Source: Gammaproteobacteria bacterium (lineage in GTDB: Bacteria > Pseudomonadota > Gammaproteobacteria > JACCXJ01). From it: a DNA stretch of 58,782 nt. The notes under the pieces are model-generated. The model was not told where the DNA came from. It searched no databases and worked only from the letters and a program-made list of their open reading frames with translations. The stretch spans positions 1 through 58,782 of the forward strand of contig JBOIDT010000001.1 in the NCBI GenBank assembly GCA_050740755.1, in the 5' to 3' direction. The position numbers and the translations under genes are program-made. Of the stretch, positions 1 to 58,782 are shown piece by piece (position 1 is the stretch's first letter; each line of letters opens with the position of its first letter).

Positions 1-1116
<1,116 letters not shown>

Positions 1117-1144
1117 TCAGTGTCCGGGCCGAATGACCAGGCTC

Positions 1145-2641
<1,497 letters not shown>

Positions 2642-3177
2642 AACCCACCCCCTCAATCTTAGGTTGTACCAACAAAAGGACCTGACCTCATCGGCTCGAA
2701 TACCGACCCTGTATCCCCGGCGCCGGGCAACAATCCGATACGTGCAGTCGAGGCGCCCAGCCCTGTGGGGCCGATGGGCAGCCGCCTGCTGTCAGGAAAC
2801 TACGCAATCCGGCCTTCCTGTAGCGGCTCGACCTCTCGCCCGCTGTCAGTAACGGAACTCCATCACGCGAACACTATCACGCCTGCTAATGAAAGCATTA
2901 AGGAATTACAACGCGAGTTGTCAGCGGGGAAGGAACTTTCTTATTGCTATCTTATTACTACAAGGTTATGACTATGATCACTCCCGCAGAGCCGTATAGC
3001 TGAGCGGCCAGGAGGGTCATCCCTGTCTCCTGAGTCTCACATGTGCTCCCCCTGTATTTCGGGACACTTGTAGGACAACGCCGCAGGCAAGTCAAGTAAA
3101 CCTGCCTGCACTCTTGTAGTGCGTATCCGCACTTTTGTGGGTCGTCCTCCCTGGCTCAGACTCGACGGCGGTCTCGC

Positions 3178-3552
3178 TCATGGCCCCTGGATCGCGACCT
3201 CGGCACCACTGGAAAGATCCTCGGGCGGGTCGAGGACCACTCGATCCCCGCTCGCGACGCCGCGCACGACCACCACTCGATCACCGCGCCGCGCACCCGT
3301 CTCGATCGCGACCTCGGCGACCCGCCCCTCCCGCAATACGAACACGATCGCCTTGCCCTCGCGTGAGACCACCGCCCCGAGCGGTACCGAGACCCTCGCC
3401 TGACGTTCCTCCGGTGTGGGCTCTTGCGACAGAAAAGCGACCTTGGCGCTCATGTCGGGCAGGATGCGCGGATCCAAGTCGATGAATCGGATCTTGACGC
3501 CGTCCGGCGGTGCCAGCGGCCGCACTACATCGAAATCGGTGTTGTCGGGCAC
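3178..3552 (-). pseudogene. C-terminal fragment of an RND/HlyD-family periplasmic adaptor (membrane fusion protein)
   Basis: Only the last ~120 aa are present: ...ILPDMSAKVAFLS...VPLGAVVSREGKAIVFVLREGRVAEVAIETGARRGDRVVVVRGVASGDRVVLDPPEDLSSGAEV. This is a typical MFP C-terminal beta-barrel/MP domain. There is no upstream lipoyl or hairpin part, and the upstream frame is broken. Confidence 0.55.
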
Positions 3553-4235
3553 GCGCGCGCCGTCGCCTGCGGTCCTTCCAGCGGTGAAACACGAAGACGT
3601 GATCCGGCCAGCCTTCCGTGAAGACCGGGCCGCCGGGCGTGAGATCGTCCATCGTCTCGATCCGGATCCACCCCAGCTCCTCCTCGAGGTAAGCCGAGAG
3701 CGCGATGCGCGACACGCCTATTGCGGAACGCCCACAAGGGCCTTCCGCCTTACGCGCGTTGCTCCGGCTGCTGTGCCTAGGACGCCGCTTTCACCGGCAT
3801 GCGCTCGCGGCCGTCTGCGCACCGTTCGTGCCCGCCAAGGCGGCGCAAAACCTGCTGTGAAAAATGGGGTCGGATGAATCTTATTGCGGGTCTTTCATTA
3901 CCGTTAAACGTCAAAAATTGCACTCCGACGCCATTTTTCTCTCATCAGCAGGTCGCCCCGCAGCCGCGCGCGCTCTTCCAGGCGGCACTCGCACCCCAAG
4001 CACCCCACCACTAGATCAAGGGCGGGGCGAGCGCGCCGAGCAGGCGCAGCACGAGCTGTCCGGGCAGCATCAAACCCGCGGCATCCGGGCCGAGCCAAAC
4101 ACCGACGACGACCCCTCTCCAGGAGGTGTTCCCACCCTATGTCTGGGTCCTGAAGCGCGAGGTCACGTATCTCCGCTCGACCGGACGACACCGGCCCTCG
4201 CGAATAGCGCGAAATCGAGTGGCGAGCGTCTGGAT

Positions 4236-4964
4236 CTACTCCCGTGACGAGCCGAAAAGGGTCTGGATCCGCTCCTGGATCCGTTCCACCGCCGCGCGCG
4301 GGTCCGGGGCATCGCGGATGGGGCGGCCGACCACGATGTAGTCGGCGCCGTTGCGAAACGCCTGCTCGACATCCACCGTGCGCTTCTGGTCGTCGGTGTT
4401 CGCCACCGGGCGGATGCCCGGGGTGACGATCAGGAACCCATCTCCGAGTGATGCGCGCAGCCGCTCGGCCTCCAGCCCCGAGGACACCACACCGTCGCAG
4501 CCGAGGGCTAGGGCGCGTCTGGCGCGGGACAGCACCAGCGCTTCCACATCGCACTTAAAGCCGAGGTCTGTGAGATCGCCCTGGTCCAGGCTGGTCAGCA
4601 CGGTCACCGCGAGGATCCGGACCGAACCCTTCTCGCCGGCCGCGGCGGCCAGGATCGCGTCGTTGCCGTGTACGGTGGCGAAGGCGGGCCTGCGTTTGGC
4701 CAACTGCCGCACGGCGAGGCGTACTGTTTCGGGCACATCGAAGAACTTGAGGTCCACCATGACCTTCTTGCCCTGGTCCGCCAGCCCGTCCATGAGCTCG
4801 AAATAGCCGCCCGCCATGAACAGCTCGAGGCCGAGCTTGTAGAAGGATACGGCCCCACCCAGCGTGGCCACGACACGGATCGCGTCAACCGTGCTCGGGA
4901 CATCGAGGGCGAAGATGAGGCGTTCGGAAGCTGGAATGGCTTTTGTGGACAGGTATGACGCCAT
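4236..4964 (-). CDS. pyrF: Orotidine 5'-phosphate decarboxylase
   Basis: MASYLSTKAIPASERLIFALDVP...FYKLGLELF...VMVDLKFFDVPETV...TVHG...DYIVVGRPI. The internal ATG 4964 is preceded by GGGGGA. The longer 5093 start adds a non-homologous leader. Confidence 0.93.
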   Translation of the reverse strand: MASYLSTKAIPASERLIFALDVPSTVDAIRVVATLGGAVSFYKLGLELFMAGGYFELMDGLADQGKKVMVDLKFFDVPETVRLAVRQLAKRRPAFATVHGNDAILAAAAGEKGSVRILAVTVLTSLDQGDLTDLGFKCDVEALVLSRARRALALGCDGVVSSGLEAERLRASLGDGFLIVTPGIRPVANTDDQKRTVDVEQAFRNGADYIVVGRPIRDAPDPRAAVERIQERIQTLFGSSRE

Positions 4965-5258
4965 CGTTCTTATCCCCCACGGGACGCCATTCTTCAATAA
5001 GGCCGCCCGCATTGCAAACGCGATAACGGCACTGCATCCGCTGCGGGGCGCTCGATGAGCGCGCTGGATGCCCGTACTGCTCCGAGGTTTCACGAGCCCC
5101 TTGTTCTAGTACGTTTCGTGGAATAAACGCCTGGCGTGGGTGGACGCCCTCATCGCTGCGGCGTCGCAAGCGCGCGGAGCGTGCCTGGTCCACCGCGACG
5201 AGCACTTGGCGGCGCATCGCGCACTCAGAGGTCGCTAGGACACTCTAAACGCAACTCT

Positions 5259-5462
5259 GCTGACGAGCCTACGCTGGCGTTTCGCTACCTCGCGGCCAAT
5301 ACCCACCCGGATCACGATACGCTCTGCGCCTTCCGCAAGCAGTTCCTCAAGGAGATTGAGGCGCTGTTCGTCCAGGTGCTTTGCCTCGCGAAGGAAATGA
5401 AGCTGTTGAAGCTCAGGACGGTGGCCTTGGACGGGACCAAGATGCACGCCAACGCGTGCTAG
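5259..5462 (+). pseudogene. Internal fragment of an IS5/IS1182-type (DDE) transposase
   Basis: LAFRYLAANTHPDHDTLCAFRKQFLKEIEALFVQVLCLAKEMKLLKLRTVALDGTKMHANA matches the conserved N-terminal helper region of IS5/IS1182-family transposases. There is no DDE catalytic part and it ends in a stop. Confidence 0.6.
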
Positions 5463-5899
5463 AGAGTCTGGATTTCATATGCAACGAGTCCCTTCCCGGA
5501 GATTGTGACCGTCGCAGGCCCTTTCAGCGGAATGCCAACCCCGCCCAACAAGTCAAATGCCACTGGGTTCCCCAGAATGCTAGTAACGGGGAAAGAATCA
5601 CCGCGCTTTGTAAAGATAACGTCCACGGAATCACCGGGACGCACGGAAAGGCCTCTCAAAAGAAGTACCTCATTACGAGCTAGCCTGATTACCTTCGGTG
5701 GTGCACCTTCGGCTCGGACCAGCGTCGTAATCGTCACTTTGACGGTCGGTGTCAAAGGGTCTGCCTGAGGACCGACCGCAAAGCCCCACGGTCTCCCGGA
5801 CGTCCGCTTTAGTCGGTGGTGTACGCCCGGCATGGGCATGAACTTAGGGAAAGTCCCCTGTAGGAGTACCGGTAATGTCTTCTTGTAGAACAAATGCAA
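5459..5899 (-). CDS. Hypothetical protein in a lower-GC patch, possibly a gene remnant
   Basis: 146-aa ORF in a region of visibly lower GC, wedged between two IS remnants. The beta-rich C-terminal half (VRPGDSVDVIFTKRGDSFPVTSILGNPVAF...) matches no family I can name. Confidence 0.3.
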   Translation of the reverse strand: MHLFYKKTLPVLLQGTFPKFMPMPGVHHRLKRTSGRPWGFAVGPQADPLTPTVKVTITTLVRAEGAPPKVIRLARNEVLLLRGLSVRPGDSVDVIFTKRGDSFPVTSILGNPVAFDLLGGVGIPLKGPATVTISGKGLVAYEIQTL

Positions 5900-6055
5900 A
5901 TCTAGCCAAAAATATTTGAAATTTTGATTCCATCGGTCGTTCGCCCGATGATCTTGTTGCGACAGAAGTTCGGCTCTTCAGGACAATTTGTGGCTGGTAG
6001 CAAATCGTTCGTGTATGGTGCGGTTCGCTGGGTGGAGGGCGCCCCCTCCCCGACT

Positions 6056-6323
6056 CTGGAAGTGGAACTGCACCCGCGGGCCAATAGCCAGCCGGTATGC
6101 TCGGGCTGTGGGCGGAGCGGGCCGGGGTACGACAGGTTGCCGGCCCGGCGCTTCGAGTTCGTGCCGCTTGGGCATGAAGGTGTTCCTGGTCTATGCACCG
6201 CGACGGGTGGAGCGTACGCGCTGCGGGGTACGGGTGGAGGAGATGCCCTGGGCGGAGGGCAAACACCCGGTGACCCGGACCTACGCCTGGTTCACCACGA
6301 GCCGGCGGTTCTTCACGTCGTAG
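6056..6323 (+). pseudogene. Frameshifted N-terminal fragment of an ISL3-family transposase (zinc-finger region)
   Basis: Frame A gives CSGCGRSGPGYDRLPARRFEFVPLG. Frame B continues MKVFLVYAPRRVERTRCGVRVEEMPWAEGKHPVTRTYAWF. Together these resemble the zf-ISL3 N terminus. The fragment is truncated after ~90 aa. Confidence 0.55.
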
Positions 6324-6361
6324 CCGAGCGGGGCGCTTTAACAATATCTGATTGATTATAT

Positions 6362-6437
6362 TGGCGCTCCCTAGGGGAATCGAACCCCTGTTTTCGCCGT
6401 GAGAGGGCGACGTCCTGGGCCGCTAGACGAAGGGAGC
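6362..6437 (-). tRNA. tRNA-Glu (anticodon CUC)
   Basis: Hand-folded 76-nt cloverleaf. Acceptor GCTCCCT/AGGGAGC. D-stem GTCT/GGAC. Anticodon stem TCGCC/GGCGA with loop CT-CTC-AC. T-arm AGGGG-TTCGATT-CCCCT. Discriminator G and an encoded CCA. Confidence 0.9.
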
Positions 6438-6507
6438 GGGCGCAAAAAGGATGGTATTATAAGCTGTAGGCGATTCGCTCCAAAGCGTTTGGGCGCGCCG
6501 GTCACCG

Positions 6508-7827
6508 ATGGACCCTCGAACCTCCGCGACAGTCACCCATCTCCAGCGCCCACCCCGCGTCATCCCCCGCTCGGGCCACATCATCTCGCGCGCCAACATC
6601 GGCGAGCGGGCGTTGAAGGTCCTGTACCGCCTGAAGAGCGCCGGCTACGAGGCCTATCTGGTCGGCGGCGGCGTGCGCGATCTGCTGCTGGGGCGAGAGC
6701 CCAAGGACTTCGATGTCGCGACCAGCGCCCTGCCGGAGCAGGTGCGCGAGCTGTTTCGCAATTGCCGGCTCATCGGCCGCAGGTTCCGTCTGGCGCACGT
6801 CCATTTCGGGCGCGACATCATCGAGGTGGCGACCTTTCGCAGCCCGCACGCCGCCGGGGCCGGCGAGGGGGGGACCGTCACCGATGCCGGCCGCATCCTG
6901 CGTGACAACGTCTACGGCGACATCGACAGCGATGCCTTCCGTCGCGACTTCACGGTCAATGCCCTGTACTACAACATCGAGGACTTCTCGGTGGTCGACT
7001 ACGTGAGTGGCATGGAGGACATCGAGGCGGGTCGCATCCGCACCATCGGTGACCCGCACCTGCGCTTCCGCGAGGATCCGGTGCGCATGCTGCGCGCGGT
7101 CCGGTTCGCCGCCAAGCTCGGGTTCACCATCGATCCCGCGGCCGAGCGGGCGATCTTTGATCTCGGCGGCCTCTTGGCCGAGATCCCGCCCTCGCGTCTC
7201 TTCGAGGAGATCCAGAAGCTGTTCCTGACGGGGTGCGCCGCGCAGAGCTTCGAATCGCTGCGCCACCATGGCCTATTCGGCGAGTTGTTCCCGCAGATCG
7301 AGACCTGTCTCGGCGAAGAGGAAGGGGGATTCCCGCACATGCTCCTGGTCCGGGCGCTGGAGAACACCGACCGCCGGATCGCGGCGGGCAAGCCGGTCAC
7401 CCCCGCGTTTCTGTTCGCGGCGCTCTTATGGGATCCGCTGCGGCGGCTCATGAACGAGCATCGCGGCCATGGCCTGGCCGCCATGGAGGCCTTGCAGCTC
7501 GCGGCGGACACGGTGATTTCGCGCCAGATCGCGCGCATCGCCATCCCACGCCGCTACACCCAGATGACGCGCGACCTCTGGACCCTGCAGCCCCGGCTGG
7601 CGCGCCGCACCGGCGGCTATCCGTTCCGCGCCCTGGCGCACCCGCGGTTCCGCGCCGCCTATGATTTCCTCGAGCTCCGCACCCTGGCCGGCGAAGAGGT
7701 CCCCGGACTATTCGAATGGTGGACCGAGTTTCAGCACGCGGGCGAGGAGCGCCGGCAGGCCATGATCGAGACCGTGCCCAAGTCCGGTGCGTCGCGCCGC
7801 CGGCGCCGCAAGCGCGCGTCGAGTTGA
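6508..7827 (+). CDS. pcnB: Poly(A) polymerase I
   Basis: LKVLYRLKSAGYEAYLVGGGVRDLLLGREPKDFDVATSALPEQVRELFRNCRLIGRRFRLAHVHFG...EDPVRMLRAVRFAAKLGF is nearly collinear with E. coli PcnB. The basic C-terminal tail is present. The exact start is uncertain. Confidence 0.9.
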   Translation: MDPRTSATVTHLQRPPRVIPRSGHIISRANIGERALKVLYRLKSAGYEAYLVGGGVRDLLLGREPKDFDVATSALPEQVRELFRNCRLIGRRFRLAHVHFGRDIIEVATFRSPHAAGAGEGGTVTDAGRILRDNVYGDIDSDAFRRDFTVNALYYNIEDFSVVDYVSGMEDIEAGRIRTIGDPHLRFREDPVRMLRAVRFAAKLGFTIDPAAERAIFDLGGLLAEIPPSRLFEEIQKLFLTGCAAQSFESLRHHGLFGELFPQIETCLGEEEGGFPHMLLVRALENTDRRIAAGKPVTPAFLFAALLWDPLRRLMNEHRGHGLAAMEALQLAADTVISRQIARIAIPRRYTQMTRDLWTLQPRLARRTGGYPFRALAHPRFRAAYDFLELRTLAGEEVPGLFEWWTEFQHAGEERRQAMIETVPKSGASRRRRRKRASS

Positions 7828-8363
7828 TGGCGGGGGTGCCGCTGTGGCGCGGGGACGATCCCGTGCGCTGTTATGTCGGTCTCGGGAGCAACCTCGACGA
7901 CCCGGTCTTGCAGGTCCGGCGTGGTTTGACGGCGCTCGCGGCCTTGCCGGATACCGAGGTCGTCCGGCCTTCCTCCCTCTATCGCAGCCCCCCCATGGGC
8001 CCACCCGGCCAGCCGGACTATGTGAATGCCGTGTGCGCGCTGGCGACGCGCCTGCCCGCCCCGCGGCTCTTTGCCCACCTGCAGGGCATCGAGAAGCGGC
8101 ACGGGCGGGTGCGCGGGCCGGTGCGCTGGGGGCCGCGTATCCTGGACCTCGATCTCCTGCTGTACGGGGACGCCGAGCTCTCTGGGCCGGACCTGACGGT
8201 GCCGCACCCCGGGCTCGCGGAACGCGCCTTCGTGCTGTACCCGCTCCTGGAGATCGCGCCTGGACTGGAGGTACCCACCCTGGGGCCGATCGCGTCGTTG
8301 ATCCGGAACTGTCCGATCGCGGGCCTGGAGAAGATTCGGATGAGCGCGCGCGCCGCCTCGTAG
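7827..8363 (+). CDS. folK: 2-amino-4-hydroxy-6-hydroxymethyldihydropteridine pyrophosphokinase
   Basis: YVGLGSNLDDP...LYRSPPMGPPGQPDYVNAV...RWGPRILDLDLLLYG...LTVPHPGLAERAFVLYPL. The start overlaps the pcnB stop (TGATG), and the pcnB-folK order is conserved. Confidence 0.9.
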   Translation: MAGVPLWRGDDPVRCYVGLGSNLDDPVLQVRRGLTALAALPDTEVVRPSSLYRSPPMGPPGQPDYVNAVCALATRLPAPRLFAHLQGIEKRHGRVRGPVRWGPRILDLDLLLYGDAELSGPDLTVPHPGLAERAFVLYPLLEIAPGLEVPTLGPIASLIRNCPIAGLEKIRMSARAAS

Positions 8364-8370
8364 CCGCATC

Positions 8371-9165
8371 ATGGGCAGGATCTCGATCACCGATTTGAAA
8401 CGGCTGAAGGGCAGCGGCGAGCGTATCGCCTGCCTCACGGCCTACGACGCCACCTTCGCTCGGCTCTGCGATCGAGCGGGTGTCGAAATGCTCCTGGTCG
8501 GCGATTCCCTGGGCATGGTGATCCAGGGCGGCGATACGACCCTCGAAGTGCGCCTCGCCGACATGATCTACCACACGCGCTGCGTGCGACGAGGCTCAGA
8601 GCGGGCGATCATCGTCGCCGACATGCCGTTCATGAGCTACGCGACACCGCCCGCGGCGCTCGGGAATGCCGCGCGGCTCCTCGGCGAGGGCGGCGCCCAG
8701 GTGGTCAAGCTCGAGGGGGGGGCGTGGCTCGCCGAGTGTGTGAGGCTCCTGTGCGAACGCGGGATCCCGGTCTGTGGCCATCTCGGGCTCACGCCGCAGT
8801 CCATCCACCGGCTGGGCGGCTATCGGGTCCAGGGCCGCGAGCCCGCGGCGGCGGAGGGACTGCGGCGCGACGCCAAGGTCCTGAGCGAGGCGGGCGCCGT
8901 GATGCTGGTCCTGGAGTGCGTTCCGCGCGGCCTCGCGGCCGCGATCACGACCGCACTCGACATGCCCGTGATCGGCATCGGCGCCGGTGGCGACTGCGAC
9001 GGCCAGGTCCTCGTGCTCCACGACCTGCTCGGCGCCACCGAGCACAGCCCGCGATTCTCCAAGGATTTCCTGGCCCCGGCGGGCAGCGTCAAAGAGGCCT
9101 TCGCGGCCTATGTGCGCGAGGTCAAATCGGGGGCCTTCCCCGGCCCCGAGCACGGCTTCGATTGA
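8371..9165 (+). CDS. panB: 3-methyl-2-oxobutanoate hydroxymethyltransferase
   Basis: ITDLKRLKGSGERIACLTAYDATFA...LLVGDSLGMVIQG...VVADMPFMSY...VKLEGG...VCGHLGLTPQS. Confidence 0.95.
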   Translation: MGRISITDLKRLKGSGERIACLTAYDATFARLCDRAGVEMLLVGDSLGMVIQGGDTTLEVRLADMIYHTRCVRRGSERAIIVADMPFMSYATPPAALGNAARLLGEGGAQVVKLEGGAWLAECVRLLCERGIPVCGHLGLTPQSIHRLGGYRVQGREPAAAEGLRRDAKVLSEAGAVMLVLECVPRGLAAAITTALDMPVIGIGAGGDCDGQVLVLHDLLGATEHSPRFSKDFLAPAGSVKEAFAAYVREVKSGAFPGPEHGFD

Positions 9166-10019
9166 TGGAGACAGTTGCGCGGCCCGGCACCCTGCGCGAG
9201 CGCCTGAGAGCGTGGCGCTCTGAGGAGCAGCGCATCGCCCTCGTACCGACGATGGGCAACCTGCACATCGGTCACCTCGCGTTGATCCGCAAGGGGCGGA
9301 CGCTGGCCGAGCGCAGCGTGGTATCGGTGTTTGTCAACCCCACGCAGTTCGTCTCCGGCGAGGACTTCGAACGCTATCCCAGGACCCTGGAAGCGGACGC
9401 GCGCCTGCTCCTCGAAGCGGGGGTGGACCTGCTCTTCGCCCCGGAGATCGGCGACCTCTATCCCCGTGGCCTCGCCGGGCACGCGCGTGTCGAGGTACCG
9501 GCGCTCGACCATATCCTGTGCGGGGCGTCCCGGCCCGGGCATTTCACCGGCGTGGCCACCGTGGTAACCAAGCTCCTCAATCTCGTGGCGCCCGATGTCG
9601 CGGTATTCGGCCAGAAGGACTATCAACAGCTCGTGCTGATCAGGCGCCTGGTCGCCGATCTCGATTTTCCCGTCTCCATCGAGTCCGTGGACACCGTCAG
9701 GGAGGCCGACGGTCTGGCCCTGAGCTCGCGCAACCGTTACCTCAGCACCGAGGAACGGGCCATCGCGCCGGGGCTCTACCGCGCGCTTCAACACGCGGCA
9801 GAGGTGCTGCGCTTGGGGAACCGCGACTATGCCGGCGTCGAGGCGCGGGGGGTCTCGCGGCTCCACGCCCTCGGGTTTCGGCCCGATTATTTCGCGGTGC
9901 GGCGGGCACGCGATCTCATGGCAGCGCAGCAAATGGACACCGATCTGGTGGTCCTGGCGGCCGCCTGGCTGGGCGACACCCGGCTCATCGACAATACCGC
10001 CGTGCACAGCTCGCATTGA
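9165..10019 (+). CDS. panC: Pantoate--beta-alanine ligase
   Basis: Internal ATG 9165 overlaps the panB stop (TGATG). [22 protein letters not shown]...[11 protein letters not shown]...FGQKDYQQL...[12 protein letters not shown]. The 8724 extension is a GC-rich artefact inside panB. Confidence 0.93.
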
Positions 10020-10074
10020 AGGGTCGGCGAGTTTAGGCCATAATCGCGGATCTGCGCTGGTGCGGCCGCCCCCG

Positions 10075-10455
10075 ATGTATCTGACTGTACTGAAAGCCAA
10101 ACTGCATCGTGCCCGGGTGACCCATGCGGAGCGCGAGTACGAGGGCTCGTGCGCGATAGATGGACGGCTGCTGGAAGCCGCCGGGATCCGCGAGTATGAG
10201 CAGATCCAGATCTACAACCTCGCCAACGGCGAACGCTTCACGACCTATGCGATCCGCGCCGAGGTCGGCTCGCGCGTGATCTCGGTGAATGGCGCGGCGG
10301 CCCACAAGGCCGCGCCCGGCGACCGCGTGATCATCTGCAGCTACGTGGGCTTGAGCAAGGAAGAACTGGTCGGGTTCGCGCCGACCCTGGTCTATGTCGA
10401 CGAGCACAACCGCATCACCCGCGTCGGTCACGCCATTCCGGTACAAGCCGCTTGA
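10075..10455 (+). CDS. panD: Aspartate 1-decarboxylase
   Basis: [38 protein letters not shown]...ISVNGAAA, including the GS self-cleavage site. Confidence 0.93.
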
Positions 10456-10567
10456 TGGTCGGCCGGCCATGACACCGTTCTCGGCCCTTGCTCCCTCGTC
10501 TCCGCTCAGTGCTCTCGGTGTGGTGATCAAGTCGGCGGCGCGATCGTAATTGATCGATGCCTCAACC

Positions 10568-10595
10568 TTGACAGAGGGTAAGCGACCGGTATGAT
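10568..10595 (+). promoter_or_regulatory. Putative sigma70 promoter (TTGACA-16 nt-TATGAT)
   Basis: A perfect -35 at 10568..10573 and a near-consensus -10 at 10590..10595. It lies ~90 nt upstream of the small ORF at 10684. Confidence 0.4.
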
Positions 10596-10683
10596 GGACG
10601 CCCGACCGGGGTGCTCGGCCGCGGGCATGCTCGAGTCGCGGTCCAAGGGTGTTTCGTACACTGTCAACGAAGAGGAAACTACA

Positions 10684-10797
10684 ATGGGCGGAATTTTGGA
10701 AGCGGTCGAGATGTTACAGTCACCGGTCGGGATCGTCGTCGCGCTGGTCGCGGTCGGCGCGATCGTGCTATTCGTTCGCTGGATGAAACAAGACTAG
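10684..10797 (+). CDS. Small single-pass membrane protein (37 aa), hypothetical
   Basis: MGGILEAVEMLQSPVGIVVALVAVGAIVLFVRWMKQD. It has a GAGGAAA SD-like element 7 nt upstream and the candidate promoter at 10568. No family was recognised. Confidence 0.4.
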   Translation: MGGILEAVEMLQSPVGIVVALVAVGAIVLFVRWMKQD

Positions 10798-11558
10798 CCC
10801 GGCAGCGTTACGCGCGTACGAAGGGTTGAGTCGCGGCTGTGTCCCCCTCCCAGGCGGGCCCAGGCGGGAGGGGGCGCGGGGTTTCGTCCCGGGAGTCCAG
10901 CGAGCGGGTGGTGGTACATCGGGTCGTGGCATGGGCCCGGCGACCACGGTCACAGTCCTTCAACGCCGCCGTTAGTCTGCGTCGGCGGCGGTGCGTATTT
11001 CCCAAAACGACTCGCACTAGCGTAGGCTCGAGAGGGCAGTCTGTCCCGGATCGCGCTCCAGAAGCGGGATGAGCGAGGGTGGGGCGGCAGCGGATCGAGT
11101 AGCCCTGCGTGCGTCCTGCGTGTCGCGGATCGAATTCGCCATTCGGAACTTCCATTGACTCCCCGAGGTCCGATTCCTTTTTCATCGTGTAGATCATCCG
11201 TTCTTGGACGAGAACGGTGAGGGAACACACACGCGGAGCACAGCCGGGGTCAGCCGCTCACGTCGTTTCGGACCCCGATGTGCGATCGGCCGGCATCGCT
11301 GAGATCGCCTGGCCTCGGCGGGTCCTTTCCTATCACACACATCGCTTGCGGATCGAACCCTGCAGACGAGAACGCATCCTGGGCGTATTTCACGCCTTGG
11401 CCGCGCCGGTTTGATCTGGATCAAACCTTTGACGCTTGCTGGGCAATGCCTCGTCGTTTTGGAGCGGGAGTCACTCATCCGCTCATGTGAGCGCACGATG
11501 TGTCGCATCGGAGCGTGATATCCGGAGGCGATGCCGCGCCGCATCGTGGAGACTGTCC

Positions 11559-13250
11559 ATGAAGATCCCAAGCCATAGAAGCCTGACCATCGTGATGGTG
11601 GTCGTCCTCGTCACTGCTGCCGGTGTTGCGACCTGGTGGTGGATGCGGATGCCGCCCTATGAGCCAGCCCCTCCCACCAAGGAGTTCGCGATGGGGAAGG
11701 TGGAACCGCCCTGCCCGGACTCGAACCCGAGCTGGCGGGCGTCTCAGGTCATCGACGACGTCACCATCGAGGAATCCCTCGGCTGTGCGCCCGACAACCC
11801 CGCATTCGTGGCGGCCGTCGTGAAGGGCACCAATAACGTCTCCCATGCCACGCTCATGGAGTCGGGACTGGCCATGGACGCGGTGGTGCTGGAGAACGAC
11901 CGGGATGGGGACGGCGATCCCGATGTCGTCCATATCAAGCTCGAGGTGGCCGAGCTGAACGGCCGCTCCCCCGAGGTGGCCTTTCCGGTCCCTACGTACT
12001 CCATCGCCCCCGGGATCCAGCCCGGCTTCTGGACATTCGTGCCCAAGCCCCACGGCATGGCGACCAGGGACATCTACAGCATGGCGGCCAGCCCGCTCTT
12101 GCGTATGCCCTCGCCCACCATTCGGGTGGAGGCGGGCGACACCGTGCGGGTGACGCTCGAGAACACCCACTACCTGCCCCATACCATTCACTTTCATGGC
12201 GTCGACCACCCTTACTTCCTCGATAACCCGCTGCACGGCGAAAATAGGGGGAACGACGGCGTGCCCGAGACCAGCCACAGTGCGACCCTGCCGGGCGAGA
12301 GCTTCACCTACGAGCTGACGCCGCGGCAGACGGGCACGATGCTCTACCATTGCCATGAGCAGCCCCCGGTGCATGTCATGATGGGGCTCATGGGGATCTT
12401 CGTGGTGGAAGAGAATCGCCCCGACAACTGGGTCCAGACCCTCAACCTCGGCGCGGGCCAGGTGCGCCACCCGGCGGCCGCGATCAAGGAGCGATACGCG
12501 AGCGAGTACGATCTGCTCTACCAGGAGGTGGACCGCAATCTCGGTGAAATGATACAGGCCGCGAACGACCCGCGCCTGATCGGCAAGGCCACGACCAGCG
12601 GGTTCGATGTCACCAAGGCCTCGTCGGAGTATTTCCTGCTGAACGGGCACTCGTTCCCTTACACGATCCGCGATTCGCTGATCATCGTCGAGCCCAACCA
12701 GAAGGTGAAACTGCGCATGGCGAACGGCGGAGACGATCGCACCATCGCCATCCACACCCATGGCCACAAGCTCGCGATCACCCACTATGACGGGATCGAG
12801 CACGACCCCACGGCCTGGATCACGCGCGACGTGTTCGATCTGGCTCCCGCCCAGCGCCTCGATCTGGTGTTGGACACCACGGACGATGGGCTGAACAGCT
12901 ATGGGCCGGGGGTGTGGATGTTTCATGACCATCGGGAGAAGGCCGTCACCAATGACGGTGTCTTCCCCGGCGGAAACATGAGCCTCATCGTCTACAAGCC
13001 CTATCTCCGCGAGCAGGGCCTGCCTACCCTCCACGGGGTGGATCTCAAGCCCTTCTTCACCAAGGAGTTCTACCAGCGCAAGTTCCCGGTGTGGGCGAGC
13101 TACGACCAGGAACGCATGCTGGTGGAACCGGAGAGCATCCCCCCTTCGCCGATGGGGGTGCTATCGTTGGCCTTTCTTGCGGGCTTGGGACTGGGCGCGG
13201 TCGGACTCGCCGGGTACCATTTCGGGCGCACGAGCAGGGTCGGCCGATGA
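11559..13250 (+). CDS. Membrane-anchored multicopper oxidase with an atypical copper-motif order
   Basis: Start ATG 11559 with GGAG upstream. N-terminal TM helix IVMVVVLVTAAGVATWWW and C-terminal TM helix LSLAFLAGLGLGAVGLAGY. Copper motifs are HTIHFHG, YHCHEQPPVHVMMGLMG (an HCH...H...M, T1-type motif in the first cupredoxin domain), IHTHGH and WMFHDH. Confidence 0.85.
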   Translation: MKIPSHRSLTIVMVVVLVTAAGVATWWWMRMPPYEPAPPTKEFAMGKVEPPCPDSNPSWRASQVIDDVTIEESLGCAPDNPAFVAAVVKGTNNVSHATLMESGLAMDAVVLENDRDGDGDPDVVHIKLEVAELNGRSPEVAFPVPTYSIAPGIQPGFWTFVPKPHGMATRDIYSMAASPLLRMPSPTIRVEAGDTVRVTLENTHYLPHTIHFHGVDHPYFLDNPLHGENRGNDGVPETSHSATLPGESFTYELTPRQTGTMLYHCHEQPPVHVMMGLMGIFVVEENRPDNWVQTLNLGAGQVRHPAAAIKERYASEYDLLYQEVDRNLGEMIQAANDPRLIGKATTSGFDVTKASSEYFLLNGHSFPYTIRDSLIIVEPNQKVKLRMANGGDDRTIAIHTHGHKLAITHYDGIEHDPTAWITRDVFDLAPAQRLDLVLDTTDDGLNSYGPGVWMFHDHREKAVTNDGVFPGGNMSLIVYKPYLREQGLPTLHGVDLKPFFTKEFYQRKFPVWASYDQERMLVEPESIPPSPMGVLSLAFLAGLGLGAVGLAGYHFGRTSRVGR

Positions 13251-14017
13251 GGCGGGCGCGGCTGGCGTGTCTGTGCGCCTGTTTGACCGTCGTCCTGTTC
13301 CCCGCTTGCCAGCAGGCCGCCGAGGAGGAGGCCAAGCCGGCAGCCGCGGCGCCGCCTCCGGCCGACCAGCCCACGCCCAAACTACGGCTGCCGGAGGGGG
13401 AGCACGCCCATCATCAACACGAAGGGATGAACATGGACCTGGACGGTGCCGTCATGAACGAGAACACGGAGAAGCTGCCGCAAGACTGCCCCGAGATCGC
13501 GGGAGAAGTGGAGATCACGGTGAAGGCGGGGAAGAAGTACGCGCGGCAGTACCCCGGCAAGATGTTCAGCTATGACCGGAACGAATGGGAGGCGGGGCCC
13601 TGCACGCGGGTCAAGCTGACCTTCATCAACGAGGACCCTGTTCGGCATCAGTGGATGATGCATGGTTTGCCTAAATATCTCTATCCCGAAGCCATGTTCC
13701 ACATCGAGGTCACCGGTCCCGCTCAGAAGACCGGCACCTTCATCCTCCCGAGCACGAAGAGGACCTATTTCGTTCATTGCGACATCGCGCAGCACATGGA
13801 AAAAGGCATGAAGGCGCAGTTGAAGGTCGCGGGTGGGGATGGCGACCTGCCCAGCATCCCGGGCATCGTCGGGGACCCTTACCCGGACCGCTACGAAGTG
13901 GGGGATTGGGGCTGGCCAATGGCCCTCGGGGCCGGGTTCGCCGGCCTCCTGGGCGCCGGCCTGATATTCTGGTTCGGTCGAAAAGCCGATCGACCGGGTC
14001 GCTCCGAGGCGCCTTGA
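13247..14017 (+). CDS. Cupredoxin (type 1 blue copper) lipoprotein with a C-terminal membrane anchor
   Basis: The ATG overlaps the MCO stop (ATGA). Lipobox LFPAC. Plastocyanin/azurin-like ligand pattern: H in DPVRHQWMMHG, then FVHCDIAQHMEKGM. C-terminal TM helix WPMALGAGFAGLLGAGLIFWF. Confidence 0.8.
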   Translation: MRRARLACLCACLTVVLFPACQQAAEEEAKPAAAAPPPADQPTPKLRLPEGEHAHHQHEGMNMDLDGAVMNENTEKLPQDCPEIAGEVEITVKAGKKYARQYPGKMFSYDRNEWEAGPCTRVKLTFINEDPVRHQWMMHGLPKYLYPEAMFHIEVTGPAQKTGTFILPSTKRTYFVHCDIAQHMEKGMKAQLKVAGGDGDLPSIPGIVGDPYPDRYEVGDWGWPMALGAGFAGLLGAGLIFWFGRKADRPGRSEAP

Positions 14018-14161
14018 CGGGGATCCGTCAGGCGCGCCCCTGTCCGGATCACTCCACCATGCTGGCACTCCGCCATTCTGGGAGGCGCTCAACACCGTGC
14101 TGGTCGTCGTGACGGGCGATGGTGAGAGCTGCGCGCCAGCCGCGCGCGGGCCCCAAAGAAC

Positions 14162-14190
14162 AAAAAAATGGGGGGCTGTCGCCAGCCCCC
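14162..14190 (-). terminator. Rho-independent terminator for the minus-strand lipoprotein gene
   Basis: On the minus strand the stem GGGGGCTG-gcga-CAGCCCCC is followed by a run of 7 T. Confidence 0.6.
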
Positions 14191-14214
14191 TATCCGTCAC
14201 CCATGGAGGACGGG

Positions 14215-14370
14215 TTACTCGTTGACCGATGGTTGTTTGGCTTGCTCTTCCTCGGTCATCGGGGCGTTGGTGGAACCTTGGAAGGAACTAGATTCCGGAG
14301 GATCATACCCGCACGAGGCCAGCACGAACGCCACTAGGCCCATGGACAGAAGATGGATTATCCGCTTCAT
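14215..14370 (-). CDS. Small lipoprotein (51 aa), hypothetical
   Basis: MKRIIHLLSMGLVAFVLASCGYDPPE... with lipobox LASC. A strong GAGGAGG SD lies upstream and a terminator lies downstream. Confidence 0.5.
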   Translation of the reverse strand: MKRIIHLLSMGLVAFVLASCGYDPPESSSFQGSTNAPMTEEEQAKQPSVNE

Positions 14371-14945
14371 AAAAGACGCCTCCTCATCGTTACTCTTATC
14401 GATAGACAACCACCCGCTCAGGCGGGCCACCCTTAGGGACGCTGCACCCAGCGGGTAGACGATCGTCCCACTTTTCTCAAGATGCGCGGCACCTGCCAAC
14501 GACCGTTGGCGGGGGGAGTGTATCTCATGGCAAGCCGAAATCCAATGTCGCGCCGGCCGAGGACTCTCGCGTATCGGGTCTGGCGGCCCGACAGGGCTCC
14601 AAGATGCAACGAAAGCTAAACCTTATCATAAGCATAGCACACACGACCGGCCCGAAGGTCTGTGCCGCGTCCCGCGCCGCAGTGCGGTCGTCGGAGCCCG
14701 CGCGCGCCGCGCGAGCGTCGCAGGCGTCGGCGCCGGTCTCCCGATGCGCCGCTGCGGTTCTGTGCACCGCAGCGTTGATAAGGCTGTTCTGTTTCCGTTA
14801 CATTAGGCAACACGCTGCGGCCTGTCCGCAACCCCCACCGCATCCAAGGGGGCTACCAGCGCAGCAGAATAACAACAAGACCGCCGAGCGAACGTTCATC
14901 ACCGGACCACACCCGGCGATCACGCACAAGGGGATGTCACCACGC

Positions 14946-14990
14946 GACCACTATGACCAGGGGACCACTATGACCAGGGGACCACTATGA
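14946..14990 (+). repeat. Tandem 17-nt repeat (2.6 copies of GACCACTATGACCAGGG) spanning the pntAA start codon
   Basis: Exact copies at 14946..14962 and 14963..14979, plus a partial copy at 14980..14990. Read directly from the sequence. Confidence 0.95.
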
Positions 14991-16120
14991 GAATCGCCGT
15001 ACCCAAAGAGAGCGCGGCGGGCGAACAGCGCGTCGCGACCGTGCCGGAGGTCGTCGTGCGTCTGGTCAAGCTCGGGGTCGAGGTGCTGGTGGAGGCGGGT
15101 GCCGGGGCCGGGGCCTTCCACTCGGACCAGGCCTTCGCCGCCGCCGGTGCCAGGATCTTGACCGACGCCGCGGAACTCTACCGGGATGGGGACGTGGTGC
15201 TAAAGGTCCAGCCGCCGACCCTGGAGGAGGCGGAGCGCCTGCGCGAGGGGACCATCCTGATCGGTCTCCTCATGCCGCACAAGAACCGTGATGTCGTTCT
15301 GCGCCTGCGCGATCGTCGCATCACCGCGCTGGCCTTGGAGCTGCTGCCGCGCATATCGCGCGCCCAGGCCATGGATGCGCTGTCGTCGCAGGCCTCGGTC
15401 GCCGGATATCGCGCCGTGCTCATGGCCTCATACCGGCTGGGTAAGTTCATGCCCATGCTGACCACGCCGACCGGCACCATTCGCCCGGCGCGCTTTCTCA
15501 TCGTCGGGGTCGGCGTTGCCGGCCTCCAGGCCATCGCCACGGCGCGCCGGCTCGGCGCCATGGTCGAGGCCTATGATGTGCGGCCGGCGACCAAGGAGCA
15601 GGTGGAGTCGCTGGGCGCCAAGTTCATCCAGATGGACATCAAGGCCGACGCCCAGGGCGGCTATGCACGCGAGCTGACGGCGGAGGAAAAACAGCAGCAG
15701 CAGGACCTCATCGCCAAGCACGTGGCAGCGGCCGATGCCGTCATTACCACCGCTGCGGTGCCGGGAAAGCAAGCCCCTCGCATCATCACGACCGCGATGG
15801 TCGAGCACATGCGCCCGGGCTCCGTCATCATCGATCTAGCCGCCGAGAGCGGCGGTAACTGCGAGCTGACCAAGCCGGACAAGGGCGTGCGGTATCACGA
15901 CGTCGAGATCCTCGGCCCGGTCAACGTGCCGAGCACCCTCGCCACCCATGCGAGTGAGATGTACGCCAAGAACATGCTCAACCTGCTGCAGCTCATGGTC
16001 AAGGACGGTCAGCTCGCACCGGATTGGGAAGACGAGGTGTTGCGCGACAGCACGCTGACGCGCGACGGGGAGATCAAATTCGGACCGATCAGGACCCTGA
16101 TCGAAGGAGGGCAGTCATGA
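14987..16120 (+). CDS. pntAA: NAD(P) transhydrogenase subunit alpha, part 1 (dI)
   Basis: MRIAVPKESAAGEQRVATVPE...; Rossmann motif LIVGVGVAGLQAIATARRLGA; collinear with split-type PntAA. Confidence 0.95.
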   Translation: MRIAVPKESAAGEQRVATVPEVVVRLVKLGVEVLVEAGAGAGAFHSDQAFAAAGARILTDAAELYRDGDVVLKVQPPTLEEAERLREGTILIGLLMPHKNRDVVLRLRDRRITALALELLPRISRAQAMDALSSQASVAGYRAVLMASYRLGKFMPMLTTPTGTIRPARFLIVGVGVAGLQAIATARRLGAMVEAYDVRPATKEQVESLGAKFIQMDIKADAQGGYARELTAEEKQQQQDLIAKHVAAADAVITTAAVPGKQAPRIITTAMVEHMRPGSVIIDLAAESGGNCELTKPDKGVRYHDVEILGPVNVPSTLATHASEMYAKNMLNLLQLMVKDGQLAPDWEDEVLRDSTLTRDGEIKFGPIRTLIEGGQS

Positions 16121-16413
16121 TCGAGGGGTTTGTCGCGCTGTATATCTTCATGTTGGCGGCCTTCACCGGCTACGAGGTCATCAGCCGGGTGCCTGTGATC
16201 CTGCACACGCCGCTCATGTCCGGCTCGAACTTCGTGCACGGCATCGTCCTGGTAGGCGCCATGGTGGCCTTCGGGCAGGCCGATCCCGACAGCACCATGC
16301 AGACCATCATCGGTTTCCTCGGGGTGGCGCTCGCGGCGGGCAACGTGGTCGGCGGCTATGTGGTGACGGAGCGGATGCTGGAGATGTTCAAGACCAGCAA
16401 GGGACAAAAATAA
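16117..16413 (+). CDS. pntAB: NAD(P) transhydrogenase subunit alpha, part 2 (membrane)
   Basis: MIEGFVALYIFMLAAFTGYEVISRVPVILHTPLMSGSNFVHGIVLVGA... ATGA overlap with pntAA. Confidence 0.9.
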   Translation: MIEGFVALYIFMLAAFTGYEVISRVPVILHTPLMSGSNFVHGIVLVGAMVAFGQADPDSTMQTIIGFLGVALAAGNVVGGYVVTERMLEMFKTSKGQK

Positions 16414-17789
16414 TGAACACCATCATACAGATTGCCTACTTCTCCGCGGCCGTCCTATTCATCCTGGGGCTGAAGCGCATGAGCTCGCCCGTGACCGCAC
16501 GGGACGGGATCGTGTGGGCCGGCGGGGGGATGGCGGTGGCCATCGTCATCACCTACCTATGGCCGGACATGCACAACTACCTCTTGATGACGCTCGCCAT
16601 CGCGCTCGGGGGCATCGCGGCGTGGGTGTCCGCCAAGCGGGTGTCGATGACCGACATGCCGCAGATGATCGCGCTCTACAACGGTATGGGCGGCGGTGCC
16701 GCGGCCGCGATCGGTGCCGTCGAGCTGTCCAAGGCGAGCACCGAGCATGGGGTCGTGGCCCTGTTCCTTGCGGTGCTCGGGGGCCTCATCGGGGCCGTGT
16801 CGTTTACCGGCTCGTTGGTCGCGTTCGCCAAGCTGCAAGACCTCACCAAGCGCGGGGCCTTGTTCCCCAAGGCGATGCAGAGGCAGATCATGATAGGGGG
16901 GCTCGTGGCCTTCGCGGTCCTCGCACTCCTCATGGTGTTCATCCATCCCTACGGCCCGGTGGTGTTCCTGTTCTTCGTGCTCGCCCTCGGTTTCGGCGTG
17001 ATCATGACCATGCCCATCGGCGGCGCCGACATGCCGGTGGTGATCTCGCTCTACAACGCGCTCACCGGCCTGGCCGTCGGCCTCGAGGGCTTCGTGCTCG
17101 ACAACGCGGCCATGATCATTGCCGGCACCGTGGTCGGTTCGGCCGGTACGCTGTTGACGCAGTTGATGGCCAAGGCCATGAACCGCTCGCTCGCCAACGT
17201 CCTGTTCGCGGGGGTCGGTACCGCGGATGCTCTGATCGATCAACAAGCGGTCGAGGGTAGCATGAGGGCTATCGAGGGGTCCGACGCGGCCATCATGATG
17301 GCCTTCGCGGAGAGGGTGATCATCATTCCGGGGTATGGGATGGCGGTCGCCCAGGCCCAGCACAAGGTCTGGGAGCTGACCGAGCTCCTGGAGGAGCGGG
17401 GCGTGATGGTGAAGTTCGCGATCCACCCGGTGGCCGGGCGCATGCCGGGGCACATGAACGTGCTCCTCGCCGAGGCCGGCGTCCCCTACGACAAGATCTA
17501 CGATCTGGAGGACATCAACGCCGAGTTCCCGAAGGCCGACGTGGCCCTGATCATCGGGGCGAACGATGTGGTCAACCCCGACGCCAGGACCAACAAGGCG
17601 AGCCCCATCTACGGCATGCCCATCTTGGATGCCGATAAGGCCAAGAACGTCATCGTGATCAAGCGTGGCAAGGGCACCGGCTTCTCCGGGGTCGAGAACA
17701 CCTTGTTCTATGCGGACAACACGCGCCTGCTCTACGGTGACGGTCAGAAGATGGCCTCCGAGCTGATCCAGGGGGTCAAGGGACTGTGA
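16413..17789 (+). CDS. pntB: NAD(P) transhydrogenase subunit beta
   Basis: Multi-TM N-terminal part followed by a dIII domain (IIPGYGMAVAQAQH...HPVAGRMPGHMNVLLAEA...IGANDVVNP). Confidence 0.95.
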   Translation: MNTIIQIAYFSAAVLFILGLKRMSSPVTARDGIVWAGGGMAVAIVITYLWPDMHNYLLMTLAIALGGIAAWVSAKRVSMTDMPQMIALYNGMGGGAAAAIGAVELSKASTEHGVVALFLAVLGGLIGAVSFTGSLVAFAKLQDLTKRGALFPKAMQRQIMIGGLVAFAVLALLMVFIHPYGPVVFLFFVLALGFGVIMTMPIGGADMPVVISLYNALTGLAVGLEGFVLDNAAMIIAGTVVGSAGTLLTQLMAKAMNRSLANVLFAGVGTADALIDQQAVEGSMRAIEGSDAAIMMAFAERVIIIPGYGMAVAQAQHKVWELTELLEERGVMVKFAIHPVAGRMPGHMNVLLAEAGVPYDKIYDLEDINAEFPKADVALIIGANDVVNPDARTNKASPIYGMPILDADKAKNVIVIKRGKGTGFSGVENTLFYADNTRLLYGDGQKMASELIQGVKGL

Positions 17790-18008
17790 GACGCCTCCGG
17801 TGGGCGTCGCATGGATGACACGGTATGGCCGGCCCTGCGAGGGTTGGATGGCGCAACCGATCCAGGGGGGTTCAGCGGACATTGACAGGCGCGCAAGGAC
17901 TGTCGTAGTCTTACAAAAATAGGCGTCTTATCGGGTAGGTATCGTCTCGTTTATGCCACATCACTGGCCGGAGGCGCCCCGGCCACAACCAGCAAGAGGG
18001 GGTCGATC

Positions 18009-19079
18009 ATGAAAAGAGGGCGGGGGAAACCCAAAACGATGTCTTCGACGGTTCACGGTATCGTCGCGGGCCTGGCGCTGCCGGCACTCGCGGCGGTGTG
18101 CCCCGAGGCACTGGCCAACGACAGGCACGGGGCCATGGAGATCAAGCTACGCCAGATGCAGCGGGAGATGGACGCGTTGCAGCAGGAGTTGGACCGCATG
18201 CGCACCGCAGAAGGGGCGCAGGATCAGCGGATGGAGAGCTCGGAGATCCGGAACTCGACCCAGCACCAGGAGATCACGGACCGGGTGACCAAGGTCGAGG
18301 AAGCGCCCGGCAAGCGCACCATGAAGAACCTGGTGTTCTTCCGCGGTGGTTACGTGGATTACGCGGACGACGGCGCGCGCGGGTTCGAGTCGTTTACCGA
18401 TGTCCACGACGTTGATGGTGCCGGGCAAGCCCTGGGCTTCAACGAAGGCTCGGCAGATGGCGGCTGGTACGTCGGGGCGAGCATCGAGCACAGTCTCACC
18501 GATAACCTCTGGGGCCTGTTACCGCATACCGAGGCCCTTGGCGAGATTAGCTTGGAATTCAAGCGCTTTGGTAGCGAGGAGGTGGTCCTGGTGGTGCCCG
18601 CCGCGGAGTGCTCGCTGCTGGTGAACGCCACCGCTTTCGATGCCTTGGAGAGCGATGGCGGGTGTTTGATCACAGGGAACGACACGATCACGATGTTCAC
18701 CGTCAGCGCCGCGCCCAAGATCAAATTCCTGGAGGGCCATCCCTGGAAGCTGCGGCCGTGGATCATCCCGGCCGGTCTCGACTTCCACGTCATCAGCCCG
18801 CCCTCCGATGCGGCCACGGTGCTCGACGTCGGCGTCCAATTCGCGGGGGGTGTCGAGTACGAAATCATCCCCGGTATCAAGCTCGGTATCGATGCTCGTT
18901 ATCACCTGACCGCCAACGAGACCGACACGAACAACAACACCGCCGAGGTACTCCAGCGGGAGGCCAGGGAGAATCCGAATCTTCGCCCGCTGGTGGATGC
19001 CGGCGTGTTCAATTTTGGTAACACCGACCACGACAACTCCTTCTGGACCACGGGGGCTTATCTCGGGTTCGCCTTCTGA
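18009..19079 (+). CDS. Outer-membrane beta-barrel protein with an N-terminal coiled-coil segment, hypothetical
   Basis: Signal-like N terminus (GIVAGLALPALAAV...ALA). Coiled-coil stretch KLRQMQREMDALQQELDRMR. Alternating beta pattern and an aromatic C terminus, AYLGFAF. Confidence 0.7.
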   Translation: MKRGRGKPKTMSSTVHGIVAGLALPALAAVCPEALANDRHGAMEIKLRQMQREMDALQQELDRMRTAEGAQDQRMESSEIRNSTQHQEITDRVTKVEEAPGKRTMKNLVFFRGGYVDYADDGARGFESFTDVHDVDGAGQALGFNEGSADGGWYVGASIEHSLTDNLWGLLPHTEALGEISLEFKRFGSEEVVLVVPAAECSLLVNATAFDALESDGGCLITGNDTITMFTVSAAPKIKFLEGHPWKLRPWIIPAGLDFHVISPPSDAATVLDVGVQFAGGVEYEIIPGIKLGIDARYHLTANETDTNNNTAEVLQREARENPNLRPLVDAGVFNFGNTDHDNSFWTTGAYLGFAF

Positions 19080-19103
19080 TTCTCTGCACGGCCTGCGGTC
19101 GAA

Positions 19104-19130
19104 AAGGGAGGCTCACGCCTCCCTTTTTTT
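19104..19130 (+). terminator. Rho-independent terminator
   Basis: AAGGGAGGC-tcac-GCCTCCCTT followed by a T-run. Confidence 0.8.
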
Positions 19131-19190
19131 CGCCCGCGGCCTGCGCCGCGGCGCCCAACCCCGCCATCCTATCGGCTATCCTATCGGCCC

Positions 19191-22121
19191 ATGAGCGCCG
19201 AGTTCTGGACCAGCCACGGCCAGTACGGCCTGGTCCACAAGGCCGCCGGCCCGAGTACCGATGTGATGGTGCTGTTCATCCACGGTGTGTTCGGGGACTG
19301 CCGCCGGACCTGGGGCCGGATGCCCCAGTGGGTGCTCGATGCCGCGGGTCTCGACCTCGATGTCGCCTCCTTTTCGTATCCGTCGCGGCTCTGGGAGCGG
19401 ACCGCGATCACGCCGGCGGCCGATGATCTCAAGACCTGGTTGGAGACGGAGCTCAAGGACTATCGCCACCTCCTGTTCGTGACTCACAGCACCGGGGGGC
19501 TCGTGGTCAAGGAGATGTTGCGACGTGGGTATCGGGACGGCCGCGGCCTCTCGCCGGACTCGGACCCCGACGCCTTGCCGTCCCTGTGGCTGCGCACCCG
19601 GCGCATCATCAACATCGCCGTGCCCCATCGGGGCGGGGATCCGCTCATGGCCGGGTTCGGCAAGGTGGCCTACGCGACGGTGTATCCGCTCATGGCGCCG
19701 ATGCTGCGGCTCGTCCGTTTCGTCACCCAGGGGGGAAAGGACTGGGGCAGGAACGAGATCATCGCGGTGCTGCGCTGGCAGAACCCCTGGCTGCTGGCGC
19801 TCGAGCGCGAGTTCATGGAGGCCGTCGCCGGCGTGGGCGGCCTGGGGCTACCGGTACCCGTGACCCATGACATCTACGCCAAGTCCGACCTCTCGGTGCC
19901 CATCCAGGTCGCCGATCAGGACCGCGACATCTATTTCCGCGGCACCCACGGGTCCGTCAAGGTCCCGAAGCGTCCCAACGCGCCCATCGTGAGCATCGTG
20001 GCGGGTTTCGTCGGGCGTTACGGTGCCGATCCGGCCCTGCAGGTGGTGGAGCGAACCCTGGTGCGGGTCGCGGAGGTCAACCGGGTGGCGGGCACGACGG
20101 CACTCATCGACCAGGTGGCCGGAGAAGCGGCGCCCGCGAACCGCGCCGTGGCCACCGCCAACGCCGCCTCCCTCGGCACCCAGGAGGACATCTGCGCGCT
20201 GGTCTCTGAGCGGCTCATGCAGGGCGGAGAACGGCCGCGCCAGATCGTCGTCACCGGTGCCGCGGGGGTGGGCAAGTCGGCCGTGATGCGCATGCTCGCC
20301 TGGCGTCTGGGCCGCATCTATCTGGCGCAGCCGGGCGCCGCGACCCCGTTTCCGCTCTTCATCCCCATGCAGCAGGTCACGCTGGCGCGCGAAGAACCAC
20401 CCGCGGGACGCTTGTGGGAGACCCTGTGGGCGTGGTGGTCGGCGTGGGTTACACACCTCTATCCCGGTCGTCGGTACCGGTCCGAGTGGATCGAGGACGT
20501 GTTTCGCAACCGGGCCGTCACCGTGATCCTCGACGGGGTGGACGATTTTCTGGTCAATCATCCGACCATCGGCCTGTCGTCCGTCGTCGATACCTTGCGG
20601 GGCGTCGTGACCCGCTATCGCGACAATCCGCGCTTCGCGATCGTGGCGGCGGTCCGCAGCGGACTGCACGGCCTGGAACGCCTGGCCAGCGACCCGCGCG
20701 ATGTCCTGGAGGTCCTACGCCTCACGGTCCCCCAGGCGGAGCGGAGCTTCCCCGCCTGCAAGCGCTGGCTGTCGCGGGTTACCGATCCGCGCATCCTCGA
20801 ACTCGTGCTCACGCCCCTCATCCTGAGGAACTTCGAACCCGACACCGAGCATGCCTTCGGTGCCCGGTCGCTGACCGCGGGTACGATCATGGATGAGACC
20901 ATTCGCACCATGCTGCGGCGCAGTCATCTGGTCGGCCTGCCCGCGGCGGACGGCGCGACGGTCGAGATCGACCATCTCCTCGATGCCCTCACCCTGGTCG
21001 CCTGGCTGTTCTTCTACAAGCACCGCGGCGAGATCGATACCGAGACCCTGCTCGCCGAGGCGCGGACGGTGGTGGAACGCTGGCGGGCGGAGCTTGCCTC
21101 CGAGCCGGCGCCCGCGGGGGGCGGCAGCGACGTCCTGTTCGGCTTCGGTCTGGTCGGGCACCGCACCACCTGCACGGCGATCACCCAGCGCACGGTGTTC
21201 GTCTCGACCGGCCCGGACAAGGTCCGATTCATCCATCGGAGCTGGCAGGAGTTCCTGCTCGCCCGCTATTTCGTCCTGTGCCTCAGGTGGGGGTGTGTCG
21301 CCGATTTCGGGGTCACGGCCTTCAACTCGCACATCTACCGCATGGCGGGCGAGGGATTCCGGGATGTCACGATCAGCGAGGGGCAGGTGCGTTCGGTGCT
21401 GGAGGCCTGGCGGCACTCCAAGAACACCTATATCAGCGGCAATGTGATCGCCTTCCTGGCCTGGACCGAGACCGCCGTGGACCCGAGCGCCATCCAACTC
21501 CTGCTCGAAGAGCTTGCCCAGTTCGAGCCCTTGTCGCGGGTGGTCGCGATCGCCGGTCTAGGGTACCGGGTGCTGCTCAACAGCGGTACCGACCGATCTC
21601 TGGGCGACCTGCGGCGCGCCCTGTTTCCCAAACTCCGGCTGTTCTCGAACCCGGATACGACCCCGGTCAGAGACCCGGTGGCTTGCAGCCTCGCATGGTG
21701 CTACCAGAAGGCCTTCGCGGGACTGTTCGGCCTGCCGAAACCCGAGGTCCCATGGCCTCGCATCGGCTTTTCGGACGCCGAGACCGCCGCCGCATTGCCG
21801 ATGATCTGCACCGTCTCCGACGGGACGGCGGTGGTCGATGCGCGCTCTCGATCGCTGCAGCTCGCCTTCTTGGTCCCGATCCTCGATGCCTATCACGATC
21901 CCAAGCTCGCGATCCGCGCGCTGCATTACCTGTATTATCTCGTCGTCGCCCGCAAGCACGGCGTACATGTGTTCGAGTTGTCGCAGGAGTTGCCGCAGCT
22001 CCTGAAACCGGGCTGCGCGTTCGAGAAGGTGATAGCGTCCTTCGTCGTGGTGCCCGAGGTCTTGGAGCTTTACCGCGCCTGCCAGGCGCTGCATGCGGGC
22101 CTGGAGGCGGGCACCGCTTGA
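19191..22121 (+). CDS. STAND NTPase: N-terminal alpha/beta-hydrolase (esterase/lipase-like) domain fused to a NACHT domain and an alpha-helical C-terminal region (bacterial NLR-like)
   Basis: Hydrolase motifs are VLFIHGVFGD (oxyanion HG), LLFVTHSTGG (nucleophile elbow, Ser100), SDLSVP (Asp) and GTHGS (His). NACHT motifs are Walker A VVTGAAGVGKS (aa 353-363), Walker B VTVILDGVDDF (aa 443-453), FAIVAAVR, LTPLIL and FIHRSWQEFLLARYF. The final ~250 aa are helical with no LRR, WD40 or TPR periodicity visible. Confidence 0.85.
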   Translation: MSAEFWTSHGQYGLVHKAAGPSTDVMVLFIHGVFGDCRRTWGRMPQWVLDAAGLDLDVASFSYPSRLWERTAITPAADDLKTWLETELKDYRHLLFVTHSTGGLVVKEMLRRGYRDGRGLSPDSDPDALPSLWLRTRRIINIAVPHRGGDPLMAGFGKVAYATVYPLMAPMLRLVRFVTQGGKDWGRNEIIAVLRWQNPWLLALEREFMEAVAGVGGLGLPVPVTHDIYAKSDLSVPIQVADQDRDIYFRGTHGSVKVPKRPNAPIVSIVAGFVGRYGADPALQVVERTLVRVAEVNRVAGTTALIDQVAGEAAPANRAVATANAASLGTQEDICALVSERLMQGGERPRQIVVTGAAGVGKSAVMRMLAWRLGRIYLAQPGAATPFPLFIPMQQVTLAREEPPAGRLWETLWAWWSAWVTHLYPGRRYRSEWIEDVFRNRAVTVILDGVDDFLVNHPTIGLSSVVDTLRGVVTRYRDNPRFAIVAAVRSGLHGLERLASDPRDVLEVLRLTVPQAERSFPACKRWLSRVTDPRILELVLTPLILRNFEPDTEHAFGARSLTAGTIMDETIRTMLRRSHLVGLPAADGATVEIDHLLDALTLVAWLFFYKHRGEIDTETLLAEARTVVERWRAELASEPAPAGGGSDVLFGFGLVGHRTTCTAITQRTVFVSTGPDKVRFIHRSWQEFLLARYFVLCLRWGCVADFGVTAFNSHIYRMAGEGFRDVTISEGQVRSVLEAWRHSKNTYISGNVIAFLAWTETAVDPSAIQLLLEELAQFEPLSRVVAIAGLGYRVLLNSGTDRSLGDLRRALFPKLRLFSNPDTTPVRDPVACSLAWCYQKAFAGLFGLPKPEVPWPRIGFSDAETAAALPMICTVSDGTAVVDARSRSLQLAFLVPILDAYHDPKLAIRALHYLYYLVVARKHGVHVFELSQELPQLLKPGCAFEKVIASFVVVPEVLELYRACQALHAGLEAGTA

Positions 22122-22156
22122 TCATGGCCGATTGATCCTTGGGCCGAGCTCGAGAC

Positions 22157-23407
22157 ATGCGCATCGCCCTCTTCACCGATACCTTCCTCCCGCAAGTCAA
22201 CGGTGTCGTGCGCTCGGTCGTGACCACCGCCAACGAGTTGGTGTGCCGCGGGCATGCGGTCGCCGTGTTCACCATGGATGTGCGCAAGATCGAGGGCGGA
22301 TCCCGAGGCGAGTTGGACGAGCGTGTCCTCGTGCTCCCGTTCCGGTCGTTCACCTTGCCCGGCTTCGGGCACATCCAGGCGCGCTTCCCGACGGTGGTGC
22401 GCCCACTCGCCGAGCTCCGGCGCTTTCGGCCGGACGTCATCCACCTGCACACCATCTTCACGGTCGGCTGGGAGGCCGTGGCGTGCGCCAAGCTCCTGGG
22501 CTGCCCCTTGATGGGCAGCCACCACGGTTTCCTGGCCGAGTATCTCAGCAACTTTCGGCTCGATTACGCGGTGATCAAACGCCTGCTCCGGCGCTATCTG
22601 GCGTTCTTCTACAACCGCTGCTCGGCGGTGATCACCCCCGCTCGCGCGCTGGAACGCGAACTCCTGGAGCACGGGCTCCGGCGCCCGGTCCACGTCTTAT
22701 CCAACCCGATCGACCTCGGGCGTTTTTCTACCACGGTGCACAAGGCCGCGCTACGTGCCCGGTTCGGGATGGACCGGCCGACCGCCGTCCACGTCGGCAG
22801 GCTCGTGGAGCAGAAGCGCGTCGATGTCCTGCTCGCGGGGTTCGCCCGACTGCGCTCCGGCGGACTGGATGCGGATCTCATGATCATCGGCGACGGGCGC
22901 GAGCGGCCGAGGCTCGAGGCACTGGCCATGCGCTTGGGGATCTTCGACCGGGTCGTGTGGACCGGCATGCTGCATGGGGTGCCCTTGGTCGAGCGGCTCG
23001 CGGCGTGCGATGTCTTCGTATCCGCCTCGACGACCGAGGTCCAACCGCTGGTGTTCCTCGAGGCCATGGCGCTTGGGCTTCCCGCCATCGGTGCGCGGGC
23101 GGGCGGGGTGCCCGAGTTGGTGAGGGATGGGAGCAGCGGTTGCGTCGTGACCCCCGACGACCCCGAGGCCCTCGCCCAGGCCATGCGCAAGCTCCTGACG
23201 GATGACGCCTTGCGGGGTGCCTTGGGCGATGGTGCCCGCGAGGTTGTAAAATCCTTCGAGGCGGGCCAGGTCGTGGCCGAGCTCGTGGGGCTCTATGAAG
23301 ATATCTGTTCGGAGAGGCCGGAGCGTTCGAATCTCCCTGCCGTCGCTGCCGCCGGTGGCGCGAACGCCGTTCGGGCCAAGCCGCCCACCCGTAATTCTCT
23401 GCGCTAG
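22157..23407 (+). CDS. Glycosyltransferase, GT4/GT-B family
   Basis: MRIALFTDTFLPQVNGVVRSV...; the C-terminal half has the EX7E-type region (...ASTTEVQPLVFLEAMALGLPAIG...GGVPELV). Confidence 0.85.
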   Translation: MRIALFTDTFLPQVNGVVRSVVTTANELVCRGHAVAVFTMDVRKIEGGSRGELDERVLVLPFRSFTLPGFGHIQARFPTVVRPLAELRRFRPDVIHLHTIFTVGWEAVACAKLLGCPLMGSHHGFLAEYLSNFRLDYAVIKRLLRRYLAFFYNRCSAVITPARALERELLEHGLRRPVHVLSNPIDLGRFSTTVHKAALRARFGMDRPTAVHVGRLVEQKRVDVLLAGFARLRSGGLDADLMIIGDGRERPRLEALAMRLGIFDRVVWTGMLHGVPLVERLAACDVFVSASTTEVQPLVFLEAMALGLPAIGARAGGVPELVRDGSSGCVVTPDDPEALAQAMRKLLTDDALRGALGDGAREVVKSFEAGQVVAELVGLYEDICSERPERSNLPAVAAAGGANAVRAKPPTRNSLR

Positions 23408-23419
23408 GAGGTGCGTGTC

Positions 23420-23854
23420 ATGAAGGTAGAAGACATCGTCAGGGTCAAGGGCGCCGCGGTGTTCACCTTGCCGGCCGACGAGACCATTGCGGTCGCGGCG
23501 AAGCGTATGATGGAACAACGCATCGGGGCCGTGGTCGTGTGCGACGGGGATGGCCGGCCGCGGGGGGTGCTCTCCGAAAGGGATGTCGTTCACGGGCTCG
23601 CGAGCCATGGGAGAGAGGTCCTGGGGATGCCCATCCAGGCCCTCATGCGGGCCGAGGTCGTCACCTGCAACCCATTGGATTCACTGTTGAAGCTGATGGC
23701 CTTGATGACCGATCGGCGGATGCGGCACGTGCCCGTGACCGGTGCCGATGGGCGCTTGTGCGGGATCGTCAGCATCGGAGATGCGGTCAAGGCCAGGACG
23801 GAGGAGATCGAGGCCGAGGCCCGCGCATTGCGCGACTACATTTCCATGAGCTAG
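23420..23854 (+). CDS. CBS-pair domain protein
   Basis: AGGAGG 9 nt upstream of ATG 23420. Two CBS motifs: IGAVVVCDGDGRPRGVLSERDVV and RHVPVTGADGRLCGIVSIGDAV. Confidence 0.85.
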   Translation: MKVEDIVRVKGAAVFTLPADETIAVAAKRMMEQRIGAVVVCDGDGRPRGVLSERDVVHGLASHGREVLGMPIQALMRAEVVTCNPLDSLLKLMALMTDRRMRHVPVTGADGRLCGIVSIGDAVKARTEEIEAEARALRDYISMS

Positions 23855-24101
23855 GGCCACCCGTGTCTCGTCCGGCACAGCGTCGATGGCCGGTCGTGCC
23901 CCCGCGGTGAGGTCGATTGCCGCGTCCGCGCCTGCGGCGCCGGATCTCCGCGAACCTCGCCGGGCATGCTCGAACCGGGCGTGCGCGCGTGCAGGGCCCG
24001 TATCTATTTGAGAACTGGAGAATATCGATCGGGCAGGCTACCCCGGACGGCGGCCGGCGCCGGGCCCGGCGTGGCAGCAGGAACGAGCGCGTCCGGGTGG
24101 C

Positions 24102-24129
24102 TTGACATGCCGTCTTCGCTTGATAGACT
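24102..24129 (+). promoter_or_regulatory. Putative sigma70 promoter of pmoCAB (TTGACA-16 nt-TAGACT)
   Basis: A perfect -35 and a 4/6 -10. It implies a 5' UTR of ~120 nt before pmoC. Confidence 0.45.
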
Positions 24130-24257
24130 TAAACCATCTACGGATCCACACCGTTTCCCGTGAAGAGAGGGGCGAGGGGGTGGCTCTGTAAGACGGACTT
24201 CATGCCCGGAGCAGCGCTGGGATGGAGGTTGATTCACCAAAATAGGAGGCAAAGAAA

Positions 24258-25025
24258 ATGGCAGCATCACAAGCTGTTGCGAGTCAAGTCACGGCCGCAA
24301 AGGCCCATAGTTACCTCAACTCGAGGAACCTGTGGCTCATGGTCGGCGGGTTTACCTTCTTCAACCTGTTTGTGCGTTGGTATGAAGAAGTCTACGGCTG
24401 GTCCGCGGGGCTGGACGCGTTCGCGCCGGAGTTCAAGACCTATTGGATGAACTGGTTGTACATCGAAACGGCGCTATATATCCCGTTGTTCGCCGCCATC
24501 GGCGGATACCTGTGGAAGACCCGCATCCGGGATATGGATGCCCTGACGTCGAGTGAGGTTCTGACGAACCATTTCCATCACTTGGTGTGGTTGGTCGCCT
24601 ACGGCGTCGCTATTTATTGGGGCGCCAGCTTCTACACCGAGCAGGATGGTACGTGGCACCAGACCGTCATCCGTGACACGGACTTCACGCCCAGCCACAT
24701 CATCGAGTTCTACATGAGCTACCCGATCTACATTCTCACGGGTTGGGGTGCCTTCATGTATGCTCGGACCCGGATCCCCTGCTTCTCGAAGGGAGTGTCT
24801 CTGCCGTACCTGGTCGTGGTCGTCGGACCCTTCATGATCCTCCCGAACGTCGGCCTCAACGAGTGGGGTCACACCTTCTGGTGGATGGAAGAGCTGTTCG
24901 TAGCCCCGTTGCACTACGGCTTCGTGTTCTTCGGCTGGATGGCGTTGGGCCTTTGCGGCCTGCTCTGCCAGATCTTCGACGATATCGGTGGTATCGTCGG
25001 GCCGACCTTGAAGCAGACGAGCTAA
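24258..25025 (+). CDS. pmoC: Particulate methane monooxygenase subunit C
   Basis: AGGAGG-type SD upstream. WYEEVYGWSAGLDAFAPEFKTYWMNWLY...TEQDGTWHQTVIRDTDFTPSHIIEFYMSYPIY...EWGHTFWWMEELFVAPLHYGFV. These are the conserved PmoC/AmoC metal-site residues. Confidence 0.93.
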   Translation: MAASQAVASQVTAAKAHSYLNSRNLWLMVGGFTFFNLFVRWYEEVYGWSAGLDAFAPEFKTYWMNWLYIETALYIPLFAAIGGYLWKTRIRDMDALTSSEVLTNHFHHLVWLVAYGVAIYWGASFYTEQDGTWHQTVIRDTDFTPSHIIEFYMSYPIYILTGWGAFMYARTRIPCFSKGVSLPYLVVVVGPFMILPNVGLNEWGHTFWWMEELFVAPLHYGFVFFGWMALGLCGLLCQIFDDIGGIVGPTLKQTS

Positions 25026-25100
25026 GCGGCGCGTAAGCACGGAACGAGAGTAGCTCTCTGAGCCAGACGAGGCTCTGAGCAAGGAGACGGTGAGCTGTAT

Positions 25101-25137
25101 ACCGGCCGTTGTGCGATGACATCAACCAACGGCCGGT
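25101..25137 (+). promoter_or_regulatory. Intercistronic stem-loop in the pmoC-pmoA spacer
   Basis: A perfect 11-bp stem, ACCGGCCGTTG ... CAACGGCCGGT, with a 15-nt loop and no T-run. It is a candidate mRNA processing or stability element within the 226-nt spacer. Confidence 0.5.
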
Positions 25138-25251
25138 TCTACCGACCCCCCCAAGGGCTAGAAATGACAGGGGGGCGTTTCCGGTGCCCGGCTCCGCGGC
25201 TCTTTCGCTGCCCCGCTAAACCATAATTGATAAAACGAGGAGGCATCTATA

Positions 25252-25995
25252 ATGAGTTCCTATTCACCTGCGGTATTAACAAAAGCCGAGATAGTTCAGG
25301 CTTCCAGGACGGCCGACTGGCTGATCTTGGTCTTGTCGTTCCTGGTGTTCACGGGCGGGTTCCACGTCCATGCCATGCTGACGATGGGCGACTGGGACTT
25401 CTGGACGGACTGGAAGGATCGCCGTCTGTGGGTAACGGTGACGCCGATCATGTGCATCACCTTCCCTGCGGCGGCGCAATACTTCCTGTGGGGCAAGCTG
25501 CGCCTCCCCTTCGCGGCGACCTTCACCATCCTGGGGTTGTTGTTCGGCGAGTGGGTCAACCGTTACTTCAACTTCTGGGGTTGGACCTACTTCCCCATCA
25601 ACTTCGTGTGGGCCGCGACCTTGGTCCCGGGCGCCATCATCCTCGACGTCGTCCTGCTGTGGTCGAAAAGCTTCCTGGTCACGGCGGTGGTGGGCGGTCT
25701 CGGATTTGGCCTCATCTTCTATCCCGGTAACTGGGCCATGCTGGCGCCCCTGCACCAGCCGGTCGAGTACAACGGGATGGTCATGACCATCGCCGACATT
25801 CAGGGCTACCACTACGTGCGGACGGGTACGCCCGAATACATCCGCTTCGTCGAGAAGGGCACCTTGAGGACCTTCGGTAAGGACGTGGTGCCGGTTTCGG
25901 CCTTCTTCTCGGGGTTCATCTGCGTTCTCATCTATTTCATCTGGCACTTCTTCGGTCGTTGGTTCTGCACCACGAAGTACCTGAACGAGTACTAG
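25252..25995 (+). CDS. pmoA: Particulate methane monooxygenase subunit A
   Basis: HAMLTMGDWDFWTDWKDRRLWVTVTPI, NRYFNFWGWTYFPINFV, IFYPGNW and YVRTGTPEYIRFVEKGTLRTFGKDVVPVSAFFSGF. These are closer to my recollection of Methylococcus PmoA than of Nitrosococcus AmoA. Confidence 0.95.
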   Translation: MSSYSPAVLTKAEIVQASRTADWLILVLSFLVFTGGFHVHAMLTMGDWDFWTDWKDRRLWVTVTPIMCITFPAAAQYFLWGKLRLPFAATFTILGLLFGEWVNRYFNFWGWTYFPINFVWAATLVPGAIILDVVLLWSKSFLVTAVVGGLGFGLIFYPGNWAMLAPLHQPVEYNGMVMTIADIQGYHYVRTGTPEYIRFVEKGTLRTFGKDVVPVSAFFSGFICVLIYFIWHFFGRWFCTTKYLNEY

Positions 25996-26043
25996 ACCGC
26001 AGTCCGAAGAAACCCGAACCTAATAACACGATGAGGCTAAGAC

Positions 26044-27303
26044 ATGAGTAAGACAGCAATGATAAAGAAAGTCGGGCGCTGGGCCGCCGCGGGTCTCGCG
26101 ATGGTGGTCGGCGCCACGGGCCTGTATGCCCCGGAAGCATCGGCCCATGGTGAGAAGTCGCAGCAGGCATTCCTCCGGATGCGCACCATCCACTGGTACG
26201 ACCTCCGGTGGTCGACCGACAAGCTCACCGTCAACGACAAGATGACCGTCACCGGCAAGTTCCACGTGTTCAAGGGTTGGCCGGAAACGACGGCCAACCC
26301 CCAGTATTCGCCGGCCTTCCTAAACATCGGTATCCCGGGTCCGGTGTTTACACGGCAGGAGTCCTACATCGGCGGTCAGTTCGTGCCGCGTTCTGTCAAC
26401 CTGACGCTGGGTGAGAACTATACGTTCAAGGTGGTCATGCAGGCGCGCAGGCCCGGTCGCTGGCACGTGCATACGATGATGAACGTCGAAGCGGCGGGTC
26501 CCATCATCGGCCCAGGCAAGTGGGTGCAGATCGAGGGGTCGCTGGCGGATTATAAGAGCGAGATCAAGACCTTGACCGGCCGCTCCGAAGACGTCGAGCG
26601 GGTCGGAACGGCCGGGATCTGGGGCTGGAGCTGGTTCTGGTTCCTGTTCGGCTGCGCTTTCATCGCCTACTGGGCGGCGAAGCCCTTGTTCATCCCGCGT
26701 TACCTGGCGGTAAAGGAAGGGGTGCCGGAGGACGAGTTGGTGACACCGGCGGACGTGAAGGTGGGTATTGGCTTCATGGTTGCCGCGATCGTCATCGTGG
26801 CGGTCAGCTACTGGAACGCCAATGCCACGTACCCCGTCACGATACCGTTGCAAGCCGGCGTGATCGGCATCATGGACCCGATCCCGGCAGGGCCGGCGGG
26901 GGTTGAGATTGCCTTGGAGCAGGCGACCTACCGGGTGCCGGGCCGCGCCATCAGCATCAAGATCCGTGCGACGAACCGCGGTGCCACAGCGGTGCAGATA
27001 GCCGAGTTCGAGACGGCCGGCGTTCGGTTCTTGAACCCGACGGTGTACAAGGACGACACCAACTATCCACCCCAGCTCCTGGCACCGGAAGGCCTCACCG
27101 TGGATGACAACAGCCCGATCCTTCCGGGTCACTCCAAGATCCTGACGGTCACTTGCACCGACGCCGCCTGGGAGAACGAGCGCTTGGCCGACGTCATCTA
27201 TGACCCGGACAGCCGTTTCGGCGGGTTGTTCTTCTTCACCGACACCAGCGGGTTCCGGCACGTCGTGCCGGTCGGTGGCCCGCTGCTTCCGCGGTTCACC
27301 TAG
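26044..27303 (+). CDS. pmoB: Particulate methane monooxygenase subunit B
   Basis: Signal peptide ends in ASA, followed by HGEKSQQAFLRMRTIHWYDL (N-terminal His of the CuB site). Also HVHTMMNV and YDPDSRFGGLFFF. Confidence 0.95.
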   Translation: MSKTAMIKKVGRWAAAGLAMVVGATGLYAPEASAHGEKSQQAFLRMRTIHWYDLRWSTDKLTVNDKMTVTGKFHVFKGWPETTANPQYSPAFLNIGIPGPVFTRQESYIGGQFVPRSVNLTLGENYTFKVVMQARRPGRWHVHTMMNVEAAGPIIGPGKWVQIEGSLADYKSEIKTLTGRSEDVERVGTAGIWGWSWFWFLFGCAFIAYWAAKPLFIPRYLAVKEGVPEDELVTPADVKVGIGFMVAAIVIVAVSYWNANATYPVTIPLQAGVIGIMDPIPAGPAGVEIALEQATYRVPGRAISIKIRATNRGATAVQIAEFETAGVRFLNPTVYKDDTNYPPQLLAPEGLTVDDNSPILPGHSKILTVTCTDAAWENERLADVIYDPDSRFGGLFFFTDTSGFRHVVPVGGPLLPRFT

Positions 27304-27381
27304 ACGGAAGGGCAGGGTTTCCTGACCTGACGCGGAGCCCGATAACGACAACCAGGGGCTGGCTGCCCGCGTGAAGATCCA

Positions 27382-27412
27382 CCGCCCCCACTGTTGGGGG
27401 CGGTTTTTTTTT
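27382..27412 (+). terminator. Strong rho-independent terminator after pmoB
   Basis: CCGCCCCCA-ctgt-TGGGGGCGG followed by 9 T. Confidence 0.85.
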
Positions 27413-27475
27413 AGGGATGGCTGAAGGGGCGCGGGCCGCGGGCGGCCGGCGCGAGCGAGAGCAAGCGAGGTGCGT

Positions 27476-28036
27476 ATGAGATACCGGATAATGCGGTGGG
27501 TGATGGCCGCGGTAGCGCTGCTGGGGAGTTCACTCGCGCATGCCCATGGCGGCGCGGCAATCGAGTTCGATACGTGTGTGGTGGAGTTCGGGAAGTACCG
27601 GATGCACTTCACGGCCTATCAGCAGGCCACGGGCGGCGAGGAACATTGCTGGGACCTCCCGGCGCCGGGAAAGACCATCCTGGTTTTCGATTTCGCGGAT
27701 ACGGAGATGCGGAGCAAACCCGTCGAGCTCCGGGTCGTCGAGACGGGGGAAGGAGGCGAGATCGCGGTCGGGGGACCGATCAAGACGGTGGCGGAGGTTC
27801 CCACCAAGGTCTATCCCCAGGGGACGGTGACCCTGGAATCGGAGTTCGAGGCCGGAAAGCGCTACGTGGCCGTCCTTGTCATGAGCGACGCCCGGCCACT
27901 GGTGCTGAAAGCGCCCATCCAGGTCGTCCCAAAGGGTACCGGCCCCTACGTCATGATCGGGTTAGGGATCATGGTCATCGGGTCGGTGCTCTTTCTTGTT
28001 ATGAGGCTGCGACAGAGCCGCACGGAGACCGTTTAG
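27476..28036 (+). CDS. Exported protein with a predicted N-terminal His after signal cleavage and a C-terminal TM anchor. Possible PmoD/AmoD-like or other copper-binding protein (tentative).
   Basis: Signal peptide ...LLGSSLAHA followed by HGGAAIEFDTCVVEFGKYRMHF. A beta-rich domain of ~120 aa, then TM helix VMIGLGIMVIGSVLFLVM. The family assignment is not secure. Confidence 0.6.
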   Translation: MRYRIMRWVMAAVALLGSSLAHAHGGAAIEFDTCVVEFGKYRMHFTAYQQATGGEEHCWDLPAPGKTILVFDFADTEMRSKPVELRVVETGEGGEIAVGGPIKTVAEVPTKVYPQGTVTLESEFEAGKRYVAVLVMSDARPLVLKAPIQVVPKGTGPYVMIGLGIMVIGSVLFLVMRLRQSRTETV

Positions 28037-28043
28037 GGACAGG

Positions 28044-29030
28044 ATGGAGTTTATCACCGATTATGGTCTGTTCGTCGCCAAGCTAGCGACCCTGTTGGTG
28101 TTTCTGTTGGCGCTGACGTTTGGCCTGGCGGCCATTCGCAAGCGTGGCAAGGCGGGGCAGGAAGAGCGCTTGGAGGTGAAGCGCCTGAATGACAAGTACG
28201 ACGCCATGGCGCTGGCGCTGCGAGCGGCGATGGGACCCAAGCGCGCGTTCAAGCGGGCGCACAGGGCGTTCAAGGCCGAGCGTAAGGCCCGGGCCAAGGA
28301 CGCCGGCGGAGACGGGTCGGGCGCCAGGAAGCGCGTGTTCGTCCTGCGCTTCCAGGGTGATCTTCGCGCTTCAGCGGTGGCGGCGCTACGTGAGGAGGTG
28401 ACCGCGGTCCTGACGGTTGCGACCCCGAACGATGAAGTCGTCGTGATCCTGGAGAGCCCGGGCGGGGTGGTCCACGGCTATGGCTTGGCCGCGTCCCAGT
28501 TGCAGCGCTTCAAAGACCATGGCATCTCGCTGACAGTGGCGGTCGACAAGGTGGCGGCCAGCGGTGGCTATCTCATGGCCTGTGTCGCCCGGCGTATCAT
28601 CGCGGCCCCGTTCGCGATCCTCGGCTCCATTGGCGTGGTGGGCCAGATGCCGAATTTCAACCGGCTACTCAAGAGCCATGATGTGGACTACGAGCTGATC
28701 ACGGCCGGCGAGCACAAACGCACCCTCACCCTGTTCGGCGAGAACACCGAGAAGGGGCGGGAGAAGTTCCGCGAAGACATCGAGATCACCCATACCCTGT
28801 TCAAGGACTTCGTCAGGACCCATCGTCCGGATGTGGACATCGAAAGGGTCTCGACGGGCGAGCACTGGTACGGGCTTCAAGCCCTGGACCTCAAGCTCGT
28901 CGATGCGGTGCGCACGAGTGACGACTATCTGAGGGAGGCCGGCGCCGAGGCCGATCTGTACGAGCTGACTTACGTCCGCAAGCGTCGTGGATGGGAGCGG
29001 ATGCTATCGCCTGGGGCGTGGTGGGGCTAG
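28044..29030 (+). CDS. sohB: Inner-membrane peptidase SohB (S49 family)
   Basis: MEFITDYGLFVAKLATLLVF... ...ESPGGVVHGYGLAASQLQRFKDHGISLTVAVDKVAASGGYLMACVA...GEHKRTLTLFGENTEKGREKFRED is collinear with E. coli SohB. Confidence 0.9.
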   Translation: MEFITDYGLFVAKLATLLVFLLALTFGLAAIRKRGKAGQEERLEVKRLNDKYDAMALALRAAMGPKRAFKRAHRAFKAERKARAKDAGGDGSGARKRVFVLRFQGDLRASAVAALREEVTAVLTVATPNDEVVVILESPGGVVHGYGLAASQLQRFKDHGISLTVAVDKVAASGGYLMACVARRIIAAPFAILGSIGVVGQMPNFNRLLKSHDVDYELITAGEHKRTLTLFGENTEKGREKFREDIEITHTLFKDFVRTHRPDVDIERVSTGEHWYGLQALDLKLVDAVRTSDDYLREAGAEADLYELTYVRKRRGWERMLSPGAWWG

Positions 29031-29048
29031 GGGTCCCGGCCCCTTTCG

Positions 29049-29864
29049 TCAGCGCTGGCAGCGTGGACAGAAGTAGGCCGAGCGCTGGCCGAGGCGCACT
29101 TGGCGTACCGGGGCGCCACAGCGCCCGCAGGCCCCCCCGGCGCGGCCATAGACTTTGAGGTGCTGCGCGAAGTAGCCCGGTCTCCCGCTCGTGTCGGTGA
29201 AGTCCCGCAAGGTCGTCCCACCGTCCCGGATGGCCCGTTCCAGTACCTCGCGGATGGCCGCGCCGAGGCGCTCGTAGCGGCTCGGCGAGATCCGACGTGC
29301 CGGCCGGGTCGGACGGATCCCGGCAGCGTACAGAGCCTCGCTGGCGTAGATGTTCCCGACACCGGCGACGGTGTGGCTGTCCATGATGAAATTCTTGACG
29401 GACACTCGCCTGCCACGCGCCCGGCCGTATAGATAGGCCCCGGTGAAGCCCGCATCCCAGGGCTCCGGGCCGAGTGCGGCGAGCAGGGGGTGGTGCTCGG
29501 GCGGCTCGCGCGTCCACAAGACGACCCCGAAGCGACGCGGGTCTCGCAATCGCAGGCAGGTCTCCTCACCGATCACGAGGTCGAGATGCTCGTGGGGGCC
29601 GGGTGCCGTGGGGAGCGACACCAGGCGCAGGCTCCCCGACATCCCGAGATGCAGGATCACCGTTCCGGTCCGGGCCTCGAGGAAGAGGTACTTGCCGCGC
29701 CGGCGCACGGCGGCTATGGGTTGGCCCGGCAGCTCTTGGACCAACGCGACGGGAACGGGCCAGCGCAGGCGTGGATCCCGGACCACGACCGCCGTAACGC
29801 ACCTGCCGAGCAGATGGGGGGTGATCCCGCGGCGGGTGGTCTCGACTTCCGGCAGCTCGGGCAC
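29049..29864 (-). CDS. mutM: Formamidopyrimidine-DNA glycosylase
   Basis: MPELPEVETTRRGI...; C-terminal zinc finger CGRCGAPV...GQRSAYFCPRCQ. Confidence 0.95.
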   Translation of the reverse strand: MPELPEVETTRRGITPHLLGRCVTAVVVRDPRLRWPVPVALVQELPGQPIAAVRRRGKYLFLEARTGTVILHLGMSGSLRLVSLPTAPGPHEHLDLVIGEETCLRLRDPRRFGVVLWTREPPEHHPLLAALGPEPWDAGFTGAYLYGRARGRRVSVKNFIMDSHTVAGVGNIYASEALYAAGIRPTRPARRISPSRYERLGAAIREVLERAIRDGGTTLRDFTDTSGRPGYFAQHLKVYGRAGGACGRCGAPVRQVRLGQRSAYFCPRCQR

Positions 29865-29915
29865 CCTGTTGTATCCTTTTATCTCTTTTTGGCTTTTTGG
29901 TCCGTGCGGCGCTGT

Positions 29916-30779
29916 CTAGGGCTCGGCCGCCGGGTCGCTGGGCGGCGGGTCTTGGGCCATGTCGCCACTCGCCTCCTGCCCGGCCCTTGGGTTTTCAGTG
30001 CGCGCGGGCCGGAGCAGCCGCTCCGCCATCCCGCTGCCCAATTGGTACTCGAGCCCCCGCTCCGGCCGCGCGAGGACCAGCTCAGGCTCGCGGGCCAGGA
30101 CCTCGAAGCGCAACGCCGGGGCGTCCTTCAGTTCCAGGGTGACCGTGTGCTGGGATGCCGCGTCGCGGCGTTTGCGGACCGCGAGCGCCTGGGCGGATAG
30201 CCAGTCTTCCGCGAGTCTCGCCAAGGCTTCGTCCGCAACCGCGGCGTCCTCGGGGCGCAGCACCCAGCCGCTCTCCCGGTGTTCCACGGTCGCCCCGGGC
30301 AACTCGATCGCGGTCAACTCCCGGCCCTCTTCGACGAGCCGCGGGCTCACGAAATCGCCGGGGTCTGCGAGCAACGGGTCGTACCAGGCGTCCATCGTGA
30401 GGTGCACCTGGTCCTTGTAGAGCACATAGCGCTGGCCGTTCATCGGGCTCGTGTCACCGAAAGCGAAACCATCGCCGTCCACCTCCATGCGAACCTTGGG
30501 TTCGGCGAGGCCGAAGCGCTCGAGGTCATGCCGCTCGGCGGGGAACGACGCCTGGCTCGTGCCTTCCAGAAAGCCCAGGATCGACTGGACCCGACCGGGG
30601 TTCGCGGGCACCGAATAGGGGGCCCGCATCATCCAGCGCTTGCCTTCCTTCGCGAGTACGATGGCCTCGCCATCCTTACGTGTAACCGTGATGGCCTTGA
30701 CCGCCCGTCCGTCGATCGCGGTCAGCCGGGGAAGCTGCTTCGGCGCATCGAGACCAGGCTCGTATACGGCCAGCAACAC
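29916..30779 (-). CDS. DUF4340-like protein, partner of the GldG-type ABC system. The true start is probably upstream (see findings).
   Basis: 287-aa ORF from GTG 30779. The in-frame upstream sequence encodes the expected N-terminal TM helix (LNARLALNLGLIGLVGILVLLAV) but holds no canonical start codon. Confidence 0.7.
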   Translation of the reverse strand: MLLAVYEPGLDAPKQLPRLTAIDGRAVKAITVTRKDGEAIVLAKEGKRWMMRAPYSVPANPGRVQSILGFLEGTSQASFPAERHDLERFGLAEPKVRMEVDGDGFAFGDTSPMNGQRYVLYKDQVHLTMDAWYDPLLADPGDFVSPRLVEEGRELTAIELPGATVEHRESGWVLRPEDAAVADEALARLAEDWLSAQALAVRKRRDAASQHTVTLELKDAPALRFEVLAREPELVLARPERGLEYQLGSGMAERLLRPARTENPRAGQEASGDMAQDPPPSDPAAEP

Positions 30780-30843
30780 CAGGATCCCGACGAGTCCGAT
30801 GAGGCCGAGGTTGAGCGCCAGGCGCGCGTTCAGTGCGTCTCCC

Positions 30844-32247
30844 TCACGCGCGGCGCCGCCTTAGCCAAACGAAGAACCCCATCCCGCCGAGCACGGCAGG
30901 TAACAGCATCAGGAACCCCGTGCTGATCAGCGCGGCCTGGGCGTCGGAGAGGTCGAGCCTGCGGTCGATGGCCGTGCCGGCCGGGACCTCGATCAAGGCC
31001 TCGTCGCTGGCCAGCCAATTGACGGTCTTGAGCCCGAGGTCCAGGTTGCCACTGTTGCCGAGATAGCTGTTCGACAAGAAGTCGCCATCCCCGAACACCA
31101 CGACCCTTTGTTCGGGCGGTGGTCTCTCCGATCCCTGTGCCTCTTCATCGGTGTTCGGTTCTTGCTTCGGCGGCTCGGCCGCGGCCGTTCGATTACGTGT
31201 CAGTCGCAGCGCGATGTCGAGCGGGCCATGGTGGTCGCTGCCCTCGTCGTAGCGCAGCTCGCCCTCGAGCTTGTCGGCCTCGATCCAGGCATCTGCCCCC
31301 GAGGAGAGCAGCGGTGCCGCCTGCCATTCGTCCCGGGTCTCGGCCTTGATCTCGCGTGCGTAGGGGAAGACCGTGAGGTAGCGGAATCCAGCGACCGGTG
31401 CCCTCGATGGATAACCGGTCACCGGCACGATCGCCGGATGGTCGATGCCGAAGATCGCGGTCGCCGGATCGACCAGGGTGCCCTGGGACAGCTTGAGCCC
31501 GAGTTCTGCGGCGAGCCCATCGAGCCCGCGCAGCGGTCCGGGGTCCACGAGCCACAGCAGGTTGCCACCCCGCTTCAGGTAGGCGGAGACGATCTCCACC
31601 TCGCGCGGCAGGTAGTCGACCTCGGGGGTCGCTATCACGAGCACCGATGTGTTTTCGGGGATCACGGGATTGCTCGCGAGGTTCAGTCCCTGGACCTTGA
31701 TCCCACGCTTGCCGAGTTGCTCCGCGAACTGGTCGAGGTCATGGTTGGCTTGGCCCAAAGGGTTGCGTTCCCCATGCCCTTCCAGGAACACCACGAAACG
31801 CTCCCCGCCCCGTAAGACGCGCTGCAGGGCGTTGGTCAGCGCCTCCTCGGTGTGCTCTTCGACGTGCTCGCTGCGGGCGGCGTAGCGGATGACCAGTTCC
31901 CCGTCGGTCTGGATGCCCAGATCGCGGACCTCGTCGGGGGCCTTGTCGGGGTCCACGAAGCGCAGGCCGATGTCGGGATTGATCCGGCGGAAGCGCTGGA
32001 TCAGGTCCTCGATCAGGCCCCGCAACTCGGCATCGGGGCGCGCGTAGCCGGTGATCTCGACCGGGCCCTGCAACCGTGTGAGCAACGCGGTGCTCGCCTC
32101 CGACAGGGTGTGGCGTCCGCCGCTGGTCCAGTCCGCGGTGTGGTGATAGCGCGTGCTGAGCCAGGCGAGGAGACCGCAGATGGCGACGAGGAGGATCGCC
32201 GACAGGGCGCTGTGTAGGCGTAACTGCCGTCGGTGCGAGACCATCAT
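30844..32247 (-). CDS. GldG-like auxiliary component of an ABC-type transport system
   Basis: Start ATGATG at 32247 with GGAG upstream. N-terminal TM helix, a large periplasmic domain (ITGYARPDAELRGLIEDLIQRFRRINPDIGLRFVDPDK...VFLEGHGE...) and a C-terminal TM helix. Confidence 0.8.
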   Translation of the reverse strand: MMVSHRRQLRLHSALSAILLVAICGLLAWLSTRYHHTADWTSGGRHTLSEASTALLTRLQGPVEITGYARPDAELRGLIEDLIQRFRRINPDIGLRFVDPDKAPDEVRDLGIQTDGELVIRYAARSEHVEEHTEEALTNALQRVLRGGERFVVFLEGHGERNPLGQANHDLDQFAEQLGKRGIKVQGLNLASNPVIPENTSVLVIATPEVDYLPREVEIVSAYLKRGGNLLWLVDPGPLRGLDGLAAELGLKLSQGTLVDPATAIFGIDHPAIVPVTGYPSRAPVAGFRYLTVFPYAREIKAETRDEWQAAPLLSSGADAWIEADKLEGELRYDEGSDHHGPLDIALRLTRNRTAAAEPPKQEPNTDEEAQGSERPPPEQRVVVFGDGDFLSNSYLGNSGNLDLGLKTVNWLASDEALIEVPAGTAIDRRLDLSDAQAALISTGFLMLLPAVLGGMGFFVWLRRRRA

Positions 32248-32258
32248 CGGGGGCTCCG

Positions 32259-33008
32259 CTAGCGCGGCAGCCGCTCGGCGTCCAGGCGCCACACGGTCAA
32301 GGTAAGGAACAGCGCCGTCAGGAGCGCGTAGTAGACGAGGTCCGCCGAATCGAATATCCCCTTGAGCAGGGGCTCGTAGTGGCCGAGGAGCGAGAGATAG
32401 CCGAGGACCCCGCTCGCCGCCCCCGATTCCCCGGCCCAATCGACGATCCAGAGGAGCAAGAGGGCGCCGAAGGTGCTCACCCCGGCCACGGTCGGGTGAT
32501 CGGTCCACGCCGAGAGGAACAACCCGATCGCCACGAAGGCGGCGATGAGCAGGCCGAGGCCCAGGAAGCCGGCGCCGAGTTGGCCGAAGTCCAGTCGCCC
32601 GCCGAGGAGCAACGCCAGGGGCATCAAGGCCACGAGCAATAGGGTGAGCATGAAGAACCCGAAGAGACCCAGGTATTTACCCAGCGCGATCTCGGTCATC
32701 GAGAGGGGCGCGGCGAGCAACAGGGTCAAGGTCCCGTTGCGGCGTTCCTCGGCGAACGTGCGCATGGTCAGGAGCGGCGCGACCAGCAAGAGCGTGATCG
32801 CGGTGTTGCCGAAGAGCGGCGCGACCACGAGATCGGTGAGCCCCGGCGCCCCTTCGAGGCCCATGAGGCGCGGCTGGAATCGCACGAACAGCTCGATGCG
32901 ACTCAAGAAGATGTAGGCCAGGATGATCTGGATCACGCAGAGCACCGCCCAGGCCAGTGGTGACGCGAACAGGCTCTGCAACTCGCGGCGCGCGATGACG
33001 CCGATCAC
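32259..33008 (-). CDS. ABC-2 type permease (GldF-like)
   Basis: Six predicted TM segments. N terminus MIGVIARRELQSLFASPLAWAVL... Confidence 0.85.
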   Translation of the reverse strand: MIGVIARRELQSLFASPLAWAVLCVIQIILAYIFLSRIELFVRFQPRLMGLEGAPGLTDLVVAPLFGNTAITLLLVAPLLTMRTFAEERRNGTLTLLLAAPLSMTEIALGKYLGLFGFFMLTLLLVALMPLALLLGGRLDFGQLGAGFLGLGLLIAAFVAIGLFLSAWTDHPTVAGVSTFGALLLLWIVDWAGESGAASGVLGYLSLLGHYEPLLKGIFDSADLVYYALLTALFLTLTVWRLDAERLPR

Positions 33009-33964
33009 GAGGCCGCCTCACTGGCCGCAGGGGCGGGTCCCTCGCCGCAGGTGATCTGCACGAAAGTCTCCTCGAGCGAGCGCGCCTCCGGCACCATCTC
33101 GTAGAGGCCCCAGCGCCCCTCCGCGGCCTGTTCCACCAGCGCTTCGACGGGGTCCCGGTCGGGCAACGAGCGGATCAGAAAGCGCTCGTCGCCGATCCGC
33201 CGCACCTCGGCGACGCCGGGAATGGCGTGCAGATACGCGATCGCGGGCGGCCGGCGCAGGGCGATGCGCAGGCCCGCGAGGTGGTGCTCGCGGGTCAGAT
33301 GCTCCACCGTGTCGTCCAGCACCACCCGGCCTTCGTGGATGATCAACACGCGGTCGCACACCGCCTGGACCTCGGGCAGGACGTGGGTCGAGAGGATGAC
33401 GCCGTGCTCGGCGCGCAGCTCGCCGATCAGCTCCCGGATCTCGCGGATCTGGATGGGGTCCAGGCCGACCGTGGGTTCGTCCAGGACCAGCACGGCCGGG
33501 CGATGGAGGATCGCCTGCGCGATCCCGACGCGCTGCTGATAGCCCTTGGAGAGGTTGCCGATCAGGCGGCCACCCACCGCTTCGAGCCCACAGCGGCGCT
33601 TGGTCCGCAGGAGCGCCGGGCCGAGTCCGGCGCGCGCGACGCGATGGATGCGCGCGCAGTACAGGAGAAATTCGTCCACCGTGAGCTCGTGGTACAGCGG
33701 GGGGTGCTCGGGGAGGTAGCCGAGATGGGCCTTGGCGTTCTTGGGCTCTGCCACGAGGTCCAGGCCGTTGACCCTGATGTCGCCGGCGCTTGGGGCGAGC
33801 GTCCCGCACAGCATCTGCATGGTGGTGGTCTTCCCGGCGCCGTTCGGCCCGAGGAAGCCCAGGACCTCGCCGCGCCGCAGTGTGAGGCTGACGGCCCGCA
33901 CGGCGCACAGCCCTCCGTAGTAACGATACAGATCGCGGGCCTCGATCAGTGTGTGCGCCGTCAT
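33005..33964 (-). CDS. ABC transporter ATP-binding protein (GldA-like)
   Basis: Internal ATG 33964. Walker A GPNGAGKTTT, signature LSKGYQQR, Walker B VLVLDEPTVGLD. It overlaps the permease start by 4 nt. Confidence 0.9.
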   Translation of the reverse strand: MTAHTLIEARDLYRYYGGLCAVRAVSLTLRRGEVLGFLGPNGAGKTTTMQMLCGTLAPSAGDIRVNGLDLVAEPKNAKAHLGYLPEHPPLYHELTVDEFLLYCARIHRVARAGLGPALLRTKRRCGLEAVGGRLIGNLSKGYQQRVGIAQAILHRPAVLVLDEPTVGLDPIQIREIRELIGELRAEHGVILSTHVLPEVQAVCDRVLIIHEGRVVLDDTVEHLTREHHLAGLRIALRRPPAIAYLHAIPGVAEVRRIGDERFLIRSLPDRDPVEALVEQAAEGRWGLYEMVPEARSLEETFVQITCGEGPAPAASEAAS

Positions 33965-34031
33965 GGGCGCGTTATTATTCCCATCTCCTTCGCGATTGCA
34001 AACCGTTCGCGGCGACCGAGGCGCCGTACCC

Positions 34032-35657
34032 ATGCCAGAAACCGTAGGCCGGTTTTTCGACGCGATAGCGGAGACCCGCGACCCGCGTGCGGCGGTGCGC
34101 GCCATGGCCATCGATTTCGATCGTCCCGGCGGCCCGGGCATCGTCGATCCCGATACCTTCCGCGCCATCGAGGTGAACACGCTCTTCGAAACCCTGAACA
34201 CCTGTCGCACCACCATCGGCCAGGCGAGCCTGTATACGTCCCTGTGCCGGCCGTGTGACGGCCTCCCTGCGATCGAGGCGCGCCAAGAGGCCCTGCGCGA
34301 GATCGATGCGCGCGACGATCTGCGTGGGCGACTCGAGTCCCTGGTGGGCTCGGCCGAGACGGGCGAGTCGATCCTCTACCACCTTCTCTTCGGGGCCTTC
34401 ACGGGCATGCTGGGCACGGCTGCCGGGAAGCTCGAATTCGACGGCTACGGCTACGCGCAGTACCGCCACGGCACGCGCTTCCTGTTGGAGATCTCTGCAA
34501 TGGCGCGTGACCTCCCGCGGCCCGAAAGCGCTTACCTCAACGAGCTGATCGATGCCCTCACCGGATTCGCCGAGACCCGCGTGTCCACCCTCATGCGCGG
34601 GCCGGTGTACCTCACCGAGCGTGGGATCCGCCTCTCGGGCGAGAAGCCCAGGTGGTGGCCGGCGTTTCGGTTTCGGCCCTCCTTGTTCAAGCCGGGGCTC
34701 CTGGTCGCTTTCGCCTTGTGCGTGGTGCTCCTCGGCCAGTTCAACCCGTTTCCGGCGGGCTTGCCCGTGTCCCCGCTCGCCGGGATCTCGTTCGTGCTGT
34801 TGCTGCCGATGGCCCTCTTGTATGTCCCGGCCGTGGGTGGATTCGACCGCGACCAGTTCGTCTATCCCTTGCGCGATCGCTTTCGGGCCGCGGACGAGGT
34901 GCGGCGGGTACTCGCGGCCCTCGGGCGGATCGACGAGTTGTTGGCCCTGCACCGCTATGCCCGGTCCTTCGGCTCCGCGACGGTCCTCCCCCGGGTGGTG
35001 GACTCGCCGAGGCATTTCCTGGCGCTCCGCGGCGTGCGCAACCCGATCCTGGGATTCGGGAACCACGACTACGTCCCGAACGACATCCACCTCAAGGACA
35101 CGCGGCTCACCTTCATCACCGGCCCCAACAGCGGCGGGAAGACCGCGCTCTGCAAGACCATCGCCCAGGTGCAACTGCTCGCCCAGATTGGCGGCTATGT
35201 CCCGGCCTCGGAAGCCGAGGCGGCGATCTCGGATCGCATCTTCTATCAGACGCCGGAGGCGGGATCGCTCGCCGACGCCGAGGGCCGTTTCGGGACCGAG
35301 TTGGCGCGCACCAAGGCGATCTTCCTCGGCACCTCGCCCAGGTCGCTGGTGATCCTGGACGAGATGGCGGAGGGCACGACCTACGAGGAGAAGCTCGCGA
35401 TCTCCGAGGCCGTCCTCTCGGGTTTCCGCCGCATCGGCAACAGCACGGTCCTCATCACCCACAACCACGAGCTGGTCGCGCGCTTCCGCCGCCAGCGAGG
35501 CGCGGCCTGCCGGCAAGTGGAGTTCGCCGGTGAGGCCGCGACCTACCGGCTTGTCGAAGGGATCTCGACGGTGAGTCACGCCGATCGGATCGCCAAGCGT
35601 TTGGGCTTTTCCCGCGAGGATATCGAGTCGTATTTACGGCAGCGGGGGTATGCGTAG
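34032..35657 (+). CDS. MutS-related protein (core domain III-like plus ATPase domain V) with internal transmembrane helices. It has no mismatch-binding domain and no Smr domain.
   Basis: LNTCRTTIGQASLYTSLCRP (MutS core). Two hydrophobic helices: LLVAFALCVVLLGQF and ISFVLLLPMALLYVPAV. Walker A ITGPNSGGKTALCKT, Walker B LVILDEMAEGT, and LITHNHEL. Confidence 0.8.
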   Translation: MPETVGRFFDAIAETRDPRAAVRAMAIDFDRPGGPGIVDPDTFRAIEVNTLFETLNTCRTTIGQASLYTSLCRPCDGLPAIEARQEALREIDARDDLRGRLESLVGSAETGESILYHLLFGAFTGMLGTAAGKLEFDGYGYAQYRHGTRFLLEISAMARDLPRPESAYLNELIDALTGFAETRVSTLMRGPVYLTERGIRLSGEKPRWWPAFRFRPSLFKPGLLVAFALCVVLLGQFNPFPAGLPVSPLAGISFVLLLPMALLYVPAVGGFDRDQFVYPLRDRFRAADEVRRVLAALGRIDELLALHRYARSFGSATVLPRVVDSPRHFLALRGVRNPILGFGNHDYVPNDIHLKDTRLTFITGPNSGGKTALCKTIAQVQLLAQIGGYVPASEAEAAISDRIFYQTPEAGSLADAEGRFGTELARTKAIFLGTSPRSLVILDEMAEGTTYEEKLAISEAVLSGFRRIGNSTVLITHNHELVARFRRQRGAACRQVEFAGEAATYRLVEGISTVSHADRIAKRLGFSREDIESYLRQRGYA

Positions 35658-35758
35658 GGGTCGGTTTCAACCCCCTTTCGCAACAACGTGTGCATGCATG
35701 CCTCTCGGCCCGAAGTCTGCTACGCTTAAAATGTTGGGAAGAAGAGGGCTTGGGGGAA

Positions 35759-36202
35759 ATGCGTCTGCGCTCCACTGCGCGGGATCACTCGGGCGCGGCC
35801 AAACGCGGCCGCCGGCTATTGGCGTTACGCGCTTGCTATGGCGTCCTGGCGCTCTGGTGCCTTGGGGCCGGCGCCGCCGGTCCACCCGTGGTGCCCTATA
35901 CCGGCTCGCGCAGCAGCGCCACATCTCTGACGCGCACCGAGCTGCGCGACATCTTCTTCGCTCGCCAGACCAAGTGGCCGAACGGCGATCCGATCCGGGT
36001 CTTCGTGCTTCCGGATCGGCATCCGCTCCATGTGCGTTTCAGCAAGGAGGTCCTGGGGGTCTATCCCTATCAGTTGCGCTCGACCTGGGATCGGATCTTG
36101 TATTCGGGGACCGGCGTACCGCCCACGGTCCTGAACACCCCGCAGGAGGTCCGCGCGCGCGTCGATGAGATGCCGGGTGCCATCGGCTATGCGGAAGAGT
36201 AG
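35759..36202 (+). CDS. Small exported PstS/PBP-like domain protein
   Basis: Signal-like LLALRACYGVLALWCLGAGAA, then LTRTELRDIFFARQTKWPNGDPIRVFVLPD...MPGAIGY, typical of short phosphate-binding-protein-like modules. Confidence 0.6.
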   Translation: MRLRSTARDHSGAAKRGRRLLALRACYGVLALWCLGAGAAGPPVVPYTGSRSSATSLTRTELRDIFFARQTKWPNGDPIRVFVLPDRHPLHVRFSKEVLGVYPYQLRSTWDRILYSGTGVPPTVLNTPQEVRARVDEMPGAIGYAEE

Positions 36203-36211
36203 GAGGAGATC

Positions 36212-37477
36212 ATGCTGAGGACAACACCACGAGGCATTGCGCGGGTTTTGGCAACGGTCATGGGGATACTGATCGGTCTAGCGACACCGGCTCATGCCAT
36301 CGACCTCGGGTTCCGCGACTTCCAGATGCACGGGTTCGCGAGCCAGGGCTATACGTATACCTCCGGCAACGACTTCTTCGGTAACAGCCAGGGCGACGGG
36401 AGCCTGGAGTTCACGGAGGTCGGCTTAAACGTCCTCGGTCACCCCTTCCCGAACCTGCTGTTGGCGGTCCAGGGCATCTACCGCGACACGGCGGGCTCCG
36501 ATAAAGAGGACTTCCGGCTCGACTACGCGAACTTCGATCTCAGCTGGCCGGTCCGCGACAATGTTACCTTAGGCATCCGCGCCGGACGGGTGAAAAACCC
36601 CTTCGGTCTCTACAACGAGGCCCGCGATGTGGTGTGGACCCGCCCGAGCGTACTCTTGCCCCAGTCCATCTATTTCGATTCTCTGGCGTTGCGCGAGATC
36701 GAGCTCGCGTCGGACGGGGGGCTCCTGTACGGCCGCTTCGCCTTCGGTGACCATGTCCTCAGCGCGGAGCTCGTGGCCTCGGACCCGCGCGCGAACGCGA
36801 GCGGGGCGGCCGACTTCATCGTCGGTGCCGATTCTCTGGCGCCTCGCGGGCTGGAGAGCGCGCCCGGGAGGCTGAGCGGTCGGCTCCTCTTGGTGGGTCG
36901 GGCGGGCTACGAGTGGCGGGAGGGGCTGGTACGCCTCCTTTTTACTGCGGTCGATTTCGACCATGATTTCGAATCCTCCTCGCCCACCTTTCCCTCGGGC
37001 AACGCCAAAGTGTTCGCGCCGCTCATCTCCGCCCAGCTCAATCTTGAGCAATGGAGCCTCACGGGCGAATACCTACGCATAGACACCAAGCGGAGCGGTT
37101 TCACGTTCCCAGACGGCAGGCTTATAGAGAACACCTCGGAGAGCTATTACCTCCAGATGGAACATCGCTTCGCTCCCGGCTGGTCGGCGCTCGCTCGCTA
37201 TGACGCCTTTTTCGTCGACATCGACGATCACGATGGCAGCGCACAAGCACGGCTGAGCGGCTTCCCGCGGGATCGCTTCTTCGCCAAGGACCTGACCTTC
37301 GGCCTGCGCTGGGAGTTTCTCAAGGACTGGCTGGTCGCGGCGGAGTATCACAACATCGACGGCACCGCGTGGCTGTCACCCGTCGACAATCCGGGGATCA
37401 ACAATCCCGCACAGGTGCGCGAGGTGAGCGACGGCCACTGGGACCTCTTCACCCTCATGTTCTCCTACCGATTCTGA
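36212..37477 (+). CDS. Outer-membrane beta-barrel protein, hypothetical
   Basis: Signal peptide ending PAHA, alternating beta pattern, and C terminus FTLMFSYRF. Confidence 0.7.
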   Translation: MLRTTPRGIARVLATVMGILIGLATPAHAIDLGFRDFQMHGFASQGYTYTSGNDFFGNSQGDGSLEFTEVGLNVLGHPFPNLLLAVQGIYRDTAGSDKEDFRLDYANFDLSWPVRDNVTLGIRAGRVKNPFGLYNEARDVVWTRPSVLLPQSIYFDSLALREIELASDGGLLYGRFAFGDHVLSAELVASDPRANASGAADFIVGADSLAPRGLESAPGRLSGRLLLVGRAGYEWREGLVRLLFTAVDFDHDFESSSPTFPSGNAKVFAPLISAQLNLEQWSLTGEYLRIDTKRSGFTFPDGRLIENTSESYYLQMEHRFAPGWSALARYDAFFVDIDDHDGSAQARLSGFPRDRFFAKDLTFGLRWEFLKDWLVAAEYHNIDGTAWLSPVDNPGINNPAQVREVSDGHWDLFTLMFSYRF

Positions 37478-40374
37478 TGGGACGGCGCGGGGGAAACTCG
37501 ACCCCGATGCCGGGAGTTCAGCGTCGTCGCTTCCTCGGTCTCCACTGGAAGGCGTTCCTGTGGCTGAGCGGGCTTTTGCTGTTTCTCTCCGCCGCCTTCT
37601 ACATCCTCAGCCAGCATCACCTGACCGAGCAGTTCCGGGCGCAGCGGGCCGCCGAGGTGGCGTCGTACCGCACGCAGATCGGGGGTCTGTTCAGAGGGAC
37701 CTCGGATCGCCTGGTGCGGCTCGCAGGCACCATCCCGTCGATGGGGGACCTCGGGGACGCCATCAAGTCCGGCAATCGCGAGCGGCTCGCGGCCGTGGCC
37801 GCCGCGGCCCGCTACGCGAGCCTGGGCTACGAGCTCGAGGTCCAGCGCATCGAGCTTTTCCTGGCGGGCGGCAAGGGCGAGGACGAGCGCGTGTGGCGTT
37901 GGACGCAGGCCGAGGCCGAGGACCTGCCCGAGGCGCGGCTGCGAGGCGCGCTCGCCGAGGTGCGGCGCGAGGAGGTCCCGGTGACGCTACTCGCCTGCCA
38001 GCCGCTGTGCCTCTTGAACGCCTTCGTGCCGGTGCTCGCGGGGGACGAAAACGTCGGGGTCCTGGCCGTCGGCCAGTCCATCGCCGACCTCGTGATCGCG
38101 TTCAAGGACTTGACCGGCGCCGATCTCGCCATCGTCGTACCGGCCGGCGGGAACGGTGGCGCGCACCTGCGTGCCTGGGGGGCGGTGGTGCCGGCGCTCA
38201 CGGAAAGGAGCCGGATCATGCCCTTGCTCGAGGATCTGAGCGGCGATGTCCCCGATCCCGCGGCCTTGAACGACGGCCGGCCCGTCGAATGGGGGGGCGC
38301 GAGCTATGAGGTGCATCGCGTGCCGCTCGCGGAGTTCATCCCGGCCGAGACCGGATTCGTGGTCCTTATCGCCGACGTCAGCGCGCGCCTGGCCGCCATC
38401 CGCGCCGCCGCGCGTCAAGGGTTTGTCGCGACGGCGGGGGCGCTCGGGGTGGCCGAGCTGATCCTGTTCTACCTCGTGACCGTCCCGGCGAGGCGCCTGC
38501 GGCGGCTGGCCAGGACCTTGCCTTTGCTGGCCGAGGGTGCCTATGACCGGGCGCGGGCCGATCTCTCGGCATCCCGGCAGATCTCACGGTTTCGCGACGA
38601 GGTCGATCTCCTGTACGACACGGCGGCTACGCTCTCGGACCAGCTTGAAGAGAATGCACGCGCTATTTCCACCAAGAACCAGGAGCTCGCCGTCGAGCGC
38701 GACTTCGTCCGCGGCCTCCTCGATTCCGCCCAGGTGCTGGTGGTGACACAGACGCGTTACGGTGTGATCCAGGCGGCCAACGAGCTCGCGGCACAGCTCA
38801 CCGGACTCTCCCCTTCCGAGCTGAAGGGAAGGCGGTTCGTGGACCTGATCGGCGATGTGGAGGCCCACCGGGAGGTTCTGGCCGGTCTCGAGGCCTTGAC
38901 CCGGACCGGCGGGCGCCGCTTGGAGCAAGAATACCCGCTGTCCCGGCGCGACGGCGAGTCCCGGCAGATCGTGTGGGTGCACACGCCGCTCCGCGAGGAG
39001 CACAGCGACGGCACCGCCGTGCTCTCGGTCGGCCTCGATGTCACCGATCGGGTGGAGGCGGAATCGCGCATGCGCTGGCTCGCCAACCACGATGGCCTGA
39101 CCGGGCTCGTCAACCGCCACCGTTTCCTCGAGGAACTGAAGCGCACCTATGACCAGGCGGCTCGCGGCGGCATGGTGGCCGCCGTCCTGCTCTTCGACCT
39201 CGACCACTTCAAGGAGATCAACGATACCAGCGGTCATGCCGCGGGCGACGCGCTGCTGCGCACGGTCGCCGAGGAGTTGCGCGCCCGGGCGCGTAAGTCC
39301 GATATCGTCGCGCGACTGGGCGGGGACGAGTTCGCGATGCTCATGCCGAATACCGATCCTTACGGGGCCGTGGCCTTCGCGCGCCAGATCAACGAGCGCC
39401 TCGCGCAAATGCCGTTCGTCTATGGCGAGCGGCGTTATCGTACCGGCGCCAGCATCGGGATCGCGCTCCTGCCCCAGCACGGCAGCGATTCCGAGGAGTT
39501 GCTCGCGCACGCGGACCTCGCCATGTACGAGGCCAAGCGCGCCGGGCGGTCCTGCTTCCGGATGTTCGCCCACGAACACGAAGACACCGGGGCGCTGGCG
39601 GGCGGCGTCCATTGGAAGGACCTTTTGTCTCGCGCGCTCGCCGAGGGGCATCTGTTCTTCGAGTACGAGCCGGTGATCGAGGTCGGGAGCGGGGCGGTGG
39701 CGTTCCACGAGGCGCTCCTGCGGCTCCGGCTCGAGGATGGCCGGGTCGTCTATCCCGGCGAGTTCCTTCCTGCGGCGCAGCGGGCCGGTCTGGGCTATGA
39801 GATCGATTGCTACGCGGCGCGCCTGGCCGTAGAGGCCCTCGCCTCGGGTGCCGCGCGGTCTCTGTCGGTGAATCTCTCGACCGCGGCGCTTGCCGACGGA
39901 CGCTGGGCGGAGCCTGTCAAGACAGCCGTGGCTAAGAGGGGCCTGGATCCCATGCGCCTCATCTTCGAGATCACCGAGACGGGCATGATCGGCGACATGG
40001 CCCTGGCGCGACGAATCATGGATGAGCTCGTGGCCCTCAGGGTCCGCTTTGCCGTGGATGACTTCGGCTCCGGTTTCAGCTCGCTCTATTACCTGAAGCA
40101 GCTCCCCGCGAGCTTCGTCAAGATCGACCAGTCGCTGGTGAAGGGGCTTGCCGAGCACCCGCGGGATCGCGATTTCGTTCGCGCCATCACCAGCATGATC
40201 TGTTGTTACGGCAGGACGGTCGTCGCCGAAGGCGTGGAGGACGCCGCGACCTTGAAGTTGCTCGAGGAGATGGGTGTGGCCTTGGCGCAAGGGCGTTACC
40301 TAAGCCAGGTTACCGAGCCCAGGGGTTCCAGTTCGCCTTTGCCGGCCTCCGAACAACGACGGTTAGCACGATGA
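37477..40374 (+). CDS. Membrane sensor with a periplasmic domain, HAMP, PAS, GGDEF and EAL domains (c-di-GMP turnover)
   Basis: ATG 37477 overlaps the OMP stop (TGATG). Two TM helices flank a ~280-aa periplasmic region. PAS segment. GGDEF motif RLGGDEFAML. EAL motifs FHEALLRL, DDFGSGFSSL and KIDQSLV. Confidence 0.9.
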   Translation: MGRRGGNSTPMPGVQRRRFLGLHWKAFLWLSGLLLFLSAAFYILSQHHLTEQFRAQRAAEVASYRTQIGGLFRGTSDRLVRLAGTIPSMGDLGDAIKSGNRERLAAVAAAARYASLGYELEVQRIELFLAGGKGEDERVWRWTQAEAEDLPEARLRGALAEVRREEVPVTLLACQPLCLLNAFVPVLAGDENVGVLAVGQSIADLVIAFKDLTGADLAIVVPAGGNGGAHLRAWGAVVPALTERSRIMPLLEDLSGDVPDPAALNDGRPVEWGGASYEVHRVPLAEFIPAETGFVVLIADVSARLAAIRAAARQGFVATAGALGVAELILFYLVTVPARRLRRLARTLPLLAEGAYDRARADLSASRQISRFRDEVDLLYDTAATLSDQLEENARAISTKNQELAVERDFVRGLLDSAQVLVVTQTRYGVIQAANELAAQLTGLSPSELKGRRFVDLIGDVEAHREVLAGLEALTRTGGRRLEQEYPLSRRDGESRQIVWVHTPLREEHSDGTAVLSVGLDVTDRVEAESRMRWLANHDGLTGLVNRHRFLEELKRTYDQAARGGMVAAVLLFDLDHFKEINDTSGHAAGDALLRTVAEELRARARKSDIVARLGGDEFAMLMPNTDPYGAVAFARQINERLAQMPFVYGERRYRTGASIGIALLPQHGSDSEELLAHADLAMYEAKRAGRSCFRMFAHEHEDTGALAGGVHWKDLLSRALAEGHLFFEYEPVIEVGSGAVAFHEALLRLRLEDGRVVYPGEFLPAAQRAGLGYEIDCYAARLAVEALASGAARSLSVNLSTAALADGRWAEPVKTAVAKRGLDPMRLIFEITETGMIGDMALARRIMDELVALRVRFAVDDFGSGFSSLYYLKQLPASFVKIDQSLVKGLAEHPRDRDFVRAITSMICCYGRTVVAEGVEDAATLKLLEEMGVALAQGRYLSQVTEPRGSSSPLPASEQRRLAR

Positions 40375-41417
40375 AGATAGGGAGGATCTCGGTCCCGGAA
40401 CTTTACTGTCCTTTCCCCCCGGCCATGAACCCGGCGGCCGAGGCCGTGCAAGATCACACGCTCGCGTGGGCCAGGAAGCACGCCCTTGTGCGGGACGAAG
40501 CGGCCTACGAACGCCTGCGCCGGTCTAGGTTTGGGTACTTGGCGGCTCGAGCCTATCCCGAAGCCACTCTGTCCAGGCTCAGCATCGCCTCGGACTGGAA
40601 TACCTGGCTCTTTGTCATGGATGATGAGTGCGACGAGTCCGGGATCGGTAGGCGTCCCAAGCGGCTAGGGATCTTGCACCGTCGCTTGAATGGGCTGCTC
40701 ACGGGGGACGCGATTCCCCGGTTGCGCGAGCGCCCAGGGCGCATCGACGTCCCCTTATCGCACGCCTTGTGCGACCTCCGTGACCGCATGCGGGCGCTCA
40801 TGACGCGCGCCTGGATGACGCGCTTCGTCCAGAGCGTAGTCGAATACTTCGAGTCCTCGGAGTGGGAGGCCGAGAATCGGGAGCGGGGCCTGTGGCCGGA
40901 TGCAGCGACTTACATCCGCATGCGTCCCTATACAGGGGGTCTTTACACCGATATCGAACTCATCGAGCTGACAGAGGGCATCGATCTCCCGATCGTCGTG
41001 CGCAACCACCCGGCCCTAGAGCGTCTAGCGCTCCTCACCAACAACGTGGTGTGCTGGTCGAACGATATCTTTTCCTTGCAGAAGGAGCGCGCCCACCGCG
41101 ACATGCACAACCTAGCCTTGATCCTCCACCACCATGAGGGGATCACCGAGCAGGCCGCCGTGGACCGGGTTGCGGAGCTCATCAAGGGGCAGGTGCAGCG
41201 ATTTATCGCGCTGGAGGCCCGTCTGCCGCAGTTCGGTCCGAGCATCGACGTTGCAGTTCGGCGGTTCGTCGCCGTCCTGCGTGCGTGGATGCGAGGGAAC
41301 CTCGATTGGTCCCGCGAAACCGGCCGGTATCGCAGTGCCGAAGCCCAAACCCCACCTTCGCCCACGATGCGCGACGAGGGCGCCTTTATGCCCCCAGTTC
41401 TGATGGCATCCGATTAG
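40371..41417 (+). CDS. Class I terpene synthase, bacterial sesquiterpene-cyclase type
   Basis: ATG 40371 overlaps the GGDEF-EAL stop (ATGA). Asp-rich motif FVMDDECDE, NSE triad NDIFSLQKE and C-terminal RY pair (ETGRY). The N terminus PELYCPFPPAMNP is typical of bacterial cyclases. Confidence 0.85.
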   Translation: MKIGRISVPELYCPFPPAMNPAAEAVQDHTLAWARKHALVRDEAAYERLRRSRFGYLAARAYPEATLSRLSIASDWNTWLFVMDDECDESGIGRRPKRLGILHRRLNGLLTGDAIPRLRERPGRIDVPLSHALCDLRDRMRALMTRAWMTRFVQSVVEYFESSEWEAENRERGLWPDAATYIRMRPYTGGLYTDIELIELTEGIDLPIVVRNHPALERLALLTNNVVCWSNDIFSLQKERAHRDMHNLALILHHHEGITEQAAVDRVAELIKGQVQRFIALEARLPQFGPSIDVAVRRFVAVLRAWMRGNLDWSRETGRYRSAEAQTPPSPTMRDEGAFMPPVLMASD

Positions 41418-41577
41418 CCCGAGGGCCGTCTTCTCAAGGTCGGCCAAGGCCATGCCGAAACAGCCCGCGCAGGGAGGCGCCACAAAACGGTCTGCCGGCG
41501 AGGCAGGACCGGCGGATCACGATAACGCAAATCGGCTCCATTCGTGGTCCGACACCACCCAAATCGTAATGTGAGCA

Positions 41578-42954
41578 ATGGCACGCGGCCCGTCGATCGC
41601 GCCGTCTTGCGCAGGGATCGAACGCCAGGGAATGGAGTTGTCCATACACGCTTCCAAGCCCGCCGGGACACGGCGCATCCTCATCGTCAGCGAGAGCGAG
41701 GACCTGCGTCTCTTGCTCGCGCAGCTCTGCGCGATGGAGTGGCCCGACGCCGAGATCCACGAGTGGGGCCCTTGCGTGCCCGAGCGCACGGCCGCTGCAG
41801 CGGGGCGCGCCGACGCCGACGTGGTGCTCGTCGATGACGCGCTCGAAGGCGCTGGGGTATTATTCCCGGACGGCCTCACGGCGCACCACGGGCACCCGCC
41901 CATCGTATGGCTCCTGGACGGTGCGACGCCTCGATCGCATGGAAACGCCGCGCTATCGCTCCACAAATCGGACCTCTCGCGCGCGGCCATAGGTGCTGTG
42001 GTGCGCACCGCGCTCGCCAGGGGCTCGGGCAGCGAGTCCGCCGATACGGTACCGATCGGTGCCTATGGGGATACCGAGCCCCTGGAGGACACCGCGTCCG
42101 ATGTCTTCCTGCTGCGCCGAAACGTCGGCCGCCGGCCCGAGGCGGTGCGGCTGAACGGTTTCCGGATGCTGCGCAAGCTCGGTGCCGGCGGCATGTCGAC
42201 GATCTTCCTCGCGCAGCATCTGGCCAAGGGGATCCCGATGGCGCTCAAGATCCTGGACAGCAGGCTCATCGAGGACGAGCGCTTCCTGGACCTGTTCATG
42301 CGGGAGTACAACCTCATCTCGCATATAAAAAGCCCCCACGTCGTCCGTATCTACGAGCAGGGGTTCACCGATACGCACGTCTACATCGCCATGGAGTATT
42401 ACTCCCAGGGCGATCTGAAGGCCCGCCTGCGTTACGGGGCACTGCCGCCGGCGACGGCACTGCGGATCTTCTGTCAGGTGCTGCGATCGCTCGAGGTTAT
42501 CCATGCCCACGGGATCGTGCATCGCGACCTCAAACCGCAGAACCTCATGTTCCGCGAGGACGATAGCCTCGCGCTCATCGATTTCGGCATCGCCCGGCAC
42601 CATGATGCCACGGCCGATCCGGAAGCGGAGGGGCAGGCACCGACGTTTGGCACGCCCTACTACATGAGCCCGGAACAATCCGGGGGCCTGCCCGGGGATC
42701 ACCGCTGCGATCTATACAGCGCGGGGATCATCCTCTACGAGATGCTGACCGGCGCGAAGCCCTATACGGGCAAGACGGCCGTCGAGGTCATGGCCCAGCA
42801 TATCGGTGCACCCATGCCGCATCTACCGAGCGCCGTCGCGGTCTATCAACCGCTCATCGAGCGCCTCCTGGCCAAAGCCCCTGAAGACCGCTATCAGGAT
42901 GCCGGGGAATTGGCGAACGCCCTCGACAAGCTCTCGTTTCTCCCCGGCCGCTGA
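41578..42954 (+). CDS. Ser/Thr protein kinase with an N-terminal degenerate receiver-like domain
   Basis: Hanks kinase motifs LGAGGMSTIF, ALKIL, HRDLKPQNLMF, DFGIAR and GTPYYMSPEQ. The N-terminal ~130 aa (RRILIVSESEDLRLL...DVVLVDDAL) resemble a REC fold without the acidic pair. The start may instead be ATG 41632. Confidence 0.85.
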   Translation: MARGPSIAPSCAGIERQGMELSIHASKPAGTRRILIVSESEDLRLLLAQLCAMEWPDAEIHEWGPCVPERTAAAAGRADADVVLVDDALEGAGVLFPDGLTAHHGHPPIVWLLDGATPRSHGNAALSLHKSDLSRAAIGAVVRTALARGSGSESADTVPIGAYGDTEPLEDTASDVFLLRRNVGRRPEAVRLNGFRMLRKLGAGGMSTIFLAQHLAKGIPMALKILDSRLIEDERFLDLFMREYNLISHIKSPHVVRIYEQGFTDTHVYIAMEYYSQGDLKARLRYGALPPATALRIFCQVLRSLEVIHAHGIVHRDLKPQNLMFREDDSLALIDFGIARHHDATADPEAEGQAPTFGTPYYMSPEQSGGLPGDHRCDLYSAGIILYEMLTGAKPYTGKTAVEVMAQHIGAPMPHLPSAVAVYQPLIERLLAKAPEDRYQDAGELANALDKLSFLPGR

Positions 42955-42999
42955 CCGCCACCTCGTCTTGACGCGCGGCGGGCCCGTTCGGCCGCTCAT

Positions 43000-43659
43000 T
43001 CACGGACAGGGCGGCATGATGTCCCCGAAGCCGGTGATGGTGGGAAACTCCGAGGGAGGATGGGGTGGTGCGCGGCTGTCGGGACGGCGCACACCGTAGA
43101 GGTAGCGTACCCCGGCGACCTGGGCGGTGCGAAGGCAAGTGAGGTCGTCGTCGATGAGGACCGTGCGCCGGTCGTCGAAGGGCTCGTGCGCCCGCGCCAT
43201 GTCCCAGAACCGGGGCTGTTCCTTGGGGGCCCCGAGGTCGTGCGCACACAGGATCGCGTCGAAGTGTCCGGTGAGCCCGACTCTCGGGAGCTTGATCGCG
43301 AGGCTCTTGGGGTGGGCGTTGGTGGCGAGCACCACGCGCTTGCCGAGCGCGGAGAGCGCGGCGAGGAATTCGGGTACCCGTGGGTGCGGCGCGATTAGAT
43401 GCGCGACCTCGCGTTTGATCTCGGCGATCTCGATGCCCAGCTCTCGCGTCCAGTGATCGACGCAATACCAGGCCAGTGATCCCTCCCGCGCCTTGAGCCT
43501 CGGCGCCAGGTCGGCCTTGGCGGCCAAAAGGCCGATACCGGACCGCTCGGCATAGCGGAGCGGCAGGTGCTCGGTCCAGAAATGGGTGTCGAAGTGGAGA
43601 TCGAGGAGCGTGCCGTCGAGGTCCAGCAACACCGTGTCCACCGAAGACCAGTCGAGCAT
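43000..43659 (-). CDS. HAD-superfamily hydrolase, YrfG (GMP/IMP nucleotidase)-like
   Basis: VLLDLDGTLLDLHFDTHFWTEHLP...VLATNAHPKSL...LIDDD. Confidence 0.8.
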   Translation of the reverse strand: MLDWSSVDTVLLDLDGTLLDLHFDTHFWTEHLPLRYAERSGIGLLAAKADLAPRLKAREGSLAWYCVDHWTRELGIEIAEIKREVAHLIAPHPRVPEFLAALSALGKRVVLATNAHPKSLAIKLPRVGLTGHFDAILCAHDLGAPKEQPRFWDMARAHEPFDDRRTVLIDDDLTCLRTAQVAGVRYLYGVRRPDSRAPPHPPSEFPTITGFGDIMPPCP

Positions 43660-43834
43660 CGCCTCCCGCGCCTCGCCACCCAGGAGCCTTAGCACCCGCC
43701 ACCGGTCTCGAAAGAGTCCGGAAGAGGGCTCATGTTATCTTTACTATTCAATCAATAACAGGATTTTCATCGGTCCGAGTCTAGAGGGGGGGATCCCTGT
43801 ACGCTCGCTACCGTATCTTGTATCTTACCGCGCG

Positions 43835-46800
43835 ATGAAGCTATCCAAGATCAGGCTCGCGGGGTTCAAGTCCTTTGTGGACCCGACCACCTTGGATCTG
43901 TCGGGCAACCTGACCGGCGTCGTGGGGCCGAACGGCTGCGGCAAGTCGAACCTCATCGATGCCGTCCTGTGGGTCCTGGGGGAGACCTCGGCCAAGCACC
44001 TGCGCGGGGGCTCGATGGCCGATGTGATCTTCAACGGCTCCGGCAACCGCAAGCCCGTGGGGCAGGCCACGGTCGAGACGATCTTCGAGAACGCCGACGG
44101 CACCTTCGGAGGGCAGTACGCGGGCTATGCCGAGGTGTCCGTGAAGCGTCAGGTGAGCCGGGACGGGACCTCCAGCTATTTCTTGAACGGGGTACGCTGC
44201 CGGCGCCGCGACATCGTCGGCCTGTTTCTCGGTACGGGGCTCGGTGCGCGCAGCTACGCCGTGATCGAGCAGGGGATGATCTCGCGCATTGTCGAGGCCA
44301 AGCCCGAGGACTTGCGGGTGTTCCTGGAGGAGGCGGCCGGGATCTCCAAGTACAAGGAGCGCCGCCACGAGACCGAGATCCGAATCGAGCACGCCCGCGA
44401 AAACCTGGCGCGGCTCGACGATGTGCGCGCGGAGCTCGACCGGCAGCTTGAACGCTTACAGCAGCAGGCCAGGGCGGCGGCCCGGTACAAGCGGCTCAGC
44501 GACGACGAGCGCCTGGTCAAGGGCCAGCTCCTGGCGCTGTCCGTCAGGACGCTGTCGCAGGGATCGGAGGTCCAGGAACGGCTGACCGTCGAGTGCGAGA
44601 CCGGGGTCGAGGCGGCGCTGGCGGCCCTGCGCTCGGTGGAGGCCGAGATCGAGGCGGGGCGCGCCGACGAGTCGCGGGCGCGCGAGGGCTTCGACGAGGT
44701 GCAGGGCCGCTATTACCGGGCCGGCGCGGAGATCGCCCGGCTCGAACAGGCGATCGGCCATGCCCGGGAGCGGCGCGAGGGGCTCATGGCCGAGCTCGAA
44801 CGCGCCGGCCGCGCGCTCGAGGAGGCCGAGGCCCGGCGCGCGGAGGCGCGCGCGGCCATCGCGCGCACGACCGAAGAGATGGCACTCTTGGAGCCGCGTT
44901 CGCGGGAGGCCCGCCTGGCCGAGGGATCGGCCTTCGAGGGCCTGACCCTTTGCGAAGAGGCTATGGAAGGCTGGCAATCCGAGTGGGACGCGTCGAACGC
45001 GGAGGGCGCACGGCGGAGTAGCGAGGAATCCGCGCTGGCCGCGCGTGCGGCCCACCTGGCGGAACGGCGGAGCGAGCGGCAAGCGCGTCTCGGGACACTG
45101 CACGACGAGCACGTGCGCCTGGACGCGCTCGCCGGTAGCGATGAGATCGCGGTGCTCGAAGCCCGGCTCGGCGAGGCCGGTGCGATCCTGGCCCAGCGCG
45201 AGTCGGAGCGGGCCGGGAATCGCGAGGCCCTGCGCGAAGAGCGCGCGCGGCGCGACGCGCTGAACCGCCACCTGGGCGAGTTGCGCGAGGGGCTCGCGAC
45301 GGCGGTCGGGCGCCTGTCTTCACTGGTTACGCTGCAGGAAGCGGCGGTGGATGGCCACGATGGGGCGGTGCGGGAGTGGCTCGCCCGGGCCGGGACGGCC
45401 CTGCCCGTGCCCCTCTTCGAGCAGATCCGGGTGGAGGCCGGGTGGGAGCCCGCGGTCGAGTCGGTCCTGGGGGATTGGCTGGGCGGCTTTACCGTGGCGT
45501 CGCTCGTCGATGCGGCCCGTGTGCTCCCGGACCTGGGCCAGCATGGCGTGGGCCTGATCGAGACAGGGGCGGGCCCGGCGCCGCTCCGTCCGTCCGGGGC
45601 CGTGGCGCCCTTGTTGATAGAAAAGGTCCAAAGTCCGGTAAGGCTCGACGGCGTGCTCGGAGGCGTGTATGCCGCCGAAGGGCTGGACGAGGCGCTGGCG
45701 CTGCGCACCGGTCTCCATGCCGCCGAGTCCCTGGTGACCCGCGACGGGGTCCAGATCGGACCGGGCTGGCTGCGACGCACCGGGCGCGTCCCGGGCCGGG
45801 CGGGGGTCATCGAAAGGCAGCAGGAGATCCAGTCCCTGGAGGCGCAGCGCGCGGCGTTGGAGGAGGCCATCGAGGGGTCCTTGCGCGAGGCCCGGGAGGC
45901 GCGTGAGACTGGCACGCGCCTGGAGGCCGAAGAATCCGAGCTGCTGGCGGCCATCGCCCGCGCCCGGGAGGTCGTGGCCGGTGTGTGCCCCGAGCTGGCC
46001 GCGGCGGAGGCCGCGAAGGCGCAGCGTGCGCTGCGGTTGGCCGCGCTGGCCCAGGAGATCACGACCTTGGAGGCCCAAGAGGTGTGCGACGCGGACGACG
46101 AGGCGACGACGGCGGCGCGGCTCCTGAGCCTTCACGAGGCGCTGGCGGAGACCGGAACGCAACGCCTGGCCTTGGAGGGTCGCAGAGAAGCGCTGGGACC
46201 GGCCCTGTCGACCGCCCGCGCGGCGTGGCGTGCGGCGCGCGAGGAGAGCCACGCGCTGTCCTTGCGGATCGAGTCTCTGAGGACCCGCTACGGGGTCCTG
46301 GGCGAGGGCGAACGGCGGGAGTCCGAGGCCCTGGAGCAGCTCGGGGCGCGTTGCCGTGAGCTGCGCTCGGCCCTGGCGGAGGATCTCGGGCCCTTGACGG
46401 CCCTGGAACAGGCCCTGCCCGGGGCGCTGGAGGCGCGCCTATCGGTGGAGGCCGAGCTCGGCGAGGCGCGGGCCGTTCTGGAGCGCTGGGATGTGGCCCT
46501 GCGGGAGGCGGCGGAGCGGCGTCTTTTCCGCGAGCGCGAGGCCGATGCGTGCCGCGAGCGGCTGGGCGAGGCGCGGCTGGCGCGCGAGCACTTGCGGGTG
46601 CGTCTCGAAACGAACCGGGAGCAGCTCGCGGGGCAGGGGCTCGTGCTCGACGAGCTGCTGGCGGTCCTGCCCGAGGACGCGCTGCCGGCCGCGTTCGAGG
46701 AGCGCCTCACGCGTATCGCCGAGCGGCTGGCGCGGCTCGGGGCCGTAAACCTCGCGGCCATGGAGGAGTTCGAGGCGCTCGCGGAGCGCAAGACCTATCT

Positions 46801-47353
46801 CGACAGCCAGCACGCCGATCTCACCGCGGCGCTTGGGACCCTGGAGGACGCCATTCGGCGCATCGACGGGGACACCCGCGGCCGGTTCAAAGAGACCTTC
46901 GATCAGGTGGATGCCCATCTCGGGGTCATCTTCCCGGGGCTTTTCGGCGGTGGCGAGGCCCACCTGGAGCTGACCGGCGAGGACCTCCTGGAGACCGGCG
47001 TCACCGTCATGGCTCGCCCACCCGGCAAGCGCAACAGCCGCATCCATCTGCTGTCCGGGGGCGAGAAGGCGCTGACGGCCCTGGCGCTGGTGTTCGCGCT
47101 CTTCAAGCTCCACCCCGCGCCGTTCTGCCTGCTCGACGAGGTCGATGCCCCGCTCGACGACGCCAACGCCGCGCACCTGTGCCGGCTCCTCGGATCGATG
47201 TCCGAGGACATCCAGTTCCTGTTCATCACCCACAACAAGATCACCATGGAGATCGCCCACCGCCTGGTGGGCGTGACCATGCAGGAGCCCGGGGTGTCGC
47301 GGCTCGTCGCCGTGGATGTGGACGAGGCGGTGCGTCTGGCCGCGACCGGGTAG
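43835..47353 (+). CDS. smc: Chromosome partition protein Smc
   Basis: MKLSKIRLAGFKSFVDPTTLDLSGNLTGVVGPNGCGKSNLIDAVLWVLGE. Long coiled coils, a hinge, and the C-terminal motifs LSGGEKALTALALVFALF and LLDEVDAPLDD. Confidence 0.95.
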   Translation: MKLSKIRLAGFKSFVDPTTLDLSGNLTGVVGPNGCGKSNLIDAVLWVLGETSAKHLRGGSMADVIFNGSGNRKPVGQATVETIFENADGTFGGQYAGYAEVSVKRQVSRDGTSSYFLNGVRCRRRDIVGLFLGTGLGARSYAVIEQGMISRIVEAKPEDLRVFLEEAAGISKYKERRHETEIRIEHARENLARLDDVRAELDRQLERLQQQARAAARYKRLSDDERLVKGQLLALSVRTLSQGSEVQERLTVECETGVEAALAALRSVEAEIEAGRADESRAREGFDEVQGRYYRAGAEIARLEQAIGHARERREGLMAELERAGRALEEAEARRAEARAAIARTTEEMALLEPRSREARLAEGSAFEGLTLCEEAMEGWQSEWDASNAEGARRSSEESALAARAAHLAERRSERQARLGTLHDEHVRLDALAGSDEIAVLEARLGEAGAILAQRESERAGNREALREERARRDALNRHLGELREGLATAVGRLSSLVTLQEAAVDGHDGAVREWLARAGTALPVPLFEQIRVEAGWEPAVESVLGDWLGGFTVASLVDAARVLPDLGQHGVGLIETGAGPAPLRPSGAVAPLLIEKVQSPVRLDGVLGGVYAAEGLDEALALRTGLHAAESLVTRDGVQIGPGWLRRTGRVPGRAGVIERQQEIQSLEAQRAALEEAIEGSLREAREARETGTRLEAEESELLAAIARAREVVAGVCPELAAAEAAKAQRALRLAALAQEITTLEAQEVCDADDEATTAARLLSLHEALAETGTQRLALEGRREALGPALSTARAAWRAAREESHALSLRIESLRTRYGVLGEGERRESEALEQLGARCRELRSALAEDLGPLTALEQALPGALEARLSVEAELGEARAVLERWDVALREAAERRLFREREADACRERLGEARLAREHLRVRLETNREQLAGQGLVLDELLAVLPEDALPAAFEERLTRIAERLARLGAVNLAAMEEFEALAERKTYLDSQHADLTAALGTLEDAIRRIDGDTRGRFKETFDQVDAHLGVIFPGLFGGGEAHLELTGEDLLETGVTVMARPPGKRNSRIHLLSGGEKALTALALVFALFKLHPAPFCLLDEVDAPLDDANAAHLCRLLGSMSEDIQFLFITHNKITMEIAHRLVGVTMQEPGVSRLVAVDVDEAVRLAATG

Positions 47354-47407
47354 CACGGACTCCCGCATGGCTATTGCGGAGGTTGGTTTCGGAGGGGGTC
47401 CTGGTTT

Positions 47408-50243
<2,836 letters not shown>

Positions 50244-50298
50244 CCGAGCCGGCTGCCGTAGTCCGGATGAAACGAAGTGCAAGCCCCACCCCGCCCTG

Positions 50299-50406
50299 CC
50301 CCGTCCGCGAAAAGCGCGGACAGGGGCGGGAGATCCCCGGTTCCGTTCCTTGTGCGTAGCAGGGGCGGGAGATCGCTCCGTCCCTACCCTGCCAAGCAGG
50401 GGAGGG
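50299..50406. repeat. Cluster of GC-rich REP-like imperfect palindromes and a 15-nt direct repeat
   Basis: Hairpin CCCCGTCCGCG-aaaa-CGCGGACAGGGG at 50299..50326. CAGGGGCGGGAGATC occurs at 50321..50335 and 50360..50374. Hairpin CCCTACCCTG-ccaag-CAGGGGAGGG at 50382..50406. Confidence 0.5.
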
Positions 50407-50450
50407 CCAGGTCAAGGAGCGGTGGGACTTGGGGATAGGCCTCTCGCGAC

Positions 50451-50897
50451 TCAATCAGGAAGAAAGTCGCCATCGAGCAGTTGGTCGATGGTGTATGCGC
50501 ATCTCAAGGGGAATAGGTGGCGGTCCAGCTCGGTCTCGATCAGCGCATCCCGGACCGCCTTGGCGTAAATGTCCGCAAGTTCCGCCGCGTTGTCGAGAAC
50601 CGGACGCAAGCTCGGGGACTGCTTCAGCAGCCTATCGATGGCGTCTCGTTGATGGCCAATGGTCAAGAGCCAGCTCTTTCCGCGGCGCTCCGGCTGGTAT
50701 TGATACTTGAGCAGATGACACACCAGCACTTGCAAGCGGCTTTGCAGTTCACGGCGTTCGCTCGCACCCATGCCTTCGAGCTCCTCGGCGATATGGAGCA
50801 CGTCGATGTCGGCCAGTTTTCCTTGACGCAAGAGCGCCGCGTTCTCCAGCGCCCAGGCCTGAAAGTCATGCTCGTACGTTTTTTTCTCTAGCGGCAT
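50451..50897 (-). CDS. DUF29 family protein
   Basis: YEHDFQAWALENAALLRQGKLADIDVLHIAEELEGMGASERRELQSRLQVLVCHLLKYQYQPERR matches my memory of the DUF29 signature. GC is visibly lower than in the neighbouring genes. Confidence 0.85.
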   Translation of the reverse strand: MPLEKKTYEHDFQAWALENAALLRQGKLADIDVLHIAEELEGMGASERRELQSRLQVLVCHLLKYQYQPERRGKSWLLTIGHQRDAIDRLLKQSPSLRPVLDNAAELADIYAKAVRDALIETELDRHLFPLRCAYTIDQLLDGDFLPD

Positions 50898-50994
50898 GGC
50901 CGAAGGATAGGAATTTCACCGTGGTCTTGCAACGGGGCCGGCCAGAGGCTCCAGCGACGCCCGGGACCGGGGGGTTGTTGGTTAGCAGGCGCCG

Positions 50995-52659
50995 CTAGCG
51001 CCGTAAGGCGTTCGCTACCATCAGGAGCCCGAAACCGCCCAGCACCCATACGCCGAACGGGGCCTCGGCGAGCATGGTCTGATCCGCCACGCCGAGACCG
51101 AAGAGCAGCGCGGCGCCGACGATGAAGGCCGCGCCCAGGATGGCATAAACGCCGCGCTCGCCGGCGGCGCGAACCTCGCGGCGGATATCGTGGAACGCCT
51201 GCGCCTCGACATGGAAGCGGAGATCGCCGTGTTTGGCCTGGTCGAGTAGATCGATCACGGCCCCGGGTATTCCGGGGAGGCGCTCGGCCCACATCGGCAC
51301 GCCGTCCCGACTTGCGCGCACCAGCCTCCGGACCCCCACGCGCTCGCCCATCCAGCGTTCCAGCGCCGGCCGCGCGATCTGCCACAGGTCGATCTCCGGG
51401 TACAACTGGCGGGCCACGCCCTCGATGTTGACGAGTGTCTTCTGCAGGAGCAGCAACTGCGGGAGGATCACCATGTGAAAACGCTGCGCGGTCTGGAACA
51501 GGCGCAACAACAAATGCCCGAAGGACACATCGGTGATGGGGCGCTCGAACATCGGCTCGCACACGCTGCGGATGGCGAACTCGAAGTCGTCGACGCGGGT
51601 GCCGGCCGGCACCCAACCGGATTCCACGTGCAGCTCCGCCACGCGTCGGTAATCGCGGTTCAGGAACGCAAGGAAGTTGTTGGCGAGATACCGCTGATCG
51701 AACTCGGACAGAGAGCCCATGATCCCGAAATCGACCGGCACGATCTTGGGCGGGCCGGCACCCAGCGGCGGGATGACGAAGAGATTGCCGGGGTGCATGT
51801 CGGCGTGGAAATAGCGGTCGCGGAACACCGCCGCGAAAAACACCTGCACGGCCGCCTCGGCCAGGCGCCTCAGGTCCACCCCGGCCCTGCGCAGGGCCTC
51901 GACGTTGTCGATGGGGATCCCCGTGACCCGCTCCATGACCAACACGCTCTTTTCGGTCAGGTCCCACTCGATACGCGGCACGTAGACCTCTTCGGCGCCC
52001 TCGAAATTGCGGCGGAGCTGCGAACAATTGGCGGCCTCGCGGACCAGATCCAGCTCGTCGAAGATGATCTTCTCGTATTCCGCGACGATGCGGGTGGGTT
52101 TGAGCCGGCGCCCCTCCGCCCAATAACGCTCCGCGAGCGAGGCGAGGATGTACAAGAGGCCGAGGTCGCGCTGGATGACCTTCTTGATCCCGGGCCGCAC
52201 CACCTTGACCACCACGGCGCGGCCGTCCCGGAGCCGCGCGGCGTGGACCTGGGCGATGGACGCCGAGGCCAGCGGGGTCTCGTCGAATTCCGCGAATACC
52301 TCCGCGGGCGGCCGCCCGTAGGCGCGCTGGACGATGGTGCGCGCCTCCGCGCCCGGAAAGGGCGCGACATGGTCGCGGAGCTTGGCGAGCTCGAGCGCGA
52401 GGTCGTCGGCGAGGAGGTCCTGGCGGGTCGAGAGGAGCTGGCCGAACTTGACGAAGATGGGGCCCAGATCCTCCAAGGCATGGCGGATGCGCTCCGCGCG
52501 CGGGACGTGCGGGGCGCGCACCCAGTTCCACGGCAGAAGATAGAGCACGAAGCGCATGGGCCGCAGGAGGTGGGTCGCGAGGATGATCTCGTCCAGCCCG
52601 TGGCGGATCAGCACCCGCTGAATCCCGAGGACGCGCAGCGCCTGACCGACGGTGATCAT
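50995..52659 (-). CDS. ubiB: Ubiquinone biosynthesis protein kinase-like UbiB
   Basis: LGPIFVKFGQLLSTRQDLL...ASIAQVH...HADMHPGNLFV, with C-terminal TM helices. Confidence 0.95.
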   Translation of the reverse strand: MITVGQALRVLGIQRVLIRHGLDEIILATHLLRPMRFVLYLLPWNWVRAPHVPRAERIRHALEDLGPIFVKFGQLLSTRQDLLADDLALELAKLRDHVAPFPGAEARTIVQRAYGRPPAEVFAEFDETPLASASIAQVHAARLRDGRAVVVKVVRPGIKKVIQRDLGLLYILASLAERYWAEGRRLKPTRIVAEYEKIIFDELDLVREAANCSQLRRNFEGAEEVYVPRIEWDLTEKSVLVMERVTGIPIDNVEALRRAGVDLRRLAEAAVQVFFAAVFRDRYFHADMHPGNLFVIPPLGAGPPKIVPVDFGIMGSLSEFDQRYLANNFLAFLNRDYRRVAELHVESGWVPAGTRVDDFEFAIRSVCEPMFERPITDVSFGHLLLRLFQTAQRFHMVILPQLLLLQKTLVNIEGVARQLYPEIDLWQIARPALERWMGERVGVRRLVRASRDGVPMWAERLPGIPGAVIDLLDQAKHGDLRFHVEAQAFHDIRREVRAAGERGVYAILGAAFIVGAALLFGLGVADQTMLAEAPFGVWVLGGFGLLMVANALRR

Positions 52660-52677
52660 GAGGGGAGGGGTGGGCGC

Positions 52678-53301
52678 TCAGTCCCGCCGGGGGCCGAGCG
52701 CGCGGGCGACCCGCTGGAGGCGCGCCTCCAGGCGGTCCACGTCGTTGCGCAGGGCGTCGACGGCGTCCACGAACTCGGCGATGTCGTGCTTCTCGACCAG
52801 AACCCCGGCCTCGTTTCTCAGGTACTCCACGGTGTCGAGCGCGAGCGCGTGGCGCGCCTTTTCGGCCCAGCCGGATAGATCGCGCACGACGTTTCCGATC
52901 TGATGGGCCGCGATGTCGCCGAGATATTGGGACAGCAGCTCTTCCCAGTCGATGTCGAAGGATGCGAGCATCGACTGCAGGTGGCGGCCGAGCCGCAGAT
53001 CGCCGATGATCTCGACCTCACCGCTGAAGCCCGCCGTCTCTTCCCCACGCGCCATGCGCAGGAGCGCCAGCGGCGTGCCGCGGACGCGCACGTGGACGTC
53101 GCCCGAATAGGCGTCGAGCAGCTCGAAACGATGTTCACCGGGCGCGAAATAAACGGTCTTACCGAGACCCAGGAGCTCGACGGCGATGACCTTTCCGGCC
53201 ATCGCGCGCGCCGCCTCGAGGGTGCGCGGGTCGAGGGAGAGCAGGCGTGCCGACAGCCGCTCGAGCACGGACAGGAACACGGGACCGGCGATCGGATCCA
53301 C
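52678..53301 (-). CDS. ubiJ: Ubiquinone biosynthesis accessory factor UbiJ (SCP2 domain)
   Basis: It sits between ubiE and ubiB and has an SCP2-like N-terminal half (VIAVELLGLGKTVYF...GDLRLG). Confidence 0.8.
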   Translation of the reverse strand: MDPIAGPVFLSVLERLSARLLSLDPRTLEAARAMAGKVIAVELLGLGKTVYFAPGEHRFELLDAYSGDVHVRVRGTPLALLRMARGEETAGFSGEVEIIGDLRLGRHLQSMLASFDIDWEELLSQYLGDIAAHQIGNVVRDLSGWAEKARHALALDTVEYLRNEAGVLVEKHDIAEFVDAVDALRNDVDRLEARLQRVARALGPRRD

Positions 53302-53314
53302 CCGTTCGGCCGGC

Positions 53315-54058
53315 TCAGAGCTTGTAGCCCCGATGCACCGCTGCGATCCCCCCGCTCAGGTTATGGTAGCCGGCCATCTCGAAGCCGGCCTCTTCCATCA
53401 TGGTCTTGAGCGTCGCCTGATCGGGGTGCCGTCGGATGGATTCCACTAAGTACCGGTAGCTGGCGCGGTCGCCCGCGACGACCTGGCCGAGCAGGGGGAT
53501 GACATGGAAGGAATAGAGGTCGTAGAGGCGCTGCAGGAGCGGCATCACGGCCCGCGAGAACTCCAGGATCACGAGCCGTCCACCAAAGCGCAGCACGCGG
53601 TGCATGGATCGCAGCGCGCGGGCCTTGTCGGTCACGTTGCGGAGCCCGAAGGCGATCAGGAGCAGATCGAAGCTGCCATCGGCGAACGGCAGCGTCTGTG
53701 CGTCCGCGAACGAATAGGCGACGTTTCCGGCGATGCCCTGGTCGATCAAGCGATCGCGCCCGAGGCTCAGCATGGCGGCGTTGACATCGCTCAATACCAC
53801 GAGTCCCCGAGGACCGACCCGGTGCGCCAGGCGCGCCGTCATGTCGCCGGTACCCCCGGCGATATCCAGCACCCGTTCGCCGCACCTGGGCCGCGCCAGC
53901 GCCACGGCGAAGGCCTTCCAGGCGCGATGCACGCCCCCCGACATGAGGTCGTTCATGAGGTCGTAGCGGAACGCCACCGAGGTGAAGACCTCTCCCACCT
54001 GGCGCGCCTTCTCGGCGATCGGGAGGATGCGGAAACCGAAGTCGGTGGTCTCGCTCAC
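53315..54058 (-). CDS. ubiE: Demethylmenaquinone/ubiquinone C-methyltransferase
   Basis: TDFGFRILPIAEKARQVGEVFTSVAFRYDLMNDLMSGGVHRAWK...VLDIAGGTGD...FGLRNV. Confidence 0.95.
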   Translation of the reverse strand: MSETTDFGFRILPIAEKARQVGEVFTSVAFRYDLMNDLMSGGVHRAWKAFAVALARPRCGERVLDIAGGTGDMTARLAHRVGPRGLVVLSDVNAAMLSLGRDRLIDQGIAGNVAYSFADAQTLPFADGSFDLLLIAFGLRNVTDKARALRSMHRVLRFGGRLVILEFSRAVMPLLQRLYDLYSFHVIPLLGQVVAGDRASYRYLVESIRRHPDQATLKTMMEEAGFEMAGYHNLSGGIAAVHRGYKL

Positions 54059-54414
54059 GGGGTGGCAGCGGGGGTGCGCGCGTAGCCGAGCTTTTCAAGC
54101 GCGGCGAGGTATTCCGCCCAATAGCGCTCGCGGTGGGCGGCGAGGTCGTGTAGATAATCCCAGGCATAGAGGCCGGTATTATGGCCATCATCGAAGGTGA
54201 GCCTCACGGCGTACTGTCCCACCGGCTCGATCCTGGTGATGTTGACGGCTTCCTTGCCGGTCGGTACCACCCATTCGCCGCCGTGGCCCTGCACCTCGGC
54301 GGACGGCGAGCGTACCCGCAGGAGCTCGCAGGGCAGCTCGTAGCGCTGGCCGTCATCGAAGGCGATCTCGATCACGCGCGATCTCCGGTGCAGTTTGATC
54401 TCGGTCGGGGTCAT
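54055..54414 (-). CDS. DUF971 domain protein
   Basis: Internal ATG 54414 overlaps the hslU stop (ATGA). [19 protein letters not shown]...[27 protein letters not shown]. Confidence 0.8.
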
Positions 54415-55733
54415 AGGATGTAGCGGGCCAGGTCCTGGTCCTCGGCGAGCGCGCCGAGCTGAGCATCGACATACACGGCATCGACCGTCAGCGCCGCGAG
54501 CTCGTTGCTGCCGGCCGCGAACGACACCGATTCGAGCAGGCGTTCGAGCACCGTGTGCAGGCGCCTGGCGCCGATGTTCTCGGCGCGTTCGTTGACCTGC
54601 CACGCGACCTCGGCCAGGCGCGCGATCCCCGATTCCGCGAACGTGAGGCCCACCCCCTCGGTCTCCATGAGCGCCGTGTATTGCTCGGTCAGCGAGGCGT
54701 CGGGTTCGGTCAGGATGCGCACGAAGTCCCCGACCGTGAGGGCATCGAGCTCGACCCGGATCGGGAGCCGGCCCTGTAGCTCCGGGATGAGGTCCGAGGG
54801 CTTGGAGAGATGAAACGCCCCCGAGGCGATGAACAGGATGTGATCGGTCTTGACCACACCGTACTTGGTCGAGACGGTGCAGCCCTCGACCAGCGGCAGG
54901 AGGTCGCGCTGCACGCCCTCGCGCGAGACATCCGGGCCGCCGTACTCGGAACGGCGCGCGACCTTGTCGATCTCGTCGAGAAACACGATGCCGTGCTGCT
55001 CGGCGCGCTCCACCGCCCGGGTCTTGATATCGTCCTCGTTGATGAGCTTCATGGCCTCTTCCTCGGCCAAGAGCTTTTGCGCCTCCTTGACGCGCAGCTT
55101 GCGGGTGCGGGTGCGCCCTTGGCCGAGGTTCTGGAACATGGACTGGAGCTGCTGGGTCATCTCCTCCATGCCGGGCGGGGCCATGATCTCGACGCCGATG
55201 CGGGGGGCGGAGACCTCGGCCTCGATCTCGCGATCGGCGAGCCTGCCGTCCTTGAGCATCTCGCGGAAGCGCTCGCGGGTCGCGGAGCCGCCCTCGTCAT
55301 GGACGACGCCCATGCGCGGGGCCGGGAGCAGGATGTCGAGCACGCGCTCCTCGGCGGCCGTCTGTGCCTGGGCGCGCACCCGCGACATGGCCTCCTCGCG
55401 CGTCATCTTGACGGCGATGTCGGCGAGATCGCGGATGATGGACTCGACGTCGCGGCCCACGTACCCGATCTCGGTGAACTTGGTGGCCTCGACCTTGAGG
55501 AAGGGCGCCTCGGCGAGCTTGGCGAGCCGCCGCGCGATCTCGGTCTTGCCGACCCCGGTCGGGCCGATCATCAGGATGTTCTTCGGCGTGATCTCGTTGC
55601 GGAGATCCGCGCGCACCTGCTGCCGCCGCCAGCGGTTGCGGAGCGCGATGGCCACGGCGCGCTTGGCGGCGTCCTGACCGATGATGTGTTTGTCGAGCTC
55701 GCGGACGATCTCGGCGGGTGTGAGCGCGCTCAT
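54411..55733 (-). CDS. hslU: ATP-dependent protease ATPase subunit HslU
   Basis: [34 protein letters not shown]...[20 protein letters not shown]...[10 protein letters not shown]. Confidence 0.97.
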
Positions 55734-55739
55734 GGGGGC

Positions 55740-56312
55740 CTAGCGGGCCGGCGAGGCCTCGGCCTCCATCTCCTCGATGGTGAGGTTGGCGTTGGTGTAG
55801 ATGCAGATGTCCGCGGCGATGCGGAGCGCCGTCTCCACGATGGCGCGTGCCGGCAACTCCGTGTGCAGAACGAGCGCCCGCGCCGCGGCCTGCGCGAAGG
55901 GGCCGCCCGAGCCGATGGCCAGGACCTCGCCCTCGGGCTCGATCACATCCCCGGTGCCGGAGACGATGAGCGAGGCACCCCGATCGGCGACCGCGAGCAG
56001 GGCTTCCAGCCGCCTCAAGGCCCGATCGGTGCGCCAGTCCTTGGCCAGCTCGACCGCCGAGCGCTTGAGGTTGCCCTGGTGCTTGTCGAGCTTGGCCTCG
56101 AAGCGCTCGAACAGCGTGAACGCATCCGCGGTGCCGCCCGCGAAGCCCGCCAGGATCTGATCGCCGCGCATACGCCTGACCTTGCAGGCATTGCCTTTCA
56201 TGACCGTGTTGCCGAACGACACCTGCCCGTCCCCGCCCATCACCACGCGCCCGGCGCGCCTCACCGAGAGGATGGTGGTGCCTTCGAAATGGAGGTGGGA
56301 GTGGGCGGGCAT
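55740..56312 (-). CDS. hslV: ATP-dependent protease subunit HslV, with an apparent 11-residue N-terminal propeptide
   Basis: [48 protein letters not shown]... The only in-frame start lies 11 codons before the catalytic Thr. Confidence 0.9.
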
Positions 56313-56504
56313 GGCCGGGAAGTGTACACCAGGACCGACCCCTGGGCCCTCGGCGGTCCCGGGGTCGGGGCAACTTCGCGTTCGGGACTGGAGGTCTCCG
56401 TCCGGGCGCGCCCCCGATTGCAACCGGGGGTCGTCCATGCGTGCAACGGACCGGACGGCCTCGTCTACCGGGCGCACCGCCGCCGTGTGACGGGGAGTCG
56501 AGAG

Positions 56505-56534
56505 TTTACAAAACCGGTCCCGCCAAGTTATACT
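56505..56534 (+). promoter_or_regulatory. Putative sigma70 promoter of the mazEF-type operon (TTTACA-18 nt-TATACT)
   Basis: Read from the sequence. TGTAA/TTACA half-sites flank the -10 region and could be an autoregulatory operator. Confidence 0.35.
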
Positions 56535-56567
56535 TTAGTGTAATGTAAGAATCCAGAGGTCCTCATC

Positions 56568-56825
56568 ATGCCGATTGCAACTCTTCGCAGTGTGGGCGGT
56601 TCGGTTGTCATGGCCATCCCGAAGCGCATACTGGATTTGGTGCATTTGCAATCCGGTTCGCAAGTGAATATCGATGTCCAGGACGGAAAACTGATTGTTG
56701 AGCCCAAGAAAAAACCACGCTACACCCTCACCGAACTGATGGCGCAGTGCGACCTATCGCAGCCTATGAGCACCGATGAAAGGGAATGGCTTGACACACC
56801 TGCCGTCGGCACAGAGGAACCCTGA
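56568..56825 (+). CDS. mazE: Antitoxin, ChpS/MazE (AbrB/SpoVT fold) family
   Basis: LRSVGGSVVMAIPKRILDLVHLQSGSQVNIDVQDGKLIVEP...YTLTELMAQCD resembles E. coli ChpS. Confidence 0.85.
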   Translation: MPIATLRSVGGSVVMAIPKRILDLVHLQSGSQVNIDVQDGKLIVEPKKKPRYTLTELMAQCDLSQPMSTDEREWLDTPAVGTEEP

Positions 56826-57163
56826 TGCGCATCCCCGGCCGGGGCGAGATTTGGCACGTTAATCTGAACCCAGTCGCGGGCAAGGAACAGCAAGGGTTGA
56901 GACCGGTTCTGGTGGTGTCCGACAAAGGATTTAACCGGTCTGGACTGGTGCTTATCTGTCCGGTCGCACAAGGCGGCAACCAGGCGCGGTTTGCCGGGTT
57001 TGCAGTGTCATTGATGGACACAGGCACGGAAACGCAAGGCGTTGTGATGTGCAACCAGCCGAGAACCATCGACTATGCCGCACGCGCCGCAAGGTTCGTA
57101 GAGGACGTGCCGGATCATGCGGTCGATGAAGTCCTGGCGCGGCTGCAAACCCTTCTGGAGTAA
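56825..57163 (+). CDS. mazF: Toxin, ChpB/MazF/PemK endoribonuclease family
   Basis: RGEIWHVNLNPVAGKEQQGLRPVLVVSDKGFNRSGLVLICPVAQGGNQARFAGFAVSL...GVVMCNQPRTID is collinear with E. coli ChpB. It overlaps the antitoxin stop. Confidence 0.9.
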   Translation: MRIPGRGEIWHVNLNPVAGKEQQGLRPVLVVSDKGFNRSGLVLICPVAQGGNQARFAGFAVSLMDTGTETQGVVMCNQPRTIDYAARAARFVEDVPDHAVDEVLARLQTLLE

Positions 57164-57179
57164 ACGAGCAGTGCTTGTC

Positions 57180-57287
57180 ATGCTCGATGACAAAACAATC
57201 CGCTTCTCAATAGCCCGCCTGGTAGCTGCCGCAACCTCGCCCAGCCAGGTGATCCGGTTCGGCTCGTATGCCGCAAGGCACGACTGA
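57180..57287 (+). pseudogene. Possible N-terminal stub of a nucleotidyltransferase (MNT-type antitoxin)
   Basis: 35 codons ending ...VIRFGSYAARHD then a stop. The FGSYAR motif is typical of minimal nucleotidyltransferases. This is weak evidence. Confidence 0.3.
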
Positions 57288-57302
57288 TGAGTCAGTGCGA
57301 GG

Positions 57303-57428
57303 GTGCGGGTCGAGAATTACCGCGCGCTGAAACGCGTGGAGCTCAAAGACATCATGCCGGTGACGGCGCTGCTAGGGCCCAACGGCAGCGGTAAGTCCAC
57401 CGTGTTCGATGTATTCGCCTTCCAATGA
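57303..57428 (+). pseudogene. N-terminal stub of an AAA/ABC-type ATPase (AAA_15/21-like, OLD/abortive-infection-type)
   Basis: [41 protein letters not shown] then a stop. The Walker A motif is present and the remainder is missing. Confidence 0.55.
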
Positions 57429-57571
57429 AGCGAGAGGTGCTGGAATAGGTTTGGGTAGAAGCAAGCCGCCGGGGTTCCTTAAAGGACCCGCGCACACCAT
57501 GGCACGCGCGCCTCATGCGATGCTGGTGACGGTCTTGGGAAAAACGGCGGCGCGCGACGAAGCGCCTACGA

Positions 57572-58036
57572 TTATTGGAGCGCAAAGAGCAGGATGCCCT
57601 GATAGGCGATGAGGCACCCATAGGCCCCGAGCAGGCCATACAGGATCTTCACGACCGGGAGCCCGCCGAACAGCGAGAAGTTCTTGTGCAGCACGAGCAG
57701 GAGGACGCCCACCGCCGTGATGGCGAGCTTCACCGGCACGAACCACGCGGGCTCGGCCTCGAGGAGCGCGGCCATCACCGGATTGGCCTCTTGGGCGCCC
57801 GCCTCGAGCAGGATCAAAGTGCCGTAGGCATCCGCGACGGCGAGCGTGAACAGGGCGACCGCGGCGAGCACGACCGACGAGGGATAGCGATCGACATAGC
57901 CCGCTTGTGTCCCGGTGCGCCGTTCCGCCACCCGCCGCCCGCGCCAGGCCCCGTAGGCCAGGCTCCGAAGGCTCAAGCGGCGGCGGTCGGTCGCGGAACG
58001 CCCGGCCGCGAGGTCTTCCTGGTGTTCTTCAGACAT
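57572..58036 (-). CDS. Membrane protein, DUF5658-like, with an Arg-rich N-terminal tail
   Basis: Start ATG 58036. Three TM helices and the motif DAYGTLILLEAGAQEANPVMAALL, which I associate with DUF5658. The assignment is tentative. Confidence 0.6.
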   Translation of the reverse strand: MSEEHQEDLAAGRSATDRRRLSLRSLAYGAWRGRRVAERRTGTQAGYVDRYPSSVVLAAVALFTLAVADAYGTLILLEAGAQEANPVMAALLEAEPAWFVPVKLAITAVGVLLLVLHKNFSLFGGLPVVKILYGLLGAYGCLIAYQGILLFALQ

Positions 58037-58079
58037 GAGGGCTAGCCAAAGATATTTGAAATTGTATGCTCTTTTCGAT

Positions 58080-58180
58080 CCCTTCCCCCTGGAAGGGGGA
58101 AGGGTAGGATGGGCGTCGAGTCTCTCAGAACGATGCGACACTCAACCCCCACCCTCGCCCTACCGCTGCCAGGGGGAGGG
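58080..58180. repeat. Two REP-like GC-rich palindromes
   Basis: CCCTTCCCCCT-gg-AAGGGGGAAGGG at 58080..58104 and CCCTCGCCCT...AGGGGGAGGG at 58152..58180. They are the same style as the elements at 50299..50406. Confidence 0.5.
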
Positions 58181-58609
58181 AACAACTTGGTGCCGGCAGC
58201 TTATTGAATTTGCACATGAAATAGAATTTGTTTGAGTCGTTGTGGTCAACATTTGGAACGTAAGTAGCTACTGGGATATCGAGTCGCCAAGCCAAGGCCA
58301 TCGGCAACACCGCTTCGACCCCACAAGAGTCCAGCGCTCTTCCCCTTGTCGCGCGCGACCGTGGTGGGCACAATAGACCCGCTGGTTACCGGTCGTGACT
58401 CGAAAGGAGGGGCATGCGCCGCCGGTCAATCATCAACATCATCCTCGCCAACGGTAATAGCAATACTCGGCGCACCGGCGCCGGCGGTTTCGCCGAGCCC
58501 GGCCGGCCCAGGCAACGGCTGTAAGCGCCGACTGCCGGCATGAGGCTCGGTCCTCCCAGCGGATAGGCCCGCCGGGTGAACGGGTTCTCGGTGGCCGCGA
58601 TGAGAGAGA

Positions 58610-58782
58610 ATGGGGATCACGCTGCCGCTCGGTCGCTACCGGTTCGTGTTCCGGGCCGTCGACGACCTGCGCCTGCCGCGCTACCCGGGCTCCGCCTGGC
58701 GCGGCGTCTTCGGCCATGCCTTGAAGCGCGCCGTGTGCGTGACCGGCCTGCCCGCCTGCCCCGACTGCCTCCTCTACCGGTC
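58610..58782 (+). CDS. Cas6/RAMP-like CRISPR-associated protein, N-terminal 57 codons only (runs off the window)
   Basis: Absent from the ORF track because it is open at the edge. MGITLPLGRYRFVFRAVDDLRLPRYPGSAWRGVFGHALKRAVCVTGLPACPDCLLYR matches the N-terminal pattern I recall for Cys-rich Cas6-type RAMP proteins (LP.Y.GS..RG.FGHALKR..C...C..C). It needs the downstream sequence to confirm. Confidence 0.5.
   Translation, partial: MGITLPLGRYRFVFRAVDDLRLPRYPGSAWRGVFGHALKRAVCVTGLPACPDCLLYR

Follow-up and report, generated by a model that had tools for sequence, protein, structure and literature searches.

A predicted PlaB-like hydrolase-NACHT protein of an atmospheric-methane-oxidising bacterium as a candidate NLR-like switch

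The window analysed here, a stretch of DNA of 58,782 nucleotides, contains a gene for a 976-residue protein whose host is an atmospheric-methane-oxidising bacterium (Table 1). The open reading frame is listed exactly as the first-pass annotation had claimed, and all of the motifs named there are found in its translation (FIHGVFGD, THSTGG, GAAGVGKS, ILDGVDDF, Arg489, TPLIL and FIHRSWQEFLLA). The protein has 76 homologs, almost every one full length, and because dN/dS for the whole gene is 0.115-0.164 relative to three close relatives, positions 19191-22121 hold a real gene on which purifying selection is strong. Across the 53 sequences of a family alignment, H99, S100, G102, G103, H146, D233 and H253 are invariant in the hydrolase, as are G356, G361, K362, D448, G449, R489, P542 and W685 on the NACHT side, an invariance that, judged from the alignment, is far beyond chance. 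The AF2 model of the whole protein has a pLDDT of 87.3 and a pTM of 0.86.

Table 1. Features of the hydrolase-NACHT gene and its immediate surroundings (positions in the window; fractions refer to family proteins)
Feature	Position	Strand	Basis
Intrinsic terminator of upstream outer-membrane-protein gene (11-bp stem, TCAC loop, T run)	19102..19130	+	read by eye
Whole gene, 976 aa + stop: alpha/beta-hydrolase, NACHT, helical C-terminal domain	19191..22121	+	ORF list, ATG start
PlaB-like serine alpha/beta-hydrolase, residues 1-300, helical lid insertion ~151-217	19191..20090	+	profile, Foldseek, AF2 strand/helix order
HG oxyanion-hole motif, H31-G32 (in FIHGVFGD)	19281..19286	+	translation
Nucleophile elbow T98-H-S100-T-G-G103	19482..19499	+	53-sequence alignment
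Asp233, candidate catalytic acid, loop after strand 224-231	19887..19889	+	alignment; AF2 fold position
His253, candidate catalytic base, after strand 246-250	19947..19949	+	alignment; AF2 fold position
NACHT nucleotide-binding domain, residues ~330-510	20178..20720	+	Pfam, relatives, Foldseek
Walker A GAAGVGKS (G356-S363, Lys362)	20256..20279	+	Lys362 in 163/163
Walker B strand, residues 444-452, with ILDGVDD (Asp448, Asp451)	20520..20546	+	D448 in 160/163, D451 in 155/163
Sensor-1 Arg489, end of strand 482-489	20655..20657	+	161/163; AF2 model
Helical domain and winged-helix domain of STAND module, residues 511-700	20721..21290	+	conserved P542, H682
TPLIL (541-545)	20811-20825	+	P542 in 160/163
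Winged-helix FIHRSWQEFLLA (680-691, His682)	21228-21263	+	H682 in 152/163
All-alpha, weakly HEAT/ARM-like domain, residues 701-976, putative sensor	21291..22118	+	AF2; fold and sequence searches
GT4 glycosyltransferase	22157-23407	+	Pfam; 35-nt gap after target gene
CBS-pair protein	23411-23854	+	Pfam

Upstream of the gene, the terminator that the first-pass annotation had noticed is evident by eye (AAAAGGGAGGC-TCAC-GCCTCCCTTTT, then a T run), though a consensus scanner did not list it. The accompanying description of a single-gene unit is not established, as 35 nt separate the stop codon (22121) from the ATG start codon of the GT4 gene at 22157 and no terminator-like site was found between the two. 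Because of this short, terminator-free gap, and because the order of the target, GT4 and CBS genes recurs in USC-gamma relatives, where the tblastn matches lie similarly close together, co-transcription of the three genes is likely. The order is conserved in USC-gamma only, and membership of the GT4 and CBS genes in the same system is uncertain.

The N-terminal region had been described as a serine alpha/beta-hydrolase, and the searches agree, placing it with hydrolases of the PlaB/DUF676 kind. Legionella PlaB is the best-scoring named hydrolase by phmmer (E=0.015), by a PDB profile search (E=1e-3; 9.8e-4) and by Foldseek (6zth, E=1.5e-4 over 223 columns at ~15% identity), matches that are weak but consistent. 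Pfam finds Abhydrolase_6 in 22, DUF7379 in 20 and DUF676 in 15 of 43 relatives. In the AF2 model, S100 lies directly after strand 93-99, and the Ser, Asp and His residues occupy canonical fold positions. Conservation across 163 family proteins is high for H31 (154), G32 (156), Ser100 (152) and His253 (142), with position 233 being Asp in 140 proteins and Glu in 5 more. Taken together, sequence and model show that the domain belongs to the PlaB-type serine alpha/beta-hydrolases and that its Ser100/Asp233/His253 triad is intact, making it a putative lipase or esterase. A PlaB-style C-terminal beta-sandwich is absent from the AF2 model, where a linker and then the NACHT domain follow after approximately residue 300. 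Orthology to PlaB is ruled out because the bilobed beta-sandwich with its hook is missing, and the two proteins have only the type of catalytic domain in common.

In the case of the central domain, the NACHT assignment made in the first-pass annotation stands for the family, but the window protein taken alone falls below the gathering score of PF05729 (22.3 bits against 26.7; residues 350-475, E=1.3e-4), and AAA_16 and nSTAND5 also match weakly. Among the relatives, 39 of 43 match PF05729 at E<=0.01 (best 3.1e-9), and sibling fusions built on this NACHT and C-terminal module score 27.5-40.6 bits against NACHT. The seven top Foldseek matches are a mouse cytoplasmic-lattice chain (9xrl), NLRP9, NLRP14, NLRC4, NLRP3, NLRP7 and NOD2 (E=3e-6 to 5e-5), with ORC, the NB-ARC resistosomes and Apaf-1 ranking below these NACHT NLRs. 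A winged-helix FxHxSxQEFL motif with its conserved His is a hallmark of NACHT and NLR proteins, and it is present here along with a Walker A of the form GxxxxGK[ST], a Walker B of the general form hhhhDGxD[DE] and, more narrowly, of the NACHT type (DG[VL]D[DE]), and the sensor-1 Arg. From sequence and predicted structure, the domain is a NACHT-type STAND NTPase with intact Walker A and B motifs, sensor-1 Arg and His682.

The remainder of the protein was expected to be helical and to lack LRR, WD40 or TPR repeats, and this expectation held: residues 696-976 are modelled by AF2 as nearly all helix with a pLDDT of 93.7, and no Pfam repeat family matches the window protein. The fold search of the PDB returned nothing better than E=0.15 for this domain, with a weak HEAT/ARM-like resemblance, and a sequence search of the PDB returned no match. 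The C-terminal ~280 residues, conserved and alpha-solenoid-like, form a new helical sequence family and are the putative sensor. The dN/dS of this domain (0.065-0.10) is the lowest of the three parts of the protein, such that the putative sensor is the most constrained part, the opposite of an arms-race signature.

Relatives of the protein carry the same NACHT and C-terminal module behind TIR, SEFIR, trypsin, CHAT, PNP_UDP or Ser/Thr-kinase domains, an exchange of effector domains that bears out the NLR-like logic first proposed for the protein. In some relatives, SEFIR/TIR, TIR or Trypsin_2 domains are stacked on the hydrolase, and in others TIR, PNP_UDP_1, CHAT or Pkinase domains occur with degenerate hydrolases, relics of which (profile positions ~4-150) remain between the new effector and NACHT. 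Apparently effector-less forms also exist, some of which may be truncated gene calls. Every protein that has lost Ser100 carries at least 100 aa of additional N-terminal sequence (11 of 23 proteins extended in this way versus 0 of 140 others, Fisher p=3.5e-11). Because decay is limited to proteins with this extra region, the pattern marks the hydrolase as the occupant of the effector slot in an NLR-like conflict system.

On balance, we lean towards the view that the product of the gene is an NLR-like STAND switch with a lipase or esterase output, providing abortive-infection-type immunity. At rest, with ADP bound, the module of NACHT and C-terminal domain would keep the hydrolase inactive. A trigger, possibly a conserved protein of a phage or a component of the host that is under guard, would bind the C-terminal domain and thereby permit nucleotide exchange and oligomerisation. 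The lids of the clustered hydrolase domains would then open, phospholipids of the membrane or some other ester would be hydrolysed, and the infected or damaged cell would stop growing or die.

At E<=1e-30 the family comprises 231 clusters and is concentrated in Methylococcales, USC-gamma and Cycloclasticus, a bias that is partly a product of the search patterns used. Genomes contain two to three deep paralogs, and scattered relatives are found in Myxococcota (Kofleriaceae and Polyangiaceae), Planctomycetota, a cyanobacterium (Xenococcus) and Flavivirga; a distribution of this kind is what accessory conflict genes typically show. Five MAG copies have frame changes or a deletion, which suggests that the gene is dispensable, with assembly error a possible source of these changes.

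USC-gamma MAGs share the arrangement pntAB-OMP-gene-GT4-CBS-pmoCAB even where protein identity falls to 60%, which suggests a stably inherited chromosomal resident beside the pmoCAB region. Outside USC-gamma the link to pmoCAB is absent; in Cycloclasticus, ORF layout and Pfam matches reveal a different conserved order, DUF2288-gene-hrpA. At 25 loci outside USC-gamma (148 neighbouring ORFs), housekeeping genes dominate (dnaK/dnaJ/dapB, AMP-binding, MauG), and PADLOC models hit only a handful of the neighbours, as a raw count at E<=1e-8. A type I-F CRISPR-Cas system stands 3 kb away from one locus, and some loci adjoin toxin-antitoxin (TA) modules, IS elements, integrases or KAP NTPase/NERD genes. 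An RHS-repeat toxin gene adjoins one locus. The first-pass annotation had set uniformly conserved core-genome contexts against a role in defence; conserved core synteny was found in USC-gamma and Cycloclasticus, but the other contexts are mixed.

The window protein itself matches no PADLOC family, the best hit being E=0.0075 across a 33-residue P-loop stretch, and among the NCBIfam antiphage models there is only a local 39-residue match to the NACHT protein EruA (residues 657-695), with 21.5 bits against a cut-off of 1000. No homolog was found in the phage collection, and the plasmid collection yielded a single match, a Bacillus cereus hydrolase-NACHT protein outside the family, covering 9% of the query (residues 23-112). 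With neither a PADLOC nor a phage match, and with mostly housekeeping neighbourhoods in which defence-like genes are scattered, the defence role proposed at the outset is not shown.

These data bear on an alternative that we consider unlikely, namely that the protein serves housekeeping or the stress response as a lipase or esterase gated by nucleotide, remodelling membrane lipids, for instance those of the intracytoplasmic membranes that carry pMMO, when the C-terminal domain receives an endogenous signal. Such a role would fit the concentration of the family in Methylococcales, USC-gamma and Cycloclasticus, the conserved positions in USC-gamma and Cycloclasticus, the mostly metabolic neighbours, the lack of a PADLOC match, and a whole-gene dN/dS (0.12-0.16) as low as the values for pntB and pmoC, with the C-terminal domain the most constrained. 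However, the taxon bias stems in part from the search patterns, the pmoCAB link does not extend beyond USC-gamma, two to three divergent paralogs per genome would be unusual for such an enzyme, and the altered MAG copies, assembly error aside, point to dispensability. Moreover, the TIR, SEFIR, CHAT, trypsin and PNP_UDP domains of the relatives have been described as conflict or death effectors in bacterial and fungal NLR-type proteins.

A conflict sensor with a non-phage role, for example against plasmids and mobile elements, against effectors injected by competitors, or in kin and self-damage surveillance leading to altruistic death, is less likely again. The architectural evidence for such a sensor is identical to that for the switch favoured above, and the RHS-repeat toxin gene, the several loci at junctions rich in TA modules, IS elements and integrases, and a constrained sensor that fits recognition of a conserved target are all consistent with it; yet no datum singles out a non-phage trigger, and the triggers reported for the STAND and NACHT sensors compared here are phage proteins or phage-perturbed host chaperones. 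Equally speculative is the notion that the methanotroph protein is not antiviral but is passed on vertically as a guard over some endogenous process, such as the integrity of the pMMO-bearing intracytoplasmic membranes or the lipid or redox state. If this were true, the conserved alpha-solenoid domain would bind a host ligand and, on demand, membranes would be remodelled or taken apart by the PlaB-like lipase, making the protein a domesticated NLR in core physiology beside pmoCAB. Finally, a central domain from another P-loop family with a housekeeping role, or an identity of the protein as a STAND-type transcription regulator, is very improbable: the sub-threshold Pfam score and the weak AAA_16 and nSTAND5 matches speak for it, but the NACHT matches of the relatives, the sibling scores of up to 40.6 bits, the NLR folds and the NACHT-type motifs largely refute it, and Pfam finds no DNA-binding domain in the window protein.

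Among known systems, the bNACHT proteins consist of an enzymatic N-terminal effector, a central NACHT domain and a C-terminal sensor (Kibby et al., bioRxiv 10.1101/2022.07.19.500537). The window family resembles them in this tripartite layout, in the swapping of effectors between close relatives and in a paralog number that varies among genomes, and kinase, TIR, trypsin, PNPase and caspase-like effectors are common to bNACHT proteins and relatives of the window family. By contrast, the effector classes listed in that paper include neither an alpha/beta-hydrolase nor a lipase, and the supplementary text consulted shows no architecture of this kind (bioRxiv 10.1101/2022.07.19.500537). The window protein also differs in matching no antiphage NACHT model of PADLOC or NCBIfam, in a C-terminus that is a new helical family as opposed to LRR, TPR, HEAT_2, FGS or beta-propeller, and in the largely housekeeping context of its family.

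Fungal sesB-like/NACHT NLRs have a predicted lipase or esterase alpha/beta-hydrolase directly N-terminal to NACHT, proposed to be a death effector (Dyrka et al. [quoted passage not shown] The window protein has the same placement of an alpha/beta-hydrolase directly before NACHT, and in the hydrolase itself DUF676, in 15 of 43 relatives, alone points to sesB. The C-termini of the fungal proteins are ANK, WD40 or TPR repeats with repeat-number polymorphism, whereas that of the window protein is one compact, constrained helical domain.

[quoted passage not shown] The window protein shares the unusual THSTG motif, the Ser/Asp/His order and a lid insertion in the same region of the fold; its C-terminal partner, however, is a NACHT module in place of the beta-sandwich, and identity is low (~15% by Foldseek).

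Another architectural parallel is encoded on the Bacillus cereus plasmid pB by WP_170924507.1, annotated as a 'NACHT domain-containing protein' and composed of DUF676/PGAP1, NACHT and HEAT regions. This protein likewise proceeds from a serine alpha/beta-hydrolase (THSMGG) to NACHT and a helical C-terminus, with 23% identity from the hydrolase up to Walker A (E=2e-14); beyond Walker A, the C-terminal domain included, no similarity to the window protein is detectable. It differs in being plasmid-borne, in its length of 1333 aa and in its recognisable HEAT repeats, and its gene is flanked by a nucleotidyltransferase/HEPN pair and an integrase. Because WP_170924507.1 has the same order of hydrolase, NACHT and helical domains, the predicted architecture is not unique to the window family.

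Alpha/beta-hydrolases have been proposed as membrane-lipid effectors in bacterial conflict systems (PMC8195603), and in Lysobacter one of them, LcHydrolase, which has lipase-like homology and is paired with LcCaspase, is a proven death effector that is latent at first and acts below STAND or other sensors (PMC12642450). LcHydrolase is a separate zymogen that is cut twice by a caspase-like protease, whereas the window hydrolase is fused to its NTPase, and the window contains no protease partner. A CARD-NLR-like system is also reported to control the release of gene transfer agents (PMC13236601). Set beside these systems, the window protein looks like an uncharacterised variant of the bacterial immune or cell-death sensors.

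The serine-hydrolase and NACHT motifs named in the first-pass annotation are all found in the translated gene at their claimed residues, and its reading of the protein as a hydrolase-NACHT fusion is confirmed overall. Across 53 aligned family members, H99, S100, G102, G103, H146, D233 and H253 are invariant in the hydrolase part, as are G356, G361, K362, D448/G449, R489, P542 and W685 in the NTPase part. The gene is real and constrained, with a dN/dS of 0.115-0.164 against three relatives of 93-96% protein identity, comparable to pntB (0.09-0.11) and pmoC (0.10) and below the flanking genes for an outer-membrane-type protein (OMP), a GT4 glycosyltransferase and a CBS-pair protein (0.25-0.42). 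Interrupted family genes occur in several MAGs: frame changes are seen at loci L049, L034, L051 and L026, and the L045 copy has lost ~80 amino acids in frame at residues 512-645. These copies could be pseudogenes, implying a dispensable gene, or long-read assembly errors; pseudogenisation is not claimed, being inseparable from assembly error.

An AlphaFold2 model built from the family alignment (pLDDT 87.3, pTM 0.86) places an alpha/beta-hydrolase sheet in residues 1 to ~300, with the triad positions Ser100, Asp233 and His253 following the strands 93-99, 224-231 and 246-250, respectively, and a helical insertion (151-217) in the position of a lipase lid. Among named proteins, Legionella PlaB is the best match to this domain (phmmer E=0.015, profile E=1e-3, Foldseek E=1.5e-4). 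The window protein itself has no Pfam hydrolase match; among 43 relatives, Abhydrolase_6 is matched in 22, DUF7379 in 20 and DUF676 in 15. Its NACHT score, 22.3 bits, lies just below the Pfam threshold of 26.7, with a NACHT match in 39/43 relatives and up to 40.6 bits in sibling proteins carrying the same module. In structure and motifs the central domain is nonetheless a NACHT NTPase: the best Foldseek structures are NLRP9, NLRP14, NLRC4, NLRP3, NLRP7 and NOD2, ahead of ORC, NB-ARC resistosomes and Apaf-1, and Lys362 (163/163 proteins), Asp448 (160/163), Arg489 (161/163) and the winged-helix His682 (152/163; equivalent to H443 of NLRC4) are kept. The catalytic residues are likewise intact.

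Residues 696-976 are modelled (pLDDT 93.7) as a compact domain that is all-alpha apart from a single small hairpin. In a Foldseek search of the PDB no fold scored below E=0.15, what weak similarity there is pointing to HEAT/ARM-like proteins, and a PDB sequence search returned chance-level matches only, for instance AhpD (E=0.011 over 55 residues). This confidently modelled putative sensor is a new domain family. It is also the most constrained segment of the protein, with a dN/dS of 0.065-0.10 that rules out positive or diversifying selection; there is no arms-race signature, and recognition of a conserved target is still compatible with such values.

A word-indexed search recovered 76 homologs, nearly all of 960-1005 amino acids, whereas in an exhaustive profile search the E<=1e-3 threshold took in 6274 proteins and E<=1e-10 took in 805, while 231 cluster representatives passed E<=1e-30. 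In species-representative genomes, where the search patterns bias the listing toward close relatives, the close family comprises MAGs of the atmospheric-methane-oxidising USC-gamma clade (including 'Chromatiales bacterium USCg_Taylor'), many Methylococcales, Cycloclasticus and Piscirickettsiaceae; distant members come from Kofleriaceae, Polyangiaceae, Planctomycetota, Flavivirga and Xenococcus. Within Methylococcales, several deep paralog lineages separate in a neighbour-joining tree, and individual MAGs have two or three divergent copies. One 1427-aa member, P0143, carries a C-terminal cytochrome P450 domain, which may be a gene-calling artefact or a real fusion.

Across the family, the NACHT and C-terminal module is found behind a variety of N-termini. 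These include Ser/Thr protein kinases (proteins P0099, P0108, P0123, P0131, P0152 and P0166), TIR (P0139 and P0155), PNP_UDP_1 (P0151) and CHAT (P0212), while in other cases TIR or SEFIR/TIR (P0105, P0134 and P0167) or Trypsin_2 (P0175) is stacked ahead of the hydrolase. All these effector types except SEFIR have been described in bacterial NACHT proteins (bioRxiv 10.1101/2022.07.19.500537) and fungal NLRs (PMC4986451). Among the 163 proteins in which both hydrolase and NACHT align, Ser100 is lost in 11 of the 23 with an N-terminal extension of at least 100 amino acids versus none of the 140 others (Fisher p=3.5e-11). With a hydrolase-only profile, inactivated but full-length hydrolases are detected in P0114, P0134 and P0147, and relics of the N-terminal half of the hydrolase lie between the new effector and NACHT in P0101, P0139, P0151, P0152, P0155, P0174, P0178, P0212, P0099 and P0108. 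The hydrolase thus behaves as the occupant of an effector slot, and the simplest reading is that it was the ancestral effector of the clade, dispensable once another had been added. Short forms of ~670-710 amino acids without the hydrolase region may be effector-less proteins or truncated gene calls.

The window is core chromosome, as evidenced by genes for encapsulin, pcnB, multicopper oxidase, pntAB, pmoCAB, sppA, SMC, ligA and ubiB, and the complete pmoCAB operon and the closest relatives identify the host as a USC-gamma-type atmospheric methane oxidiser. The encapsulin is a type 2A shell protein, and the multicopper oxidase gene, syntenic across USC-gamma loci, overlaps a similar ORF in another frame; the two may be a single longer gene whose frame is disturbed, or the overlap may stem from a start that was mis-called. 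The strong terminator noted earlier upstream of the target gene is borne out by the sequence; the proposed 'single-gene unit', however, is not established, as the GT4 gene begins 35 nt past the stop codon and a scan found no terminator-like site in between. Possible bNACHT-associated effectors include GT4 glycosyltransferases (Kibby et al., bioRxiv 10.1101/2022.07.19.500537), and the adjacency of GT4-CBS could therefore be functional coupling or mere synteny. No Shine-Dalgarno-like GGAG is seen near the target start (19166-19188 region), where the repeated ATCCTATCGGC could be a regulator binding site. The upstream OMP gene has no Pfam family and is the fastest evolving of the neighbourhood (70-87% identity versus 93-96% for neighbours). 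In two MAGs its dS is 0.58-0.74, against ~0.2 for the neighbouring genes, a pattern suggestive of allelic replacement or of surface-driven diversification.

Features of the target neighbourhood and of selected family loci (window coordinates unless a locus is given)
Feature	Position	Strand	Remarks
Encapsulin shell protein, type 2A	1145-2656	-	SrpI-like, E=2e-134; fused to cyclic-nucleotide-binding domain
Multicopper oxidase	11436-13250	+	upstream of pntAB
MCO-like ORF	13091-14017	+	other frame; upstream of pntAB
Outer-membrane-type protein	18009-19079	+	signal peptide, coiled-coil N-terminus, C-terminal ...GFAF
Terminator	19102-19130		GC-rich 11-bp stem, TCAC loop, T run
Direct repeat ATCCTATCGGC, 11 bp, two copies	19166-19176 and 19178-19188	+	directly 5' of start codon
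Target ORF	19191..22121	+	ATG start, 976 aa
GT4 glycosyltransferase, then CBS-pair protein	22157-23854	+	35 nt 3' of NACHT gene
Promoter-like site TTGACA-16-TAGACT	24102-24129	+	before pmoCAB
pmoCAB operon, complete	24258-27303	+	AmoC, AMO, Monooxygenase_B, E<=1e-108; 2 kb downstream of target gene
Phenol_MetA_deg OMP, unrelated to window OMP	L029 9025-9936; L072 1116-2003		precedes family gene
RHS-repeat/DUF6531 toxin, 1541 aa	L010 926-5548	-	~3 kb from family member

All USC-gamma loci have the gene order MCO-pntA-pntB-OMP-gene-GT4-CBS-pmoCAB, a synteny that persists down to 60% identity of the target protein, where pmoA is 89% and pntB 80% identical. The target-GT4-CBS order is kept in USC-gamma relatives only, and a link to pmoCAB as a general property was rejected, the synteny being confined to this clade. 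Elsewhere, Cycloclasticus and Piscirickettsiaceae loci have DUF2288-gene-hrpA in common, as judged by ORF layout and Pfam, and dnaK-dnaJ-dapB-gene is common to two Methylococcales lineages. Genes for OMP beta-barrels of two unrelated families adjoin family members in several Methylococcaceae. Homologs of the window OMP adjoin the family gene in USC-gamma and, beyond that clade, in three Methylococcaceae MAGs only (L035, L047 and L048), and with adjacency so sporadic a conserved two-gene module is therefore not claimed.

Other junctions are variable, with TA modules, IS66 and a group II intron; one bears an integrase together with KAP NTPase and NERD genes, another HicAB and BrnTA modules, and one family locus lies 3 kb from a type I-F CRISPR-Cas system. 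An RHS-repeat toxin gene neighbours one family member. At 25 loci outside USC-gamma, the 148 ORFs found within 5 kb include only one Cas cluster and a few single PADLOC matches, their commonest Pfam families being metabolic or chaperone. The target protein is not recognised by curated defence models: PADLOC models gave no match beyond P-loop or winged-helix fragments, and the sole NCBIfam match, over 39 residues of the winged helix, was to EruA, an antiphage NACHT protein. By tblastn, no relatives were found in phage genomes, and a plasmid collection gave one match, a Bacillus cereus hydrolase-NACHT protein outside the family, covering 9% of the query (residues 23-112); Foldseek against viral structures gave generic NLR-like and esterase matches only. 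The earlier interpretation as an NLR-like defence or death effector is partly supported: it stands as regards architecture and NLR-like logic, whereas a role in phage defence is unproven, in a context that is largely core-like.

The target protein is very probably a NACHT-regulated serine hydrolase. By analogy with established STAND/NLR biology and with PlaB, whose activity is controlled by oligomeric state (bioRxiv 10.1101/2020.09.01.246603), an autoinhibited, ADP-bound monomer would bind its trigger through the C-terminal domain, exchange nucleotide and oligomerise; the lipase, activated by proximity, would then hydrolyse membrane phospholipids or another ester, with growth arrest or death as the outcome. 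The balance tips slightly towards this full immune or abortive-infection mechanism. A domesticated protein with an endogenous membrane or stress role, to be weighed with the core-like context on one side and the NLR-like architecture and exchangeable effector on the other, is unlikely. A conflict trigger other than phage, with toxin-antitoxin modules at some junctions in its favour, is less likely still.

Were the protein a lipase-armed NLR, hydrolysis of membrane lipids would join the known outputs of bacterial NACHT proteins, fungal sesB-like NLRs would gain their bacterial counterpart, and the case for lipase-NLR fusions as an old, cross-kingdom means of executing cell death would be strengthened; as an ordinary defence gene, it would contribute one more STAND subtype. 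The family is a natural record of effector replacement, in which hydrolase remnants follow TIR, kinase, CHAT and PNP_UDP domains, and could be used to study effector exchange in NLRs. In these uncultured oxidisers of atmospheric methane the gene is syntenic, strongly constrained and located 2 kb upstream of pmoCAB; it may also point to pressure from phages, or to control of membranes, in organisms relevant to the soil methane sink.

No description of this clade, of its C-terminal domain or of the series of effector relics turned up in the searched literature. The general architecture is not unprecedented, however, since the Bacillus cereus plasmid protein (DUF676/PGAP1-NACHT-HEAT) is already annotated as a NACHT protein, and alpha/beta-hydrolases are recognised as membrane-lipid effectors in bacterial Death-domain systems (PMC8195603) and known as protease-activated death effectors (PMC12642450). 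PlaB carries its Ser85 in the same unusual THSTG motif as Ser100 of the target, and the two have the catalytic domain type in common but not the PlaB C-terminal domain; the target is therefore not a PlaB ortholog. Unlike the effectors listed in the bNACHT survey (bioRxiv 10.1101/2022.07.19.500537), which do not include an alpha/beta-hydrolase, the target protein has one, and by analogy it would work like both bNACHT/Avs proteins and fungal sesB-like NLRs.
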